Of a DNA stretch of 64,000 bases, positions 1-64,000 are shown in pieces. Within the stretch, counting starts at the first letter, position 1; each line of letters starts with the position of its first letter. Position numbers and translations under genes: made by a program. Where the stretch lies: the NCBI GenBank assembly GCA_000182565.2, contig KQ257456.1. One strand, given 5' to 3'. The notes under the pieces are model-generated. The model ran no database searches and had not been told where the DNA came from. It saw only the letters and a program-made list of their open reading frames with translations. This DNA is from Spizellomyces punctatus DAOM BR117. Taxonomy: Eukaryota.

Positions 1-476
1 CGTTCATTCCCTAGGAACCGAAGGAACCGCGGCGTAGGTCGCGGATGTTTAAACCAGGGAGAGAGCTGTAACCATGCCGTAAAGGTACACTTTATGCATT
101 ACGCCATATGCCAATGATACGATTTTACACAAATAAGGACTGAGCACCATTACAAAAAATACTCGAAGACCGAAAGAGAGTCAATGCCCAAAAGTAAAAC
201 AAAGACGCGCCCCAAATAACCAAAGTATCAGCCCACCCAGAGTATCCATCCTCACTTAATCTCCCAACTATACACTTTCCCAAGTCATTGTGGAACAACT
301 AGGGACAAAAATCTCATGATAAAAAAAAAAAGAAATGAAACAACCCAAATATTACGAAATCGTAGGAGCGATTAGACGATGCTATGGAAAATGAACTTGA
401 CGTTCGCAAACTGGTTGAAATAATACGGGTTGTAGATCATTGGTCCAAGTGATATCGTCCGTTTTGAGTAGAGTTC

Positions 477-3400
477 TCAGCGGTCGCCCTGCTCGGGTTC
501 TACGGCGTTGGGGCTTGATGAATCTGGAGAAATACCGTCACTCTGACGACGCTGTTGGCCACTGTTCGCAACCACTGAATGCGAGTTAATGGCCGCTTGA
601 GCCTGCATCGCATGGTGTTGGTGCTGTTGGAAAGCTGCAACATGTTGAGGGCTTGGAGGGTAACTTCCGCCGGTATAGTACGCACCGGCCGGAATTGACA
701 TTGGAGGGAGGCCGGGCATGCTGGAATATGGTGATCCTGGCAAACCGTGATATCCTGTCATGTTCATGCCATAATGTCCTCCTGCACCACCGGGAACATA
801 GAGCCCAGGTTGGGGAGAGTGACTTGGAGTGGGCAGCTGCGCAAGGCCAGCAGCGCCGTACCATCCAGGAACAGGCTGCTGCGGGCTGTTGCTCATGTTG
901 CCACCGTTCGAACCATACATGCCAGCTGCGGTCATTGCTGGGGCAGAGGAGTACGAGATGCCTGGATGTTGCGGCGCTAATGGGCTGACGACCTCTTGGC
1001 TAGGGTCTCCAAACCCATTCCCGCCCGTAGGCGGCATTGACAATGATAATCCAGCGGGTCCCCCGCCAATACCAGCTCCGACCCCGAGGGACGAAGGAAT
1101 GACGCTCAGCTCATCAAGAAGGCGCTTGTAGCCCATCTGATTGTCTCGGACCTCAGACATGCGCGAAAGTACGGACCTCACCCTGTCGGCTAATCGTATC
1201 TTTTCCTCGGGAGACACGCATGCAGATGCAAGGATCTTTTGAATAACGGAAACTCCGTGAATTTGATCAGCGAGTATCTGCTCAAGGGAAGAATCATCGC
1301 GGAAGAAGATCTCCTTAATAATCTGGTCGCGAGCCTCCAACTCCACTCTTTGGTTTACTATATCGAAAACGAGAGAGTCCCGTAAATAAACGAAAGCAGT
1401 GAGTAACAAGGCGACGACAACGGGTCATACCAAGCTTCAAAATCGTTGCGCTTGCGAGCTTGTGGGTGCACAAAGTCGGAACGTGCGGAGCCAATTTTGG
1501 AGCCAGGGCTTGATATCGCCCAGGTAGACTGCTGGTATCTAGTAGCCATGTAATCAAATAGCTCCGTTGGGATTCGTGGCAAGTTGAATTGCGTTATGCA
1601 CGATCGCTTCGGCCACAAACTTTTGCTGTCTTTTAGTGGTGTACTGGCTCTCGAGACACGCCCGCATGGCACGAGCTCCAAATCGACCTTGTCCAACTTC
1701 CCAACATTTAGCATGCGTCGCGTCAAAGACAAACTGGTTACGGTGGGTTCCGAGACGCAAGCAGCATTGGACCACGTAATTTCCAAACTGATCCAGAAGG
1801 AGGGGCGGAGTGAATGGCTTGAGAGCGGTTACAATGAGCTGTATCTGAGAAGTCGTCTTTGCATAGTCAATCATCTTTTGCACTACCCATGTGCCATTTT
1901 TGTGAATTCCAATAGCCGCCATGTGGGGAGCCACCTTCTCAACTAAGCGCAGACGATGTTGGTCGGAACTCTTTTCGATAATTTTCTGAATAACAACATT
2001 CCCAATATAATCTGGTGCGGGGTATCAGATTCAGGTCCCATGCATGACAGTTATGGCTCCCGCAACTCACCTGTACATAGGTCTACAGTCTCCTCCACGA
2101 CTTCATTGAAAATGGCCTCCACGTCTTTCATGGTCACATGCCCCTCCAGTCGTTTGCGCATTTCCCGTAATCGACTTTGATCCACGCGTCGATTCGGTTT
2201 AGGCTCAGGAACCGGTGGTATTGCGGATGCGTACGTTTCTAGACAAGCAGGCAAATGTTAAGCATACTACGCTAACGTCTGTTTCCATATGAGAAATAAT
2301 TTACCGTTGGGATTCTGACCATTCCACAGCGAATCTAACGTTTCCATTCCATTCAGCTCCTTATTGGCCGCACCTGCTAATGCCAAAGCCATCATCTGCT
2401 CCTCAGGATAGCCACCTCCAATACTGTGACGTGTACTACCAGTCTGGGCTGCTCCGCTGATAGCTGGCACATTTGCTTCCAAATTTACGGGGAAAGGAGG
2501 CGGCGGAGGTGTCATACCAAATTCTCTGGCGCCGTTAATAGCACGAGAGGGAGAGTACAACATTTGCGGTGTTGGCGTAGCCGCCAATCCCGTGGCAGTA
2601 GCAAAATTATTGAATCCTCCTGACAGTGAGTTGGAACGGTCGCGAGCTGGAGAAGCAGTCCCCATAAAGGATGTGCCAACTAGCGCTGACGCAGCAAGCG
2701 TTGCTGTCCCTTCTCCGCTTTTTGAAGGGACCTTTGCGTATCCAATCTTCACAACTGATCCGCCAATCTCCTTTCCGTTCATATTCTTCCTGGCCTCCAT
2801 GGCGTCTTCTAGTCTGTAGAAATTAACAAAACCGCAATTTTTATGGGTCTACGAGTTCACGGCACAGATTAAATGACAAGGTACAGGTCATAGCGTATAT
2901 ATTACAAGATCCCTTACCAAAACACGAGCGGATTCAATCGGGCCGTATGCGGTAAATAGTGCCTCAAGTTCAGCGGGATCCGTGGTAGGTGGAATATTGC
3001 CGATCCCTTGAAAAAACTTTAGAGATTGATCAGGAAACCATGATTGTGGGTCACGACTTACATAGGGACTTTGTGGGCTGCATCCCTTGCGTATCATTGA
3101 TCGCCTCCGCCTTTCCAAACCCAATTCTGACAATGCAGTTCCCAACTCGACCACCTTGCATCTCATCACGTGCACGTATTGCGTCCTCTACTCGCACGTA
3201 GTTGACGAAAGCACACTCCTTGTCTGGCAATATGCGAAGAGATTCAATTGGGCCAAATGGCGAAAATAATGTCAACAAATCAGACGGAGATAATGTGGGA
3301 TCAATATTGCCGATCCACAAAGAACGGGTGGGAATTTGGTGTGGATGAGCATGTTCGTGATGTAAGCGAGTTGGAGAGTCATTGAAAGATCGGTCCATGC

Positions 3401-4258
3401 CGTATACCACATAGTCTTTGGGGCTGGATCTACCCAATGAGAGATGCTAAAGAAGGAAGCGAATAAGTCAGCAAACGTGTTGATATAATTACAATTAATG
3501 CATACCCGGTCGTTGTCACTCCTGTTTTCCGAATCCGGACTCTCCATCTCTAGTTCGAGCTCTCCGCGGGCTAAACTTCTTCGTAATGCCTGAATGTCAC
3601 TATCTGCAGTGCTTTCCAAAAACGCAATGGATGATGCACGCGGGCGATATGTAGAAGGCGTGGGAATGGAAACTGATAAGTTCTCCCCCACAGCCACCGA
3701 GTAGGAGCGCCCTCGGTTCGCGTAAACGGATCCCAGGCTGTTTGGAACAACCCCTCGGGACATTTGCGGATACTGTGCGCTCTGAGCGAAGTGTCGCCCG
3801 TTTTCTAGAACGGGATCATCCAATCCAAGATAATCCAAGGTTCGTGCAACCGCAGTGGTTTCGTCCTCCCCGCCTGCGCTGCTAGCATACTCTGAAGGCG
3901 TCGGCCGCTCACTTACCAGTCCGTTCATAGTGCTGGATGGTTGCCATGATGTGGCAAACAATGAAGGGCCAAATGCGCCAGATATGCCAGTGCGAGGAAG
4001 GGAAAGGGACCCAGAGCGGTGACGGGAGGCCATTATACTCGAGGATGTACTAGGTGTGGGTGCTGCAGCAGACGTCTCCTCTGGAAGCAGTTTAGATGGA
4101 AAAAAAGAGAAAGTCTCTGCCCTGGCCCTTCTAAAGGTTGTAGCTCCATTGCTGGCTCCTCCATTCACAGTCAACTTTTTGCTGAACGAAGGCACATCGG
4201 ACAGTTTATCACTGCTAGAGTCCCGTAGAGTTTCGAGGTAGTAGGTGTTTGAAGACAT
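477..4258 (-). CDS. Jsn1/Puf1-Puf2-type RNA-binding protein (two RRMs + Pumilio repeats), multi-exon
   Basis: ORF pieces include RRM motifs (TRSLWIGNIDPTLS...ECAFVNY; GNIPPTTDPAELEALFTAYGPIESARVL...CGFVNF) and PUF repeats (HKNGTWVVQKMID, DQFGNYVVQCCL, ATNPNGAI, DQIHGVSVIQKIL). The N- and C-termini are low complexity. Probable start is ATG 4258 (MSSNTYY). Confidence 0.88.
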
Positions 4259-5837
4259 TTGGTCGGTGCCGTACAGGTTGTCTGAAGGCCGAGGAAGGGA
4301 AGACGTAGTAGAAGAATCCAGTAGCGGTCTGTAAACGACAGACAAAAGGTGGTGTTAGTGAGCAGTTTTGTTAACATCGTGCTCGTACCAAGCATCTACA
4401 CACGGTGGCGGCCGCCCTGCGAATCATGCACAAGACTTTGCCACGCAGGAAATCTACGTTCAGGCCACAGATGTGTATCCCTCTGTTCCTATCTCTCTGT
4501 CTGCATGTGCCGGTGCATGTGTGTGTGTTTGTGCGGGTGTGTATATCCATGTGTGTTGGCGAGCATTGATGCAGTTCATTCACGTACCTGTTAGATAGCG
4601 AGTGCGGTTGCTGCTCTTGCGACTGCATTTCGCCCGGCAGATGGTTCTTGTGTCGAGCAGTAAGACGGCGCGACGAGCATGTGCGCCTCCAGTTCTTTGC
4701 AAGTCGAATAAAATCTCAAAGATTGGAGGAAGATGGGCAAGTCCAGCAATGGGCAGTTCAGGACCTGTAATGATACACTCATGGATAAGCCTTCATTTGG
4801 CCACACATACAAGGGGCACTATTTTTTTTTTTCTATAGTTTATTAGGGTTCATACCTCTGGGAACGTTTGCTTCTTTACGCCTTTGACTCTTGCGAGTAG
4901 ACAAGGAAAAGAAAAAGCCTCCGTACGTCGAGGTTATCCCAAAACTGCCTCGAGTTAGACTTTTTGACACAATCCGTTTGGGCAAACCAGGAAAACGAAT
5001 CGCTGGTTCTTCTGCAAATTGCAGCCCGGTTTCTTCCACGTCAGCAGATGGGTTAAAACAACCTGTTCGTTCTTGCAGTCTCCGTTGGCGTATTGTTTCG
5101 TACTAGGAAGGATTTTTTTTTTTGTAGAATTGGTGAGCCAAGTTGGGGGGGTGGATGTTGGAAACAGGGTCTTGGGTCAAAGAATGACAAGCCGCGGGAA
5201 GGGGCGTTGCTTTTTCAGTGGTGCAGTGTTTCAATAATATATTTTTTTCTACTGCATTTTGCATTTCAGAACTGTTGCTTTTATGCAAAGCAAGCAAAAC
5301 AAAGGCCCTCCAAAAGTTGACATTCAAAACAACATTCATTGCTGCTCCAGGCTCTGGAATGGTTCGTGCGTATGTGTGTGTCCACCCCCTAAAGTCCTCT
5401 CCATCTCCTCGAAACGATGCCCATCTCCAAACATTAATTGAATACGATAGATTTAACATTGTAAAACTACTCAGTTCTGCTTCATTTCTTCTGCTCTCCC
5501 CCCCCCCCCCCCCCATCTGCATCAAAAAGGTGCATCAAACATGTTTAGCAACACGCGAACAAACCCATCGCCCTTCTTTTGGTACAGTTCAAACCGGTTT
5601 GCTATGGTTCAACCTGCTTGATGTCTTGGACACGTTACGTAAACAGAAACCCGCATGCACGCGGTGCTCCCGTGAAGGCAATACTTGGTACCTCGTGAGG
5701 ACAACAGGATAAGGTAAGGGGCTCTTCTGCTGCATGCATAAAAACCGACCGACGAAGGTGAGAAATCTGTAAGAATTGAATTGGAACTGATATTTGAAAG
5801 ATGAACCCTTCCGAGCAAGACGAGGTAAAAACCAACA

Positions 5838-6119
5838 ATGATGTTACTTGTTTTGAGCATTGTGATCCTAACGTTTGCGCGGTTGAAACAGTACGGACAC
5901 CCCATCACTTTTGCTGCTTACTCCTCCAAAGGCTCCTTCTCGAGTTCCCTCGCGGACTTGTATGGAGGTTCCGCCGGTATCTTGGTTGACACAAACGCAT
6001 CAACGTCAGATTCTGCTCCCTCGTCCCGGGCGACATCCACAAAGGAGCCTCATACCAATGACCAAGATGACAAGAGTCGAACCAAGTTGGACACAAAGGG
6101 GCGCAATCATCGCTTCTGA
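5838..6119 (+). CDS. possible small secreted/membrane-anchored hypothetical protein
   Basis: 93-aa ORF with a hydrophobic N-terminus (MMLLVLSIVILTFA) and a Ser/Thr-rich tail. No recognisable domain. Confidence 0.25.
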   Translation: MMLLVLSIVILTFARLKQYGHPITFAAYSSKGSFSSSLADLYGGSAGILVDTNASTSDSAPSSRATSTKEPHTNDQDDKSRTKLDTKGRNHRF

Positions 6120-6155
6120 CTAGGACTTCAAATAACTGGCCATCTTTGTGCTCTC

Positions 6156-6185
6156 TAACTACATACGTTGTAACTACATACGTTG
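6156..6185. repeat. perfect 15-bp tandem duplication (TAACTACATACGTTG x2)
   Basis: Read directly at 6156-6170 and 6171-6185. Confidence 0.9.
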
Positions 6186-6308
6186 AATCCATAAACTTTA
6201 CAAATTGCGGGGAGTGAAATAACGATGAGGCTCAGAAAAAAAAGAAAAAAAGAAAAAAACATTCGCATCGAGTCTAGCAGAAGCTACCAATATTTATGCA
6301 ATCCACCT

Positions 6309-9300
6309 CTAATTGACCTCCTCGGTCTCCGTGGCAGACTTTATGTGTGCCTCAATCTGCAATTCTTCCAGTGCGTCTGCAACGGCATCCCATGCCAATG
6401 TTTTTGCTACAGATTTCAGTTGACGTTCATGCGCCGGATCGGAGGGGTCACCTCCTTCGATTGTTGAATTATCTCCAAAATATCCACTGAGTAGCTTGTC
6501 TAAATAAGAATGACCAGTCTCAGCCTGCAACTCTATTGCCCCTTCAGATCCGCTTGCCGTTTGGTCAGAGAATGCCTCCTCACCGGGTTGTGCACCCTGA
6601 GGTGCGTTCTGCTCATCCGCACTAGCATCCATGAGGCTAGGGACATTTGCCGTTGGCACGGCTTCCTCAACAACGGGTGGCCTCGCATCCATGATGTCAG
6701 CGTTGTCCTTGTCACACTGCAAGTCAACGTCCATAGAATAACTTGGGCTCATTAAATTTTCGGGCGGCTGCTCGTCCATGAAACTACCGTCAATACTTCT
6801 TGGGCTGGATTCCGTGGTTGCGTCGGAGCCCAGATAAGCTTCGTCTTCATGACCGACACTGCCCGATATGCCATTAGAATCCTCTCCCTCACCTTCGTTT
6901 TTTGGCCGTTCCGATGCCACATGTGCTTCTGTCTGCAATGTGGTTGCAGGACCATGGTCAGGCCGTTCGGTGTCATCCTCCACATCGGCTCCGGAATCCC
7001 CTGCTCTGCGGTCCCCCAAATCGGGCTCGATATCAGACAGTTCGGTCTTGGTAGACATCTCCTCAGTCGACCCTGAATGAGGTTCGTTCAAATTTAGACG
7101 AGAGCGCTGAGGTTCGAGACCGTCCATAGCCAATGTCTCATCAGCGCCTGGTTGTTGCTCGCCATCACTGGAATCCGTAGTTGGCCCTGAATCAGGAATT
7201 CCCGTGCAGCCCGCATCGCTTTTATCGACTTCATTTGCACCAAAGTCCTCGGGACCCTTGGCTTTTTCTACCTCTTTGAAACATTGCTCTTCACCAGAAG
7301 CCGCAGAATCTCCCTCATGACCTTCGCTCAAATTCTCAGCTGTGTCGGCTACATCAGCGTCGTCTACATGCCCCTCTTTACCAGCACTAAACTCAACACC
7401 GATTGTGCTCATGCTACTAGGTTCATCCTTGTTGGCGTCGTCCGTGGTATTCTCTCCCAAGGGTTCTTCTACGGTTTGACTCATAGCGGCCCACTCCGAT
7501 AAGGCGCTCTCTGCTCCCTCGACAATTTCATAGACTGGATCGAGAACTGACTTCTCCCTCAACACCTCCGGCATTTGAGTACTGAGACGGACAGCAGACT
7601 CCGAAAGTTCACTGTTAATTTCGTCGATTGTGTGGTCCACAACATCGCTTTCGTTCGTGTGCGTTTCAAAGGAAAATCCTGAATCATGTGGTCTTCGGCT
7701 GGCTGCATAATCCTGTTCCCTGGTCTGCATCTCAGCGATGTATTCATCCTCTACCATTTGCATTTCCGCAATTTCCTCAGTGCCTTCTACTGGAATTATA
7801 GGCGGGGTGATATCGGGCGCATGCTGTGCTGGGGACCCCAAATCGCTTTGTGACGAATGCTGGGCAAATGAAGTGGAAGGTTGATTTGCTTCACTAGTGA
7901 TGGTCGTCTCGGGTGTTTCCGTAACCGCTGATTCCTGCGTGCTCTTCTCCTCGTCTGCCACTTCGGGAAGCGTGGGCCTAGGAATTCCAAATTCTTGGTC
8001 CTGGGCCAGGACATCCAACAGATCTCTACCTTCCGATGCCACATCGGCTGCCAAGGCGATCAAATCGTTTGTCTCTGTGGCCGAATCAAAAGTACGGTCA
8101 CCAGTCGTTGACTGCTGCGACTTTTCTGTTTCCACAATCTGAGTTGCCAACGCCATCTTCTCTTCCTCTACAGCGCCCATCATCCTTGAAAATGTGGTTC
8201 TTTCATCCTCTGAGTTACGCAACTCGCGCGTGAGGCGGATGCACTCCTTTCTAGCTGTTTCCAATTGGTCAGCCAAGTGTGAAGTACCAAGCTGCGACTC
8301 TTCCAGTTTTTGCGTCAATGAACTGACATTAGCCTCTTCTGCAGCTAGTTTCGTAGACACTGCCTCAGCTTTGCTTTCCACGGATGCCAGTCGAGTAGCA
8401 AGATCTTCGGCGGTCTTCTCCGCTTCATGTAAGGCATCTTTGAGAGTGGTGATGTTTCCTTCCGCCTCCAGCAGACTATCAGCTAGCATCGCTGACTTGT
8501 CTTTTTCTTCGGCCAATTGCTGAGACACTGCCTCAAGTTTTGATTCGGCGTCCGTCAATTGCAAGGATACCGCCCGTAACTGATTGGCAACCAGATTCGA
8601 CGAATTGGCCTCCACTTCAGCAATTTTGCTAGGGAAGTCGGCAATAATTCCCTCAGCTGTTGCAAGCTTGACGAGAACCTCTGCATTCACAGATTCGGCC
8701 ACTTCAACTGCCCTTGTGGCTGCTTCTAACTTCTCATTCATGATTTGTACGGCTTCCTGGAGTTCAGCATTATCTTTGCGCAGCTGGGAATTGGCATCAT
8801 CAGTTTCAGTTGATGCTTTCATCGCTTCTATAGTCGCTTGCAACTCAGCATTCTCTTTCTGCAGCTGGGAACTGACACCATCGGCTTCAATTGATGCTGT
8901 TTCCAATTTGGCTTTCATAGCTTCTATAGTCGCTTGCAGTTCAGCGTTTTCTTCACGTAGCTGGGAACTTGCAGCTTTGGCGGTCTCGACGCCCATTGAT
9001 GCTGCATCTAGTTTGGCTTGCATCATTACTATGGTCTCCTGCATCTCTGCGTTATCTTCATGCAGCTTGGAACTGGCAGCTTCGGCGTTGTCCGCACCAG
9101 TTGGTGCGTTGCTCAGTTTGGATTTCAACATCTCTATAGTTTCCAAAAGCTCCGTGTTTTCCTCACGCAACTCGGCTACGTTCTGCTTCAAGGCAACCAA
9201 TAGATTTACATCATACCGCGAGATCTCCGCATTGAGTCGGTCATTATCGAGCTTCGTTTCAGCAAGCTGCTGCTGCAAAGCTGCCAACTTGGCATTATCT

Positions 9301-11051
9301 TCCTCTAGCTCGTGAATATACGCCTGCCTTTCAAAGAGTTCCTGTTCCAAAGCGGCTAGCCTTCTATCCTTCTCCTCCAGCTCGCGGGCGCGCGACTCTC
9401 CTTCAATGTGAGGATCCTTGACCGCATCTTCTTCCCTGTTCTTCTTCAGTGCGTTGACAACTTCCGTAAGTCTCTCAATCTCCTTGGGAAGTAGAGATAG
9501 TTTAGTGTTTTCGGCATTCAACTCGATTACATCCTTTTCCAAATCGGACAGACGAGCATTCTCTTCCTTGAGCTGCTCAATTTCTCTTGCGGTGGTTTTC
9601 TCCACGTTTACTAATTCATCGGCGACAACGGATAACGCTGCATTTTTCTGTCTAAGAGAGTTAACCTCCTCCTCTAATGGACCTATTTTCGAGTTCATCT
9701 GTTTGAGATCCTCAAGCTGAGTCTGTAGCCGCATGAGGTTTGAATTTTCTTGCTCTAGCGTCGCGATCGTTGCCTCCAAAATCGCGATTCGTCCGAGATC
9801 GTTTCGCAAGACTTTTACTTGTTCCTCCAAGTCTGGGATCCGCTCGTTCTCCGCCTTGAGTGTTATAAGCTCCATTTTCCCTTCAACTAATCGCATATTC
9901 TCTTCTTTCAGTGCCGCAAGCTCCTTTTCCGTTTCCCCTAGCTTCCTGAGGGCATCGTCGCTTTTGCTAATCGGTGTCGCCTGGGTAGCGGCAGTTTGAA
10001 CTTTCACTTTTGAGGTTGCGACGGGTGTTTTCTTGGCCACCGTACTTGCAGACGGACCTGTCGAGTTCACTGTCGAGGTCCTCTTGCTAATGGGAGAAGA
10101 GACAGAACGCAATCCAGATGTTGTTGATGGCTGCGATACCACAGGTTTTGTTCCCACGGAACTCGTTGCCTTGCGAGATAATACTGAACTAGACGACGCT
10201 GTTGTCCTAGCTGTTGATGTTGGGGACGCAGAGGGCGTAGCTGAGCGCACTGCTGACGTTCCACGGGAAGATGCCTCCTTGCGTGATCCAGTCGTCGGTG
10301 AGGACTTTTCGCTCGTGGATGAGGGATGTGTTAGTCTTCGAGATAGCGGTTCCCTTTCGGGCTTTTTTGAGGTAATCGGTACGCTCCAATGGGCTACACT
10401 TTTTGAAGTCGGAGCCGTCTTGGCAGGATCCTTCGCTGCTACTGCAGACACTTTCCGCACGCTTTGAACTGGGGGCGATACAGATCCGCGTGTGGATACA
10501 CGCTTGCTTCCTGTTTTACTGTCGATCTGGCCGGTGGTAGGCAGCGTCTTGGATGAGGCTGTTGTCTTGGATACCACGGGTCGGGTAGTAGGTTTTGCAT
10601 TCGGACGGCGTGCAGAAGGTTTGGTCTTGCCGTCCGGCTTCGGTAGAGTGTCTACATGTGGCGAACTGCCGGCGTTCGCCGCATCACTCCCACCTGTGGT
10701 CTGTGGACCCTGGTTTTCGAGGGGCGTTTCTTCAATGGTTGTTCCCAGAGAACCTTCCTCAACTGCTGATTCTAGGGGACTTTCGTCAACTGTTGTTCTA
10801 ATAGGACTTTCTTCAACAGTCGTTTTTGGCGGACTCTCTTCAACTTCGGATACTGGGGGACTCTCTTCAACCGTTACAGTTCCTAGATCATTGAGTTTCG
10901 GCTCTTCCGTCGTGTCGTCAATTCCTGGTGGTGCCGCCTCCACTTTTGCATATTCACCCGGATCTTCTGCATTCTCCGCGTTCGATCCCAACATGGCTGT
11001 CAAGTTATCCCTACTATCAATTGTAACATGGGATCCAGCGTTACCACCCAT
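6309..11051 (-). CDS. large coiled-coil protein (~1580 aa) with basic S/T/K-rich segment and acidic tail; unknown function
   Basis: One uninterrupted 4.7-kb ORF. It has a long heptad region, internal repeats (VEESP; SSQLREENAELQATIEAMKAKL) and an acidic disordered C-terminal third. The start is uncertain (first ATG ~11051, or an upstream exon). Confidence 0.8.
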   Translation of the reverse strand: MGGNAGSHVTIDSRDNLTAMLGSNAENAEDPGEYAKVEAAPPGIDDTTEEPKLNDLGTVTVEESPPVSEVEESPPKTTVEESPIRTTVDESPLESAVEEGSLGTTIEETPLENQGPQTTGGSDAANAGSSPHVDTLPKPDGKTKPSARRPNAKPTTRPVVSKTTASSKTLPTTGQIDSKTGSKRVSTRGSVSPPVQSVRKVSAVAAKDPAKTAPTSKSVAHWSVPITSKKPEREPLSRRLTHPSSTSEKSSPTTGSRKEASSRGTSAVRSATPSASPTSTARTTASSSSVLSRKATSSVGTKPVVSQPSTTSGLRSVSSPISKRTSTVNSTGPSASTVAKKTPVATSKVKVQTAATQATPISKSDDALRKLGETEKELAALKEENMRLVEGKMELITLKAENERIPDLEEQVKVLRNDLGRIAILEATIATLEQENSNLMRLQTQLEDLKQMNSKIGPLEEEVNSLRQKNAALSVVADELVNVEKTTAREIEQLKEENARLSDLEKDVIELNAENTKLSLLPKEIERLTEVVNALKKNREEDAVKDPHIEGESRARELEEKDRRLAALEQELFERQAYIHELEEDNAKLAALQQQLAETKLDNDRLNAEISRYDVNLLVALKQNVAELREENTELLETIEMLKSKLSNAPTGADNAEAASSKLHEDNAEMQETIVMMQAKLDAASMGVETAKAASSQLREENAELQATIEAMKAKLETASIEADGVSSQLQKENAELQATIEAMKASTETDDANSQLRKDNAELQEAVQIMNEKLEAATRAVEVAESVNAEVLVKLATAEGIIADFPSKIAEVEANSSNLVANQLRAVSLQLTDAESKLEAVSQQLAEEKDKSAMLADSLLEAEGNITTLKDALHEAEKTAEDLATRLASVESKAEAVSTKLAAEEANVSSLTQKLEESQLGTSHLADQLETARKECIRLTRELRNSEDERTTFSRMMGAVEEEKMALATQIVETEKSQQSTTGDRTFDSATETNDLIALAADVASEGRDLLDVLAQDQEFGIPRPTLPEVADEEKSTQESAVTETPETTITSEANQPSTSFAQHSSQSDLGSPAQHAPDITPPIIPVEGTEEIAEMQMVEDEYIAEMQTREQDYAASRRPHDSGFSFETHTNESDVVDHTIDEINSELSESAVRLSTQMPEVLREKSVLDPVYEIVEGAESALSEWAAMSQTVEEPLGENTTDDANKDEPSSMSTIGVEFSAGKEGHVDDADVADTAENLSEGHEGDSAASGEEQCFKEVEKAKGPEDFGANEVDKSDAGCTGIPDSGPTTDSSDGEQQPGADETLAMDGLEPQRSRLNLNEPHSGSTEEMSTKTELSDIEPDLGDRRAGDSGADVEDDTERPDHGPATTLQTEAHVASERPKNEGEGEDSNGISGSVGHEDEAYLGSDATTESSPRSIDGSFMDEQPPENLMSPSYSMDVDLQCDKDNADIMDARPPVVEEAVPTANVPSLMDASADEQNAPQGAQPGEEAFSDQTASGSEGAIELQAETGHSYLDKLLSGYFGDNSTIEGGDPSDPAHERQLKSVAKTLAWDAVADALEELQIEAHIKSATETEEVN

Positions 11052-12100
11052 ATCGCGATCGTTGTTCACTTATCGCCAGGTACTCTTACTTACCAACGGG
11101 TACGCAGGCAGTAACCCTATGGAAACTGATACGCTGCTTTGCCGGAAGGGCGTGTTTGGTTGATGGCAGGGGTGGCTGTCCGTGCCAAAGGGTTTGAAGT
11201 GCAACGGGCGCGGACATTGCTCCCAATGCACAACGATTGCCGCTCGAAACGTTTGATGGCTTAGTCGCGTTAAATGAAGTAACCACGTGCCTTGAAAACG
11301 CAGTTAGTTTATTTGTATTTCCAGAGGGTTTACGACAGCACATTGTGAAGCCAGATTTTGGCAACTATGGAATATCAGATGTACGCTGTGTGTTGGTAAT
11401 CGAGGAATTGTGTTGAGGGGAGCGGAGATCATTTGGAGCATTTCCTTGATTGCGGGTGACGTATGAAAAGATTCTATAATCATCATTGGAATGCCTTGCA
11501 CATGATATAGTAATACAGCCGTCTTTTACGTCCCCCACAGCTCAAAATCCACCGCTCACATGCAGGGAAGGGGGCATTAAACCTGTGGCAAAAGAGAACG
11601 CCTTTGCGCGTGCCTGGTCTCCGTAAATGTCCGAACGAGAAGCACGGAACTTTGTCAGATTGCGCCGTCGCCGCTGGTGGACAAGTCCTTTTTTAGTTTT
11701 TATAGCGCGCTGACGGGGACTCTTTCCATGTGAGTGTGCGACAGGCTAAAGCGTGCACCGAGTGTGACAGTGCGACCTGGTGGAGTTTGGTGCGTAGGTA
11801 ATCACCGACGCGTGAGCTGCACGGTCCCGGTTGTTTCCGCTTACCTCCGCTTTCAGTGCCCTCGCGTGATCGTTTTCCTGCTGTTTTCGTAGTGGTGGAA
11901 GGCTTTCCAACCTGCCAATCTCCAACAACTTGCGCAAGGGAGCGGACCGTGGAGGAAAAAGGGAAAAGAATTTGACCAGAAAGCATTCGTCTGGCGTCAT
12001 TCTTCCTTTGGGGGGATCCAAAAGTGACAGACAATTTTCAGTTCGGCGATATCATTGCCACCAGAGCCCAACAGCAACAACAGCAACAACTAGACCGGTT

Positions 12101-13156
12101 ATGAAGGTCTCTTACGCTCCCGTCCTCTCCACAATGCCCTTGATAGAGACATTTAGGGCTCAGAGCGCCCCAGACTTCAAATCCCTCTCCTTGACTGCCA
12201 GAGCTAGAGACAGCCCCTCCATACCTGCCGCCATCCCAAACACACCATCTGACCGCCCTCTTTTGCGGCGAGCTTCCGCTATGGACGTTGACTCTCCGCT
12301 GAGTGGAAACCCGTCAGCCACGTCATCATCCCCTCGGACGGCTCAAAGGAGCCAAAGAGGCAGCACGACTAGAGCAGTTCGACGTCCATCTCGGAACGGA
12401 CATGAAGGCTCTGATGATGAAATGGAAGGTGGCGAATTGCGGGACAATCTTCGTCGTGTCGCTCATTCAGCAGTGGAAAAGCGGAGACGGGAAAAGATAA
12501 AGGATAAAGTCGCCCTCCTCCGGTCTCTAGTACCGACTTGCGCAATGCAACCAAATCTTCACAAACTGACTGTCCTTGAACACACCATTGACTATATCTA
12601 CTACCTGAGAAAGGTCGTATACAAACTCGTGGCGGAGCGAGAACGGATTCGAAGGGCTGGACCACCTCCAACTGCGCAAGGTCCTGGAATGTCCAGTGGC
12701 GCTCAACAGCATAATCACATTCCTACCGCAATAGCCCATCCACGTCTCCATCATGCTCGCTATATGCAATTTGATGTTGATATTGACGACTTGGATCTCC
12801 ACTTACTCTTCCCTCCGACCGATCCTGCTATGAATTACGCTGCGCATCACCCTGTCCCTCCCCAACCCACACAGTACATATCTCGCCATTCTGTGAATCC
12901 ATCCAACGCCGTGCAAGAAATACCCGTATACACATCTACCCACCGTGATCACATCGTGTACCAGCCGATGGGTTATTCAGCACCAGCTTCATGGCCTCTT
13001 CGACAACCGAGAAGACTATCTGCTGATTCAACAGTGTCATCAACAACTCCCAGTCCTGTATATTCGCCATCCACAATGTCTACAACTACAATGCCAGCTA
13101 GACCTGAGCCTAAAAAGGAGACGAGTCCAATGAGGGTTGATAACTTACTCTGCTGA
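12101..13156 (+). CDS. bHLH transcription factor
   Basis: RRVAHSAVEKRRREKIKDKVALLRSLVPTC...LHKLTVLEHTIDYIYYL is a canonical bHLH with the H-E-R (CACGTG-binding class) basic region. Confidence 0.9.
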   Translation: MKVSYAPVLSTMPLIETFRAQSAPDFKSLSLTARARDSPSIPAAIPNTPSDRPLLRRASAMDVDSPLSGNPSATSSSPRTAQRSQRGSTTRAVRRPSRNGHEGSDDEMEGGELRDNLRRVAHSAVEKRRREKIKDKVALLRSLVPTCAMQPNLHKLTVLEHTIDYIYYLRKVVYKLVAERERIRRAGPPPTAQGPGMSSGAQQHNHIPTAIAHPRLHHARYMQFDVDIDDLDLHLLFPPTDPAMNYAAHHPVPPQPTQYISRHSVNPSNAVQEIPVYTSTHRDHIVYQPMGYSAPASWPLRQPRRLSADSTVSSTTPSPVYSPSTMSTTTMPARPEPKKETSPMRVDNLLC

Positions 13157-13791
13157 TAGATGGGAAGAACTTAGAGATGGGCAAGTAGCATAATTTCCGT
13201 AGATATCAAAGTTTTATAGGTGTATATAGTTCGCTCATGTTCGGTTTCCGTCTTTTCTTTTCTCCATGCTCACTTTCAGTGCAAATTATATTGGATTACA
13301 TTGGTTCGGTTTCTTGTGAGAGATTTGCATATGAATTTACGTCTCGTGAACTTCAGCACTTGTCTCATAGCCATGCCTACACTATCACACATGTACAAAC
13401 GTTGATCCCCAGACCAGAATCTCTTGTTCCCCATGATACCCGTTCATCGTAGACATTCCGCGACAAAGGCGGGATGGATGATGAAGAACCTTGCAGAATA
13501 GCATCTCTGTGACGACGTCATCTGCTTGCTCACTACCTCAATTCGAGTGGTATGTCGTAATTATAATCTTCAAGCAAGCCAATGCTAGAGCAGCCCACGG
13601 CATTTTGCAGAAATGCAGAAAATGACTGTCACTTTTTGCTTAAAAAAATGCGCAAACAAAATGGCAATTCTACTCCCACTTTCTAATGAATAATGGTATA
13701 TTTTAATGACGCATATACTACCTGGATAGACTGCAAGCTGCCCAGAAAACAAAACTTATGTATAACTGGCCCACAATGTCCGTCCCGCTGT

Positions 13792-14268
13792 CTATTTAGT
13801 GTGCTCCTCGCTCTCATCCTCCTCTACGACCACACCACAAGATGACACAGCGTTACATCGTGGAGTCAACATGCTGGCGCTTCTTTGCCGTCCACGACCG
13901 GACGTCTTCACACCACCCCGCTTTATAGAAATCATACGCCTTTGCAACACGGTTTTGATCAGTACCGAAGGTGAGGTAATTGGTTGCAAAGTGGCGGGGG
14001 ACGTCGGTATCCCCGTAGTGCGTTCAGGTTGTCGAGAAGAGATCAGCGTGTCGGGCGCCGAAGGCCACGATTTCGGTCGCTCCTTTGCTACCGAGCTGCC
14101 ATGATGAATCTGACGGGGAACTGGGATAGCTTTATCGGGATGCGAGGGTAAGGGCAAAATACCGTATGTTTGAAGAATGGCGATTTCGAGAGGTGACTTT
14201 GATGTGGTATCTGTAACAGGCTGTTCTGGTGTAGTAGGCGTTTGAAAGTCCTCGATGTACATGCACAT
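13792..14268 (-). CDS. hypothetical low-complexity protein
   Basis: 158-aa P/S/T-rich ORF with no domain recognised. Confidence 0.35.
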   Translation of the reverse strand: MCMYIEDFQTPTTPEQPVTDTTSKSPLEIAILQTYGILPLPSHPDKAIPVPRQIHHGSSVAKERPKSWPSAPDTLISSRQPERTTGIPTSPATLQPITSPSVLIKTVLQRRMISIKRGGVKTSGRGRQRSASMLTPRCNAVSSCGVVVEEDESEEHTK

Positions 14269-15748
14269 CTATAGTGTGCGGGATACTCTGGCTATGGGTG
14301 ATTCTCTGGAGGTTGCGACCTGTAAAAGCTGTGGTTCAGCCTTGTTTTTTTAATAAGGGATAGTAAGGTGGCAGCAAAGGATATATACAAGATGAATATG
14401 CTATTCTATGCATAAAGATTCAAGCGATCGTGCGCAAACAACTTTGACATGCTTTGCCAAAGGAACTTGTCCGTTGGTTTCTGGATCTAGGGAGACCAGG
14501 TTGTCGGCAGGTCTAGAATCTGGTTACTATTGATAGTCTCCGCATAACCCCCAGCCCGCGTTCCGGGAATCCCTCCGAAGGAATGTTGGCGTATTGTTTG
14601 GGTCTATTCAAAAACGACTTTTCGGCATTTCACTCGAGTCCGAACATCCGCGGATTCTCGTCAACCCAAGTTTTTTTGATATCGGTTCTTCCTACCAGTC
14701 TCCATATCATAGCATCTACCGAAGCTAAAGAGCCCCGGATTGGCGAGCTACTATATTTGGATTGAAGAATGGCGTCAAACCCGATACTATTTCCCAAAAC
14801 CAGATATGAATCATATTGAATCGTGTGGTTAAGGGTAAAACCAAAAGGATTTAGACCAAATATCAAAAATTATCACGGTGTGAGAGGACCTGGATCGAAA
14901 TGTTTATGTCAATCATGTTCTCGTTGCCGATAAGCAGGACATGAGATGGATCCCCCATAAACAATACTCCACAGATCAGGAAAAAGTCCTTATGCCTTCT
15001 TAGTAACTGATAACGATTCGTTGTGGTGACCACAGTTACGTTTACATCCACATATTGCTACTCTGAAACTGGGAGAGATAACTTCCCGGTAAACATATCT
15101 ATTGCTGTTTGGAACATTTTCGAGTACGCATGTCCAGATTCGTTTCAAATAAGAGAATTCCCAAAATATGAATCAGCATGTGCTTGTCAAAAGAGTGTCC
15201 ATTAACAAACTGGGACATTTGTATGTCTCATGTGGGCCCAGCGTGCCATGTCCCGCAGTACGAGGACTCGGAGCCAGGTTTGGAATTCACAAAGGATATG
15301 AAATGTGTAACTAGCAATACTTGAAACTATGTATCGATTTTTCTCACTTCTTTTTTTCATATCAACGTAACTTCTCTTCAGTCATTAATGGTACTACGGG
15401 ACATATTCACGACGTCTACCAAGGTATTCTATCTAGATATTTTATAGCTACTACCACGACTTCCGACTGTGTGTCGTTCTCTTCCACTTGTAAAAAGTGT
15501 TCTAAATTCTAAAGGTGTAACGTCTCGCTGCACTTGTTTGCTCATCTATTCAAACATTTTACTTACAGACCATAACCCTCATAAAAACAAGTCATAAAGA
15601 AAGTATTTTGCAATGAAAAAAAAGCCATGCACCATGCACTTGTCAGCGCACGCTGCCCAATTCCCAGTAGCTCGGACCAAAAATAAACGTTCTAAAGAGT
15701 TGTGCACTGTATACGTTGTACCAGTTCCTGCAACAGTATTATGCAGCC

Positions 15749-18139
15749 TTATGCATTTGAGGCATCGTTGGCAGCATTGGCCTCGTTGGCGAGAACATCA
15801 TCGGGGTTGGTGGTTGGATCAACCACTGCGTCAGGGATTACTTCGACGTCCACAGAACTCGCAGGTGCAGCAGGAGTGGGGGCAAGTCCACTGGGTGCTG
15901 CCGGCGGCGCAGCGGCAGCTGCTGTGATTCCTGTCAGCGGCCCCGGAGGTGCACCTGGAGCCTTGTTTGCGCCATTCTGGCATTCGGGAGGTACGTCGAA
16001 GCTGTTCTTGAAAGGGAACTGGTTGGTCGCTGTCGCTCCCAATCCACGCTTAGCGAAAGCCGTCATGAGAAGGCACATGTTATCCCCCTTTGTCAACGCC
16101 TTCTCGGCAGCGATAATGGCATCACGAGCCTGGATCATGTCCGGGTTGCAGGGCTGAAGTTTCAAGCCATCAACAACATACTGGATCATGAGTGCGTTAC
16201 CCTTTCCACTCTGTGGGCCGTCCTGGAAATTCTCGGTGAAGCCTTTTGCGTCTACCATGTTCCAATAGGCCTCAAACAACATGGTATTCCAAACGGTGCC
16301 GACCTGGTGAACTGCCGCGAATTTTGGATCGTTCAATGTCTCGTAGGTGAGAGAGTTTGTCTTCTGGTTTGTGCTGTAAGGGATACCACGGACACCCTTC
16401 GGGCTGCCTGTGACATATTGTCCCACGGGCTTATCAGTATTACGATTGTCCTTGGCGGTCATACCGAACGAGACACCAAGGAAGTCAGACCATCCCTCTC
16501 CCATCCCACCGGCCATTAAGGTATCAAGACAGTTGGAGTTGGCAGGCCCGCCCGTCAAACGCATTGAGACTCCGTGGGTAAGTTCGTGGATAGGGACATC
16601 GTTGTCAAGCGTACCGTCCCGGCTGGGCCTTGACGTGTCGAAAATAAACATGCGCATCACACCGACCTGTCCGTCGGGAGGAGTGGCAAAGTTCGCATTG
16701 TTGACACCAGATCCATCTTGCGCATTGGCCACGACGGGATCCCTCTCTTTACCCCCTTTACCCAGGTTGGTGGCCTGGAAATTGCCCGCAGCTTCGGTAA
16801 AACCGTACTTGTACATGGTGTCATGGAAGAAGTTTGAAAGGAAGAACATGTTCGTGACGGATGCGTCCGTGTACGTTGTAGGTTCTTTACTGAGATCCAC
16901 TGGGAAATCAAAGTTGAAGTCGAGGGCGATAGGACGCTTGTTATTGAGTGGGTTTTTAGCGTTTTTGCGGTTCTCTTGTGCAACAACGTTGTTGCCTACG
17001 GTAGTGGGCAGGGAACCTGCACCATCTCCCACATCGTGCCAACCGAGGGGAGAAGAGGCTGGGTTGAAAGGATTGGCGATCAGGACCGGTGGTGTATCTT
17101 GTACGTTCTTGGAGCCGAAGGGAAGAGCACGGTACTTTGTGTCGGGAATTGTAGCGTTGCCACCGGTTTGGCGTCGGCGGAGCTTGACAAGATCGTCCAT
17201 GAAAGTGGTATGGTCGACCGGCTCATTGTCAAATATTGAGCGTCTAGCTGTGGGAGCCTTGGCGGCGGGCGCCGGCGGGTCCCAGAAGTTGGCGGTCTGC
17301 CAGTTGGCTTTGCCAATCAGTGCGCCATCCTTGACGGAAACGTAAGCGACGTGCCTGTAAGAAAAGTATGATCCAGTTAACTTTGTCCAAATCGACTGTT
17401 CTTTTTCATTTGACAACATACCAAGCATCGGGTCTCTGGACACTCAAGCTCCAGACCTTCTCCAAGGAAGTTTGAGTCTGGTATAGTTTAAGGTCGGCCT
17501 TGATGGCCGAATCAGCAAAGGCAGCCCCGGTGATGCTAAAGGAACCATCCTCATTCTTCTTCTCCGTGAGTTGACTAGCAGTAGTGGGGAAGCCAAACGC
17601 CTTTGCATAGCCTTCAACAGCTTGAGCTGCAGAAATCTCTGGACCAGGAATTTGGTCACGTCGTTGCAGCTTGGTCACCGGAGCCCAGGCTTGGGATGCC
17701 ATGACTGGATTTCCAAACGAGTCCATATGAACATCAGCATTAGAATTGACAATCGTAAGTCCATCCACTTGCTGGGCAGCGTAGTAGTGATACAAGCCAT
17801 TATGGCTATCTTGATAGCTGTATTTGATGAATGAGCAACAATGCACTAGCAGGGACGGATTTGTAGAAACACCTACCCGCTCTGCATCGCACCGCCTGTC
17901 AAGTTGAACGTGTTGGACAGCCAGTTGCTTGCTGCACCGGCAAAGTCGGACGGTGCCAACGGCTTGGCGTCAAACTTTGGTGGAGCATTGCCATCAGGTT
18001 TCCAGGCGCTGGCGGGTGGCTGATAGTAACCGACTTCATTTCCTCGCCGAACAAAGTGGTCAACGGGATGCGCCAACGCAGTGGTAGCGAGGCCCAGTGC
18101 TAAATAAGCACCACTTCCAAGAAAACACTTGCGACCCAT
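15749..18139 (-). CDS. fungalysin (peptidase M36) zinc metalloprotease, secreted preproenzyme
   Basis: Signal peptide and an FTP-type propeptide (HYYAAQQVDGLTIVNSNADVH). Catalytic region has GFTEAAGNFQ, NNANFATPPDGQ, HELTHG (HExxH), GMGEGWSDF, VHQVGTVW, GLKLQPCNP and FAKRGLG. Two short introns. Confidence 0.95.
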
Positions 18140-19220
18140 CTTTCCAAGGTAAGAGCTTGGAAGTGTCGATGAGAGAACCTTTTCTGGGTAGAAGACTGTG
18201 TGTCTATGTGGGGGAGGCTGCTGAACAAAACAATGGGAGCGTTGAAAGAGTCCAGCTTAAGTACCAAAAACGACGGCTGGACGACGAGCGACAGAATGTT
18301 CAAGCTCTTGGAATAATTGGGGGAAAATGTGGAATGGGTACGAATAAATATGCAAGCCGGGGACTACGCTGTAAGGTTCCTCAACACACTTTTTCCACGC
18401 AAGCGTCTCCTAGGACCAAAACCAATCCGTTGTAATAAATGAAAACAGAAGTTGGTGCTGTTCCCGTTTCCGACAAGAACCTCCCCCCTCCCCCCCAAGC
18501 AAGAAAAATCGACAAAATCCACCACGTTTGAAGCATCGTTTGGAGCAAAACAATTCAGATCCCATAGGCAAAAGTAGTAACTCACTACTAATTTTGAAAC
18601 AGGAGTAGGTGAAACAACGCCGCCCCACAATGAACGCAGACGGCCGTTCGTCCGCTCGTCCGCTCTGCATTTGTGCTCTCCACTACTCGCTGTCTGTGGG
18701 AGAGGTCATCCACGACATGTAAATTTTCAACTTTTTAACAAGTGTGACTTGCATCATCGAAAATTCAACCTGTCCCATTTATTGAATACAAATAATTATT
18801 CATTCCCTTTCATAGTTCGCCTCCCAAATACAGTTAGTATTTTAGATTTCCAAAAGACTTTCATTTTTAAGTTTATACAATTTTCATCCATTGAAGGAGG
18901 CCTCGATCTACTTTAAATCAATGAGACTGCAGGTTCCACACTTAACATACATCTTGGGTCATTCCAAACAGAAGGCCGGGATCCACATGACTAATCACGT
19001 GCATCATGGTGATATTGACTCGAATAGTTGCATGATCAAAAATTTTATTAAGAACCAAAAGCCCAACAGCCCAACTGGAGAAAGATCGTAGCCCTACATG
19101 CTATAGCCTTCCCTAAACAGTATCCCTCCGCCCCCCTCAACCTCTCATCAAAATAACACAACAATAAAATCTTCAAACTAGTCGATTCTGGTATATACAA
19201 AGAAGGAAAACCAAATTACT

Positions 19221-21045
19221 TCAAATAACATCAAGACGAACACGCTTAGCATCTGGCTCCAAAAGCCCTTCGCTGGGAACGCAAAATTCTGGAGGCGTTG
19301 GCGGAGAATACATGGGTGATGATGACAAGGTTCTTTCCACGCCATTGCTCTTGTGAGGTGGCAAAATCGAAACCACGGGCGGATAAAGACCATGGGTAGT
19401 CATGGACTTCGCAAAGCTGCCCCCATGCAGATATCCAGTCATTCGCTCCGCGGCGGCCGCAACCGGAAACGTCGTCACATTTAATGAACTCATTCGCGGA
19501 TATCCTGCTCCTGCTCCTCCACCTCCAACGCCTCCTCCAAACACATTGCCGTCTTTACCGTCGTGGGGTGGTTCAGCCACAGCTGACGGTACACCGGGTG
19601 TTGTGCTGTTGCCGTTGGTGGCTGCCATCGATACATTCGATGCAACACCGGATACTGGCACCGTCGCCGATGGCGCCGCTGTTGTTCCCAACGACGCAGA
19701 TTTCCGCTTTTTCGACCTCGCACTTGCTTCATCCTCCATTCGTCGGACTGTGTCGGAGATGGCAGCAAAGTCATCCAACGGATTGGGCTCTCGGACCTGC
19801 ACAATAGTAGGGGGCTCATACGACAGCGCGCTATATCCAGGGAGACCATAGTGCGAAAATCGAACCGATGAATACTCAAAGTCGTTTAGTGGTGAGCCGG
19901 ACAGCGAGTCGAGGCTTGATATGGCACCAAACGGATACATCGACCCATAAGCGCCGAGGGTCCCTGTGGCAGAGAAGCTCGTGCTTCCCAGGGTAGCTGC
20001 CAAATGATCGAATCTGATATTGCCAAATGGCGCAAATCCTTTCCGGTAAGCTTCCTGAACCAGGCACTGATGATCAAAGTGATGGTGGTCGTATTCATAT
20101 CTTTCTGGATCCGGTGATGAATCTAGTGAATCTGCGTCAACTCCTCGAGCACGATTGGCAATGATCTCGAGTGATCGTGCCGCTAGGACTTCAGGGTCAT
20201 CGATAGTTCCACTCTCATTCCCCGATGTCGCTTCGCGGGCATGGACCAGGACAGTGTTACAAATCCGCGATAGTATATCCAATTTCGACCATCCAGCCGC
20301 TGGCCCTAGTCCATCATCATGACCTTCAAGGCACGAGAGGGCACATAATCAGCACTCTGTTGACAATGGCGACAACACATGAACCTTACACACCATGATC
20401 AATGGATCCAGAACGTCCAGTTTCTGTTTGGCAAAGCAAGTTGAATGCAAAACATAACATTAGAATCCCGGGGGTCTGAGCACTGGATAGACTAATTCAA
20501 CTTACGTTTATAAGGCCCTCTCTTTACACCAACTGATCATGAATGGATCAAGCGTTAGAGAATGCATAATCTCGGCCACTTTACCCCACATCTGAATATT
20601 AACGTACCTCGCTGTCGCTCCTTACGGGCGGAATCTGCACATGTCTTTTCCAGACCAAACTTAATACAGCGGGAACAGGGACGGCCATTATCACACTTTT
20701 TACATGCTTTCTGGCAATTGACTGACAAAGAACAGCACAAGCGTCAGCATCATATATCTTCCACCACTGTCGACATTCACTTGCTAAAATGCACTGACCA
20801 CACGCCCGTTTTACTTGATTCCTCTTCCTCGGAAGATCTGTCTCGTTTTCCGGGTGTGCTGGAGTTGCACTGGTAGGAGATACGGCGGGGGTTGGAAGAC
20901 TAGTAGACGTTGGAGCTAGTTTAGACTGATCCAATGATGCTTTTGAACGCTCCGGGGACGCGGACCGGCTCGAGGGTGCCGTTGGTAGCTGTGTTAAGAA
21001 CGGAGTAGTAACGGGTGTAATAGGAGGAGAAGGATGTGTGTTCAT
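19221..21045 (-). CDS. Zn(II)2Cys6 transcription factor, ERT1/AcuK-AcuM-like binuclear cluster
   Basis: Spliced RKRNQVKRAC|VNCQKACKKCDNGRPCSRCIKFGLEKTCADSARKERQRG|VKRGPYKR, followed by a long C-terminal exon (19221-20282). Confidence 0.85.
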
Positions 21046-22300
21046 GGTTCTTTCGAGATAAAAACTGGTCGATGGGGTGAGAGAGATACTGCAAAGGTCG
21101 CGGAATATATCAGAGGCTATTCAGCGAAAGGTATCCGGGTAAGCTCAGATGTGAGCAAGTCCCAGTGCATTCAATGGGTCCAGTCACCTTTGAATTGCAA
21201 CTGAGGCGTTGGCCAAGCTAAATTCCACCTGGCCAGGAGTTGCCGACACAGACGTGTAAGCTTAGGCAACCGGGTGCAAGGTTCGACGAGCGCAACAAAG
21301 GTAGATGAGATGCCGGAAGTGGTGACGTTGACGACAGATCCAACCTAAAAGGGTGTATCTGAGCTCGAGTGAAAGAGTCTCAAAGTGTGCTCCCGACAAG
21401 TCAAAAGTAGAATTCGTCGAATTGGTACGAGCAGTGCAAGAGGCGATGAGCCGACTCTGTCTCAACACTGTGCGCTGGACGGTTGGGAGGTTCTGCTTCC
21501 TCCCTTTCCCACGCCCCCTTTTCCGATGTGGCTTGGCAACCGCGTAATCAATCCGCCAATCAAACTGACCCTCAGGATTTGCAATCAAAACTCCGCGAGG
21601 GCATCCTCACAACCCCGATTTTATCCTTGACTGGATGCGCCTTGGGTCTGTTTTGACTTACGCTTAATTCTCCAGTTTTACGGAACTGTTGCCTTGACCT
21701 TAAATTACTATCAAGAAAGCGTAAATGGCACTCCCCATGATTCCAACATTCCAACAGCATTCATAGGACGTGCAAATATTAGTCTGATCGTATAGGTGAT
21801 CAAACTCTCGATTCCATCCTAACACTAGTTCACTGTCGAGTTTGAAAATTATCAAATATACGCATGTGGATGTTAGATGACGGTTCTGATGATTTCCGGC
21901 ATTCTCTAACTTTCTTCTCTACATCGTTGTAACCACAAGAGTGCTTGCTCCAGGGCACTATACCACATTCTCCCTGGATCTCTCTGCAACTCCTATCGAC
22001 GTATTCACCGTTCAAGCATGGCAGAGACATAGCAGCGCATCGGCTAACCAGGTTTTATGCTATGGCGTACCACCATAGTTGAAATGAATGCAACCGCAAC
22101 AGGCCAGTTCAAACCGCTGCTATGTTTAAACGGTGGATACATCGATACGACTACAAGTCGTAGCCTGGCAAATCCTGTGTGTGTGGTTTATTCGTACAAC
22201 GAGGACGAGCACGTGACGGGCGCGACTTACGTGATCATGACCATGGCAACAAATAGCACTCGAACAACATGGAGGACTGGTACCTGCTAGCTGCTTGACA

Positions 22301-25300
22301 ATGCCAAAGCACAGCAAAAAGACCAGCCTTAGGGCTGTCCATTTCTTTGAGGTGAAAGATACATGGAAGCGATTATATGACGAGAATGTGTCCAGATATC
22401 CGGCCCCTGCTCACCAAGCTATACTTCGATGCCTTCACGACTTCTTATCGTCCTCGCAAGCTACTCAGCTAGTTGCTTTGCGAAGGCTTGGTATGTAGAC
22501 GCTTGTTTGCTGACATAAGACTTTAGACATAAAAGACTTCTATTAATCCTCTGCATTGATGAAAAATAGTATCTACTGTTGGGAAAGCACGAGACGATCT
22601 AAGTTTGCTAGTCGAAACCTCTAGTCTTTTCAAGTCCTGTCTCCTGCCTATCGCGTTGGAGGTTCACTTTGCATCCACTGGACCCAGTGAAAATTCATTT
22701 CGAAGCGCGGCTTTTTCTCTGGTTGCGCGAATCCATGAGTTCTATGAGAATGCTCCTGAAGATTCCCTATGGGACAGAACCATTGTCCGAGATCGCCTGT
22801 CTAATGATTATCAAGGCTTCCTGCAGAATATTGCGGATGGCCCTTTGGATGATTCCGTTATATCGCATTTCGGTGCAGTGATAATGACGACTTTGGACAG
22901 ATCGATCGGGAAAGATGTCGTTGGCCAGAGTTTTGGGGCGACGTTGTCACTGCTTGTCAGATGTCTCACAGTAATTGTCAACGAGGTGTCAGACTCGAGT
23001 GCTTCAACGAACGCAACGACCACGATCATTTATATCTCTAACAGGCTCTCAAGATGCACCGATCTGCTTAAGATTGCTGCCGCGTTACTCACGAGATATC
23101 CCGGCATTGTCCAGGTCATGATTGAAGATTCAGGCCCCAAAAGAGACGTTGTGCAAGACCTACTTAATGCCACCTTGCGTATATGCTTTTCCCACGGATT
23201 TCTGCAGGAGAACCAGTTCATGGCAGGTTTCCTGGCACCCGCCCTTTTGGACATCACACAAGAGCCATCTACCATTGTCGGGGCATTGTTTGGATATCGA
23301 AAGAATGCTCCAGGTGACATATTACAAGTGAACATACCTTCGATGTCAGAGCAGTGGGTTGGAGATGCGCATTGGGACTTTTCTGCCCTCTGTATTTACC
23401 GGGGGCTGTTGATCAATTTTGCCGGCGAAAAATGTTTAACGAAAGTTGCTTTTGCGGGGTAAGGAGCATTACTACTTTCAATCACATAACAAATTACCAA
23501 ATTCTGTTACCTCCTTATTTCTTTAGCGAGCATCCGACGCTCATCGGTTTGCTGTACAAGCAAATTATTGACATTTGCGACCGTGCTACCGAATCTGGTA
23601 TCCGTGTACTAGCGTTCCAGACCTTGGCAACATGGCTCTCGAATGTGGAACAGATCCTCAAATCACGCAAGACGCTTCCATTGACGCTGATTCAATCTAC
23701 CGTGGAGCTTGTTCGTGCCCCGGTGATTGAAAAGCTTTTCGGTTATGTATTTGACCAATGGGAAGATCCCATTGACACTGTTCAACACAAGGTAATTCTG
23801 GACAGCTGACTATATCGCGAATTGTTCCTGTGGCTAACCGCTCCCGAAAGCTGAAAGATCTATTCGTTGGACTTTTGGACGTTTTACATGTTCAGTATGT
23901 AGACATTGACACCGACTTGCACGTGCAGATGATGATAAACGGTCTGCTCAAAGCAGATTGGCACCGTAAGGTAGTTCGTCTTTTCCCTGTTCATATTCTA
24001 TTAGGGAGCTCAATAACAATGATTGATGTGAGTAGGTCAAATATGACTTGTTATCCTTGATGTTGTCAAAAGTCCGTCCACAAGCCCTTCTTCGTTTACG
24101 TGCCGATTTCCTCGAACACTGTTTTGCAGTCATGACGTAAGATGCAGTCGGCCATACTAAATGGACGACGTTGGTGTGCTGACCCTATTGAAACTTCGTA
24201 GCAATATCATGCTGGCGAGCCGCATATCAGCCTTCATCAACCGGTTCATCAAAGAGGCTTTGAGTGATATTGGAGTTGAAGACGAGGTCAGCCGCTCATG
24301 CAGGAAAAGCATTACTTGCTGAGATTGCTGAAACAGGGGCTTAACTCTATAGTCGTCCGCTCAAGCAAACGAGTTTTGGGTCAACCCAGTGTGTATAGCG
24401 CTAACGAGCGAAAGCCTTGTCATCAGAAAGATTTGCAGCGAGAATATGATTCATATCATTCTCAAAGAGAAACACTGCAGCTTTCAGTTGCTGATGAACG
24501 GTATATGTCAACCTTCCAAGCTGATTGTAGTTCGTAAATCTTACAGACCCAATCGTTTTTTAGCTCTTCAGCATGGCGTGTATTCGAAAGACGCAACAGG
24601 ATCAGCATTCCGTCTTCATGGAACAATTGCTGTGGTCAAAGCTGCTCGCATGCTGGGTTTGTTGGAACTTAGCTCATTCCTGGCCGGTATGTACCAGAAG
24701 GCTTCTCCCATGCCGTGATTTATCTACTGACATTTTTCATGTACTCAGAGAACCGCGATATGGTGGAACAGGCTATCAGCCATCCAGATGCAAACCTTCG
24801 AGTCGATGTGCTAGCATTATTGTGCGAAACGCGGCAAGGAACCGCTGATTTCAGTGAGGAGGAATTGTTCGCGCTCAAGAAGTATCTTCTGATCAGCCTC
24901 GACAGTCAGTCACCGGAGTTCCGTCAAAGGGTGTATGTACAGCAAGCAGTTACTCTTGCAATGTCACATATTCATGGTTGTACGTTCGATAGTCAGGCCT
25001 ACCTTGTCAAGCTCCTCCGTCGCATTCGACGGGCAATGTACAGCAATTGGAGGGACTACTTATCTCGCAAAATGTACATCGATGAACATGCCAAGGCTTC
25101 TAGCAAACCATCGAATCTGGACCAAATGACGGAAATAGCAAACGATCTGAATAGAAGACTGATAATGAAAAGAGATTTCCTTGCATGGCTTGGCGATTCT
25201 ACGGTACGGATGAGCTTTGTTCTACAACGATAGGTCCCTTCTTGAGGTCTTTCCATACCGTTTTAGGTCGCATCGTTGTTCCCAGGCTGCTCGTTTCAGC

Positions 25301-28300
25301 GGACGACGTGCAATCTATATTTGATGACAACAATACTAGAGAGTGAAGACTCCACCATCGATGTGAACACAAAGGTTAATCTTGCGGAGGTCCCTGACTA
25401 CCCGACCTTAGCCAACCGTGAAACGGTTCAAGTCCTCTTGGCCATTATTTTTAATGACACGTACGCACCCAACAGAGAGAAGGCTTTCGAGCTTTTGATG
25501 CAGTTTCCTGCTCCGTTAGCTGGAATAGTGAGTGTGCGGTCGATCCAGACGTTGTTGGCAAAAGGCATTGCCTGGATTAGCAGTATTCGGTCCCATGAGA
25601 GTGACACAGGCGCTACGGTTGTTCGTTTGGTTTTTGCCAAATACGTCAAAGGAATGCAGATGTATCTAGACGTGGACACGAAGTTGAAACTTGCACGAGG
25701 GGGATGTCCTATGGGTAAGACTGCATACCTGGTACTGCAAAAGGTTATTCTTGGCCTAACAAAGTTCTGTAACGGTTGTTTAGCATACTTCGTGAAGCAG
25801 CTGATGGAGCTCTTGGCCAGGAATATCGACATAGCTGCGAAAAATCTCTACCTGAGCGCGTCAGGCCACCCCATGCATGGGTTATTCCGCGCTTTACAGT
25901 GGGTTTGAGTTCCAACTTGTTCAGTGACTGAATACCGAAAGACTTTCTTAATCTCCAGAAATGTATTGTTGGAAATTGATTTCGGCGCTGCCGCTATACA
26001 GGCGAACATAGAGGAATGGCAAAGGCTCGTTCGAGATATCATGAATCTCATCAAGTCTGGTTGCGATGCCGTTCTCTCCGTATGTGCTGATGAATCTCCT
26101 GGTGCGTTCAAAGTGTTTGAGGGCGGAACTATAAAATATACGCGCTCATTGTATCATTTAGAGGGGAATCTCCCTGCATCGTTTGCGGACATGCAGCAAA
26201 ACATGGAAGACTTGATTGTCGAAGCTGGTGCAGCCTCCAGCGGTCCCTATTCAGATAGAGGCAGTCAAGCGCAATTGATCCTCTATTCGTGTTTTCACAC
26301 GATCAAGGAAACAACAGCAGTCATTCAGGCTTTAATTTGCCGGACGCCTCTACCCCTTTCTCAAAGCGACTCTGTGAGTTACGATGAAGAAGATATTCAA
26401 ATTGCCGCCATACTGATTTGTCAATAGGAATCGCTCGTGACCTTCGAACAGATTGTTGAATCAGGAGATCAGTTGCGTACACTGTTAGCATCGGTTAGTT
26501 TTTTTTGTGGCTGTAGTTCCCACCTTATTATTTACGTAAGATTTGCATCAGATTCGTCATCGCGGTGCATTTTCAGCTGTGCATGTCTGCTTTGCAAGCG
26601 TGTGTGCAACACTGTTGTCATCTGGAAAAGAATTTCTTGTGGAGCTTCCCAAGGCCTGGTTGGATGTTGGTTTGATGAAGGTTCTGTTCTATGCGGTTGC
26701 GAGTGTAAGTACTCACGCGCATGTATTAGGGCTTCCTGGCACAAGTTGTATCTGTAGATGTTTCCATCACACGGAGAAGCGCTGGCCTTCCTCTAGGTGT
26801 ATTGGCAATTGTCAGCGCACCGGTCCCTTCGCGGAAGCTCCTGTTGACATCGGCTCTCAATAAGCTTTTTGCTATTGGCATGCAAGATGTACCTGCTCAT
26901 GCTAATGAGCGACTGGACCTGCCGCAGGTGTGTAATGCCTTGAGCGTGTGGCTCGATGTCAGGAATACCAAATGGAAGACTTCGAATTCATAGGTCCATG
27001 CGTACAATGTTATCAGAGCCATTTTGCAAGACGCCGAGGTGGCATCAGAAGTCAGAGATCACATTGGGGAGGCTTTCGCGTTGAGCATTAAAGGCTTCTC
27101 TTCTCGTAGTTTTCCTATCAGGAACTGCGCGGCGATGCTGTTTTCAACTTTGATCACAAAAGCTCTTGGGACTAAGGTACCCCGCCCCTATATCAACAAG
27201 GAAGGCAATTCGTAACTTAGTTTTGACATGCACAGAAATCACGGGACGAAATGAATATTGTAAATACGGTGACTGGACGGGAGTTCTTCGTTCGCTTTCC
27301 GAAATTGCATTCGCTGCTTCTGCAACAACTGACCGAGGCTGTTGAAAAACTAGAAGAGGTGCATGTTCATGTGTTCCCGAAATCGTTATATCATTTCTCA
27401 GACGTAGCACAATTTAGGGAGAGGTCCACCCAGCATTGTACCCTATTCTCACGATCTTGGCAAGATGTACGTGATGATTGCGTCTGACGGCTATGCACTT
27501 TTGATAATGTTGTTTCACATTGCCAGTGAAACCGTCCGTATTAGAAGGATCGGATACGCTGATGACACTCTCCGCTTTCGGAACTGTGGTTGCGCGATGT
27601 GCAATGGCAGCCATTTTTAAAGTTCGAGAGATGTCCGCCAGGGCGTACGCCCCCCTTATCCTCTCGTCAAATCTGATACCTTCAGTGGAAAGATTAATAC
27701 AGCAGGGAAAGTCTGCCTCTCAGAACCATCTACACGGGGCCCTTTTGCAAATACAATATTTACTTCGTGTGCACCTAGCGAGTGATGTTGCTGGGAAGGA
27801 TATACGGAGAGGTATAAGTTTTGTCGTGGGTAGGGTCCGGGATACACGGAAAGCTAACGGCCAAGTTCGATCAGATGCTACTATTCGGCTTCCTACTGTC
27901 TTCTTGGCTGCTTCTGATATCGCGCTAAATAATTCATGCCCGGTGACCAAGGCCCTTTATTTGTCGATAGTCACGGAATTCTTTATACAAGCCGCCTGGG
28001 TCCGGGATGAAGTGGACGAAGAAAATGGTGAGTTTTGTCCAATGAAAATCACTTTAATGAATCAAAGCTAACGAAGTCACGATCTACCTGCTTTTAGAGC
28101 TCGATGCATTAGCCACACAACACTTTGTAAATATTCGTCAAACTTTTCGAGATTATGCATTAGAAGCTTTGCGACGGGATGGGGAGGCGGCTTTTATGGG
28201 CTACTCAGTCCGCCGAGCGCAAGCTCTGTTGGTGCTCCGATGCCTTGCTGTCTGCCCACCTAATGCTGATCAAGGCACCCGTATAATTCTGGATCTTTTG

Positions 28301-29709
28301 GATGATCGAGAGTATGAGGTTCAGCTCGCGACTATTGGTTTCATCAAAGACCATATACATACCAACACTTGGTGAGATGAGACATATCTGGCAGTTTGTT
28401 TACCTTTCCTGACATTCTTATATCTCTCAGCGTCAATATTACCTCAGCACAAATAAAACAGAAGCTTAGGTCGTTGGTGTTGTCCGCTTCTGTGTACTAC
28501 CAGGTTGTTCAAGAAGCTGCTAAGCTTCTGGTTCAGATGGAGCTGTCGGATCCGTCAGATGGTCCTATCGAGTTGGAGAATTTTGCGAACTCTATTCTGC
28601 AGGTCCTGTCGAGCAGCCCAAAACCACACCTAGCTGAATCCATACTTCCTCTTCTTGGAATGGAAGTTCATAAAGTGAGCTGAGGACGAGAGCAGTGTAC
28701 GATGTGTAGAGGCTGATCAGATATTGGCGAATAGGTTCATGTGGCGCCGGAGGCCCTGCAAGACCCTCAGACGCTATCGACTTCTTACGTGAAGATAATA
28801 CAGTTTTGGTGCAGAGATGAACAACCATTAGCTGTGCGGGCATCCGTGGTCACAAGTTTGCAAAACGTGATACCAGTGATCGATAGACTGGAGGAGTCCA
28901 ATGTCGTTGATATTTTATTCCTGCTGGATCAATTACTACAAGATGATGACCCTGACATTCGAGAGTGCACTGCCCGGATCGTATCTTCTATGCTGAAATT
29001 CAAGGTATAGTACACATACAATTTGTCAACTTACGACAGTGCTTCGGTGCTAACCTCAATTTCCAGCAACCAGTGACAGCTTCGCGATGTCGCACTTTGT
29101 TGGGGTTCCATATCGCCACTCACCCGTGGGCTGGTGGATTTGAACTAGTTGTGGAAAGGTTTCAAAAAGTGCTCTTAAATCATGACATTAGTATGTTGAT
29201 TTTCAGGTCCACATCCATCCTCGACTCCATTGTCTAAGATGTATTCTTTACCACTAGAAACCATATTAGCAGGCGAGTCCCAATCGACCGACGTGCTTTT
29301 CGCCCAGGAGGAGCACAACTCACGCCGCGAGGAGTTTGTTGACATGGTCCTTGCGTCCGCCTGCCTCAAGCGCTTATTCGCGAATCAAACCATATCAGCC
29401 TCCTGCGGAAAACTGATGATCAAGTTCACGTGCAACTGGGTCCGGACAGCGATGATGGACATTAAACGGGCAGCAGCAGCGTCATTTGATGCAACAGAAT
29501 TTTTCAGCCGACCTCGGGTCTTTGGGTGTGTTGCGAGTGTGATAAATGCTGCGTTCTTCCTGTCCCATGTGGGAAGCATGGACGGTGAAATTGTGATTGG
29601 GCAGATTCGTGAAATGGAATATTTGCATCCCAATTTGAAAGCAATGGCTGCTGGAGGGCAGAAAGGGAAGTTGATAAAGTCTATTTGTCTCGGTGAGGCA
29701 AATATGTAG
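22301..29709 (+). CDS. THADA: THADA/Trm732 armadillo-repeat protein (DUF2428), tRNA 2'-O-methylation cofactor of Trm7; many introns
   Basis: Family motifs across exons: WEDPIDTVQHK, SQSPEFRQ, FPGCSFQR, ESPEGNLP, IRHRGAFSAV, ITRRSAGLP, VHAYNVIRAILQD, REFFVRFPKLH, LQDDDPDIRE. Confidence 0.9.
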
Positions 29710-29929
29710 GGTCAAGGCAATTAGATAGACACCAGTAGTCAGATTCAATCATAGATTCTCTAAAATATTATTGTAAGATAGGCAAAGGCTATCCCTCTAA
29801 GTCAAGTCTGTGATAATCAACTCGTCATGATCAAACTAAGGTGCAATGGTTCTGCTTGTATTTGGAATCATAAATCATGCAATGTGCTTACTTCAGCGAT
29901 CGGCAGGCCACAGGTGAGATTGATACAAT

Positions 29930-31569
29930 CTATAATTTCGACCCGATAATCGTGCTCTGTCGCTCGTAGACCTGTCTATATAGTGAATCTGCCGGGGCTT
30001 GTCCTACATGACTAGATAAATTCTTGACCACAGCCATATCCTTGCTAATATCTTTAATCGAAGGAGTCCCCATTAGTCTCATTACCATTTCCAACTCGTC
30101 CCGCAGCAAGTCAATCAACCGTTCCACGCCCGGCTGACCGTATGTAGACATGGCATACAGGAAAGGCCGACCCAATCCGACACCTTTGGCACCTAACGCC
30201 AACGCCTTGAATATATCCGTTCCCCTGCGGAATCCCCCATCTACATACACTTCAAGGCGATCTGTTAGCCCAGCCTCTTTCAGATACGTCATTACTTCCT
30301 CCAATATTTCGATTCCCGACCGTGCTGTATCCAATTGCCGTCCACCGTGGTTCGAAACAACAATCCCTGCAACACCTGCTTTTGCTGCTAATACTGCATC
30401 CTCGCCTCTTTGGATACCTTTAAGCACGATAGGCATTTTGGTGATGCTCTTAAACCACTCGATATCATCCCAGCACAAACCGGGATCTATGAAAGAGGAT
30501 ATTGCCCGCGCAGCACCCTCATTTCGATTTATGGACTCCTTGCCGTCCCTTTGAACGTCTGGCGCGTCATCGACAAATTTTGTCCGCATGTCTTTTTCGC
30601 GCCGACCGAGTTGAGGTGCATCCACAGTTATGAAAAGACCTTTCACACCCTTGGATTCTGCGTGACGGACTAGACGCTCAGTTATTTTTCGATCTAGTAA
30701 CAGTGTATGAGTAAGCCATCGTTTATCCTTCTTCATACCGTAATTAGGGCCGCTCACCACTATTAACGTAAAGCTGAAACCACTGGGTTTGCCCAGTCGC
30801 CCTCGCAGCCACCATCTCATCCAAGGAACAGCTCGCTAGAGTCGGCATCATCTGCACAATTTGCCTCGTCCCCGCAGCTCGTGTCAAGACCACCTCGCCC
30901 TCACGATGACCAAGCTTTCCCAAGGCCGTGGCAGATATATACAAAGGCAACGACGAACGCGTCCCCAACATCGTGGTGGAAGTATCTACTGTACGGACGT
31001 TGACCAATACTCGAGGCCGCAACCATATTCTGTGAAACGCTGCATGATTTTCTTGCAGTGTCAATTCATCATCAGCCCCTGACGAGTAATATGCCCATCC
31101 CTCTGGTTTCATTGTTCGGCGAGCCACTGATTCAAAATCGAACGCATTCAGTATTGCCGACAAGCTTGGTTTCTTCGTCATATTCAGCGCTTTTGCGTCA
31201 GGGCTTTCTTCAACGGACTTCTCAGGAACGGTCGTAGGATCCACATCACCTAAGTAGAGTTCCTTGGGAAGAAAGCGATCAATGATATCCTTTGGATGGA
31301 TTGGTTCAAACGCTTCTGTAGCATCCTTTCCTGCTTGTTTAAGGATGGGCTGTCCAATTGAAAATATTAGAGTACATAATGGTTAAGAAGGTGATAAGAC
31401 AAAGCAAAATGCAAATCAGGCGGCCCTGCAGCTTACTCACACCAACGCCTCCTGGATGTTCATTCAGAAAAGGGCCCAAATTATATACTTTTCCGTGTAT
31501 AATGCACCAGCAGTCTTCTTTCGTGTTATGTTTAGCAACGTCTGCAAAGGATATGAGTCGATGGGGCAT
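29930..31569 (-). CDS. flavocytochrome b2-like L-2-hydroxy acid dehydrogenase (cytochrome b5 + FMN-dh domains) with C-terminal SKL
   Basis: b5 domain: [21 protein letters not shown]...HPGG. FMN domain: [63 protein letters not shown]. The protein ends in GSKL*. Confidence 0.93.
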
Positions 31570-32141
31570 CTTTTTACTCCACACTACGAAACAGCATTCA
31601 GTTGCGATGATGGCAAGCTCTGTACAGGGTGTTGGGGTGACAAGGGCTGACGCAAGCGCGCGATGTCACAGTCGAACGTCCAGCAGCACGTGATCCCCAT
31701 TAATCAGACACCACAATTATTCAGATTCACATGAAGATAAACAAAGACCGCCCTTGCGTAGGAATGTCTGTGATGTTCCCCTAATTATTAACCAGTCTAA
31801 TTCTGGTTTACTAGGATTTGAACATCCTCCAAGCGAAAACCTTTGGAATCATGCTGGTGGGCGCTAGTTACCACAGTTAGACGACTGGACGATGTATTGC
31901 ATGTAAAACTATGCGCTTTATCCGAGTTGGTTCTCACCATGTCCAAGTGGTTCAACCCGTACTGGTATATTGTGTGCGACATTGATTATTGCTATTGTTC
32001 TATCACTACTGTGAATGCTATCCCTAATAAGCCGGGGGGCGACATGCCAGGTCACCTTGCTACCTAATAATATACTTGCATGAAACTATCTATACACCAC
32101 GCACGACGAGTGCTGGCGCAGATCGTCCAATAGTCGTTGGA

Positions 32142-33115
32142 CTATTGCTTTTTCTTGCCGGCCTTTTCCCTGTCTCTTCTTTGGTAGATCGATGCAGTGA
32201 ACGGTCTATGTATCAAAATTGAATATGAGTTTACTGGGACTTCCGATGCGCACCGCAGAAACAAACACGTACCCTTCAAAGCATTCGACGGCAACAATGT
32301 ACACAATATAGACAACTCCGGTAAGCACAAGACCTGCCGGGCTACCCCGCCTTTATGATTTTCCAACAGGTTGAGTTGAGTGCGTTGCAACTAGCTGCAG
32401 TGCTCAATCTATCTTACCACAAAGCACCCCCCAAGAAGCACAGAGTCGATCCAAAGTACATGGGATTTTCTAGGACATTAAACGGGAATCCAGTAACACG
32501 CTGGTCCATAAGAATACCAAAGTAATCCCCTGATGATTTTCATATGGATAAATTTGCTTTCCTGGCAGCCTACACAATGCAGGATATGATACTCACCCAA
32601 GTACGTCCCCGTGATTCCTAGTTTATACATGCTGGACAACACAAGAACATTTCCAATAACGATGCTAATCGCTGCGTACACCTTCACGTAAAAATGCTCA
32701 AGGATGTGACTCTTTGGTTGGTGATCCATAGCAACGGTGAAGCTGTTAAAAGAATGATAAGCGGGGACACACATCATGCAATCATGAGAAATAGTCAGGC
32801 TTACAGGTAGTCCCGCAGCAATCCGAGCGTAAAAATAGTGAATGCGAGGAGATAGCAACCCCTCAATGGGGAGCCCACCATCCTTGTAATAGTATGTCTT
32901 CGATACTCTGCAGTGTCAAAGAGAGTTAGCCGGGTCCGGAGAAAATGAGGACAGAAGGTGCTCGCCTCCACCTCATCCCTACCATTTCGAGCGACAATAT
33001 TCCACATTGTTGGGTTAAACACGATGGAACCAGCACATATCCACAACGACGGGTGGGACCAATTTATTTCCGCAAGTGCTTGCAAAGCATTATCTACTGG
33101 GTGTCCAACGGCCAT
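32142..33115 (-). CDS. OPI3: phosphatidyl-N-methylethanolamine N-methyltransferase (PEMT/Opi3)
   Basis: [38 protein letters not shown]...[26 protein letters not shown]; ends in KKKQ (di-lysine-like). Confidence 0.92.
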
Positions 33116-34485
33116 AGTGGATAGGAGAACGAGCTGTGATAGTGTCGTAAACAAATGCTGATCTGCCTGTGCGAATGCCAATTGATCTCGGGCCGTCGAA
33201 CTGAAGATCTGCAGCGTGGGGAAATGGGGTCTGCTTACGTGTTATGATCACTCTTGGCCGCCAAGCCACATTTCCAGCTGCTCAGACGAACGCTTTACAT
33301 TCTGCTTTCAAGCAGTATCTTTACTGTTAGATGTTAGTTGAGGAGATATTGACAGTGGTGTTGCTTTGAGCCATTAATGCATTAACTTATTGTGAATGAT
33401 ATGTCCCATTTTGTTTGTTAAGCAATTCATTATATTTGAAGTGAAAATTGCAGCGTTCATCTAACCAACTCACAAGTTGACGAACTTTCTGCATAGCGTT
33501 CCAATCTGCTCTTTATCCTTGCCATCATTTTCAGCGTCAGATAATACATTGGTTATTTGCCACTTCGCCAAGCCAACAGTTATTGACCTCGACATCATAC
33601 CATGGTATGTCAGACCCAGAACTTGATTAGTAATCTAATCCTCACACACTTATAAACGAATGATATAAGCTGACGTTGCAAACCAGTCGCTTGCTACATA
33701 CTCGCCTGCTCCCCGTTCTTTACCCTTGTGGCCTTTATATGTTATATTACAACCAATTTCAATCCACATTCCGCTTCTTTTGCACTATGCCATTTCTGCT
33801 TACTTTCAGAACGCGGCCCACAGTAGGACAGATGGCACATGCAAGTTTCGTGGCAGCCGGATGAACGGCAGTAACGTGCTGTTGCCTCAATGGATGTTTC
33901 GGCGTGGGCCAGAAGTGAGCGATATCAAACCATGTAATAAACCATGTTAAGTTATGCGCCATGCAGTGTGCGATCGATATGTGCTGTTGATCGATCGTTC
34001 ACCTTGAACGCATGTCGTATCTGGCACAAGTCCCAACCAATACCAAGGCTTATTCTTGCCAAGACGTTGCGGATGAACCTCAATTGCATTGAGAAGCTTT
34101 ATTTCCAATTCTTCCCAGACTTCCCCACAGTGACAGTTTCATGTGGTAAGACCAGCTGACATAATCAAGTGATCATCCCCCCCTTTGGCTGGTGCATCCC
34201 CCTTCCTGGCAGGGCTTGAGAGCAAGTTTCGCAAAGCCTTTTCGTCTTACTCACACCTGTAGCAGGTCTTTTAAGCTGGCAATTTTCCTTTGAGCCTCAT
34301 CGGCATAACGAACGGGTCAGCGTGCACTTATTTGTCCATAATTCGCCTGCTCGGATATTAGTTCCATCTACAAAGTGTTACATTTGTGACTATTTTAAAG
34401 GACTGCGCTTTGAGGTACAGTGTTTCCCAAAAGTCTGATCATCCTTTCAACGTATGCTGGACAACTTTTGACACTCCTATTTGCG

Positions 34486-35657
34486 ATGACAGACCAAAAT
34501 AAAGAAAACATGGACACATCCCGTAAAACTTCCTGGCAGATCGCCCAGCCATTTGTCACTGGCGGACTTGGAGGCATGATTGCTACGGCTGTTATCCAGC
34601 CTGTTGATATGGTCAAAGTTCGCATGCAACTGGCGGGGGAAGGCACAAAGGTAAGTTTGGTTTACGGACGTGTCCATCGGGCGTAGGTTTGCCATATTGA
34701 TTTGGTGCTTACCATTGACCGCTGGGATAGAATATTCATCCAAACCCATTCCGTTTGGCGGCCGATATCATTCGGAACGAAAAGTTTACCTCCCTCTACC
34801 GTGGGCTCTCGGCCGGCTTGCTCCGTCAAGCCACATACACGACTGCTCGAATGGGTCTTTTCAACACCTTCCTTTCCTCAGCAAAGGAATACAATGGAAA
34901 TGATAAGGTCACTTTCTCACAACGTGCTCTAGCTGGACTTGCTGCTGGCGGCTTGGGTGCTATTGTTGGAACCCCTCCAGACTTGGCGTTGGTCAGGATG
35001 CAAGCGGATGGAATGCTTCCCGCTGCTAAACGTGCGAATTACACAGGGGTTAGCAATGCCCTGACACGCATCGTTCGAGAAGAAGGCTTTTTTTCTTTGT
35101 GGAATGGAGCTGGACCAACAGTCGCCAGAGCTATGGCACTTAATCTTGGCATGCTTACAACGTAAGCAGTTCGATTTGATGACATTTTGCTTGAGCCCGT
35201 CTCATAGCTGAATTCGCTCCTCAGCTACTCACATACGAAATCTGAGCTGGATCGCATCTTGGGTCCCGGTGCCCTCTCCAAGTTTGGCTCCTCTGCTGTA
35301 GCTGGATTCTTTGCTTCTTTCATGTCGCTTCCCTTTGATTTCATCAAGACAAGATTACAAAAGCAACGTCCCGATGTCCAGGGGAATATGCCTTACAAGG
35401 GTACCATTGATTGCGCGCTCAAAGTAATCAGGAACGAAGGTCCTTTGGCGTTCTATAGGGTGAGTATCTTTGCACCTAATCTTTTTGATCTTGTCACTAT
35501 TAACGCTTGCGCGCTGTTAAAGAGTTTCCCTGTGTACTATATCCGTATTGCACCACACGCAATGCTCACGCTTTTGATCGCTGATGGTCTGAATTCAGCA
35601 GTTGCTACCCTCGCCGCAGGAAGCACACGGCTGCGTAAAGAAGAGCAGCGAGTGTAA
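34486..35657 (+). CDS. mitochondrial 2-oxoglutarate/malate (dicarboxylate) carrier, SLC25A11-like
   Basis: Three carrier signatures (QPVDMVKVRMQ, TPPDLALVRMQAD, LPFDFIKTRLQ), plus GLSAGLLRQATYTTARMG and RIAPH. Confidence 0.92.
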
Positions 35658-35869
35658 ACTTCCTTCGTAACATCATTTACCTGTTTCATCCAGGGCCTGA
35701 CAGCAGAAAGTCTCAGCGGCCAGGGTTATGTAGATTTGTAGATTGCGATGACTTTCCAAAGTGTGGGCAAAATTACCAGAATAGTTTCAGTTGTTTTTCC
35801 TTTTTGTCCTTGCTATGTTTGCAACATTAATTCTTGGAATTTAAAGAAGTTTACTCGTACATCTGGGCG

Positions 35870-35960
35870 GCACAACTTACTGGATAGTGTATTAGGTGAC
35901 AGAAAATGGCACTAGCTACTACACCAGGGAATAAACCGGCGACAACCGGTTCGGAAAAGC
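35870..35960 (-). ncRNA. putative Fanzor omega-RNA: 76-nt scaffold (35960-35885) + ~15-nt flank-derived guide UCCAGUAAGUUGUGC
   Basis: GCTTTTCCGAACCGGTTGTCGCCGGTTTATTCCCTGGTGTAGTAGCTAGTGCCATTTTCTGTCACCTAATACACTA, with stems AACCGG/CCGGTT and GTGTA/TACAC. Near-identical to copy B and resembles the SpuFz1 omega-RNA as recalled. Confidence 0.72.
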
Positions 35961-36525
35961 AACTAGCTAGCCCTTACAACCAACCAACTACTACTGGGCC
36001 CAATTACACATGCAATACATTACGGTTGTTCTAACCGGGTAACTAAGCCCACCACACGAGAGAAATCCTACTAAGCCCTTGATTCCGAAATTCTTTAGTT
36101 GGAGGATGTTCAGATACTAATTAAACCAGAATTAGACTGGGAATACGGGCGTGGGAAAATCAGCAAGAAATACCTGCAATCGTTGCAGCATAGTAGTAAT
36201 AGTGTTTGCAAGGGGTTATGTTGTTGTTGTAGTCGGGAGGGCGAGGTCCTCGACACCAGAGTGGCATTCTCATGATGGACTGAGATGTGTTGGGCAGATG
36301 CTTGCGAGTCGAGGATGGGTAAAGAGGAAGGAGGGAAGAGACAGCAAAGGCCCCCCTTTTATAGACCTTCTGCATGCGCCTCACCGCAGTTTAAAAAAAA
36401 AAAACATTACAATACATGCCACACCGTGTTGAGCGATAGAGGGGGTGCTGATTATGCGATATGACTAACCGGAGTAATCCGGATAATAATGAGTTCTAGT
36501 GCCATTTTCAATCACCTCCACACTA
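35885..36525 (-). mobile_element. non-autonomous TIR element, putative Fanzor1 'ghost' locus (copy A)
   Basis: TA at 35885-86 and 36524-25. Left end TAgtgtggaggtgattgaaaatggcactag; right end (rc) TAgtgtattaggtgacagaaaatggcactag. Homologous to 57540-58281. No transposase or nuclease ORF. Confidence 0.85.
36357..36363 (-). promoter_or_regulatory. TATA box inside ghost element A
   Basis: GGTCTATAAAAGGGGGGCC on the minus strand, identical in both copies, ~85 bp upstream of the shared ATG. Confidence 0.55.
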
Positions 36526-36635
36526 TTGAAGTTGGCGAGTCATGACGGTAAATTGCACGCTGTTGCCATGCCAACAAGCTTATGTTGAGTATGCAATGTG
36601 CAATCTTGGCCAACGTCGTTAAGAAATTGGAATAA

Positions 36636-39600
36636 ATGGCCGGAGGGAGCGCGGCTCGAGCGAACAGGCAGAAGAAAGGGAAGAGAAATGCTAATGGAAA
36701 GAGAGGCAATAAGGATCGTAAGACTGGAGACCGGAGAGGTGGCAAAGATGTCGAGCGTCGGGGAGGTGGTTTTCGAGGTGTCGAGCTGGTTTGGAATCCC
36801 GTCACTGGGGAGGTAGTAGAAATAGGGAAGAAGCAAAGTGCAATCTTGAAAGAAAAAGAGAAACGTCAAATGGCTCGAAAATGGCAGCAAGCAACGAAGT
36901 CCAAAAAGGAGGAGTTGCCACGACTCCATTTGACCCGCCCCGTATTTAAAAGGTTGGCCACTATCCTATCAAATTATCATGAGGCACAGAAAGTCCTAAG
37001 ACAAGTGGAGGAAGGCGATGACGATGATTACGAGGAAGATGATGAGCAGGATATCGACCCTGGAATGGAAGAGTTGATAAGGGATATCAATGGTCCGCGT
37101 TTCTACCACGACGAGAACAAGTACAACGGAGAGTCGGACGAGGAGGATTTTCAAAGCGATGGGAGTAGTGAACAATCTTCTTTAGAGGATGGGGAAGATG
37201 CTGAGACAAATGATAGTGAAGACGACGTCGATGAAGGATTTGATTACAGTGATGATGAAAGCTCCACAGGCGAAACCACCACTGAAGACGTAGGTAGTGG
37301 GTTCGAAGGCACAGCGACGCAGCATCGTATGATAATCAATGCCCCCACCAAATTGACAAGGCCTCCACCGTCAGTTGGCGGGCGAGAACACGACTCCATG
37401 GAACTGCCTTTTTCCGATACATCTGTGCACGCCGACAGCATTAGTCGAGCATGGCTGGAGTCACTTGGATTTACAACTCGACACGCAGTCGTTGCGCTAC
37501 AACGCTGTAACAATGATCAACTCGCTGCTTTGTCATACCTATATTCGCAGGTTGTCGATTCGGAGTTCGTGCTATCCAGTGACTGCGTGGCCACTGACCC
37601 CGAGTTCGCGGATGAAGCAAACGCCCTGCGGGAGCAGGAATGCAAAGAATTAGAAAGCGTGTATGGGAAAAGCTTCACTCGTTATACCAGACGAGATGGT
37701 ACCCTCGTGTGGCAGATTACCGGAATAGAGGTAGAGGTTCCAGGGCTCACCCAATCGGCGCTCCATCTTGCGCTGCAGTTGCATCATCCCAAAAATACAA
37801 TGTATCCCTTTCAAGCCCCGGTTGTTGTGCTAGACTGTAGCAATAAACCGGAGGGAATCCAAGCAGGACTCCTGTCGCTTGCGATTTCGCTGCAAATGAG
37901 AGCCAGGGACCATCTGGGTGAAACAGTGATGGATATGTTGGCATCCGCCCTTCAGACGAACGAGGCACAGGAGTCACTGATAGCGCCATCTGTACGCATA
38001 CGCAATATCGTAGCACCAGGCTGGGATGCTACTGGAAGAAGTGAGCAAAAACGTGTTCTCGTGATTAAGGGGCACAGAGAAAAGGAGAAGGAGAAAATTA
38101 CTCAGGGTCCCAAGATTCGGTTGCATAAAGGTCCTAGAGGCGGTGTGCCGACTATGGACATGATTAGACGTGCCCAAGAAGTGGCAATATGTTTGAAGGA
38201 GGATCAAGGAACTGCGAATCTTGTTACCGGCATTGTTGGCAAAGGTACGGGATTGTACCGCTAGACCCTTTTTAGGGTTCGTTGGTCTAACGTTTAGAGA
38301 TGTGTTTCTTTCAAAAGTGTTGACGCGCGGTGATCATCCCCGGGGGATAAAGGTTCAGCTCACAGATGGTCGAGTGGGTCGTGTACAGGCACTAGTCGAA
38401 AGGTGCATAACTGTCGAACCGAGACCGCAAAATTCGAAAGATGCGCCCATCCTTTCTACTCGTTCTGCTGCTCGAGACATGACAACTCCAAACCGTAGCG
38501 GACCGCCGAAGGCACCAGATCAGTCAGAGCTAATAGCTCCTCTGCAGCAAATGCGGATCAATCCCTCAGTTGTTCAGAAACCAATGGATTCAAGCTCTAT
38601 GCCGAAAGGGCGGGTGATACCAGGAAAGCTTCGCAAGCCGCCACTTTCTGCCGCAGAGATTTCGTTGGAGAATGAAAAGCTTCACAAAGAGTTCATTGCG
38701 CAACAGCAGAGGCCCCAGTATAAAAAAATGCGAAGCGAACGTGAGACTCTGCCTGTGTGGAAATGGCAGCAAGATATTGTCAACGCGGTGGAAGAGAATC
38801 CGGTGGTCGTTGTAGAGGGAGAAACCGGCGTAGGTGCCCATTCCTCATTTGTCCCGCTACTTAAACTTAGGGTGTACCTTCCCTCAGTGCGGTAAAACCA
38901 CGCAAGTACCGCAATTTCTGTTGGACGCTTTGATCTGCCAAAAACGGGGGGCTCAATGTAAAATCCTGGTCACCCAACCGCGGCGCATCAGTGCTATTGG
39001 TGTGGCGGAGCGTGTTGCTGCGGAGCGTGATGAAAGCTTGGGGAAGACGGTCGGATACCAAATTCGGTTAGAGAACCGGATGAGTGATGCAACCAGGATT
39101 CTCTTTGCGACAACTGGGATTTTACTCCGTCGTTTGGAAGGGGCCGGTGCCCGATCAGTATCGGGGTTCGGAGCCGAAACGTTGACCGATGGTGAGGGTT
39201 CGATGTAGCCAACAAAAGATTGTTTGCGATAAATACCTCACACATTTTTTTGCATAAATGAGATCATGAAGGTGGTATCGATGATTTAACACACATCATT
39301 GTCGACGAAGTTCATGGTAAGTTGGCAGCTAGATCTCCCAAGATCGCAATAAGTGGACTTATAATGTCTTCACGTTCAGAACGATCGATTGAATCTGACT
39401 TTCTACTGATGGTCCTCCGCGATCTCCTGCTTACCCAGCCACGCTTAAAACTGGTCCTTATGTCGGCCACTCTCAACGCTGAGCTCTTCCAAGCATATTT
39501 CGGTCAAGCTCCTCGTATTCATGTACCCGGCAGGACGTAAGCTAGGGGTTTCCGTGATAGTGTTAAACTGAGTGCTAATCCTCTTTAAGATTCCATGTTC

Positions 39601-42342
39601 AAGTTCTGTATCTTGAGGATGCGCTCGCGAAAACTGGATATCAGCCAGAAGGTAGCGACTACCGCCGCGGGCATATGAGAGTACGGCCCACAACTACAGG
39701 AAATGACGATGAAAAGCCCGATGAGGAGCTCCAATTTTCTGCATTGAAAAAGAGATATCCTCATATTTCCGACAAGACCCTCGAAGCTTTGAAATTGGTG
39801 AACGTGGAGAGGATTCAATACCCCTTAATCGCCCTCCTTGTAGAGTGGATGTCTGAAATGCTATTACCTGGCTCCTCGAAGCGGCAGCCCCCGGGCGCAA
39901 ACACAAGCTTTTCAGGGCGGGGTGTATCAAGAGGTAAAAGAGGACACGGAACCCTCCGAGGCGGGCGACGGTCAGAAAACACGCTCGATCGCCCCCTGTT
40001 CAATGAGAATGTACTTGCGCCCAACCGTGGCATTCTGATTTTCTTGCCTGGCTATGCCGAAATCGCCACTCTCCACGAACTTCTGCGGCATAATCCTCAG
40101 ATTCGCGCCGCGACATCGAATGGTAAATACCTCATACCCCTGCATGGGGACCTACCGTCTGCCCAACAATTGAATGTCTTCAAGCGGCCCGAAGATGGAT
40201 ATGTCAAAGTTATAATTGCCACAAGTAAGCTAATGTGGCAGCTGCGCCAAGTTACAGCTGGGCTAATAAGAAACGTACAGATGTCGCCGAAACAAGCATA
40301 ACAGTAGACGATGTGGCAAGTCCTAAGGAGAGATCTGTGTGACCTCACATTGTGCTCATTGACCACTGTAGGTCTACGTGATCGATTCCGGAAAAATGAA
40401 AGAGACCCGCTTCGATCCCACGAAAGGAATGGCCAGTCTTGAAGAATGGTAGGGAACCGGTATTCGGACGCGGGCATACCAACTCTAACATTATTCTGTA
40501 GTTGGGTATCTCGGGCAAATGCTTTGCAACGTCGTGGACGAGCGGGGCGTGTAACAGAAGGCACTTGCGTCCACCTGTTTACTTCACATATGTTTGAGAA
40601 TACGCTCGCTGCCCAGCAAGTGCCGGAAATGCGGAGAACCCCTCTCGAGCAGCTATGCTTGAGAATTAAAGTGCTGCCATTCCTTCAAGGAAGAATTGCG
40701 CAGGTAGTGGCTTAAACCGTTGTCGCCGTTGCATTGTCTGCTATCCATTCAATGGACCTATAGATCCTCGCCAAAGTCATTGAGCCTCCGTCTCACGAGG
40801 CCGTGCAAAATGCAGTGCTCACCCTACGAACATTACAAGTAAGATTTTACTCACTCGTCGCTGCGACCACATCTGGCACTTATCATCAATCCGGGTGCGT
40901 CTCAGGCGCTAACGAGAGAAGAAACATTAACGCCGCTCGGATTTCACCTCGGACGATTACCTGTAGATGTGCGGGTAAGGTCCACTCCCGAGATGGCAGT
41001 CGTATCTTTTCAACATTAATAGTTGTGTATCGCGATAGATCGGCAAGCTACTTATACTTGGTAGCATTTTCCATTGTGTGGATCCGGTACTGACTATTGC
41101 GGCAGCCATGAGCATGAAGAGTCCATTTGTTGCGCCTTTTGAAAAGCGAGAAATGGCTGATAGGAAAAAAGCGGTAAGTTATTCTTCTACATACAGTTGC
41201 TGTCGTTACTAAACGAGTCAAGAAAATCTAGGAGTTCGCGAGCGGGATGTCAGATCAACTCACCATTCTAAATGCATATCGGCAATGGCAAAAAGTCCGC
41301 TCGTTGGGGCAAGAAGCTGAAAGGACATTCTTAAGGTCTAATTTCTTGTCGTGGAAAGTTCTTGGTAACCACATTCTCCATTCCGGCATTTGACGACAAC
41401 CCCACCTTATCTCGGTGTCACACCTGTAGGGATGATTGCGAGTGTCAAACGGCAGCTGGCCGAACTGCTTTCAGATATCGGCTTCCTTGATTCTTCACTG
41501 CCATTGCAAGTTCGAGCTATGGAACGCGCAGGCGGTAACATCTCAGATGGTGTCGTTGAAAGTATCCGGCCAGAAGCGAACGCACGAGGTGACGATCTAA
41601 GACTTGTAAAGGCGGTTCTGATTGCCGCGCTCTATCCCAATGGTACTCTGCGTATGCTGCGCGTGTATTGTTACTTTCAATAACACCCCCTGGTTTCCTC
41701 AAAGTAATTCAAACGGCAAACAGTTCCAAGCCTGCGGGTGAACCTCAATTGAAAGTTCGCGGCGGAGAAGAAGTGTTTATACATCCCTCCTCAGTCGTAT
41801 GTGGACCAGCATGCAGCACACATTGGCGGCTATTCTAATATTCGCGTTATGAAAAACTGGTATAGAATTATCGGAAGATGTTTCCCACACGGTTTCTCGT
41901 GTACCATGAGAAAGTGAAGACAAGCAAGGTCTACATTCGCGACTCGAGCGTAGTTACACCATATGCTCTCGCATTCTTCGGCGGCAATCTGACATGGGTG
42001 AGTAGGGTAGAGAACATGCCTTGTGACAGCTCAGTGAAACTGATACCTATTTACGACGCTGCCTGCGTCTCAGGATAAACGGCAAAGTAAGTGAATTTTG
42101 CAAGATGTCTTTCTGATTCATTACGAAACTAACACGTTGGTAATTATTCGTTCGTAGAGCGGCTAAATATGGGTGACGGTTGGATTGCATTCCGTGCGGA
42201 TCCTCCTACTGCGGGGGTCATCGAAGGATGTCGCGCAGCTATGGACGAGCTCTTGGCGAGGAAGATACAGGATCCAACTCTTGATATATCTGGAGAAGAG
42301 CTCATCGACGCAATTGTCGACATCATCAATATGCAGAATTGA
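36636..42342 (+). CDS. DEAH/RHA RNA helicase, DHX57/DHX29/Ylr419w-like (UBA-like, RWD, helicase, HA2, OB), with an embedded YwbE/DUF2196-like domain
   Basis: [106 protein letters not shown]. The RWD core is [12 protein letters not shown]. Confidence 0.92.
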
Positions 42343-42739
42343 TCCACAGCGGGCGGCTGATCTATTCGCTTCTTAGCACATGATATTCGTGTAGCATAAT
42401 ATTGCATCTCGGAAATTTAAGTGAGCATGACGCTCTTCCGGGAATGGGTTTACTCGATGCACTTGGAAATGGGTATTTAGGTGTAAATATTGCGTTTTGC
42501 GATTGTTTCTACTGGCTAGACTTTTGGTATTAATGCTGTAATGTATCTATATATCAATCACATTTGACCGGTACCGTCAGATGTTTCCACCATTATCAAT
42601 CCGTTTGAGCAAACGGTTGAGGTGTTTAAAATCTGAAATGTCATGTACGGTACTGCGTTCACTCTCTCAAGGTTCGATTTTTTCTCGTTACGAGTCATTA
42701 TATCACATCGAATGCCGATTGCCGATTCGTTTAGTCTTC

Positions 42740-45700
42740 TCATGTTCTTGATGTTCCTGGTGTCGAAGCAACCCTGTCCGCCTCTACCCTTTCCATAATT
42801 CGCTTGATAACATATTCTTCTTCTTCGTCAAATGCGTGTGTTTGAAGGTACACCTTGTCATCAAAGATATAGGTATGGACATCGCAATATGTACAACAAA
42901 ACGCAGGCAAAACAGTACCTGCAACAAAGCAGGCTTGGTGTAGTCACGAACAGGTAGGTCATCACACTCTATGTTTTGATGTTCGCGTCGCTCCTCCGGT
43001 AGCGGTGGCAATCGGTTCGGATGCCGAGCAAAGTACAACTGCACCACGTCGTACGCAGATGTGGTTCTAATGATAACAAAATCCTCGCTCAGCCTAGCAC
43101 ATGAATCCCTCTAATCATAATGACGCACCTTTGAGCTTTGAGTGATGCTATCACTAAATGCTCAATTTGATCACAGTCCACAAGATATTGGACAAAATCG
43201 TTGAGATGCTTCGTTGTTAGCAGAAGCTCATATGCTCGGAGTTCGTCTACTCGGTCGAATATTGCTCTCATAACCCACGTCTAGATGTCGACATCATGAA
43301 AACAGTTCCGTTTGCCAGCACGCAATGTAATCGGATAGATTACTACCTTGCCTATCCACGTGTCCGTTGCTCCAAAGCTTATGGCTGAGCCGTGTTGAGA
43401 ATGATTTTTATCTGCTTTATTAAATATAACATCCAGTGCTTGAATAAGCTCAGAGGAATCTAGCCGGGAAACCGATCTCTGTTTTTCGCAACCCTAATTA
43501 TCAGCATTTCAGCATCAGCATAAACGGCGTACGTATACTACCTTAATGGCATCCGACAAACGTGGAGTAGGAGGCAAAGCGGCCATGCCACGAAGGGCAT
43601 TCAAAAGGTCCTCAAATGTAACTGGTGTTTTCATGGCCATGTTGGTGAAATGATCGACGAACGCATCGACATTCATCTCAAATAGAAAAGGACACTTTTG
43701 CACTAAGGTTAACATGCGGTCGTGCATTGCCGAAGTTGCTTCTGATGCCCGGATCTGCGTGAGTACAAAGTGATCTTATGCTAAATCTGCGTTGGTGCAA
43801 GGTCATTTCTTACCGCTATTTTCCGACAGCATCTGAAGACAGCCTGTGAGCACACCGTTCCAAACTCTCGGCAATGATGTTATTTGTGATAGCTCCGGTA
43901 CCGAAGTAAGATGCTCGAGAACGCCCAACAGATAGCGATACTAGCAAAAAAATAGTTAGGCCACACTCCTCAATTGCGTTAATAATCGTTACTACTTACG
44001 ACTTTTTTGTCCAACAATCGATTTAGGGCGCTCTCCCAAAGCGTCAAATCGTACACCCTGTAATCCAAGCATATGTTGCAGATCAGTTGTACCACCTACA
44101 AATTGCATCCAGGTTACCACCATATACGTGAGCGAACCAAAAATGCCAACTTGGATTTCACCTTCAACTCATTCTTATGATTTACCCAGAGGGACCGGAC
44201 AAACGCTTCCTTATCACATTTCTCAAATTCACGCAAGGACTGCATGATTCTCAGTTCCTCAAAATCTGCCAGGTAAAGAAGCATCTGCATGTAATTTCTT
44301 AAGAGCAACGATTCAGCAAGCATCGATCTTTCCGTACAACTACACGCAGTCACCTACTTGATGTTTTGGTAATTGTAATTCGCCAGTTCTTTCGGGCTCG
44401 CTAATTGGAACAATACACTCAATGCTCGCACGCGGTTCAATGTTTGAATCTTTGATGTCGGCTGGTTGCGAATGGAACATCAGTAAACATCGATTTTGTG
44501 TCGACTACCGAAGTTGGTTGAATTTATCTCACATGGCTCACGAAGTTCAACAAATACTGGATACCCGCTTGAAGCGGCAGGGATTGCAAAAGGTATAATA
44601 GTCGCATTTGGATGGCTATTTCCTCTCGTGAGTTCAATAAGTTATTGATCTGAATATGTAGAGCAACGGATATTTAGCCGGATTAAAGAAGCAATTAGGT
44701 GGCTGAATGACGCCTAATCTCCAAGGCCACATTACCTGCACACGCATGGAAGGCAGGTACATTTCACGTTCTTCGTCACTAATAGAAACATCTGCTGTCA
44801 TCCATTTCTACATCGCCAAAGAATAAATGCTGAAGTGAGTTTCAAGGCGGTAGCTCCCGGCATGACGCCCGAGGTTGTTGGGGTTTTGTTACCTTAATCA
44901 GCCAATTTCTAAACTCGTCGGGATCCACTCCGGTTCGCTTGGCAATATCGTTTACAAGTCCATGAAGGTCCAGATCGTCTAATCAAAGCAGCCTCCTTAG
45001 ATGGAGTCAGAATGTAAGATGCCCAGTATGCTATACGTACTCTTTGAATCTAAAGCAGCCTCACTCCTGCTCAGATACAGGTTGTGCATCAGGCTTGTCA
45101 TGGAATCTTGTACCGATATGAAACTTTGCATTTCTGTCATCCCCAGACATTTCAATTGATGCTCTGTCTCGCAAACGATGAGCATTCTTTTGATCTCAGT
45201 TGACCGTTTTGGCGGACTGCCAGTTGCTGTTGGCTGTTCAGCGTTATTCTTTCGTCATGGACAAGGGCTAATCAGTGACTGCTGCAAAGAAATAGAGCTG
45301 CCTCACATTGTGCTCACCTGGACAGCGTCTGGAGGTTCGGACCTCTCTGCTCGGGCCACCGCCATGCGGTAGGCCTGGATACGATCTGGACCAAGCGGGA
45401 ATCGTTTAGCCACTTCCAACAGGGTCTCAATCGCTGCTACGTCATCAGAAATGCTTGATATCAATCGTTTGATGTCTGAAAAATGCAACTTCGCTCCAGT
45501 TGGCCCGCTTGGCGGTTGTACATCTGCGACCGACACTCCATCCTCGCCTTCCTTGGCTGTCTGCTCATTGCCGGAATCATCAGAAAAGAGTTTTGAGTCG
45601 CACCATTTCTCAAGCTACAAACCAGCTGAAACATATTCTCCACGGCAATAACATAAAACTTGTCGAGGTTAAGGTTGAGGACCTTCCGCAACGGCCGTAG

Positions 45701-48700
45701 TCGAGGGATAGACTCCTCCGTCAACTCTGGACCGAGGACCAACCACGGATTTACGCTAAGGGCGTGGTAAGGAAGTCGTTGCATGCATTTCGGAAACATC
45801 TAGTATGACGACAGAGACCTTGAGTCCGCGATCATCATAAAAAGATGAGCCACCTCCTCTACCTTTTTCAGATCCTGAATTGTTGCCTGCTCTGATACGA
45901 TACTTCCTCCACTGACAACTTCCGCCACAATGAGCGTTAGGGAAAATGCACATTTGCCGCGTGCATGCAACTTAATGCTTACTTCTTTTGGCTTCTATTA
46001 GCTCTTCCAGCGAGGGAGGTTTCGCCCTTCCGTAGTCAGCAAGGACACCCACCACCTCCTTACAGCGCTGACCAAAATGGTGATCTGGGTCGAGGCGCAA
46101 TATCTGGGTGGCTACAAACAGAATGCCTGCCATACGTTGTTACATTTAGTACTATCCAGATTCTCTGGCATGAGCATCCAACGCTTACGTTCGTAATCAT
46201 ATGGTGAAAACCGAGGCAAACACTCCTTCATTAAAGTATTCAGTAGCCTTTCTTTGTTGACAACGTCGTCCAAAATTCCAGCCACTCGGGATTGATAGTC
46301 CTTCTCATCACCGTTAGCGAGCAACAGGCCCTTCACATATTCCACGATAACGAAATCATCTACAAACAGGCGAAAAGAAATGAGATGTGACCGGGCACTA
46401 TCACCCTCTGTGCAGTTGTACCCTCAATGTCGTAACTCCTTGCAAACTCTAATGTAGTCAGAATGTCATATCCAGTTCGCGCCAAAAGTAGTGGCACAAT
46501 CCGCCTTTGGTGCCCTCCAGTTTCAACTCGGTACCGAAATGTTTCGTTATCGAAAGGGATACCTGTTTAAGGAAATCGAGATATTACCTTCTTAATACAA
46601 CACGCAGGGAAATTCCTCAACCTACCCAGTAAGCGAAGTTGATGCCACCATTTGGCATTCGCAGCTAGATCCTCGCAGTTAATTCTAAAGGTCCGTTGCT
46701 TCCACGCAGACGAAAGTGCGATGCCGATGCCAGCAATATGCAAGACACGCGCATATTCCTGCCCGGCTGTGGCCATTCCAGCCTGATGACCCCTGTCAGC
46801 AAAGGATCGCACGGAGTGTAAGTACGGTACGCAAAAGCTTTACCTTGTACGCCTCGAACGCCTGTTCCAATGGTAGCGACACTAAACATCCTACCGCCAG
46901 TTTTTGATCGATCATCCTAGAGCTCAAAACCTACGATAACGCATATTCGTCATGAGTATTTTTGCAAGACGTTGACGCCAAGCAAGCACTAACCGCCACG
47001 GATAGCCGCCGTAAGGTTTCGCAATAGAATGCAATAACAGTGTCCCATGCTGAACTTTCCCGCATTTGACCAACCCTCAGTACAGCCTCTTTAGCTCGTT
47101 GCAAAACCCAAAGTACGGTCTGCCAACTTTTGTTGTTGACCAGGAACTCTGCCAAAAGCCTCCCAGAATGCGCAGGATGGCCACGTTCCGATTCCCCCTT
47201 GCCTTTGGCGGAGTCATCCACCTGGAACCCAAGAATCACACCATTCTCGTTGAACGCGGACGCATCCAGAACGAAGCTAGAGACGAGACCCATTGCAGAC
47301 TCAGTTGACAAGACAAGGCTACTTTCCCTAAAATTTCCTTCGAACACAGAAGCCGCAAATTTGTCACCAATGTTCGCAATTTCCATCTCGGCAGTTGGAG
47401 CTGGTTTCGGCGACGAGATCGAGCTCGCCGAGTTTGAACTGGAACTGGGTGAATTGGATGACTGTCCAAGATGATGACTTTCATCAAACACATTGGAATC
47501 AAAAGGCTCAACGTTGCTGGCTACTAAGGCACCATAATCACCCGCATCGCACTGAGTGAAAACTCTGTGCTGCAACTCATAATTTTTGAAATCATCCAGG
47601 CAGCTCTGAATTGCATCTGCATCACACACGCAGAACGCTTGACCACTCAGCTGCAGAATTCTACTCGTGAGGCGAGAATGCATTCCGAATTCCTTCACAT
47701 CGCGGAAAGCTTCTTTGTGCTCGGCACCATACCTCGTCAAAAGGTGTGCTACGCGTTGAAGAGTACGCGCAGTCTCCCCGTCCGGAAATTTATCATATAG
47801 CTCTTTGCATAGGACGAGGGCGCTTCGGAAATCGCCGTTACGAGCAGCCTCTTCCGCCAAGATCCCTCGTAATCGAGATCTTTCAAATCCCAGAACGTGG
47901 GCCAGCCTATATAGCGTTGTATGCGACTGATCCGTCTCTTCCTGCCGAGCGCTGGTTCCATTTCCTCGTCGACTTTCCGTTTGTTTTCCCTTCATTTTCT
48001 CTGTCGTCTGAGCTGATTTCCTGTCGTCGGGACTGGCATCCGCGTTTCCAATGTATTTGAATACCTTTCTGGCAAAACCCGCTAATACCTTCCGTCTCTC
48101 CCTTTCATTGGCAAATTGTCCCATGGTCATGGTCACCCCAAACTCCTTAAAAAGCGCGGCCATATTTCGCAAAATTGCCAATGCGTCATCGAACCCGCCA
48201 AGCTCCAGGTCTAGGGCTGCTGCAAAGGGGGTAACGCTCTTCGTAAAAGTAGACGGATTATTTGACGGAGCAAGCACCGATCCTGACTGGCCAATATGTT
48301 CGGTATTTGGAGAGTTGCTAAGGTCGTCCCTGATTTTATGAAGGACACGGGCTAACTCGACTAGTGAGTCAATAGTACGTGAATATGTTGCCAGTGCATT
48401 CATGTCAGCCTCATCATCATTCCTAGCCTTCACCGCGTCATCCAAGATATAGATCAGACAAAGAGCAACCTCTTTTCCAACACCAATCTTCTCGATGAGG
48501 TCAAGCTGTTGGTCAGTTTCAAGTCCTAACCCGTCAGCATCCGGTTGCATCTCATCCGCAGCGTCCTCTTCCACTCCCGATTCTAACAGCCGTAAAGCGC
48601 GGGAGACTTTTCCAGCTTCAAATAGCGCCATCAATCGAATGCGGTATGCCTCCATTTTGTTGAGATGATGATATGCACTAACGACCTTCGTGGGTCTCAG

Positions 48701-51700
48701 CACTCCTGTTTGACGCAAAGAGACATCAAGTCACGCACCTGAAGGGCATCACGCATGGCATTAACCAAATCAATACGACCTAAAATCCTTGGAAGTAGAC
48801 CTGAACTCAGAGACAATCTTAGCTGATCCGCTTATGTGTGGAAGAATACAAGCCGGCAGACCTCTAGCTAAAGTCTTATCTGAGATGTTGAATGTTGTAA
48901 TACCATACGCGATCAGCATTCTCTTTAGTTTCAATAGCCGATACTGTTCGCGAAGCTCATCCTTCTTGCGTGTTGTAGACCATTGCAACGCCTGTTGAAT
49001 ATATAAATGCATCATTTCATCGGTCGCACAACGTGGAGTCACTTCTTACCGTACCTCAATGAAGACTCTCCCCACATCTGAACCCCACGGTACCGGTGTT
49101 CGTTTCATTAACTCCAGCACAACATCCGCTCGTATGTCAGCGTCCACCATACAGCTTAAAATGGCCAGGACTCTTGCCTGCCAAGAACTGTCGGCTAAGG
49201 TATTTGTACCACCGGTGGTCATAGAGCCATCCATGAGATCGACGCAATATTCGGCCAAAAGTTCGTCAAAAGATAGAGCATTGCGCTCAACATACGGCCT
49301 GAAATGCTTTTCAATGGCATCACCGAGCAGCTCTGGGGCAGCAACACGGTCCAGCAGATCCTTGGCGATCTCATTCAGACTAAACTGACTGTAGTCGTTT
49401 AACGTGAGACAGAAGTCGTGCTTGTCCCACAGGTAAACTAGGTCTTCTAATTGCTTCTTTAATCCATTCGCCCAGACTTTGCCACTACTGCTTTCGAATC
49501 CGAAAGTGGATGTACTAGTTCGGCCAAACAGGATGGTGTTTTCAACGTAGTGCGCCGGTGTGGCGGGTGTGAAGAGTTGGTGATCGCGCGCGGATGAGAC
49601 TCGGTCATCGCCTCCCTGCTCGGCCATGCCTGGCAGCGCAACCGTATCCAGCAAGCGAATGACTTCCAATGCTCCGTGGGGTTTTTTCTCCCTCGCTTCC
49701 ACGAAGCGGGCTCGTTGCTCAATCCAAATTGCCAGCTTCGCACTAATAAATCAAGCGATGAGCATGATCACAGGTAATCAATATCTTGCAATTGGCCAAC
49801 CTACCGATCACTCCCCTGCTGAACAATCGGCAATACCTCGTTTCTCAGCCACGGTACGAAGTCATTCAAGGCGGCGTGCTCAGGAACATCAGCAAGAATT
49901 TGGTGAATAGAGGGTAAAATGTTCCCATCTATTTCAATATACACCAGAAAGATTCGCTCACAATAAGCCCGGATGGAAAATCAACAGATATGAGATTTCG
50001 GACTCACCCAGGTAATGTCGCTTCCAGATGACAATTGCTAACCTCACATCTTCAGATCTCAGCAGGTCGCGGATCTCTGCCACAAGGTCTGCAATTCTAA
50101 ATGCATGCCATTCTCGGCAATCGAATCCATCCCCATCAACTGCCGCTGTATTTTTATTATGGCTAGCTGACCCACCACGCCTATTCAACTTCTCGAAGGA
50201 AATCAGTTGGTATGTTCCAATACGTCGAATAGCCTGATGCACATTGAACATTGACGATGACAGGTTGCCCGCATGTGATCGCCTCGCACTGTCTTGCGCC
50301 AAGCTGCGAGCAAACGCTAGCAGACGATATGTGGCTCGGAAGCTTGGTAGCATCGCTTCAAGACAGAACTCTATGCAGAATGACTCATCCTAGTTTATGA
50401 ATGAGCACGGCATCTTACTAAATTTCGCTCCTAAATAGATAGCTCACCTCAACCAGTTTCAAATCAGCAATCAGCCCGTCAACGAAATGGTTCAGTTTGT
50501 CCTCGTCAGATAAGGTCCGCAATTCAACACTTGCAATCATGTGTCGCAGCTTTGTCTTGAGGACCAACTAACAAGTGGATAGTTGAGTGATCGATCGCAT
50601 GGAGCGTGATCGACTGCAGATATACCTGGACATCCAGCTCGAAGCTTTCTGCAAACCTTTCAGCTTCTGCAAATCGTTGGCTTTGGAGCAACTGCTCAAA
50701 CCGGTAAAGTGGTACGGTTTGCGCTAAGGCACGGATATAGAGTTCACTGATTCTAATACGAATTGATGAAGGGTTTATGACGAATATTCAATGCACGATG
50801 TCAGTGTCTGAATAGCGATACCTATGCGTTTGCTGGTTTTCAATTCCTTCAACGAAATGCACCCGCCCATCCTCAAAAGCGTGCGCTGTCTGTTGCCCGT
50901 CTTCTTGTTGAATCTTGACAAGCCATGTGTTTCGAGAAACGCGTACATGATGCGTGACGGTGAAGCTTGGCATGTGGATGACTTGGATGAATCGTGATTC
51001 CGCAACGTCAGGTAGTTCCGTAAGAGTAACGATGTTTAGTTGGCCTTGGCACTGGGAGGGTGTCCGCATGATCATAAAATCAATAATTTTGGTATCGTTG
51101 TAATGGTGAATCATGAAAAGACTAGAAACAGAGAAAGAGGAAGAAACACTTAGCATGACGTCAGAAAGCATCCATATTTGAAGCATGTAGCCTACTGCTC
51201 AAAGTCCCAAATAGAGAGACGGCCACTGTCGTCGAGAAGCAGTAAAAGTCTGCCAGTAGGATCCACTTGTGCCTTTAAAAGCCCACAGCCCTTCAGCAGG
51301 CGTTCCACCGCGTCCACCTTCATTGTCTTCTGGGTGAGTTTGGAGCGATGCCACACCGTCAATGGCTGGCGACCTATAGTATATGTGTTAGATCGCAGAG
51401 AGGCTGGATAACACCGACAGGGGCGCCACGATACCTTTCCCGGCAACTACAATACGATGGCTTCCATTTTGTCGAGATGCCCAGGCTACATCATGGACAG
51501 ATTTCAAGTCCGTTTCTTCCTGCATCAAGTCAACTTTTTCCATGATGATCATTTGATACAGCTACATCGTAGCGGCCAAAAGAAGGTTAACATTGAATAG
51601 ACAGGCACAGAAGAGAAAAGCAATCCAACCTCAGCAGCCCATTTTGCGTTCCCGGAAGCCATTGCTTCGCCAAGCTTTGACATACTCATGTTTGTAAATC

Positions 51701-52564
51701 GGCACATGGTCATATTGCGGAGAATAACCAAGAGCTCTTCTGTCTCCTCACTGCCAGATCACAAAGCAATGGTCAGTTATCACCATCAGAACATTTCAGG
51801 GGATATGTTAGTTAGTTGATAACCGACCTTGCTCGCCCCAAAAACCCAAGCCACAAGAACATGGGGCGGCCATCCTCCTCCAAGGCTCCTGTTAACAATT
51901 CTCGAGAGAAGACAACGCTTTCGGACTCCACATGCACAAAATGTATTGTACCGAAGCTATCGCCTACAACCAGAAACTTTGAATCGCGATTGTATGCGAC
52001 GAGCTCCGGAGGGCAGTCTAAGTGTGGAGGATCAGTAAGGGATCCAATGACACTGACGACTAGATGAGACAAACCGAACGTGATGGTGGTGTTATGTGTA
52101 GAGCATTTCGAGTCAAATAAATGTATCTGCTTCTCAACTGCTACGCAGAACCCTCCTGGTGACTCCACAATTGTGCACGCTGTAGATTCTTTCATTCCCT
52201 TTCATCAAAAGTATATCAGATTACGTGCCAATCCACAGGAGACCCAATCCGTACCAACCTTCAAATTATGCAATCGTGCAACAGTATCAACTTTATATAC
52301 CGATTGTTGACCTCGGTCGTTCAAGTCTTCCGTCTTCTCATTGTTCCCCCGTGGGAGTGACGAGCATTCTACAACATCATTGGACAGGCCATGGTTCCAA
52401 GTCGCAGCCTCACACTCTGGTGACAATGTCTCGACATTCCAAATTCCTTCCGGATATAGGTCCGTCTTCTCCCCTTTCTTTTCCTGTCTTTCCTCAAGTT
52501 TTTTAGGTACGTTGACGTCTTTATCTGGTTGGCCCGTCGACTCGCAAAGCTCGTCCGAAAGCAT
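42740..52564 (-). CDS. KNTC1: Rough deal (ROD/KNTC1) kinetochore RZZ subunit, many introns
   Basis: N-terminal beta-propeller-like exons (SKFLVVGDSFGTIHFVH...VVFSREL), then LYRLEQLLQ, LLDRVAAPELL, VLELMKRTPVPW, AKWWHQLRLLG, LEFARSYDI, SPYDYE and a Rod_C-like tail (REFEKCDKEAFVRSLWVNH). Spans ~9.8 kb. Confidence 0.8.
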
Positions 52565-53251
52565 TCTTCCTTCAATGAACGCGCTGCAAGGATGTCAGGA
52601 AACGTATTTATGGGCAGATTTTCACACGGACCGCCGTCAAGGCTAGCTCCAGTTGGATAGCCAGGCTCGTTATCATACAGCGCTGACAGGACACAATGGC
52701 ACGGCAATTCTCAGCATCTGGTAGGACGCTTGCACCTCTCGTGTCATTAACCCTAAAACAGCACAAATTGCTTCGGACATACACGTGACTAGCGATCGTG
52801 TATTTTATTCTGAGCATTGTGCAGAATTCGCTGAGCTGTAGATTTGTTGGCTTCCCCTCCTGTAATTGATACTCATAAGAAAACAGTATTGTTGGGATTG
52901 CCGTATTTGAATTGGTCGAGAACGGGCTTTAAAATTTATGCCACATCCAAATCACTATCTATGTCTAAATAAAAGTGCTTGCTGTGTCAAGGACATGCAT
53001 TGACATGTCAACAATGACCTGAATTGCAGAACTCGAGTGTGTAGGCTCAACTTCTCTTCCGTTCAGACGTGCTCATCCGTCAAAGGTTCCATGCGCAGAT
53101 CGGAGTTCTCTCTAAGCCACTTTCAATATTGCCTTTTAAAGCTAACGGTAGCATGTGACTAGTCATTTCCATGGTTACCATACACCCAAACCAACAAGGT
53201 TATTCATACCAGACAGGCCGATGCACTCTCTCATTCACTATAATCAATAAC

Positions 53252-53851
53252 ATGTTCAGAAATTCGGTGCGAGGAGTCACTCGCGGCTTCTCGACGACGT
53301 CTGTGACAAGCTATCCACGAAAGGCTCTCCCAAAGATTACCCCGCAACCTCCAACGTCTGCGCAACTCTCTGCCCCCCCTGCTCCTGCTCCCAAGTACCT
53401 TAAACCAATCTACCGACCTGCGCCGGCACCTCACATTCGTCTGGCCCGTCCACCTGCACCGCAGCGCCATATAACAGACACGGATACCGCTTTACCTCTG
53501 CCGACAACGTTTCCGGCTGGTGAGACATCCGGGTCCTATCTAGTCAGGCCACGGATACCTGCCAGCAAGCTAGATGGGACAGAGAACCCATATCCTTACA
53601 AGTATTATGAGATCAGTCTTCGCCGCTCCCTTAATGGACTTCCGGAAACAACAAAAGAGTATGCGCGAGCATTGGGGTTGGTCAAGAGACATCAGGTCGT
53701 GTGGAGGAAGGTGGGGCCGAGGAGTGCTGGTCAAATTTTGAGGATTCGAGAGCTGGTGGTGGTGCGTCTGGTCAATGAAATTCCAGAGAAACTACCTCTT
53801 CCTGCTGGATACGCAAAAGTAGGGAATGCTGTAGCGAATGCTGCGGTTTAA
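53252..53851 (+). CDS. mitochondrial ribosomal protein uL30m with presequence and long Pro-rich N-terminal extension
   Basis: YYEISLRRSLNGLPETTKEYARALGLVKRHQVVWRKVGPRSAGQILRIRELVVV matches the fungal MRPL33/uL30 pattern. MFRNSVRGVTRGFSTT is a typical mitochondrial targeting sequence. Confidence 0.85.
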   Translation: MFRNSVRGVTRGFSTTSVTSYPRKALPKITPQPPTSAQLSAPPAPAPKYLKPIYRPAPAPHIRLARPPAPQRHITDTDTALPLPTTFPAGETSGSYLVRPRIPASKLDGTENPYPYKYYEISLRRSLNGLPETTKEYARALGLVKRHQVVWRKVGPRSAGQILRIRELVVVRLVNEIPEKLPLPAGYAKVGNAVANAAV

Positions 53852-55534
53852 GAACTGATCCAGGCTATGTATACATATGCAATAGTACAATATATTTATC
53901 ACACTAAAAAAGCCGTTTCCGGCCGACATGACCTAATACTTGTGGCACGGGAGTGATTACCAGACCTGTGGCTAAGCATGTTGCGGCGGAGATTATCCAA
54001 TACCCGTTTGCGAAAACACAAAATTCCGCTCCTAAGTGTTGTGCCAAGGGTTGTTTTTATCTCACATCCGCTCTTCGGACCGACGATGAGTTCTTTTGCT
54101 CAACATGGGGAACACAAATTGGGGGATCTGTCGCGTGAGACAGTCTGCGTCATTCCATTATGTCTCTCATCTCTCTCTCTCGTCATCTCCAATGATCCAT
54201 GTGAAAGTGATACCCTCGGTGCCCGAGCCAGAGTTTAAGGATCATTTTACAAAAATCCCTTTGGGCAATTCCAGATTCACCACAAGGTCGTTCGACATGA
54301 AAAGTCCTTGTCTCTTTTGTTGTGGGAATGCCAAGTGTGTGTATGTGTGCTTTAACCTCTTGTCAGTAGCATCTGAATTGCCCCTCGTCTTGAAAGTACC
54401 ACAACCATCCAAAAGCACAAAACTGGGTTATAAAGTTTCTCTTGTGGTAGTTGCCAAAAATATCCCAACGACAAGCGCGCACTAAGCGACTCTTGGCAAT
54501 GACAAAATAGCAACAATACTAACGTGCCCCGACTCTAAGAGGCATTCTATTTTCAGATATCTGTCACTATTTTCAACTCATGTCATATTCACATACCCCA
54601 GCTACCCGATTCTGCAGCAAGGAGGTCCCGGTCCGTGCGTGAGACACGATGATTGCAGTTCCTGGCAGAACAGTTTATGATGCTTGCAAGATGGGCATTT
54701 CCATAGATCTGGAAATCGGACTTTTGGGCGCGCGGGAAATGGTAATTTTTTTTTTGGGCAAGGACGGGCCAAAGCCATGAAAATAATAAGCGAGCAGTGT
54801 TTTTTTTTACCCTTTTTTTTCTCTCTCTCCCTCTTGCATTTTGAGGAACGCTTTATTTCCATCTCCCCCCTTCTCTTCTTCATTTTGAACTAGGGGATGT
54901 TATCGGGATAATTGAAATACCCAGTTTTCAACAAGATAAATACTGGGCTCTCTTTGTTTTTTTCCTCCATCGCCTTGTTCTTTCTTAACGACGACGACGA
55001 CCAACGACAAACAACTGACCAACAAGAACACACACAAGTTTTTGTTTTGTGATCTGGCCGTTTCCTTTCCTTCCTCATAGCCTTTTGAAGGGGATTAGTC
55101 AAACCCCATTTTCTCTTTGCCTTACACACGGAAAGACTCGGCCACGCGGCAAGAAAGAGATTTGTCAGGCAGCCTCTCTCAAGTTTCACCAACAAGAACA
55201 CTCTTTTGAGACCGGATATCCGAAAGTGTTCAAACTTCCTCATTTTCGATCAGTCGACAGATTGGTTTTACCGCTAAGCCCACACAAGAAGAATTACAAC
55301 AAAACGCGCAAATCTTTTCAACACAAACCCGTTCAACACAGTAGTTGTAGACGTTGAGATCAAATAGGAAGGTCATATGCACTGAAGCAGGTAAGAGCTA
55401 CACCCATTTTGCAGTGTGATGCTGTGTTGGGAAAGAGAGAGAAGGGCCGAGTAGCCCCAAAAAAAGCTCTGCCAATTTTACTCCTTTTTTTCTCTTGTGG
55501 AAAATCATGACGCTGTGACTCATGTCCAGAAGTT

Positions 55535-55535
55535 T

Positions 55536-55569
<34 letters not shown>
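55535..55569. repeat. (GA)n microsatellite
   Basis: GAGAGA... run upstream of the AUR1-like gene. Confidence 0.9.
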
Positions 55570-56064
55570 TTTTTAATCCGCCGTTAGTCAATTGCGCCGT
55601 GGGAAAAAAAGCACTTGAGCAACTTGCCAGCTTCTTGCCGTTGGCAACCTTTTTTTCTTTTTATTTGCGTTCGGGAGGAAGGTTATTCCACTTTCACCTT
55701 TGTAAATATACTCACTCTCTTCTCCCCCTCCCTTCCTTCCTCCTTCAAGACTCCCTGACGAACGCAACAAAAAACACATTTACTACTAGTGTGGTATCGG
55801 ACGATCCCCTTGTTCTTTGGACGAAACAGCGAGATAACACACACACCGCATCGTTTCCGCGTGACGTCCTGCGCACCTCACTTGCTTTTTGACATCGCCA
55901 TCCGCAAAACGACGACGGACAAAAGCAAATCGAAAACGCCACCAAACCTTTAACGTCTACAAGGAAGGATCACGCTCTTCCCTCACACCCGCTTACGCGA
56001 CCACTCATTTTCAAACCCGCAATCACCATTCCGCTCTACAGACCACCGCACTCATAGCAAGCAC

Positions 56065-57248
56065 ATGGCCGCCTCAACATCATTACGGCGACTGTGCTTT
56101 TGTCAACCGCGCGGCTGCTTCCACTCGGCAAACGGAGTTTGCTCGCCCCTCTGCAGCTTTGTCAAAACCGCACTATTGGCCGTCCTACCAATAGGGATAT
56201 GGCTTCTCTTGTTCACATGCGCGCAATTCATTCCGTCATCATGGCGCCCAGGCATCTCCGTCGACGTCCTTCCCGCCTTGGATGAACTCTTGTTTGACAA
56301 CTCCCTCGGACTCTTATCCTTTTCTGCTGTCCTCGTTGCTGGGGGTTGGTTGGTCACTGGCTCGCAATTTTCCACCTTTCTCCTCTTTGTTCCTCTCGTA
56401 TTACGTGCACTAAGAGACTTGGCGGCAACACCTTCCACAGTCGCCGACGTGCTCGCCTTTTTACCCTACGGTCTCTTGCACTACATATCCCCTGCTGTGT
56501 TTGCCATCTGGCTGTGGTGGCACGCAGGTGTAAAGACGGCCATTGTGTTTGCTCAGGCATTTGGTGTACAAAACAGTCTCGGCGTCATTACCCAACTCTT
56601 ATTTCCAACTGCCGCTCCATGTAAGTGTTTGATCAGGCATAGCTGTCTATTTAAGCACAATCTTAACCTTTTTGATTCTCAGGGTACAATGATCTCTATG
56701 GTTTCGCGCCTGCGACATATTCCATGCCTGGGAACCCTGGTGGTCTCGCCCGTGTGGACAAGCTTTTCGGCACCCACATGTACGAATCTGCGTTCAACAA
56801 CTCTCCGCTCGTCTTTGGCGCAATGCCATCACTACACAGCGGCTTCGCCGTCTTGATTATGCTCTTTGCCATACATTTTTCCCGCCGCCTCGGAGGCGTG
56901 CTCGTAATATACATGTGCTGGCAATGGTGGGCGACAATGTATCTACGACATCACTACATGGTCGATCTATTCGTCGGTGCACTGTACTCTACTGCAACAT
57001 ATTTCCTCGCAAGACGATATCTGGTTCGGGCATCTGCGGGAATGGGGTTGGTTAGCCTTGCAAATGACTACAAACTACTGGATGTGGTGGTGATGGGGGA
57101 TATGATGGAGGCGAAGGGTAATGTCGGATCGGATGGGTCGTGGACAGAAACAATATTAAAGAGTCGGAGAGCGGGGGAGAGGGATTCATTGGTACAAAGT
57201 ACAGTCCCTCTGGAGGGTGTACTAATTGATGGGAGAGGGGAGCTATAG
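56065..57248 (+). CDS. AUR1: inositol phosphorylceramide synthase catalytic subunit (Aur1/Ipt1, PAP2 family)
   Basis: DVLAFLPYGLLHY, TQLLFPTAAP|WY, SMPGNPGGLARVD, FGAMPSLHSG and QWWATMYLRHHYMVDL. One intron at ~56621-56682. Confidence 0.9.
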
Positions 57249-57539
57249 CATTGGTGATGATTTTCTTTTACTTGTCTTTTTTTTTAATGTTCACTACTGG
57301 AGCTTTTTTCTCTTTCATATTTTTCTGTCTGGCCGAGTTACCGTCGAAATGCTTTTGTCGGTAGAGGGTTGGATGATGGGATATGGAGATGGTGTCTAAT
57401 ACTTCTGTGCGGGTTTGGAGTTATCAACCGTTATTTTGTACAATGGTTTTTCGTTTTTCTTTATTATAATAAGACTCTAGGTTGGAGGAACCATGCGGAC
57501 CCCCCTCGGCACTCGCGTCAATTGGCTTTTAGCCTTTCA

Positions 57540-58281
57540 TAGTTTGGCGGCGATTGAAAATGGCACTAGGACCCATTATTATCCGGATTAATCCGGTTAA
57601 TCATATCGCATAATCAGAACCCCCCTCTATCGCTCAGATTGGTGTGGCATGTATTGTAGTGTTTTTTTTTTAAACTGCGGTGAGGCGCATGCCAAAGGTC
57701 TATAAAAGGGGGGCCTTTTCCCTCTTTCCTCTTTACCCATCCTCGACTCGAAGCATCTGCGCAACGCTCATTGCGACCCACACAACCTCATCGCGACTCG
57801 GTCAACCATGAGAACGCCGATGTGGTGGTGTCGAGGACCTCGACCGCCCGACAGCAACCGTGATCAGAACCAGCGGCAACCAATCGGATCCGATAACAAA
57901 ACCTACTATTATACTGCCACATTAGTTGAGCTTGGTTGGTATGTATCGATGGCATTTCTTGGATTTCTTGTCATCGGGTCACCTCGCTGACATGCAGTTT
58001 TTTTTAGTCTCCAAGCCTTGTCACTGAAAATCCACCAGCTTGTGACGCTGCCCAGTCGATTCGCTCCTGGTTGCAAGAGTCTGGCTTCAATGCCATCAAG
58101 AGTTCTGGATCAAGGCCTAGTAGGGACCGCGTGTGGTGGTGGGCAGTTATCCGGTTAGAACAACCGTTACGTATTGCGTGTATAATTGCCTAGTAGTAGT
58201 TAGATAGCTTTTCCGAACCGGTTGTCGCCGGTTTATTCCCTGGTGTAGTAGCTAGTGCCAGTTTCTGTCACCTCTACACTA
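57540..58281 (+). mobile_element. non-autonomous TIR element, putative Fanzor1 'ghost' locus (copy B)
   Basis: The left junction reads CATA (57538-41), and there is a TA at 58280-81. TIRs TAgtttggcggcgattgaaaatggcactag and (rc) TAgtgtagaggtgacagaaactggcactag match at 23/30. Homologous to 35885-36525. Confidence 0.85.
57701..57707 (+). promoter_or_regulatory. TATA box inside ghost element B
   Basis: GGTCTATAAAAGGGGGGCC, conserved with copy A and followed by a pyrimidine-rich stretch. Confidence 0.55.
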
Positions 58282-58296
58282 CTTTAGCGTCATGAT
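58207..58296 (+). ncRNA. putative Fanzor omega-RNA: 75-nt scaffold (58207-58281) + ~15-nt flank-derived guide CUUUAGCGUCAUGAU
   Basis: GCTTTTCCGAACCGGTTGTCGCCGGTTTATTCCCTGGTGTAGTAGCTAGTGCCAGTTTCTGTCACCTCTACACTA, with stems AACCGG/CCGGTT and GTGTAG/CTACAC. The first 54 nt are identical to copy A. Confidence 0.75.
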
Positions 58297-59536
58297 ATGC
58301 GTTGATCACCCTGGAAATTAATAAATGTTTTTTTAAAGGGGACGCTTTGCTCATTGGTTCGCGCTTCCCACCTCCTTCTGCAAGGAGAGCGATTTGGTTT
58401 TTACTTGGTGGGATCATCTCTTCAGGTACAGAAGAGACAAACAAAACAAACTTCCAATTCATGTAACCAAATTCCATTAGAGAAAAAGGTTTCATTTTCC
58501 ACACACGTGAATTGCCCTAAGCGCTTAGGTACATGAACTGTCTCAATGTTTCAAAGCGTGTTTTTGTTACATCCTATTTGACATGAATTCATTCCGTAGG
58601 TGGTTCAAAGATTCATCCGAAAAGACACTAAATATTTGGGAAAGTCGGTAGCAGTATCGATGAGAAAGATAATAGAGATACCCCATTATATTGCATTGTA
58701 GGAGAAGCTATTGCTTTGTTCGTATTCACAGGGTGGAAGCTGCTGGTGGATGGGCGCAAGTTTTGTCCTTTTTGAGACTGGTTCTGTTTTGTTCCATATG
58801 TCGAACTGAGCTGATAGTTGACGGGCGCAACCCACATCCTTTACTGGAGTGTAATGGGGAGCAGGATTGAGCATGTCTCGTGCCACTTCAGCTTACTATA
58901 ATCATCATCGTTCACCCTTACACCCTGTTTTGGCCTGGGATACGACAATATTGACACCGACCCTTTGTGTGGTGGAAATGCTGGGGACAGGGAGATGGTT
59001 CGCGTTGGACGATCTCACCATTTCCTCGCCACGCGTGAAGGTAGGCGCGAAGCTAAGCTCGTTGCGCCCACCGGCCCGACCGCCGATCATGTCAAAAAAA
59101 GGCAACTCTTGGGAAAGAGACACGCGAGACAACAGATAAAAGCAAAAAAATAAAAAGCTTAGCGTTTCCTTATTAGGGCAAATAAGGCAAGCCATTCAAT
59201 GAACGAATGAACGGAAAAGCCACTGGCCGAGATGATTTACAAGTTTATTGAGGTTTGTGAAACTTGCATCTTTTTTTATTTTTTTTTTAGTTGAGATTTG
59301 TTTCTTGTAAAGAACAGTTTGAAGTGTGAAAAGATTCCCACGGGTTAGACTCAGCGCCGATCGTCCGCAGGATGGGCGCGGTCGTAGCGGTGCGCAAGCG
59401 GACTTGTTGGACGGGAGAATATAAAAGGCTTTGCTGGATGCCCCAATGCCCCGTCCACAAGTGTAGATTTGCACATTTGACAATAGTTTTGATATTTTCA
59501 TCGCGAAACTTCTATGAAAAAAACCTCTGTTGCAAG

Positions 59537-60429
59537 ATGTTTGGCATCACGTACTCTACTTTTCTGCTTGTTGTTGCTGCTATTGCGGCTAGAGCTGCTC
59601 CATCAGAGTGGATCTCTGCTCCATGCACATTTCATGACTATGAAGGAGATCAAGAGCGTTTAGGAGAAGCCTATGATAACAGTGCGTGTTCTTGTTTATT
59701 TGACGCGCGCGCCTGCGGGGAGATCGGCCATTGCTCACACAGTTCTATTCTTAATTACCATCAGGTCCAGGGTGGTGCGGTATTCGATACAGTGCTCTCA
59801 ATACAGCTCGCATCACCGCCGTATCAGGGTTGGGCGAGTCACTTTGCAACGCATGCCTCGAGATCCTGCCGGATGGCAACTCCACATCTACAAAATCCAC
59901 CTACGTTCTTGCTGTGGACCAGAAAGGTGCAGCTGGATTAGATGTTGCGCGGACGAGCTTTCAGAGTGTCTTTCCTGGTTCCAATCCGCTCGATCCGCAG
60001 GTCTGTCGCTACCGTGTAGTAGACTCTGCATTGTGTGGTGGCGTTTGCTTTGGCTCGGCGGAAGAATGCACTACTGGAAAGAGATGCTTGTTACCCGCCA
60101 ATGCCTTACCCCCCATACAAAAACCGGGAGCTGCAAATGCCAAGAAAACGACGTCGACAGCGTCGTATGCCGTATACCCCACTACGAATGTTGCCAATAT
60201 TCCCCCCACAACAAAGACTGGCGAACCCGCGGCAACCATATACCCGACTCCAACTCCTTCTGCCGACAACTCTGATACAAAGGTCGTGAGCCAGATCGTG
60301 CCGGTCGCTGCTCAGAGTACACCCATACCCAAGAACCAAGCTTACAGTGCTGGACAGAAACTCTTGGTTCGAGGTTGGACGGTGGGAGCCGCCCTTGTAT
60401 TTATGAGCGTGTGTTTGGCTGCTTTTTAG
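59537..60429 (+). CDS. secreted, probably GPI-anchored DPBB/expansin-like (RlpA-like) protein
   Basis: Signal peptide. After removing a GTGCGT...CAG intron (~59681-59764) the frame reads SPGWCGIRYSALNTARITAVSGLGESLCNACLEI...YVLAVDQKGAAGLDVARTSF. A T/P/S-rich stalk and hydrophobic C-terminus follow. Confidence 0.65.
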
Positions 60430-60824
60430 ACAAGATCTATGACTGCCCAAGACCCGAGTCCACAGCGCTGGACTGGAAAGTTCTCGGTGCGAGTATTTAT
60501 AGCTATCTATTTGGCGGCTTTTGAAGTTGATCTATGCACTGGTGCATCGCTGTAGATACTATAGATGGATAATTGCGGGGCAATTCATCCTTGTAAATAG
60601 CTTTTTATTTGTTATCTATGTTGAAAAAACAATGATCTGTATGCTTTGGTAAATGATTTCTAGTCTGGACAGGCTGGAACCATGATTTTTGTTGAAATGT
60701 AGCCGAATACAGTGTGTGTGCCATAAATTGTGGCAAATCAAGCATGCATTCGAACGATTTTTAATTCTTTTCATCCAAGAACTCTGGTATCGTAAGCCTT
60801 TTCTATCTACTCCTCCAAACAACC

Positions 60825-61233
60825 ATGCCCGACGCTCGCGCCCCCTTACTCACCGACGACGACGTCTTCACTCCCGCAGCAGAATCTGCTCTCAAGGAAA
60901 TCTTTTCCCGCTTTGACGTAGACAAGGACGGGAACCTATCGCGAGCGGAAATTGACGCATTTGCTATCGCAGCCAATGGCGAAAAGGTACATACAAGGTC
61001 TATCTTGCTCTCTGTAACCATTTCTCATTATGACTGCAAACTTCAAGTTTGATGAGGCAACCATTGAGGAACTCAGTGATTCCTTTGACACTACTGCAGA
61101 CGGCAAATTGACGCTGGAAGGGTTCCTGGATATGTACCACTTGCAGACTTTGAGCGATGAGGATGAAACGTGGAAGGATTTAAAGACATTTGGATATGAC
61201 GACAAGTTGGTGAAGAGCGATACGCAAACGTAG
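60825..61233 (+). CDS. small EF-hand calcium-binding protein
   Basis: EIFSRFDVDKDGNLSRAEI and FDTTADGKLTLEGFLDMY...ETWKDLKTFGYD. One ~41-nt intron. Confidence 0.85.
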
Positions 61234-61429
61234 CGTTAGACTTTTTGGGCATTGTACATGTGGTATCTGGTGCGGGATAGAGTTGGGAAAGTTGGTTAGC
61301 GTAATTTGCGCAGTTGCCATAGATACCGATGGATGAGTCAGCCAAGCAGAACCTCAACTTGCCTCACGTTGCTTTTGCAGCTGGGAGGGTCATTTGGTCA
61401 TGACCTCACTTGGTCAATATTCATCCAAT

Positions 61430-64000
61430 ATGCTTACTAGAAGAATACATAAAGCCTTTACACAAATACGGCCTCCATACGCAGCCCTTCGACACATACA
61501 TTCTCAACCTGGATCTCCAAACAGCGACCCGAAAGAAGATGGTCGTGAAGCCAGCGCTGAACAGGACGCGGAAGAGCTGCCCACTGAAGAAGAAGTCGAA
61601 GCGAACCGCAGCGCAGCTGCTAACTTTGCGCAAAACTCTTTTATTGGTGGTGCAAAGTACACAACTGTGCCAAGAGAGAAGGGTTCTGAACTGAACAAGG
61701 AGAAGAAACAGCATGTCCGTCGTGGACAGTCGCATGGCATGGTTGCGCCGGTGACGTTACAACATCTGGTCGGGTTGCGCCCTATGCCGATTGAAAGGAA
61801 TTTGCCACAGCTGATGAAAGTGCCTGCGAACGCTCACCGACTGGACGATACCTTCCCATATCCGGTTCACCCCAGTACCGTCTCGCAACTGCGGGCCACT
61901 GTATCTACTATGCTCCATCCGACATTGCACGCAGCTCATGTTGAACGACTTCCCTATCTTCGTGAAGGAATCGTTCTGTTGACATGTCCCCTGAAAGGAT
62001 CGGAAATATATCTTCGAACTTTGGCCACATCAGTGGCCGCCGAGAACAATGCCTTGTTTGTATCTGTCACCAATGACGATCTATTTGAACGATTGTCTGG
62101 GCATAAGGTTGTCACTGGGCCACCGTTAAAGACAGATCAGCATGGAGGGATGTATGGAGGTGGAGGGGGGCAGCGGCCAATGGGTCGGAGAAGAGCTCCG
62201 AGCATGCTCGCAGTCCAGCTGGTGCCAACGTTGGGTGGTGGAGGTAATATATCTGCACAACCGCAGGAAGACGATGCGGATTTGAATGAAGATGTGCCGT
62301 CTGTACCCTATCGTAAGTGTTGATCTTTTTTGAAGCTTATGAGAGTGATGCTGAAATGCGAGGTTTTGAACAGCTTGGTTCAAGGGTTACCAGAACAGTA
62401 AGGGCGAACGCCTAGTACTTGCCCGAAACCGAACTGGAGCTACGGAACCCTTGGGAGATGCACAGAAACTTATCGGCGATGCTTTTACGATCTTCTTCGA
62501 CAAGATTGCTGCAGAAAGCACTGGCCGACCAGTCATTATTTATTATGAGGATCTCCTCGCGCTACTTACCAGTGAGGAAGGCAAGCTGCCAGATCTGATT
62601 GCTTTACTCTCAAAGAGCCTGGAGAAGTGTAGGGACGAGGGAACAAATATCCTGCTGTTGGCACCACATACATCGACATTTCAAAAGACGTCTAATCAAG
62701 GAAATCGGATGGGTGGCATAGGGAATCTGATTAAAGCTCTGAACTCGGGTGAGGAAGATGGCCCACCTGATGAAGAGCCTGGGGGTCCTGGCGGTTTCAA
62801 CATTTTGGGTGGCCAACGGCGGCGACCCAAGGGGCTGTCGTACGATACGCCGCTTGATAAGTATCTTGGGGTGACTGCGGTCAATGTATTCCCGCCTCCG
62901 GGAGGCGAGCTAAAGAGGCTACAGAATCAGCTGGAAGATGATCTGCGGATACTGTATTGGAATGCCAACAAACGGGAACTTGCTCTTGCGGCGGGAGCAG
63001 CGGATGTTCAGCTCCCTCTGGCAGATGAGCGTCTATCCAAATTGATCACAGCACCTCCGCGACCCTCCAATGCCTCACTTGCGCTGCTTAGCGACCGTCT
63101 CCTTTCCCCCCTCGAAGTCGAAACATTAGTGTTTTTGAGCATTGACGCCTACCGCCAACGAAAACCTGATGGACGACGAAAATCAAAAAACAATGCCGTC
63201 TTGAGCGTCACCCCAGACGATTTCATTAATGCATGCAGCATTGGCTCTTTGGAACGAAACACGCTTGAGGATATGAAGAATGGGACTGCATATGCGGGTG
63301 TGTTCAAGAACCCTGGTGACAGAACGCGACTTTCGCAGCGTGAAGAGCAGTTGTTGGGCCAGTGTTTGGTGAAACCAGATCCGGCTGTGGCGTCTTTCCA
63401 AGGAGTGGGAGGTTTGAAGAAGACCAAACAGACGATTCAAGAGCTGATAAGACTACCATTACAACGACCTGAACTATTTGAAACGGGTATTCTACGGTGG
63501 GTTCTAAATCACGATTTTTAGCAACTGATGTAAAAATATTTATAGTTGGAGTTGGTCCATAGGCAAAGCACGACGGGTATATTATTGTTTGGTCCACCAG
63601 GAACTGGAAAGACATTACTAGCGCGTGCTGTGGCCGCAGAGTCTGGAGCGAATTTTCTCAACGTTCAAATGAGTGACATTCAGAGCATGTGGGTTGGCGA
63701 GAATGAAAAGGTGCGTCTAGTCGGGGTTCAAATTTGCTTTGGAATATCCAGAAAATACTTACATGTGACGGATACATACAAATAGAACGTAAAGTCTCTC
63801 TTTACCTTGGCTCGGAAGCTCAGGCCCTGCGTTATTTTTGTGGATGAGATTGACGCCCTACTACGTGCCCGACAAAGACATCAAGCCCATCATGTCACCA
63901 ATACCATCAACGAATTTATGCAAGAATGGGATGGGTTGCAAAGTGACTCCAATGGCGTGATCGTAGTCGGTGCAACAAACCGACCGTTTGATTTGGACGA
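61430..64000 (+). CDS. Msp1/ATAD1-family AAA ATPase, long mitochondrial-targeted form; runs off the window end
   Basis: FQGVGGL...[24 protein letters not shown] (Walker A), [16 protein letters not shown] (Walker B), [21 protein letters not shown]. Presequence-like N-terminus. Confidence 0.88.

Follow-up and report, generated by a model that had tools for sequence, protein, structure and literature searches.

The locus

The window, that is, the whole stretch of DNA that we analyse, comprises 64,000 nucleotides of contig KQ257456.1. It belongs to the genome of Spizellomyces punctatus DAOM BR117, as is shown by an M36 fungalysin ORF of the window (15749-17443, minus strand): SPPG_04344 of this strain matches 95% of the ORF with 100% identity, whereas the next-best match, in Spizellomyces sp. 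'palustris', is 83% identical. ORFs of the plus strand at 34414-35657 encode a mitochondrial carrier (Mito_carr). Adjoining the carrier gene, in the intergenic stretch that separates it from an RWD-domain gene, lies on the minus strand a short element bounded by inverted repeats, which we call copy A, and a second member of the same family, copy B, lies in the plus orientation; the two are inverted relative to each other and 21 kb apart. A relic is found at 31.8 kb of the window, and the read-level analyses reported below cover the copy A region. The features of the two copies are as follows.

35885-36525, minus strand: copy A, very probably a ghost Spu-1 element, 641 bp from TA to TA, without a Fanzor ORF
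36496-36525, minus strand: left-end 30-nt inverted repeat of copy A, TAGTGTGGAGGTGATTGAAAATGGCACTAG
35885-35915, minus strand: 31-nt right-end inverted repeat of copy A, lying within stem 2 of the predicted scaffold
36524-36527, minus strand: AATA at the position of the TAM in copy A, composed of the flanking AA and the terminal TA
57540-58281, plus strand: copy B, same family, 742 bp, with a CATA junction, a 74-nt scaffold and the predicted guide CTTTAGCGTCATGAT

Read along the minus strand, from 36525 to 35885, copy A opens with the letters TAGTGT and closes with ACACTA; TAGT at the start and CACTA at the end are common to both copies. The left inverted repeat of copy A matches its own right repeat in 26 of 31 aligned columns, and the corresponding figure within copy B is 23 of 30. 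Between copies, the left ends are identical at 27 of 30 positions and the right ends at 28 of 31 aligned columns. Once the repeats of 30 and 31 nt are set aside, the interior of copy A measures 580 nt. Its longest internal ATG ORF has 71 amino acids, and no Fanzor ORF was found within the element.

Several possible origins for the interior sequence were tried and rejected. Four internal peptides match no Pfam family at an E-value below 0.001, and when matches up to E = 10 are admitted in the search for a transposase or Fanzor remnant, the same four peptides give only a sub-threshold hit to NinE (E = 0.0016, 18.7 bits against a cutoff of 25). A 60-aa ORF in copy B returns nothing but noise, with E-values of at least 0.97, when it is searched against known folds in the PDB. 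A first impression that one reading frame resembles a DDE motif of Tc1 found no support. As for an origin from a tRNA, ARAGORN reports 0 genes at its default setting, and a lowered threshold produces implausible long-intron models only.

Comparison of the two copies

A search for repeats in the window finds six inverted-repeat pairs, five of which (I1-I5, 88-99% complementary) join 35894-36531 to 57534-58273. By blastn, copies A and B are 87.4% identical over the left 237 nt and 93.0% identical over the right 85 nt, with patches only in the interior; a global alignment has identical letters in 529 of 795 columns. Since the left 237 nt are kept as well as the right end, conservation is not limited to the scaffold.

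A sequence-only reading of this stretch, made before the present analysis, had described copy A as a minus-strand element of 641 bp running from TA to TA, with terminal inverted repeats, and the borders at 35885 and 36525 agree with that description. It had further claimed that the scaffold at 35960-35885 equals that of copy B for 54 nt and then differs by T/G and AA/C; the alignment of these 76 nt reproduces exactly this pattern, the second difference including a 1-nt difference in length. The abrupt end of similarity that it placed after CACTA is likewise real: likeness between A and B stops exactly there, and the 3' flanks that follow, TCCAGTAAGTTGTGC in A and CTTTAGCGTCATGAT in B, are unrelated. 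Finally, the left junction of copy A reads CTTCAA before the terminal TA (CAATA, as had been reported), whereas copy B reads CTTTCA before its TA (CATA).

Published Spu-1 loci

According to the available text of Saito et al. (2023, Nature, PMC10432273), the genome of DAOM BR117 contains 134 "ghost Spu-1" loci, each with two inverted-repeat (IR) regions and no Fanzor ORF, in addition to 42 loci that hold SpuFz1 genes, full-length or partial. Ghost loci have a conserved sequence of about 550 nt between 30-nt IRs, these IRs differ at seven positions from those of the Fanzor loci, a conserved CA stands upstream of the 5' IR, and a 75-nt region, the 3' IR included, resembles the canonical omegaRNA (PMC10432273). 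SpuFz1 binds the RNA transcribed from the right IR, and native small RNAs of 88-90 nt, seen at four Fanzor loci, reach 14-15 nt into the variable flank (PMC10432273). The scaffold of the omegaRNA has two stems joined by a 6-nt linker (A29-C34), and stem 2 carries a 3-nt bulge in ghosts, as against an 8-nt hairpin loop in the canonical omegaRNA (PMC10432273). The TAM of SpuFz1 is 5'-CATA, and the published structure has R96 forming a hydrogen bond with its C at -4 (PMC10432273).

The same work shows that 75-nt ghost omegaRNAs from four loci support SpuFz1 editing in human cells, with indels comparable to those obtained with an extended canonical RNA; its Discussion proposes a guide repertoire that includes guides of ghost loci, and states that no transposase was found within the Spu-1 IRs (PMC10432273). 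In a later study, as far as its available text goes, 126 unique ghost scaffolds of 74-76 nt were extracted and representatives were tested with SpuFz1 (2026, PMC13434818). [quoted passage not shown] A full-text literature search for 'Fanzor' together with 'ghost' finds SpuFz1 work in PMC10432273 and PMC13434818 only, and the accessible text of the SpuFz1 and Fanzor literature searched holds no mention of AATA as a TAM.

Measured against these descriptions, copy A has IRs of about 30 nt, an interior of the ~550-nt class without a Fanzor ORF, and a two-stem scaffold within the range of 74-76 nt. In one respect it departs from them: the dinucleotide in its 5' flank is AA, where ghost Spu-1 loci have CA. 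Because the CA is a consensus of the flank rather than a feature of the element, we do not regard this departure as a bar to membership.

Scaffold, fold and predicted guide

We place the predicted omegaRNA of copy A as follows.

35885-35959, minus strand: predicted 75-nt omegaRNA scaffold, placed by its fold and by published nucleotides
35952-35945 paired with 35940-35933, minus strand: stem-loop 1, from the minimum-energy fold
35932-35927, minus strand: 6-nt linker AUUCCC, from the minimum-energy fold
35926-35885, minus strand: stem 2 with a 3-nt bulge, from the minimum-energy fold
35870-35884, minus strand: predicted 15-nt guide, TCCAGTAAGTTGTGC, in the flanking DNA

The minimum-energy folds of the two copies are alike, even though the scaffold is one nucleotide shorter in B (74 nt) than in A (75 nt). 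In both, stem 1 has 8 bp, AUUCCC forms the linker, and stem 2, which contains a 3-nt bulge, stays paired as far as the final base of the element. The stability of these folds is weak in comparison with shuffled sequences, with z = -1.46 for copy A, whose stability is equalled by 14 of 200 shuffles, and z = -2.27 for copy B, where 4 of 200 equal it. Since the scaffold is thus hardly more stable than shuffles, the argument that we draw from the fold is one of shape, not of energy. For the putative transcript of 466 nt taken as a whole, the fold (z = -1.26) is not informative.

The comparison with the canonical omegaRNA is indirect, in that it uses the 18 nucleotides named by position in the available text of PMC10432273 rather than an alignment of full sequences. 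Copy A agrees with 11 of these 18 in register and with 15 of 18 when a single 1-nt shift, chosen post hoc, is allowed in the middle; three of the 18 still differ after the shift. As a control, 5000 shuffled sequences give a mean of 4.6 matches and a maximum of 12. When the numbering is slid along the whole element, the true offset scores best (15), and the next best scores 11. In Rfam, no family is matched in the whole window at the gathering score, and between 31500 and 36700 no family, and no Fanzor omegaRNA model, is matched at E<=1.

The span of the guide, 35870-35884, is set by the stop of similarity at 35885 together with the length of 14-15 nt given in section 7 of PMC10432273. Within the window, the only exact match to this sequence is its own site.

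Family copy number and borders

To place copy A among its relatives we use run X22, a ChIP library of 38-nt DNA reads, in which we sum the depth over both directions; because of the type of library, its depth can serve as a rough guide only. Depth stands at 26-41 in six bins of the left flank and at 235-2208 in the bins of the element, with the steps falling in the bins that contain 35885 and 36525. That is, the DNA of the element is about 7-69 times as deep as its left flank and has sharp borders, which points to copy A being one member of a family that numbers tens, in keeping with the 134 ghost and 42 SpuFz1 loci on record.

The read ends at the left border tell us about the flanks of the other copies. 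Those X22 reads that come loose at 36525 and 36526 are discordant in the sequence of their loose ends (agreement 0.58), and this disagreement indicates that many different flanks exist among the copies of the family. The larger class of loose ends (20 reads, against 11) shares the base at 36526 and then has G on the plus strand. As that G corresponds to a C at -2, we conclude that other copies have CA upstream and that copy A is the exception. Copy A holds a minority state at its other end too: at position 35906 the base of copy B is present in 749 of 935 DNA reads, so that the T in the right IR of copy A is the rarer variant.

One part of the interior is of particular use, since it is shared by few copies.

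36133-36173, minus strand: minority-copy segment, a marker for RNA of copy A and its closest relatives

Its DNA depth is about 235, as against 565-1300 in the neighbouring bins. Beyond this strain, runs X6 and X7, which carry other organism labels, contain stretches of the family that have diverged, together with flank stretches that are nearly identical, and none of their listed contigs bridges an element junction. Metagenome scans with a 28-nt scaffold word and a 25-nt right-end word return 0 loci.

Transcription of the family

Transcription is examined in about 6% of run X21, an RNA library that is not of the small-RNA type and whose reads are at most 60 nt long. The neighbouring carrier gene serves to calibrate strand: in its 3' region, at 35600-35845, read pairs whose first mate lies on the plus strand reach a depth of 154-749 and those with a minus-strand first mate 0.2-5.6, from which it follows that the first mate in X21 reads the RNA strand. 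The rows below give the features of the interior and then the sense depth in X21, that is, with the first mate on the minus strand.

36356-36363, minus strand: TATAAAAG box, a putative internal promoter, conserved in copy B at 57701-57708
35960-36335, minus strand: transcribed interior (leader), variable between copies
36338-36378, minus strand: sense RNA depth 14
36297-36337, minus strand: sense RNA depth 2,319
36256-36296, minus strand: sense RNA depth 16,956
36010-36050, minus strand: peak sense RNA depth, 58,490
35887-35968, minus strand: sense RNA depth 9,142-25,887, across the scaffold
35846-35886, minus strand: sense RNA depth 315, in the bin that spans the right end
bins beyond 35846, minus strand: sense RNA depth 3-6

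This profile indicates sense transcription of the family that sets in about 25-60 nt past the TATAAAAG box and continues through the right end, and we infer that the box is the internal promoter of the ghost family. In the accessible text of the SpuFz1 literature searched, neither a native TATA promoter nor transcription of ghosts was found; the word 'promoter' refers there to expression vectors only.

It is important to distinguish the RNA of the family from the RNA of copy A. At the marker segment, 36133-36173, sense depth is 10, compared with 8800-14790 in the neighbouring bins, and we therefore conclude that little RNA comes from copy A itself. The fit of the reads leads in the same direction: of the 233,450 aligned X21 reads, 223,141 fit only partly and 43,584 are less than 90% alike, so most of them come from other copies. 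With its 60-nt reads, X21 reveals for this locus neither an RNA of 88-90 nt nor a distinct 3' end at 15 nt past 35885, and a library of this type is unable to show them.

Two further observations concern the leader. A short ORF in it has similar opening residues in A and B (MR.P..WCRGPRPPD), and searches of Pfam, and of the PDB with the ORF of copy B, find no function for it. A joint that skips 57 nt, from 36116 to 36174, is present in 189 RNA reads. We considered it as an intron, its ends on the RNA strand being GT and AG, yet the same joint occurs in contigs of X6 and of X7, the latter seemingly labelled as DNA, which leads us to regard it as an indel that distinguishes copies.

Identity of copy A

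Taken together, these results make it very probable that copy A is a ghost Spu-1 element, that is, a non-autonomous, Fanzor-less relative of SPu-1/SpuFz1 whose right end is a predicted source of guide RNA. Elements of this kind are not new: they were described and tested in 2023, and are already known and experimentally characterised. The sequence-only reading had called copy A a ghost copy, and had argued that a constant scaffold followed by a variable guide is the hallmark of OMEGA systems. The identification is upheld by the published anatomy, the fold, the named nucleotides and the multi-copy reads. The argument is sound only in part: the arrangement does agree with the SpuFz1 system, but it is not diagnostic by itself. 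Because a constant end next to a variable flank fits the end of any transposon, the case for ghost identity is carried by the match to the characterised SpuFz1 system. The high copy number that had been supposed on the strength of two loci is seen in the DNA depth, at 7-69 times that of the left flank, and in the diversity of the flanks.

The principal rival is a reading in which copy A is an ordinary TA-flanked TIR miniature element in the style of Tc1/mariner MITEs, its ends being sites for a transposase and nothing more, with no functional guide RNA, and copy A itself an inert relic. TA dinucleotides at both termini and terminal inverted repeats are indeed what such an element would have, and the left 237 nt, which are as conserved as the right end, would be expected of it as well; the published Discussion, however, reports no transposase within the Spu-1 IRs (PMC10432273). 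That the scaffold fold is not significantly stabler than shuffles speaks for ends without an RNA function, but A and B have scaffolds that differ at two sites only, with the stems kept, and ghost scaffolds of this family have been found to guide SpuFz1 (PMC10432273, PMC13434818). Nor do the flanks behave as those of a palindromic target: the CA preference on the left has no mirror on the right, where the flanks begin TCC and CTT, and this asymmetry fits a TAM better. Copy A in particular may lack a guide function, given its AATA junction and the meagre RNA at the marker segment. We judge this reading as a whole improbable, and it partly overlaps with the identification as a ghost Spu-1 element, since a structural MITE may still serve as a source of guides.

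A segmental duplication or inversion of the host region, which would explain two similar inverted sequences 21 kb apart and whose sign, according to the sequence-only reading, would be flanks conserved among copies, can be dismissed, for the likeness of A and B breaks off right at the terminal TA at either end, their flanks being unrelated, the copies are identical at just 529 of 795 columns, and tens of further copies are evident from the depth, with discordant read ends (0.58) at the border.

Proposed mechanism

If copy A is a ghost Spu-1 element, as we hold, it would act as follows. Its right end would encode a 75-nt omegaRNA scaffold composed of stem-loop 1, the linker and the IR-containing stem 2. 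Transcription leaving the element would turn about 15 nt of the flank into the guide, here UCCAGUAAGUUGUGC (35884-35870). SpuFz1 produced from Fanzor-bearing loci elsewhere in the genome would load ghost RNAs in trans, and the loaded nuclease would cut DNA that presents a 5'-CATA TAM followed by a match to the guide. The target of the cut would be the element-free form of the site, in which CA is followed by one TA and then by the right flank.

For copy A this scheme has a particular consequence. If the terminal TA is a duplication, the empty site would read ...TTCAA-TA-TCCAGTAAG..., with AATA at the position of the TAM. For this AATA the sequence-only reading had offered two accounts, a relaxed preference in TAM or insertion and a mutation after insertion, and the data favour neither over the other. 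Copy A itself may yield a mature omegaRNA. AATA is probably a poorer TAM, since the published structure shows R96 in contact with the C at -4, and cleavage of copy A's own empty site would be weakened.

A wider proposal, which we put forward tentatively and regard as possible rather than likely, is that ghost Spu-1 elements are self-contained guide-RNA genes. Under this proposal, a conserved TATA about 160 nt inside the left end would drive an abundant sense precursor of about 440 nt, through the leader and into the scaffold, and the more than 100 ghosts, not the 19 intact Fanzor loci, would supply most of the omegaRNA; copy A, with its AATA and almost no RNA of its own, would have dropped out of this circuit.

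Ghost scaffolds of the family to which copy A belongs are already in use for engineering SpuFz1 genome editors. Of more specialist use is the apparent TATA promoter of the family, with its very high transcription in the native host. To our knowledge, SpuFz1 is the only eukaryotic RNA-guided nuclease system for which a native repertoire of guides has been catalogued. Natural copies without CATA, such as copy A, lend themselves to testing whether an element depends on the TAM for its retention in vivo.

Comparison with known systems

Stowaway-like MITEs of the Tc1/mariner group are short, non-coding elements bounded by TIRs; they have a TA at either end and are numerous near genes. Copy A's family differs from them in that, as far as the available sources go, no matching Tc1/mariner transposase is known for Spu-1, and in that its right end doubles as a guide scaffold.

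Elements of the IS200/IS605 group have neither TIRs nor target-site duplications, they employ the HUH transposase TnpA, and their omegaRNA overlaps the 3' end of tnpB. The family of copy A, in contrast, has TIRs with TA, no known transposase, and an RNA that stands alone. What is shared with the TnpB omegaRNA of this group (for example, ISDra2) is a guide RNA at the right end, a guide taken from the flank, and a TAM by the left end (PMC10432273). This likeness implies that in both systems the ribonucleoprotein recognises the site free of the element (PMC10432273).

The Fanzor1 element SPu-1/SpuFz1 is nearer, having TIRs with a putative TA duplication and the same architecture of the RNA at the right end (PMC3627910, PMC10432273); copy A agrees with its omegaRNA in 15 of 18 named nucleotides, given the post-hoc shift of 1 nt, and in 11 without it. 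The two differ in size and content, SPu-1 being about 2.1 kb long and encoding a Fanzor of 633-638 aa where copy A has 641 bp and no ORF for it. They differ also in the IRs, at seven positions, and in stem 2, where the canonical 8-nt loop stands against the 3-nt bulge of the ghosts.

The closest likeness is to ghost Spu-1 (PMC10432273, PMC13434818), as judged by its published description, in the text available, rather than by the sequence of individual loci. Copy A has AA where the ghosts have a conserved CA. Otherwise the two have several features in common: they occupy the same genome, with 30-nt IRs, an interior of about 550-680 nt and no Fanzor ORF, and they share a two-stem scaffold of 74-76 nt with a 6-nt linker and a 3-nt bulge, a guide derived from the flank, and a presence in many copies.

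Transcription of the ghost family downstream of an internal TATA box

Both ghost Spu-1 elements considered here, copy A (641 bp, minus strand) and copy B (742 bp, plus strand), carry a conserved TATAAAAG box some 160 nt in from the left end, and downstream of this TATA box each has a putative short ORF. These features and the neighbours of copy A are as follows.

34414-35657, plus: mitochondrial-carrier gene, 3' end facing copy A
36233-36270, minus: putative short ORF, copy A
36356-36363, minus: TATAAAAG box, copy A
36636-38264, plus: RWD-domain gene, 5' side facing copy A
57701-57708, plus: TATAAAAG box, copy B
57808-57990, plus: putative short ORF, copy B

According to the RNA reads, sense transcription of the family starts just downstream of the box (interval 36297-36363, minus strand, which includes the box). 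Its depth, which over copy A is a family-level signal with most reads coming from other copies, rises up to about 80-fold over that of the 3' UTR of the adjacent mitochondrial-carrier gene. In the Fanzor papers searched, we found no mention of a ghost promoter. The short ORFs start alike (MRMPLWCRGPRPPD in copy A, MRTPMWWCRGPRPPD in copy B) and diverge thereafter; searches of Pfam and PDB returned no match to them.

Copy A, between the 3' end of the carrier gene and the 5' side of the RWD-domain gene, has its guide end roughly 30 nt from the point at which coverage of the carrier mRNA fades out in the RNA run X21. In the same run, RNA from the RWD-domain gene is nearly absent (depth 0-3).

Other family-like and repeated sequence in the window

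A third sequence of the family, a candidate partial relic, was located by blastn.

31792-31904, possibly to about 31935, plus: candidate partial ghost-family relic

Two alignments, 62 and 51 columns long, pair it with element positions 386-518 in copy A's interior at 83.9% and 80.4% identity respectively; neither inverted repeats nor a scaffold were found near it. It may be either a decayed ghost fragment or host sequence akin to the part that the ghosts carry. The peak of family RNA depth in X21 falls on this same part of the element.

Separately, a 71-nt repeat occurs in four tandem copies at 8734-9086, spaced 81-105 nt apart and 68-80% identical to the reference copy, within a 1586-aa ORF (6309-11069, minus strand). 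This ORF has no Pfam match, and it probably encodes a coiled-coil-like repeat protein.

Probable variant copies among the reads

A 57-nt skip at 36116-36174, whose ends read GT..AG on the RNA strand, occurs in 189 RNA reads; contigs of X6 and X7, two runs under other organism labels, show it too. We consider an indel between copies a more likely source of this skip than an intron.

A second junction, at 35920 (minus strand) inside the scaffold, is found in 6,282 RNA reads and 9 DNA reads, as well as in 3 X7 contigs. These sequences have roughly the first 40 nt of the scaffold in common and then pass into a single unrelated sequence that replaces the right terminal inverted repeat (agreement 0.97-1.0), which one X7 contig extends by about 1.8 kb. 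The junction points to a variant or truncated copy, highly expressed, at another site in the genome.

What the first reader, a model, noticed from the sequence alone, without database searches (positions are those of the whole stretch)
57538..58296. Fanzor-type 'ghost' element B: nuclease-less TIR element ending in an omega-RNA scaffold, inserted at a CATA TAM
Seen: a 742-bp segment bounded by TA dinucleotides with ~30-bp imperfect TIRs and no transposase or RuvC ORF. Its last 75 nt fold into two stems (AACCGG-ttgtcg-CCGGTT; GTGTAG...CTACAC) and end in CACTA exactly at the right boundary. The left junction reads CATA. Knowledge: Fanzor1, the eukaryotic TnpB-derived RNA-guided nuclease of Spizellomyces punctatus (SpuFz1), uses a CATA TAM, lies in TIR elements, and has an ~75-nt scaffold overlapping the right end plus a ~15-nt guide read from the flank. 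ORF-less 'ghost' copies are described for it. As I recall it, the SpuFz1 scaffold (UUUUCCGAGCCGGUUGUCGC...UCCCUGGUG...GCUAGUGCCA...CACUA) closely parallels this sequence, with paired changes in stem 2. Inference: this locus makes a guide RNA (guide CUUUAGCGUCAUGAU) loaded in trans by a Fanzor encoded elsewhere, which would cut the empty allele CATA|CTTTAGCGTCATGAT.
Basis: partly seen in the sequence, partly recalled or inferred. Interest (0 to 1): 0.93.

Follow-up and report, generated by a model that had tools for sequence, protein, structure and literature searches.

The report
Known Fanzor ghost guide-RNA element
This 742-bp stretch of the soil chytrid Spizellomyces punctatus is a nuclease-less "ghost" copy of the Fanzor transposon that keeps the guide-RNA gene at its right end, a kind of element already described in this very genome in 2023, so it is real but not new.

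Summary
Window 57540-58281 is a 742-bp element with 30-nt imperfect inverted repeats (23 of 30 complementary) and TA at both ends. CA precedes the left end, giving CATA. It has no nuclease ORF. Its last 75 nt fold into two stems joined by a 6-nt linker (z -3.84; 0 of 200 shuffles as stable). A second copy lies at 36525-35885 on the minus strand, and homology between the two starts and stops exactly at these ends.

The window comes from Spizellomyces punctatus DAOM BR117: one ORF is 100% identical to SPPG_04344. Saito et al. 2023 (Nature) reported 134 "ghost Spu-1" loci in this genome with this same anatomy. They showed that 75-nt ghost scaffolds guide SpuFz1 (TAM CATA) in human cells.

Three things were not shown here: an RNA from this particular locus, cleavage of its empty site, and a direct alignment to the published scaffold (no sequence in the main texts; supplements closed).

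One possibly undescribed detail is that ghost copies look like small Pol II units. They carry a conserved TATA box and a 69-nt GT..AG segment that public contigs join across, with the guide RNA at the 3' end. Interest is low.

The parts
57538..57541 (+). CATA at the left junction: flanking CA plus the first TA of the element. This is the SpuFz1 TAM.
   Evidence: Read directly. The CATA TAM and the conserved CA upstream of the 5' IR are stated in Saito 2023.
57540..58281 (+). Ghost Spu-1 element B, 742 bp.
   Evidence: Bounded by the IRs. Homology with copy A starts and stops at these ends. The flanks are unique in the window.
57540..57569 (+). Left inverted repeat, 30 nt.
   Evidence: 23 of 30 complementary to the right IR; 0 of 200,000 random pairs as good.
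57701..57708 (+). TATAAAAG box inside a block that is 80-92% identical between copies A and B. Putative Pol II promoter (inferred).
   Evidence: A 0-mismatch contig of run X5 begins at 57730, 29 nt downstream. Contigs cannot prove a start.
57808..57938 (+). Exon-1-like segment that opens with ATG. It forms a pseudo-ORF, not a conserved protein.
   Evidence: 43 of 43 codons are identical to SPPG_08830 (P0121). Downstream frames differ between copies. No confident fold.
57939..58007 (+). 69-nt intron-like segment: GTATGT ... CTGAC ... T-run ... AG.
   Evidence: 4 contigs of X5 join across it with GT..AG ends. Two annotated paralogues read ...ELG|CLQ... across the same junction. Host introns have the same size and shape.
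58207..58281 (+). Omega-RNA scaffold, 75 nt: stem 1 at 58215-58234, linker at 58235-58240, stem 2 at 58241-58281.
   Evidence: Fold (z -3.84). Same architecture in copy A. The two stems, 6-nt linker A..C and 3-nt bulge match the text of Saito 2023. 15 of 18 nucleotides named in that text agree.
58252..58281 (+). Right inverted repeat, 30 nt, inside stem 2. Ends in CACTA.
   Evidence: The X14 contig diverges right behind 58281.
58282..58296 (+). Predicted 15-nt guide, read from the right flank (CTTTAGCGTCATGAT).
   Evidence: The position follows the 14-15-nt rule of Saito 2023. It is unique in the window at 0 mismatches. Expression from this locus was not shown.
35885..36525 (-). Ghost element A, 641 bp, the second copy in the window. 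Scaffold at 35960-35885, guide at 35884-35870, left junction AATA.

Best explanation
Window 57540-58281 is a non-autonomous 'ghost' Spu-1 element of Spizellomyces punctatus DAOM BR117. It is almost certainly one of the 134 ghost loci reported by Saito et al. 2023.

Anatomy: it has the family's 30-nt inverted repeats and lacks the Fanzor1 nuclease gene. At its right end it carries an omega-RNA gene: a 75-nt scaffold (58207-58281) continued by about 15 nt of flank (58282-58296) that serve as the guide.

Shown in print for the family:
- SpuFz1 binds the right-end RNA.
- SpuFz1 needs a 5'-CATA TAM.
- SpuFz1 works with 75-nt ghost scaffolds in human cells.

Shown here: this copy has the complete anatomy, an intact scaffold and CATA at its left junction.

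Inferred:
- The RNA is made from this copy, probably as the 3' end of a longer transcript that starts after the internal TATA box.
- It is loaded in trans by SpuFz1 from one of the intact Spu-1 copies elsewhere in the genome.
- The complex would cut the element-free site CATA+CTTTAGCGTCATGAT. Repair from a filled copy would then restore the element, as in the TnpB 'cut-and-copy' model.

The enzyme that moves the element is unknown.
For: Organism: ORF 15749-17443(-) is 100% identical over 95% of its length to SPPG_04344 of S. punctatus DAOM BR117.

Anatomy:
- IRs of 30 nt, 23 of 30 complementary.
- CA before the left IR.
- No ORF longer than 94 codons and no Pfam domain.
- None of the 14 window ORFs of 250 aa or more has a TnpB/Fanzor domain.

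RNA:
- The scaffold folds as two stems plus a 6-nt linker, z -3.84, with a 3-nt bulge in stem 2. This is what Saito 2023 says of ghost omega-RNAs.
- The linker begins with A and ends with C at positions 29-34, as in their structure.
- 15 of 18 nucleotides named in their text agree, allowing one 1-nt indel.
- Copy A has the same fold, and 58209-58260 is identical in both copies.
- In other copies, seen as contigs, the stem-1 pair 58220/58229 changes G-C to A-T. Both changes lie on the single X14 contig. 58234 T>C turns a G-U pair into G-C.
- At all scaffold places listed as variable, B carries the majority letter.

Family facts: 134 ghost loci, four ghost scaffolds active with SpuFz1, CATA TAM; more than 100 ghost scaffolds re-analysed in 2026; putative TA target-site duplication of SPu-1; the donor-joint model for TnpB.
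Against: - No RNA specific to this locus was seen.
- I could not align the scaffold to the published sequence. It is not in the main texts and the supplements are closed.
- 3 of the 18 named nucleotides disagree: G22, C40 and G70.
- As a blind scan that fingerprint is weak. An unrelated site scores 14 of 18.
- The stretch between the IRs is 682 nt, against 'around 550 nt' in the paper.
- I could not confirm that this locus is in the paper's list.
- No empty allele, no excision and no transposase are known.
- Copy A has AATA rather than CATA at its left junction.
Confidence: 0.88

Rival explanations
1. Inert relic. B is a MITE-like leftover of a TA-targeting TIR transposon. Its right-end RNA structure is vestigial, and at this locus nothing is made or used.
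For: No locus-specific RNA was seen. No transposase is known for the family. Copy A has an off-consensus AATA junction. A and B have diverged to 36-52% column identity in the middle of the element.
Against: The ends and the scaffold are far better kept than the middle: 83-93% against 36-52%. Variation in other copies preserves stem-1 pairing. Many contigs are at least 99% alike to B (86 of 246 in X1), which suggests young copies. Ghost scaffolds are active with SpuFz1.
Confidence: 0.08
2. Small protein gene. The element encodes a protein of about 93-105 aa, like the annotated SPPG_08830 and SPPG_09412. That protein, not the RNA, is its cargo.
For: Two paralogous copies are annotated as proteins sharing exon 1 with B: 43 of 43 and 40 of 43 residues. 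Copy A keeps an ATG, and its exon-2 frame is the one used by SPPG_08830 (own reading of the sequence).
Against: B, SPPG_08830 and SPPG_09412 read three different frame paths after the junction. The two searches found no relatives beyond these two proteins (2 hits each). There is no Pfam family above cut-off. The Atlas model has pLDDT 0.32 and pTM 0.21. The AlphaFold2 mean pLDDT is 54.6 with 0 residues at 70 or above.
Confidence: 0.03
3. Host-recruited guide library. The ghost copies supply guides that direct SpuFz1 to sites other than their own empty sites, for example other transposons. Saito et al. raise this idea in their discussion.
For: The idea is in print. Ghost copies outnumber nuclease copies, 134 to 42.
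Against: B's guide has no other match in the window better than 3 mismatches, which is chance level: 4 matches found against 1.7 expected. The guide is simply the adjacent flank, as the homing model predicts. The whole genome could not be searched.
Confidence: 0.05

Closest known systems
Ghost Spu-1 elements of S. punctatus DAOM BR117 (Saito et al. 2023, Nature; PMC10432273)
   Same: Same genome. 30-nt IRs, CA before the left IR, no Fz ORF, 75-nt right-end scaffold with two stems, a 6-nt linker and a 3-nt bulge in stem 2, and the guide read from the flank.
   Different: Nothing defining differs. The interior is 682 nt against 'around 550 nt'. Presence in their list could not be checked. The TATA box and the intron-like segment are not mentioned in their main text.
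SPu-1 / Spu-1 Fanzor1 element (Bao and Jurka 2013, PMC3627910; Saito 2023)
   Same: TIR element of the same genome with TA at both ends (putative TA duplication) and an omega-RNA at the right end.
   Different: SPu-1 is about 2.1 kb and encodes the 633-638-aa nuclease; B does not. The paper says the ghost IRs differ from the Fz IRs at seven positions. Two ghost-internal peptide frames do not match SpuFz1 in the PDB. B has 268 nt before its ATG, more than the roughly 180 nt of non-coding DNA that a 2.1-kb locus with a 638-codon ORF can hold. B is therefore not a simple internal deletion (inference).
Bacterial PATE-like minimal IS200/IS605 elements that encode omega-RNAs but no TnpB (Meers et al. 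preprint, PMC10055086)
   Same: The logic is the same: a protein-less element keeps the guide RNA, which must be used in trans by a nuclease encoded in another copy. The target is the TAM plus the flank, i.e. the donor joint.
   Different: Those elements have no TIRs and no target duplication, move as single strands through a Y1 TnpA, and live in bacteria. B has TIRs and TA ends and sits in a eukaryote with no known transposase.
MITEs of Tc1/mariner-type transposons
   Same: Short, non-coding, TIR-bounded, flanked by TA, and present in many copies.
   Different: MITEs carry no guide RNA. No mariner-type transposase sharing these ends is known in this genome.

Membership tests
Ghost Spu-1 element (Saito 2023) | Lies in the S. 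punctatus DAOM BR117 genome. | tested here: met
   A window ORF is 100% identical to SPPG_04344 of that strain. Two ghost-derived paralogues are annotated in the same strain.
Ghost Spu-1 element (Saito 2023) | 30-nt inverted repeats at both ends. | tested here: met
   57540-57569 and 58252-58281, 23 of 30 complementary.
Ghost Spu-1 element (Saito 2023) | Conserved CA upstream of the 5' IR. | tested here: met
   CA at 57538-57539. Copy A has AA instead.
Ghost Spu-1 element (Saito 2023) | No Fanzor ORF between the IRs. | tested here: met
   The longest frame is 94 codons. No Pfam hit above cut-off. No match to SpuFz1 among PDB chains for the 2 frames tried.
Ghost Spu-1 element (Saito 2023) | 75-nt right-end region that folds as two stems plus a linker, with a 3-nt bulge in stem 2. 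| tested here: met
   Fold of 58207-58281, compared with the text.
Ghost Spu-1 element (Saito 2023) | Sequence similarity of the right-end region to the Fz-locus omega-RNA. | tested here: inconclusive
   Only a sparse check was possible. 15 of 18 nucleotides named in the paper's text agree with one indel allowed. That is the best site in the window, but an unrelated site reaches 14. The full sequences are in figures and supplements that I could not see.
Ghost Spu-1 element (Saito 2023) | Listed among the 134 loci (Supplementary Data 1-2). | not testable with these tools
Functional omega-RNA gene | An 88-90-nt RNA that runs from the scaffold into this locus's own flank. | not tested
   Only contigs of public runs could be laid. 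They cannot show RNA ends.
Tc1/mariner-type non-autonomous element | TA target-site duplication and TIRs shared with a DDE-transposase-bearing master copy. | tested here: inconclusive
   TA is present at both ends, but it cannot be told apart from IR sequence without an empty site. No transposase was found by the authors. The genome is not searchable here.
IS200/IS605 PATE | No TIRs, no target duplication, subterminal hairpins, and mobilisation by a Y1 TnpA. | tested here: not met
   B has 30-nt TIRs and TA ends. It works like a PATE but is not one.

The most novel reading that the evidence does not exclude
Ghost Spu-1 elements are not bare repeat pairs. They are self-contained Pol II transcription units. 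A conserved TATA box (57701-57708) drives a transcript that starts about 30 nt downstream and loses a 69-nt spliceosomal intron (57939-58007). Its 3' end carries the omega-RNA, which is then trimmed out. On this reading the ghosts form a separately promoted guide-RNA supply for Fanzor, distinct from the nuclease's own mRNA.

Support:
- The TATA block is 80-92% identical in both copies.
- The segment has GTATGT, CTGAC, a T-run and AG, like host introns.
- 4 contigs of run X5 join exactly across it, and none was laid inside it.
- Two annotated paralogues read across the same junction.

Caveat: X5 is labelled 'DNA?'. If it is DNA, the joints mean that some genomic copies lack the segment, which would itself be odd.

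In print: this is not mentioned in the main text of Saito 2023 or in the two papers that hold both 'Fanzor' and 'ghost'. Supplements were not seen.
Probability: 0.45. Interest if true: 0.4.

Novelty: already known. Interest (0 to 1): 0.15.

Why it matters
Fanzor is the eukaryotic RNA-guided nuclease now being developed as a compact genome editor. Ghost scaffolds from this genome are already the basis of an engineered 75-nt guide. This locus adds nothing new in kind; it shows that a tool-free reading can recognise such an element correctly.

The open biology is what ghost copies do in the fungus and how their RNAs are made. The hint that they carry their own TATA promoter and an intron would, if confirmed, say that the guide supply is transcribed and regulated apart from the nuclease gene. 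It would also give a concrete transcript model to test.

Tried and rejected
- Rfam: no family matched. There were 0 matches in the whole window at gathering score and 0 in 57400-58450 at E up to 10. Rfam seems to hold no Fanzor omega-RNA.
- Own-genome search for a nuclease-bearing copy: not possible, because no genome is held for this window.
- Published scaffold sequence: not in the main texts of the three papers searched for it or anywhere in the library.
- Metagenome contigs: 0 hits for a 23-nt stem-1 string and 0 for a degenerate 31-letter pattern.
- Ghost as a deletion derivative of the nuclease gene: two internal peptide frames gave only chance hits in the PDB (3 and 5 hits at E up to 10, none a Fanzor).
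- Ghost as a protein gene: rejected. See the rival explanations.
- Fingerprint of 18 named nucleotides as a blind scan: too weak. It scores 15 at B, 14 at an unrelated site and 13 at thirteen sites, including only 13 at copy A.
- Similarity of B's guide to A's left flank (12 of 13 letters): E 0.5, chance.
- Run X5 has no cover on B's right flank (58284-58500) and stops at 57511 on the left. A hole in contigs proves nothing, so this says nothing about expression of B.
- Summed contig depth in X5 rises about 100-fold from the left part of the element to the part after the TATA box, while X1 is even across the element. The tool warns that contig depth cannot rank parts of a gene, so I treat this only as a pointer for the novel reading.
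- Runs X7 and X14 each gave a single contig.
- Complex prediction was not used. The pair is a published complex and the partner is an RNA.

Full report
**What is there.** I read 57300-58500.

- The segment 57540-58281 is 742 bp. It begins TAGTTTGG and ends CTACACTA.
- Its terminal 30 nt are imperfect inverted repeats (57540-57569 and 58252-58281, 77% complementary, 682 nt apart).
- That is 23 of 30 matches. None of 200,000 random pairs of 30-mers from the window reached 23; the best was 20.
- CA at 57538-57539 precedes the first TA, so the left junction reads CATA.
- No frame inside the element is longer than 94 codons. The six frames I scanned have no Pfam family above cut-off.

**The RNA.**

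- The last 75 nt (58207-58281) fold into stem 1 (58215-58222 paired with 58227-58234), a 6-nt linker (58235-58240), and a long stem 2 (58241-58281) with a 3-nt bulge.
- Free energy is -23.4 kcal/mol and z is -3.84, with 0 of 200 shuffles as stable.
- With the 15-nt flank added, z is -2.57 (2 of 200).
- Controls are weak. The left-end 75 nt give z -0.93 and -0.46 on the two strands, and the antisense of the scaffold gives -1.86.
- Rfam has nothing here.

**A second copy fixes the boundaries.**

- Short strings from the ends and stem 1 recur at 35885-36525 on the minus strand.
- blastn of element B against the window finds only that copy, A, of 641 bp.
- In the alignment, homology begins at the first TA and ends at CACTA, and the flanks are unrelated.
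- Column identity is 86-92% over the first 150 nt and 80% over the next 50. It falls to 36-52% in the middle apart from one 70% bin (one bin is nearly all gap). It is 83-93% over the last 140 nt apart from an indel.
- Copy A folds into the same two-stem shape (z -2.60).
- A's left junction is AATA, not CATA.

**Where the window comes from.**

- ORF 15749-17443 (minus strand) is a fungalysin, 100% identical to SPPG_04344 of Spizellomyces punctatus DAOM BR117.
- No whole genome is held for the window, so I could not look for nuclease-bearing copies myself.
- None of the window's 14 ORFs of 250 aa or more has a TnpB/Fanzor domain.

**What is known.** From Saito et al. 2023 (PMC10432273) I read sections 7 and 10 in full and other passages by search. 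I saw no figures and no supplements.

- In this very strain they report 42 loci with full or partial Fanzor genes and 134 'ghost Spu-1' loci.
- Ghost loci have 30-nt IRs that differ from the Fz IRs at seven positions, a conserved CA upstream of the 5' IR, and a conserved interior of about 550 nt without the ORF.
- A 75-nt region over the 3' IR resembles the Fz-locus omega-RNA.
- Native small-RNA-seq showed 88-90-nt RNAs at four Fz loci, made of a 75-nt scaffold plus a 14-15-nt guide.
- SpuFz1 needs a 5'-CATA TAM.
- Ghost omega-RNAs have a stem 2 with a 3-nt bulge. Scaffolds from four ghost loci edited human cells as well as the improved canonical guides.
- Their structure has two stems and a 6-nt linker, A29 to C34.

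Other papers add to this.

- Bao and Jurka 2013 (passages) described SPu-1 as about 2.1 kb with 33-bp TIRs and putative TA duplications.
- A 2026 paper (passages) re-analysed more than 100 ghost scaffolds and engineered one.
- The key-resource table of the 2024 Cell paper (passage) lists an SpuFz target oligo with CATA directly before the guide match. That is the geometry assumed here.

**Match of B to that description.**

- Every stated feature is present: genome, IR length, CA, no ORF, 75-nt two-stem scaffold, 6-nt linker starting with A and ending with C, 3-nt bulge, and a guide taken from the flank.
- I could not align sequences because none is printed in the main texts.
- As a substitute I compared the 18 scaffold nucleotides that the paper names by number. 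15 of 18 agree if one 1-nt indel is allowed between positions 20 and 29.
- The three misses are G22, at the indel, and C40 and G70, in the distal stem 2 where the paper says ghost and canonical differ.
- At a place fixed beforehand this is strong. As a blind scan it is not: an unrelated site scores 14, and copy A scores only 13.

**Other copies seen through public runs.** I laid contigs of four coded runs on 57300-58500 at 90% likeness.

- X1 laid 246 contigs and X5 laid 376, so the element is a multi-copy family. 86 of the X1 contigs are at least 99% alike to B.
- X14, which carries a different organism code, has one 251-nt contig. It matches 58061-58281 with 14 differences and then runs into unrelated sequence right behind 58281. 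This confirms the right boundary.
- That contig carries both 58220 G>A and 58229 C>T, the two sides of one stem-1 pair. It also carries 58234 T>C (G-U to G-C) and 58217 A>G (A-U to G-U).
- The same variants occur in several contigs of X1 and X5.
- At each scaffold place listed as variable, B has the majority letter.

**How it most likely works.**

- Identity is close to certain.
- By the published family behaviour, the right end gives a roughly 90-nt omega-RNA that SpuFz1 from another locus binds.
- The guide equals the right flank, and the left junction supplies CATA. The one sequence the complex would recognise is therefore the element-free site, CATA followed by the flank.
- This is the donor-joint logic shown for bacterial TnpB (Meers et al. 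preprint, passages). Saito et al. discuss it for Fanzor as well.
- For this locus, transcription, loading and cutting are all inferred. No transposase is known.

**A detail that may be new.**

- Both copies keep a TATAAAAG box in a well-conserved block (B 57701-57708; A 36363-36356).
- Downstream lie an ATG (57808) and a 69-nt segment (57939-58007) with GTATGT, CTGAC, a T-run and AG. It has the same shape and size as two introns of the neighbouring fungalysin gene, which are 58-66 nt.
- Four X5 contigs join across this segment with GT..AG ends (skips of 69 and 73 nt) and none was laid inside it. X1 covers it in several variants and shows no joint.
- A 0-mismatch X5 contig starts at 57730, 29 nt after the TATA box.
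- Two annotated proteins of the same strain, SPPG_08830 and SPPG_09412, share exon 1 with B (43 of 43 and 40 of 43 residues) and read ...ELG|CLQ... across the same junction.
- These pieces fit a spliced Pol II transcript whose 3' end is the omega-RNA.
- The caveats are real. X5 is labelled 'DNA?', contigs cannot show RNA ends, and the gene models would look the same if those copies lacked the segment in DNA.
- The main text of Saito 2023 mentions no native promoter, intron or TATA.
- Literature searches for Fanzor with ghost (2 papers) and Fanzor with Spizellomyces and intron (1 review, listing only) found nothing on this. Supplements were not seen.

**The small ORF is probably not a gene.**

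- After the junction, B, SPPG_08830 and SPPG_09412 follow three different frame paths.
- The two searches return only those two proteins.
- There is no Pfam family.
- The Atlas model has pLDDT 0.32, and AlphaFold2 gives a mean pLDDT of 54.6 with no residue at 70 or above.
- Two internal peptide frames do not match SpuFz1 in the PDB.
- B has 268 nt before its ATG, more non-coding DNA than a 2.1-kb Spu-1 with a 638-codon ORF can hold.
- The ghost therefore looks like a sister lineage that shares its ends and scaffold with Spu-1, not a simple deletion product (inference).

**Verdict.** The element belongs to a family already published for this genome. Novelty: already known. Interest is low, apart from the testable transcript model for ghost copies.

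Noticed in passing
window 35885-36525 (minus strand): Second ghost element (A, 641 bp). It has its own guide (35884-35870) and an AATA rather than CATA left junction. Its left end lies 111 nt upstream of the ATG of an RWD-domain ORF (36636-38264).
   Followed up: yes
window 57591-57599 and 58149-58157: The 9-mer ATCCGGTTA occurs near both ends of element B in direct orientation. CCGGTT occurs 4 times in the 742 bp, out of 15 in the whole 64-kb window. These could be binding sites for the unknown transposase, or part of the RNA precursor.
   Followed up: partly
Read laying, run X14 on window 58061-58281: A run with a different organism code holds a ghost-like right end 94% alike (14 differences in 221 nt) with a different flank. 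The family is therefore not confined to the source assembly.
   Followed up: partly
window 58320-58325: AATAAA lies 39 nt beyond the right end of element B. It is a possible poly(A) signal for a read-out transcript. Copy A's flank has none at the matching place.
   Followed up: no
window 8734-9086, inside ORF 6309-11069 (minus strand, 1586 aa, no Pfam hit): Four diverged direct repeats of about 71 nt at 81-105-nt spacing, inside a very long ORF without any known domain.
   Followed up: no
window 15749-18139 (minus strand): Fungalysin (M36) metalloprotease gene SPPG_04344 with two short introns (about 58 and 66 nt). These served as the host intron reference.
   Followed up: partly
window 36539-36553 compared with 58282-58296: B's guide resembles a stretch 14 nt outside A's left end (12 of 13 letters). 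The E-value is 0.5, so it is taken as chance.
   Followed up: yes
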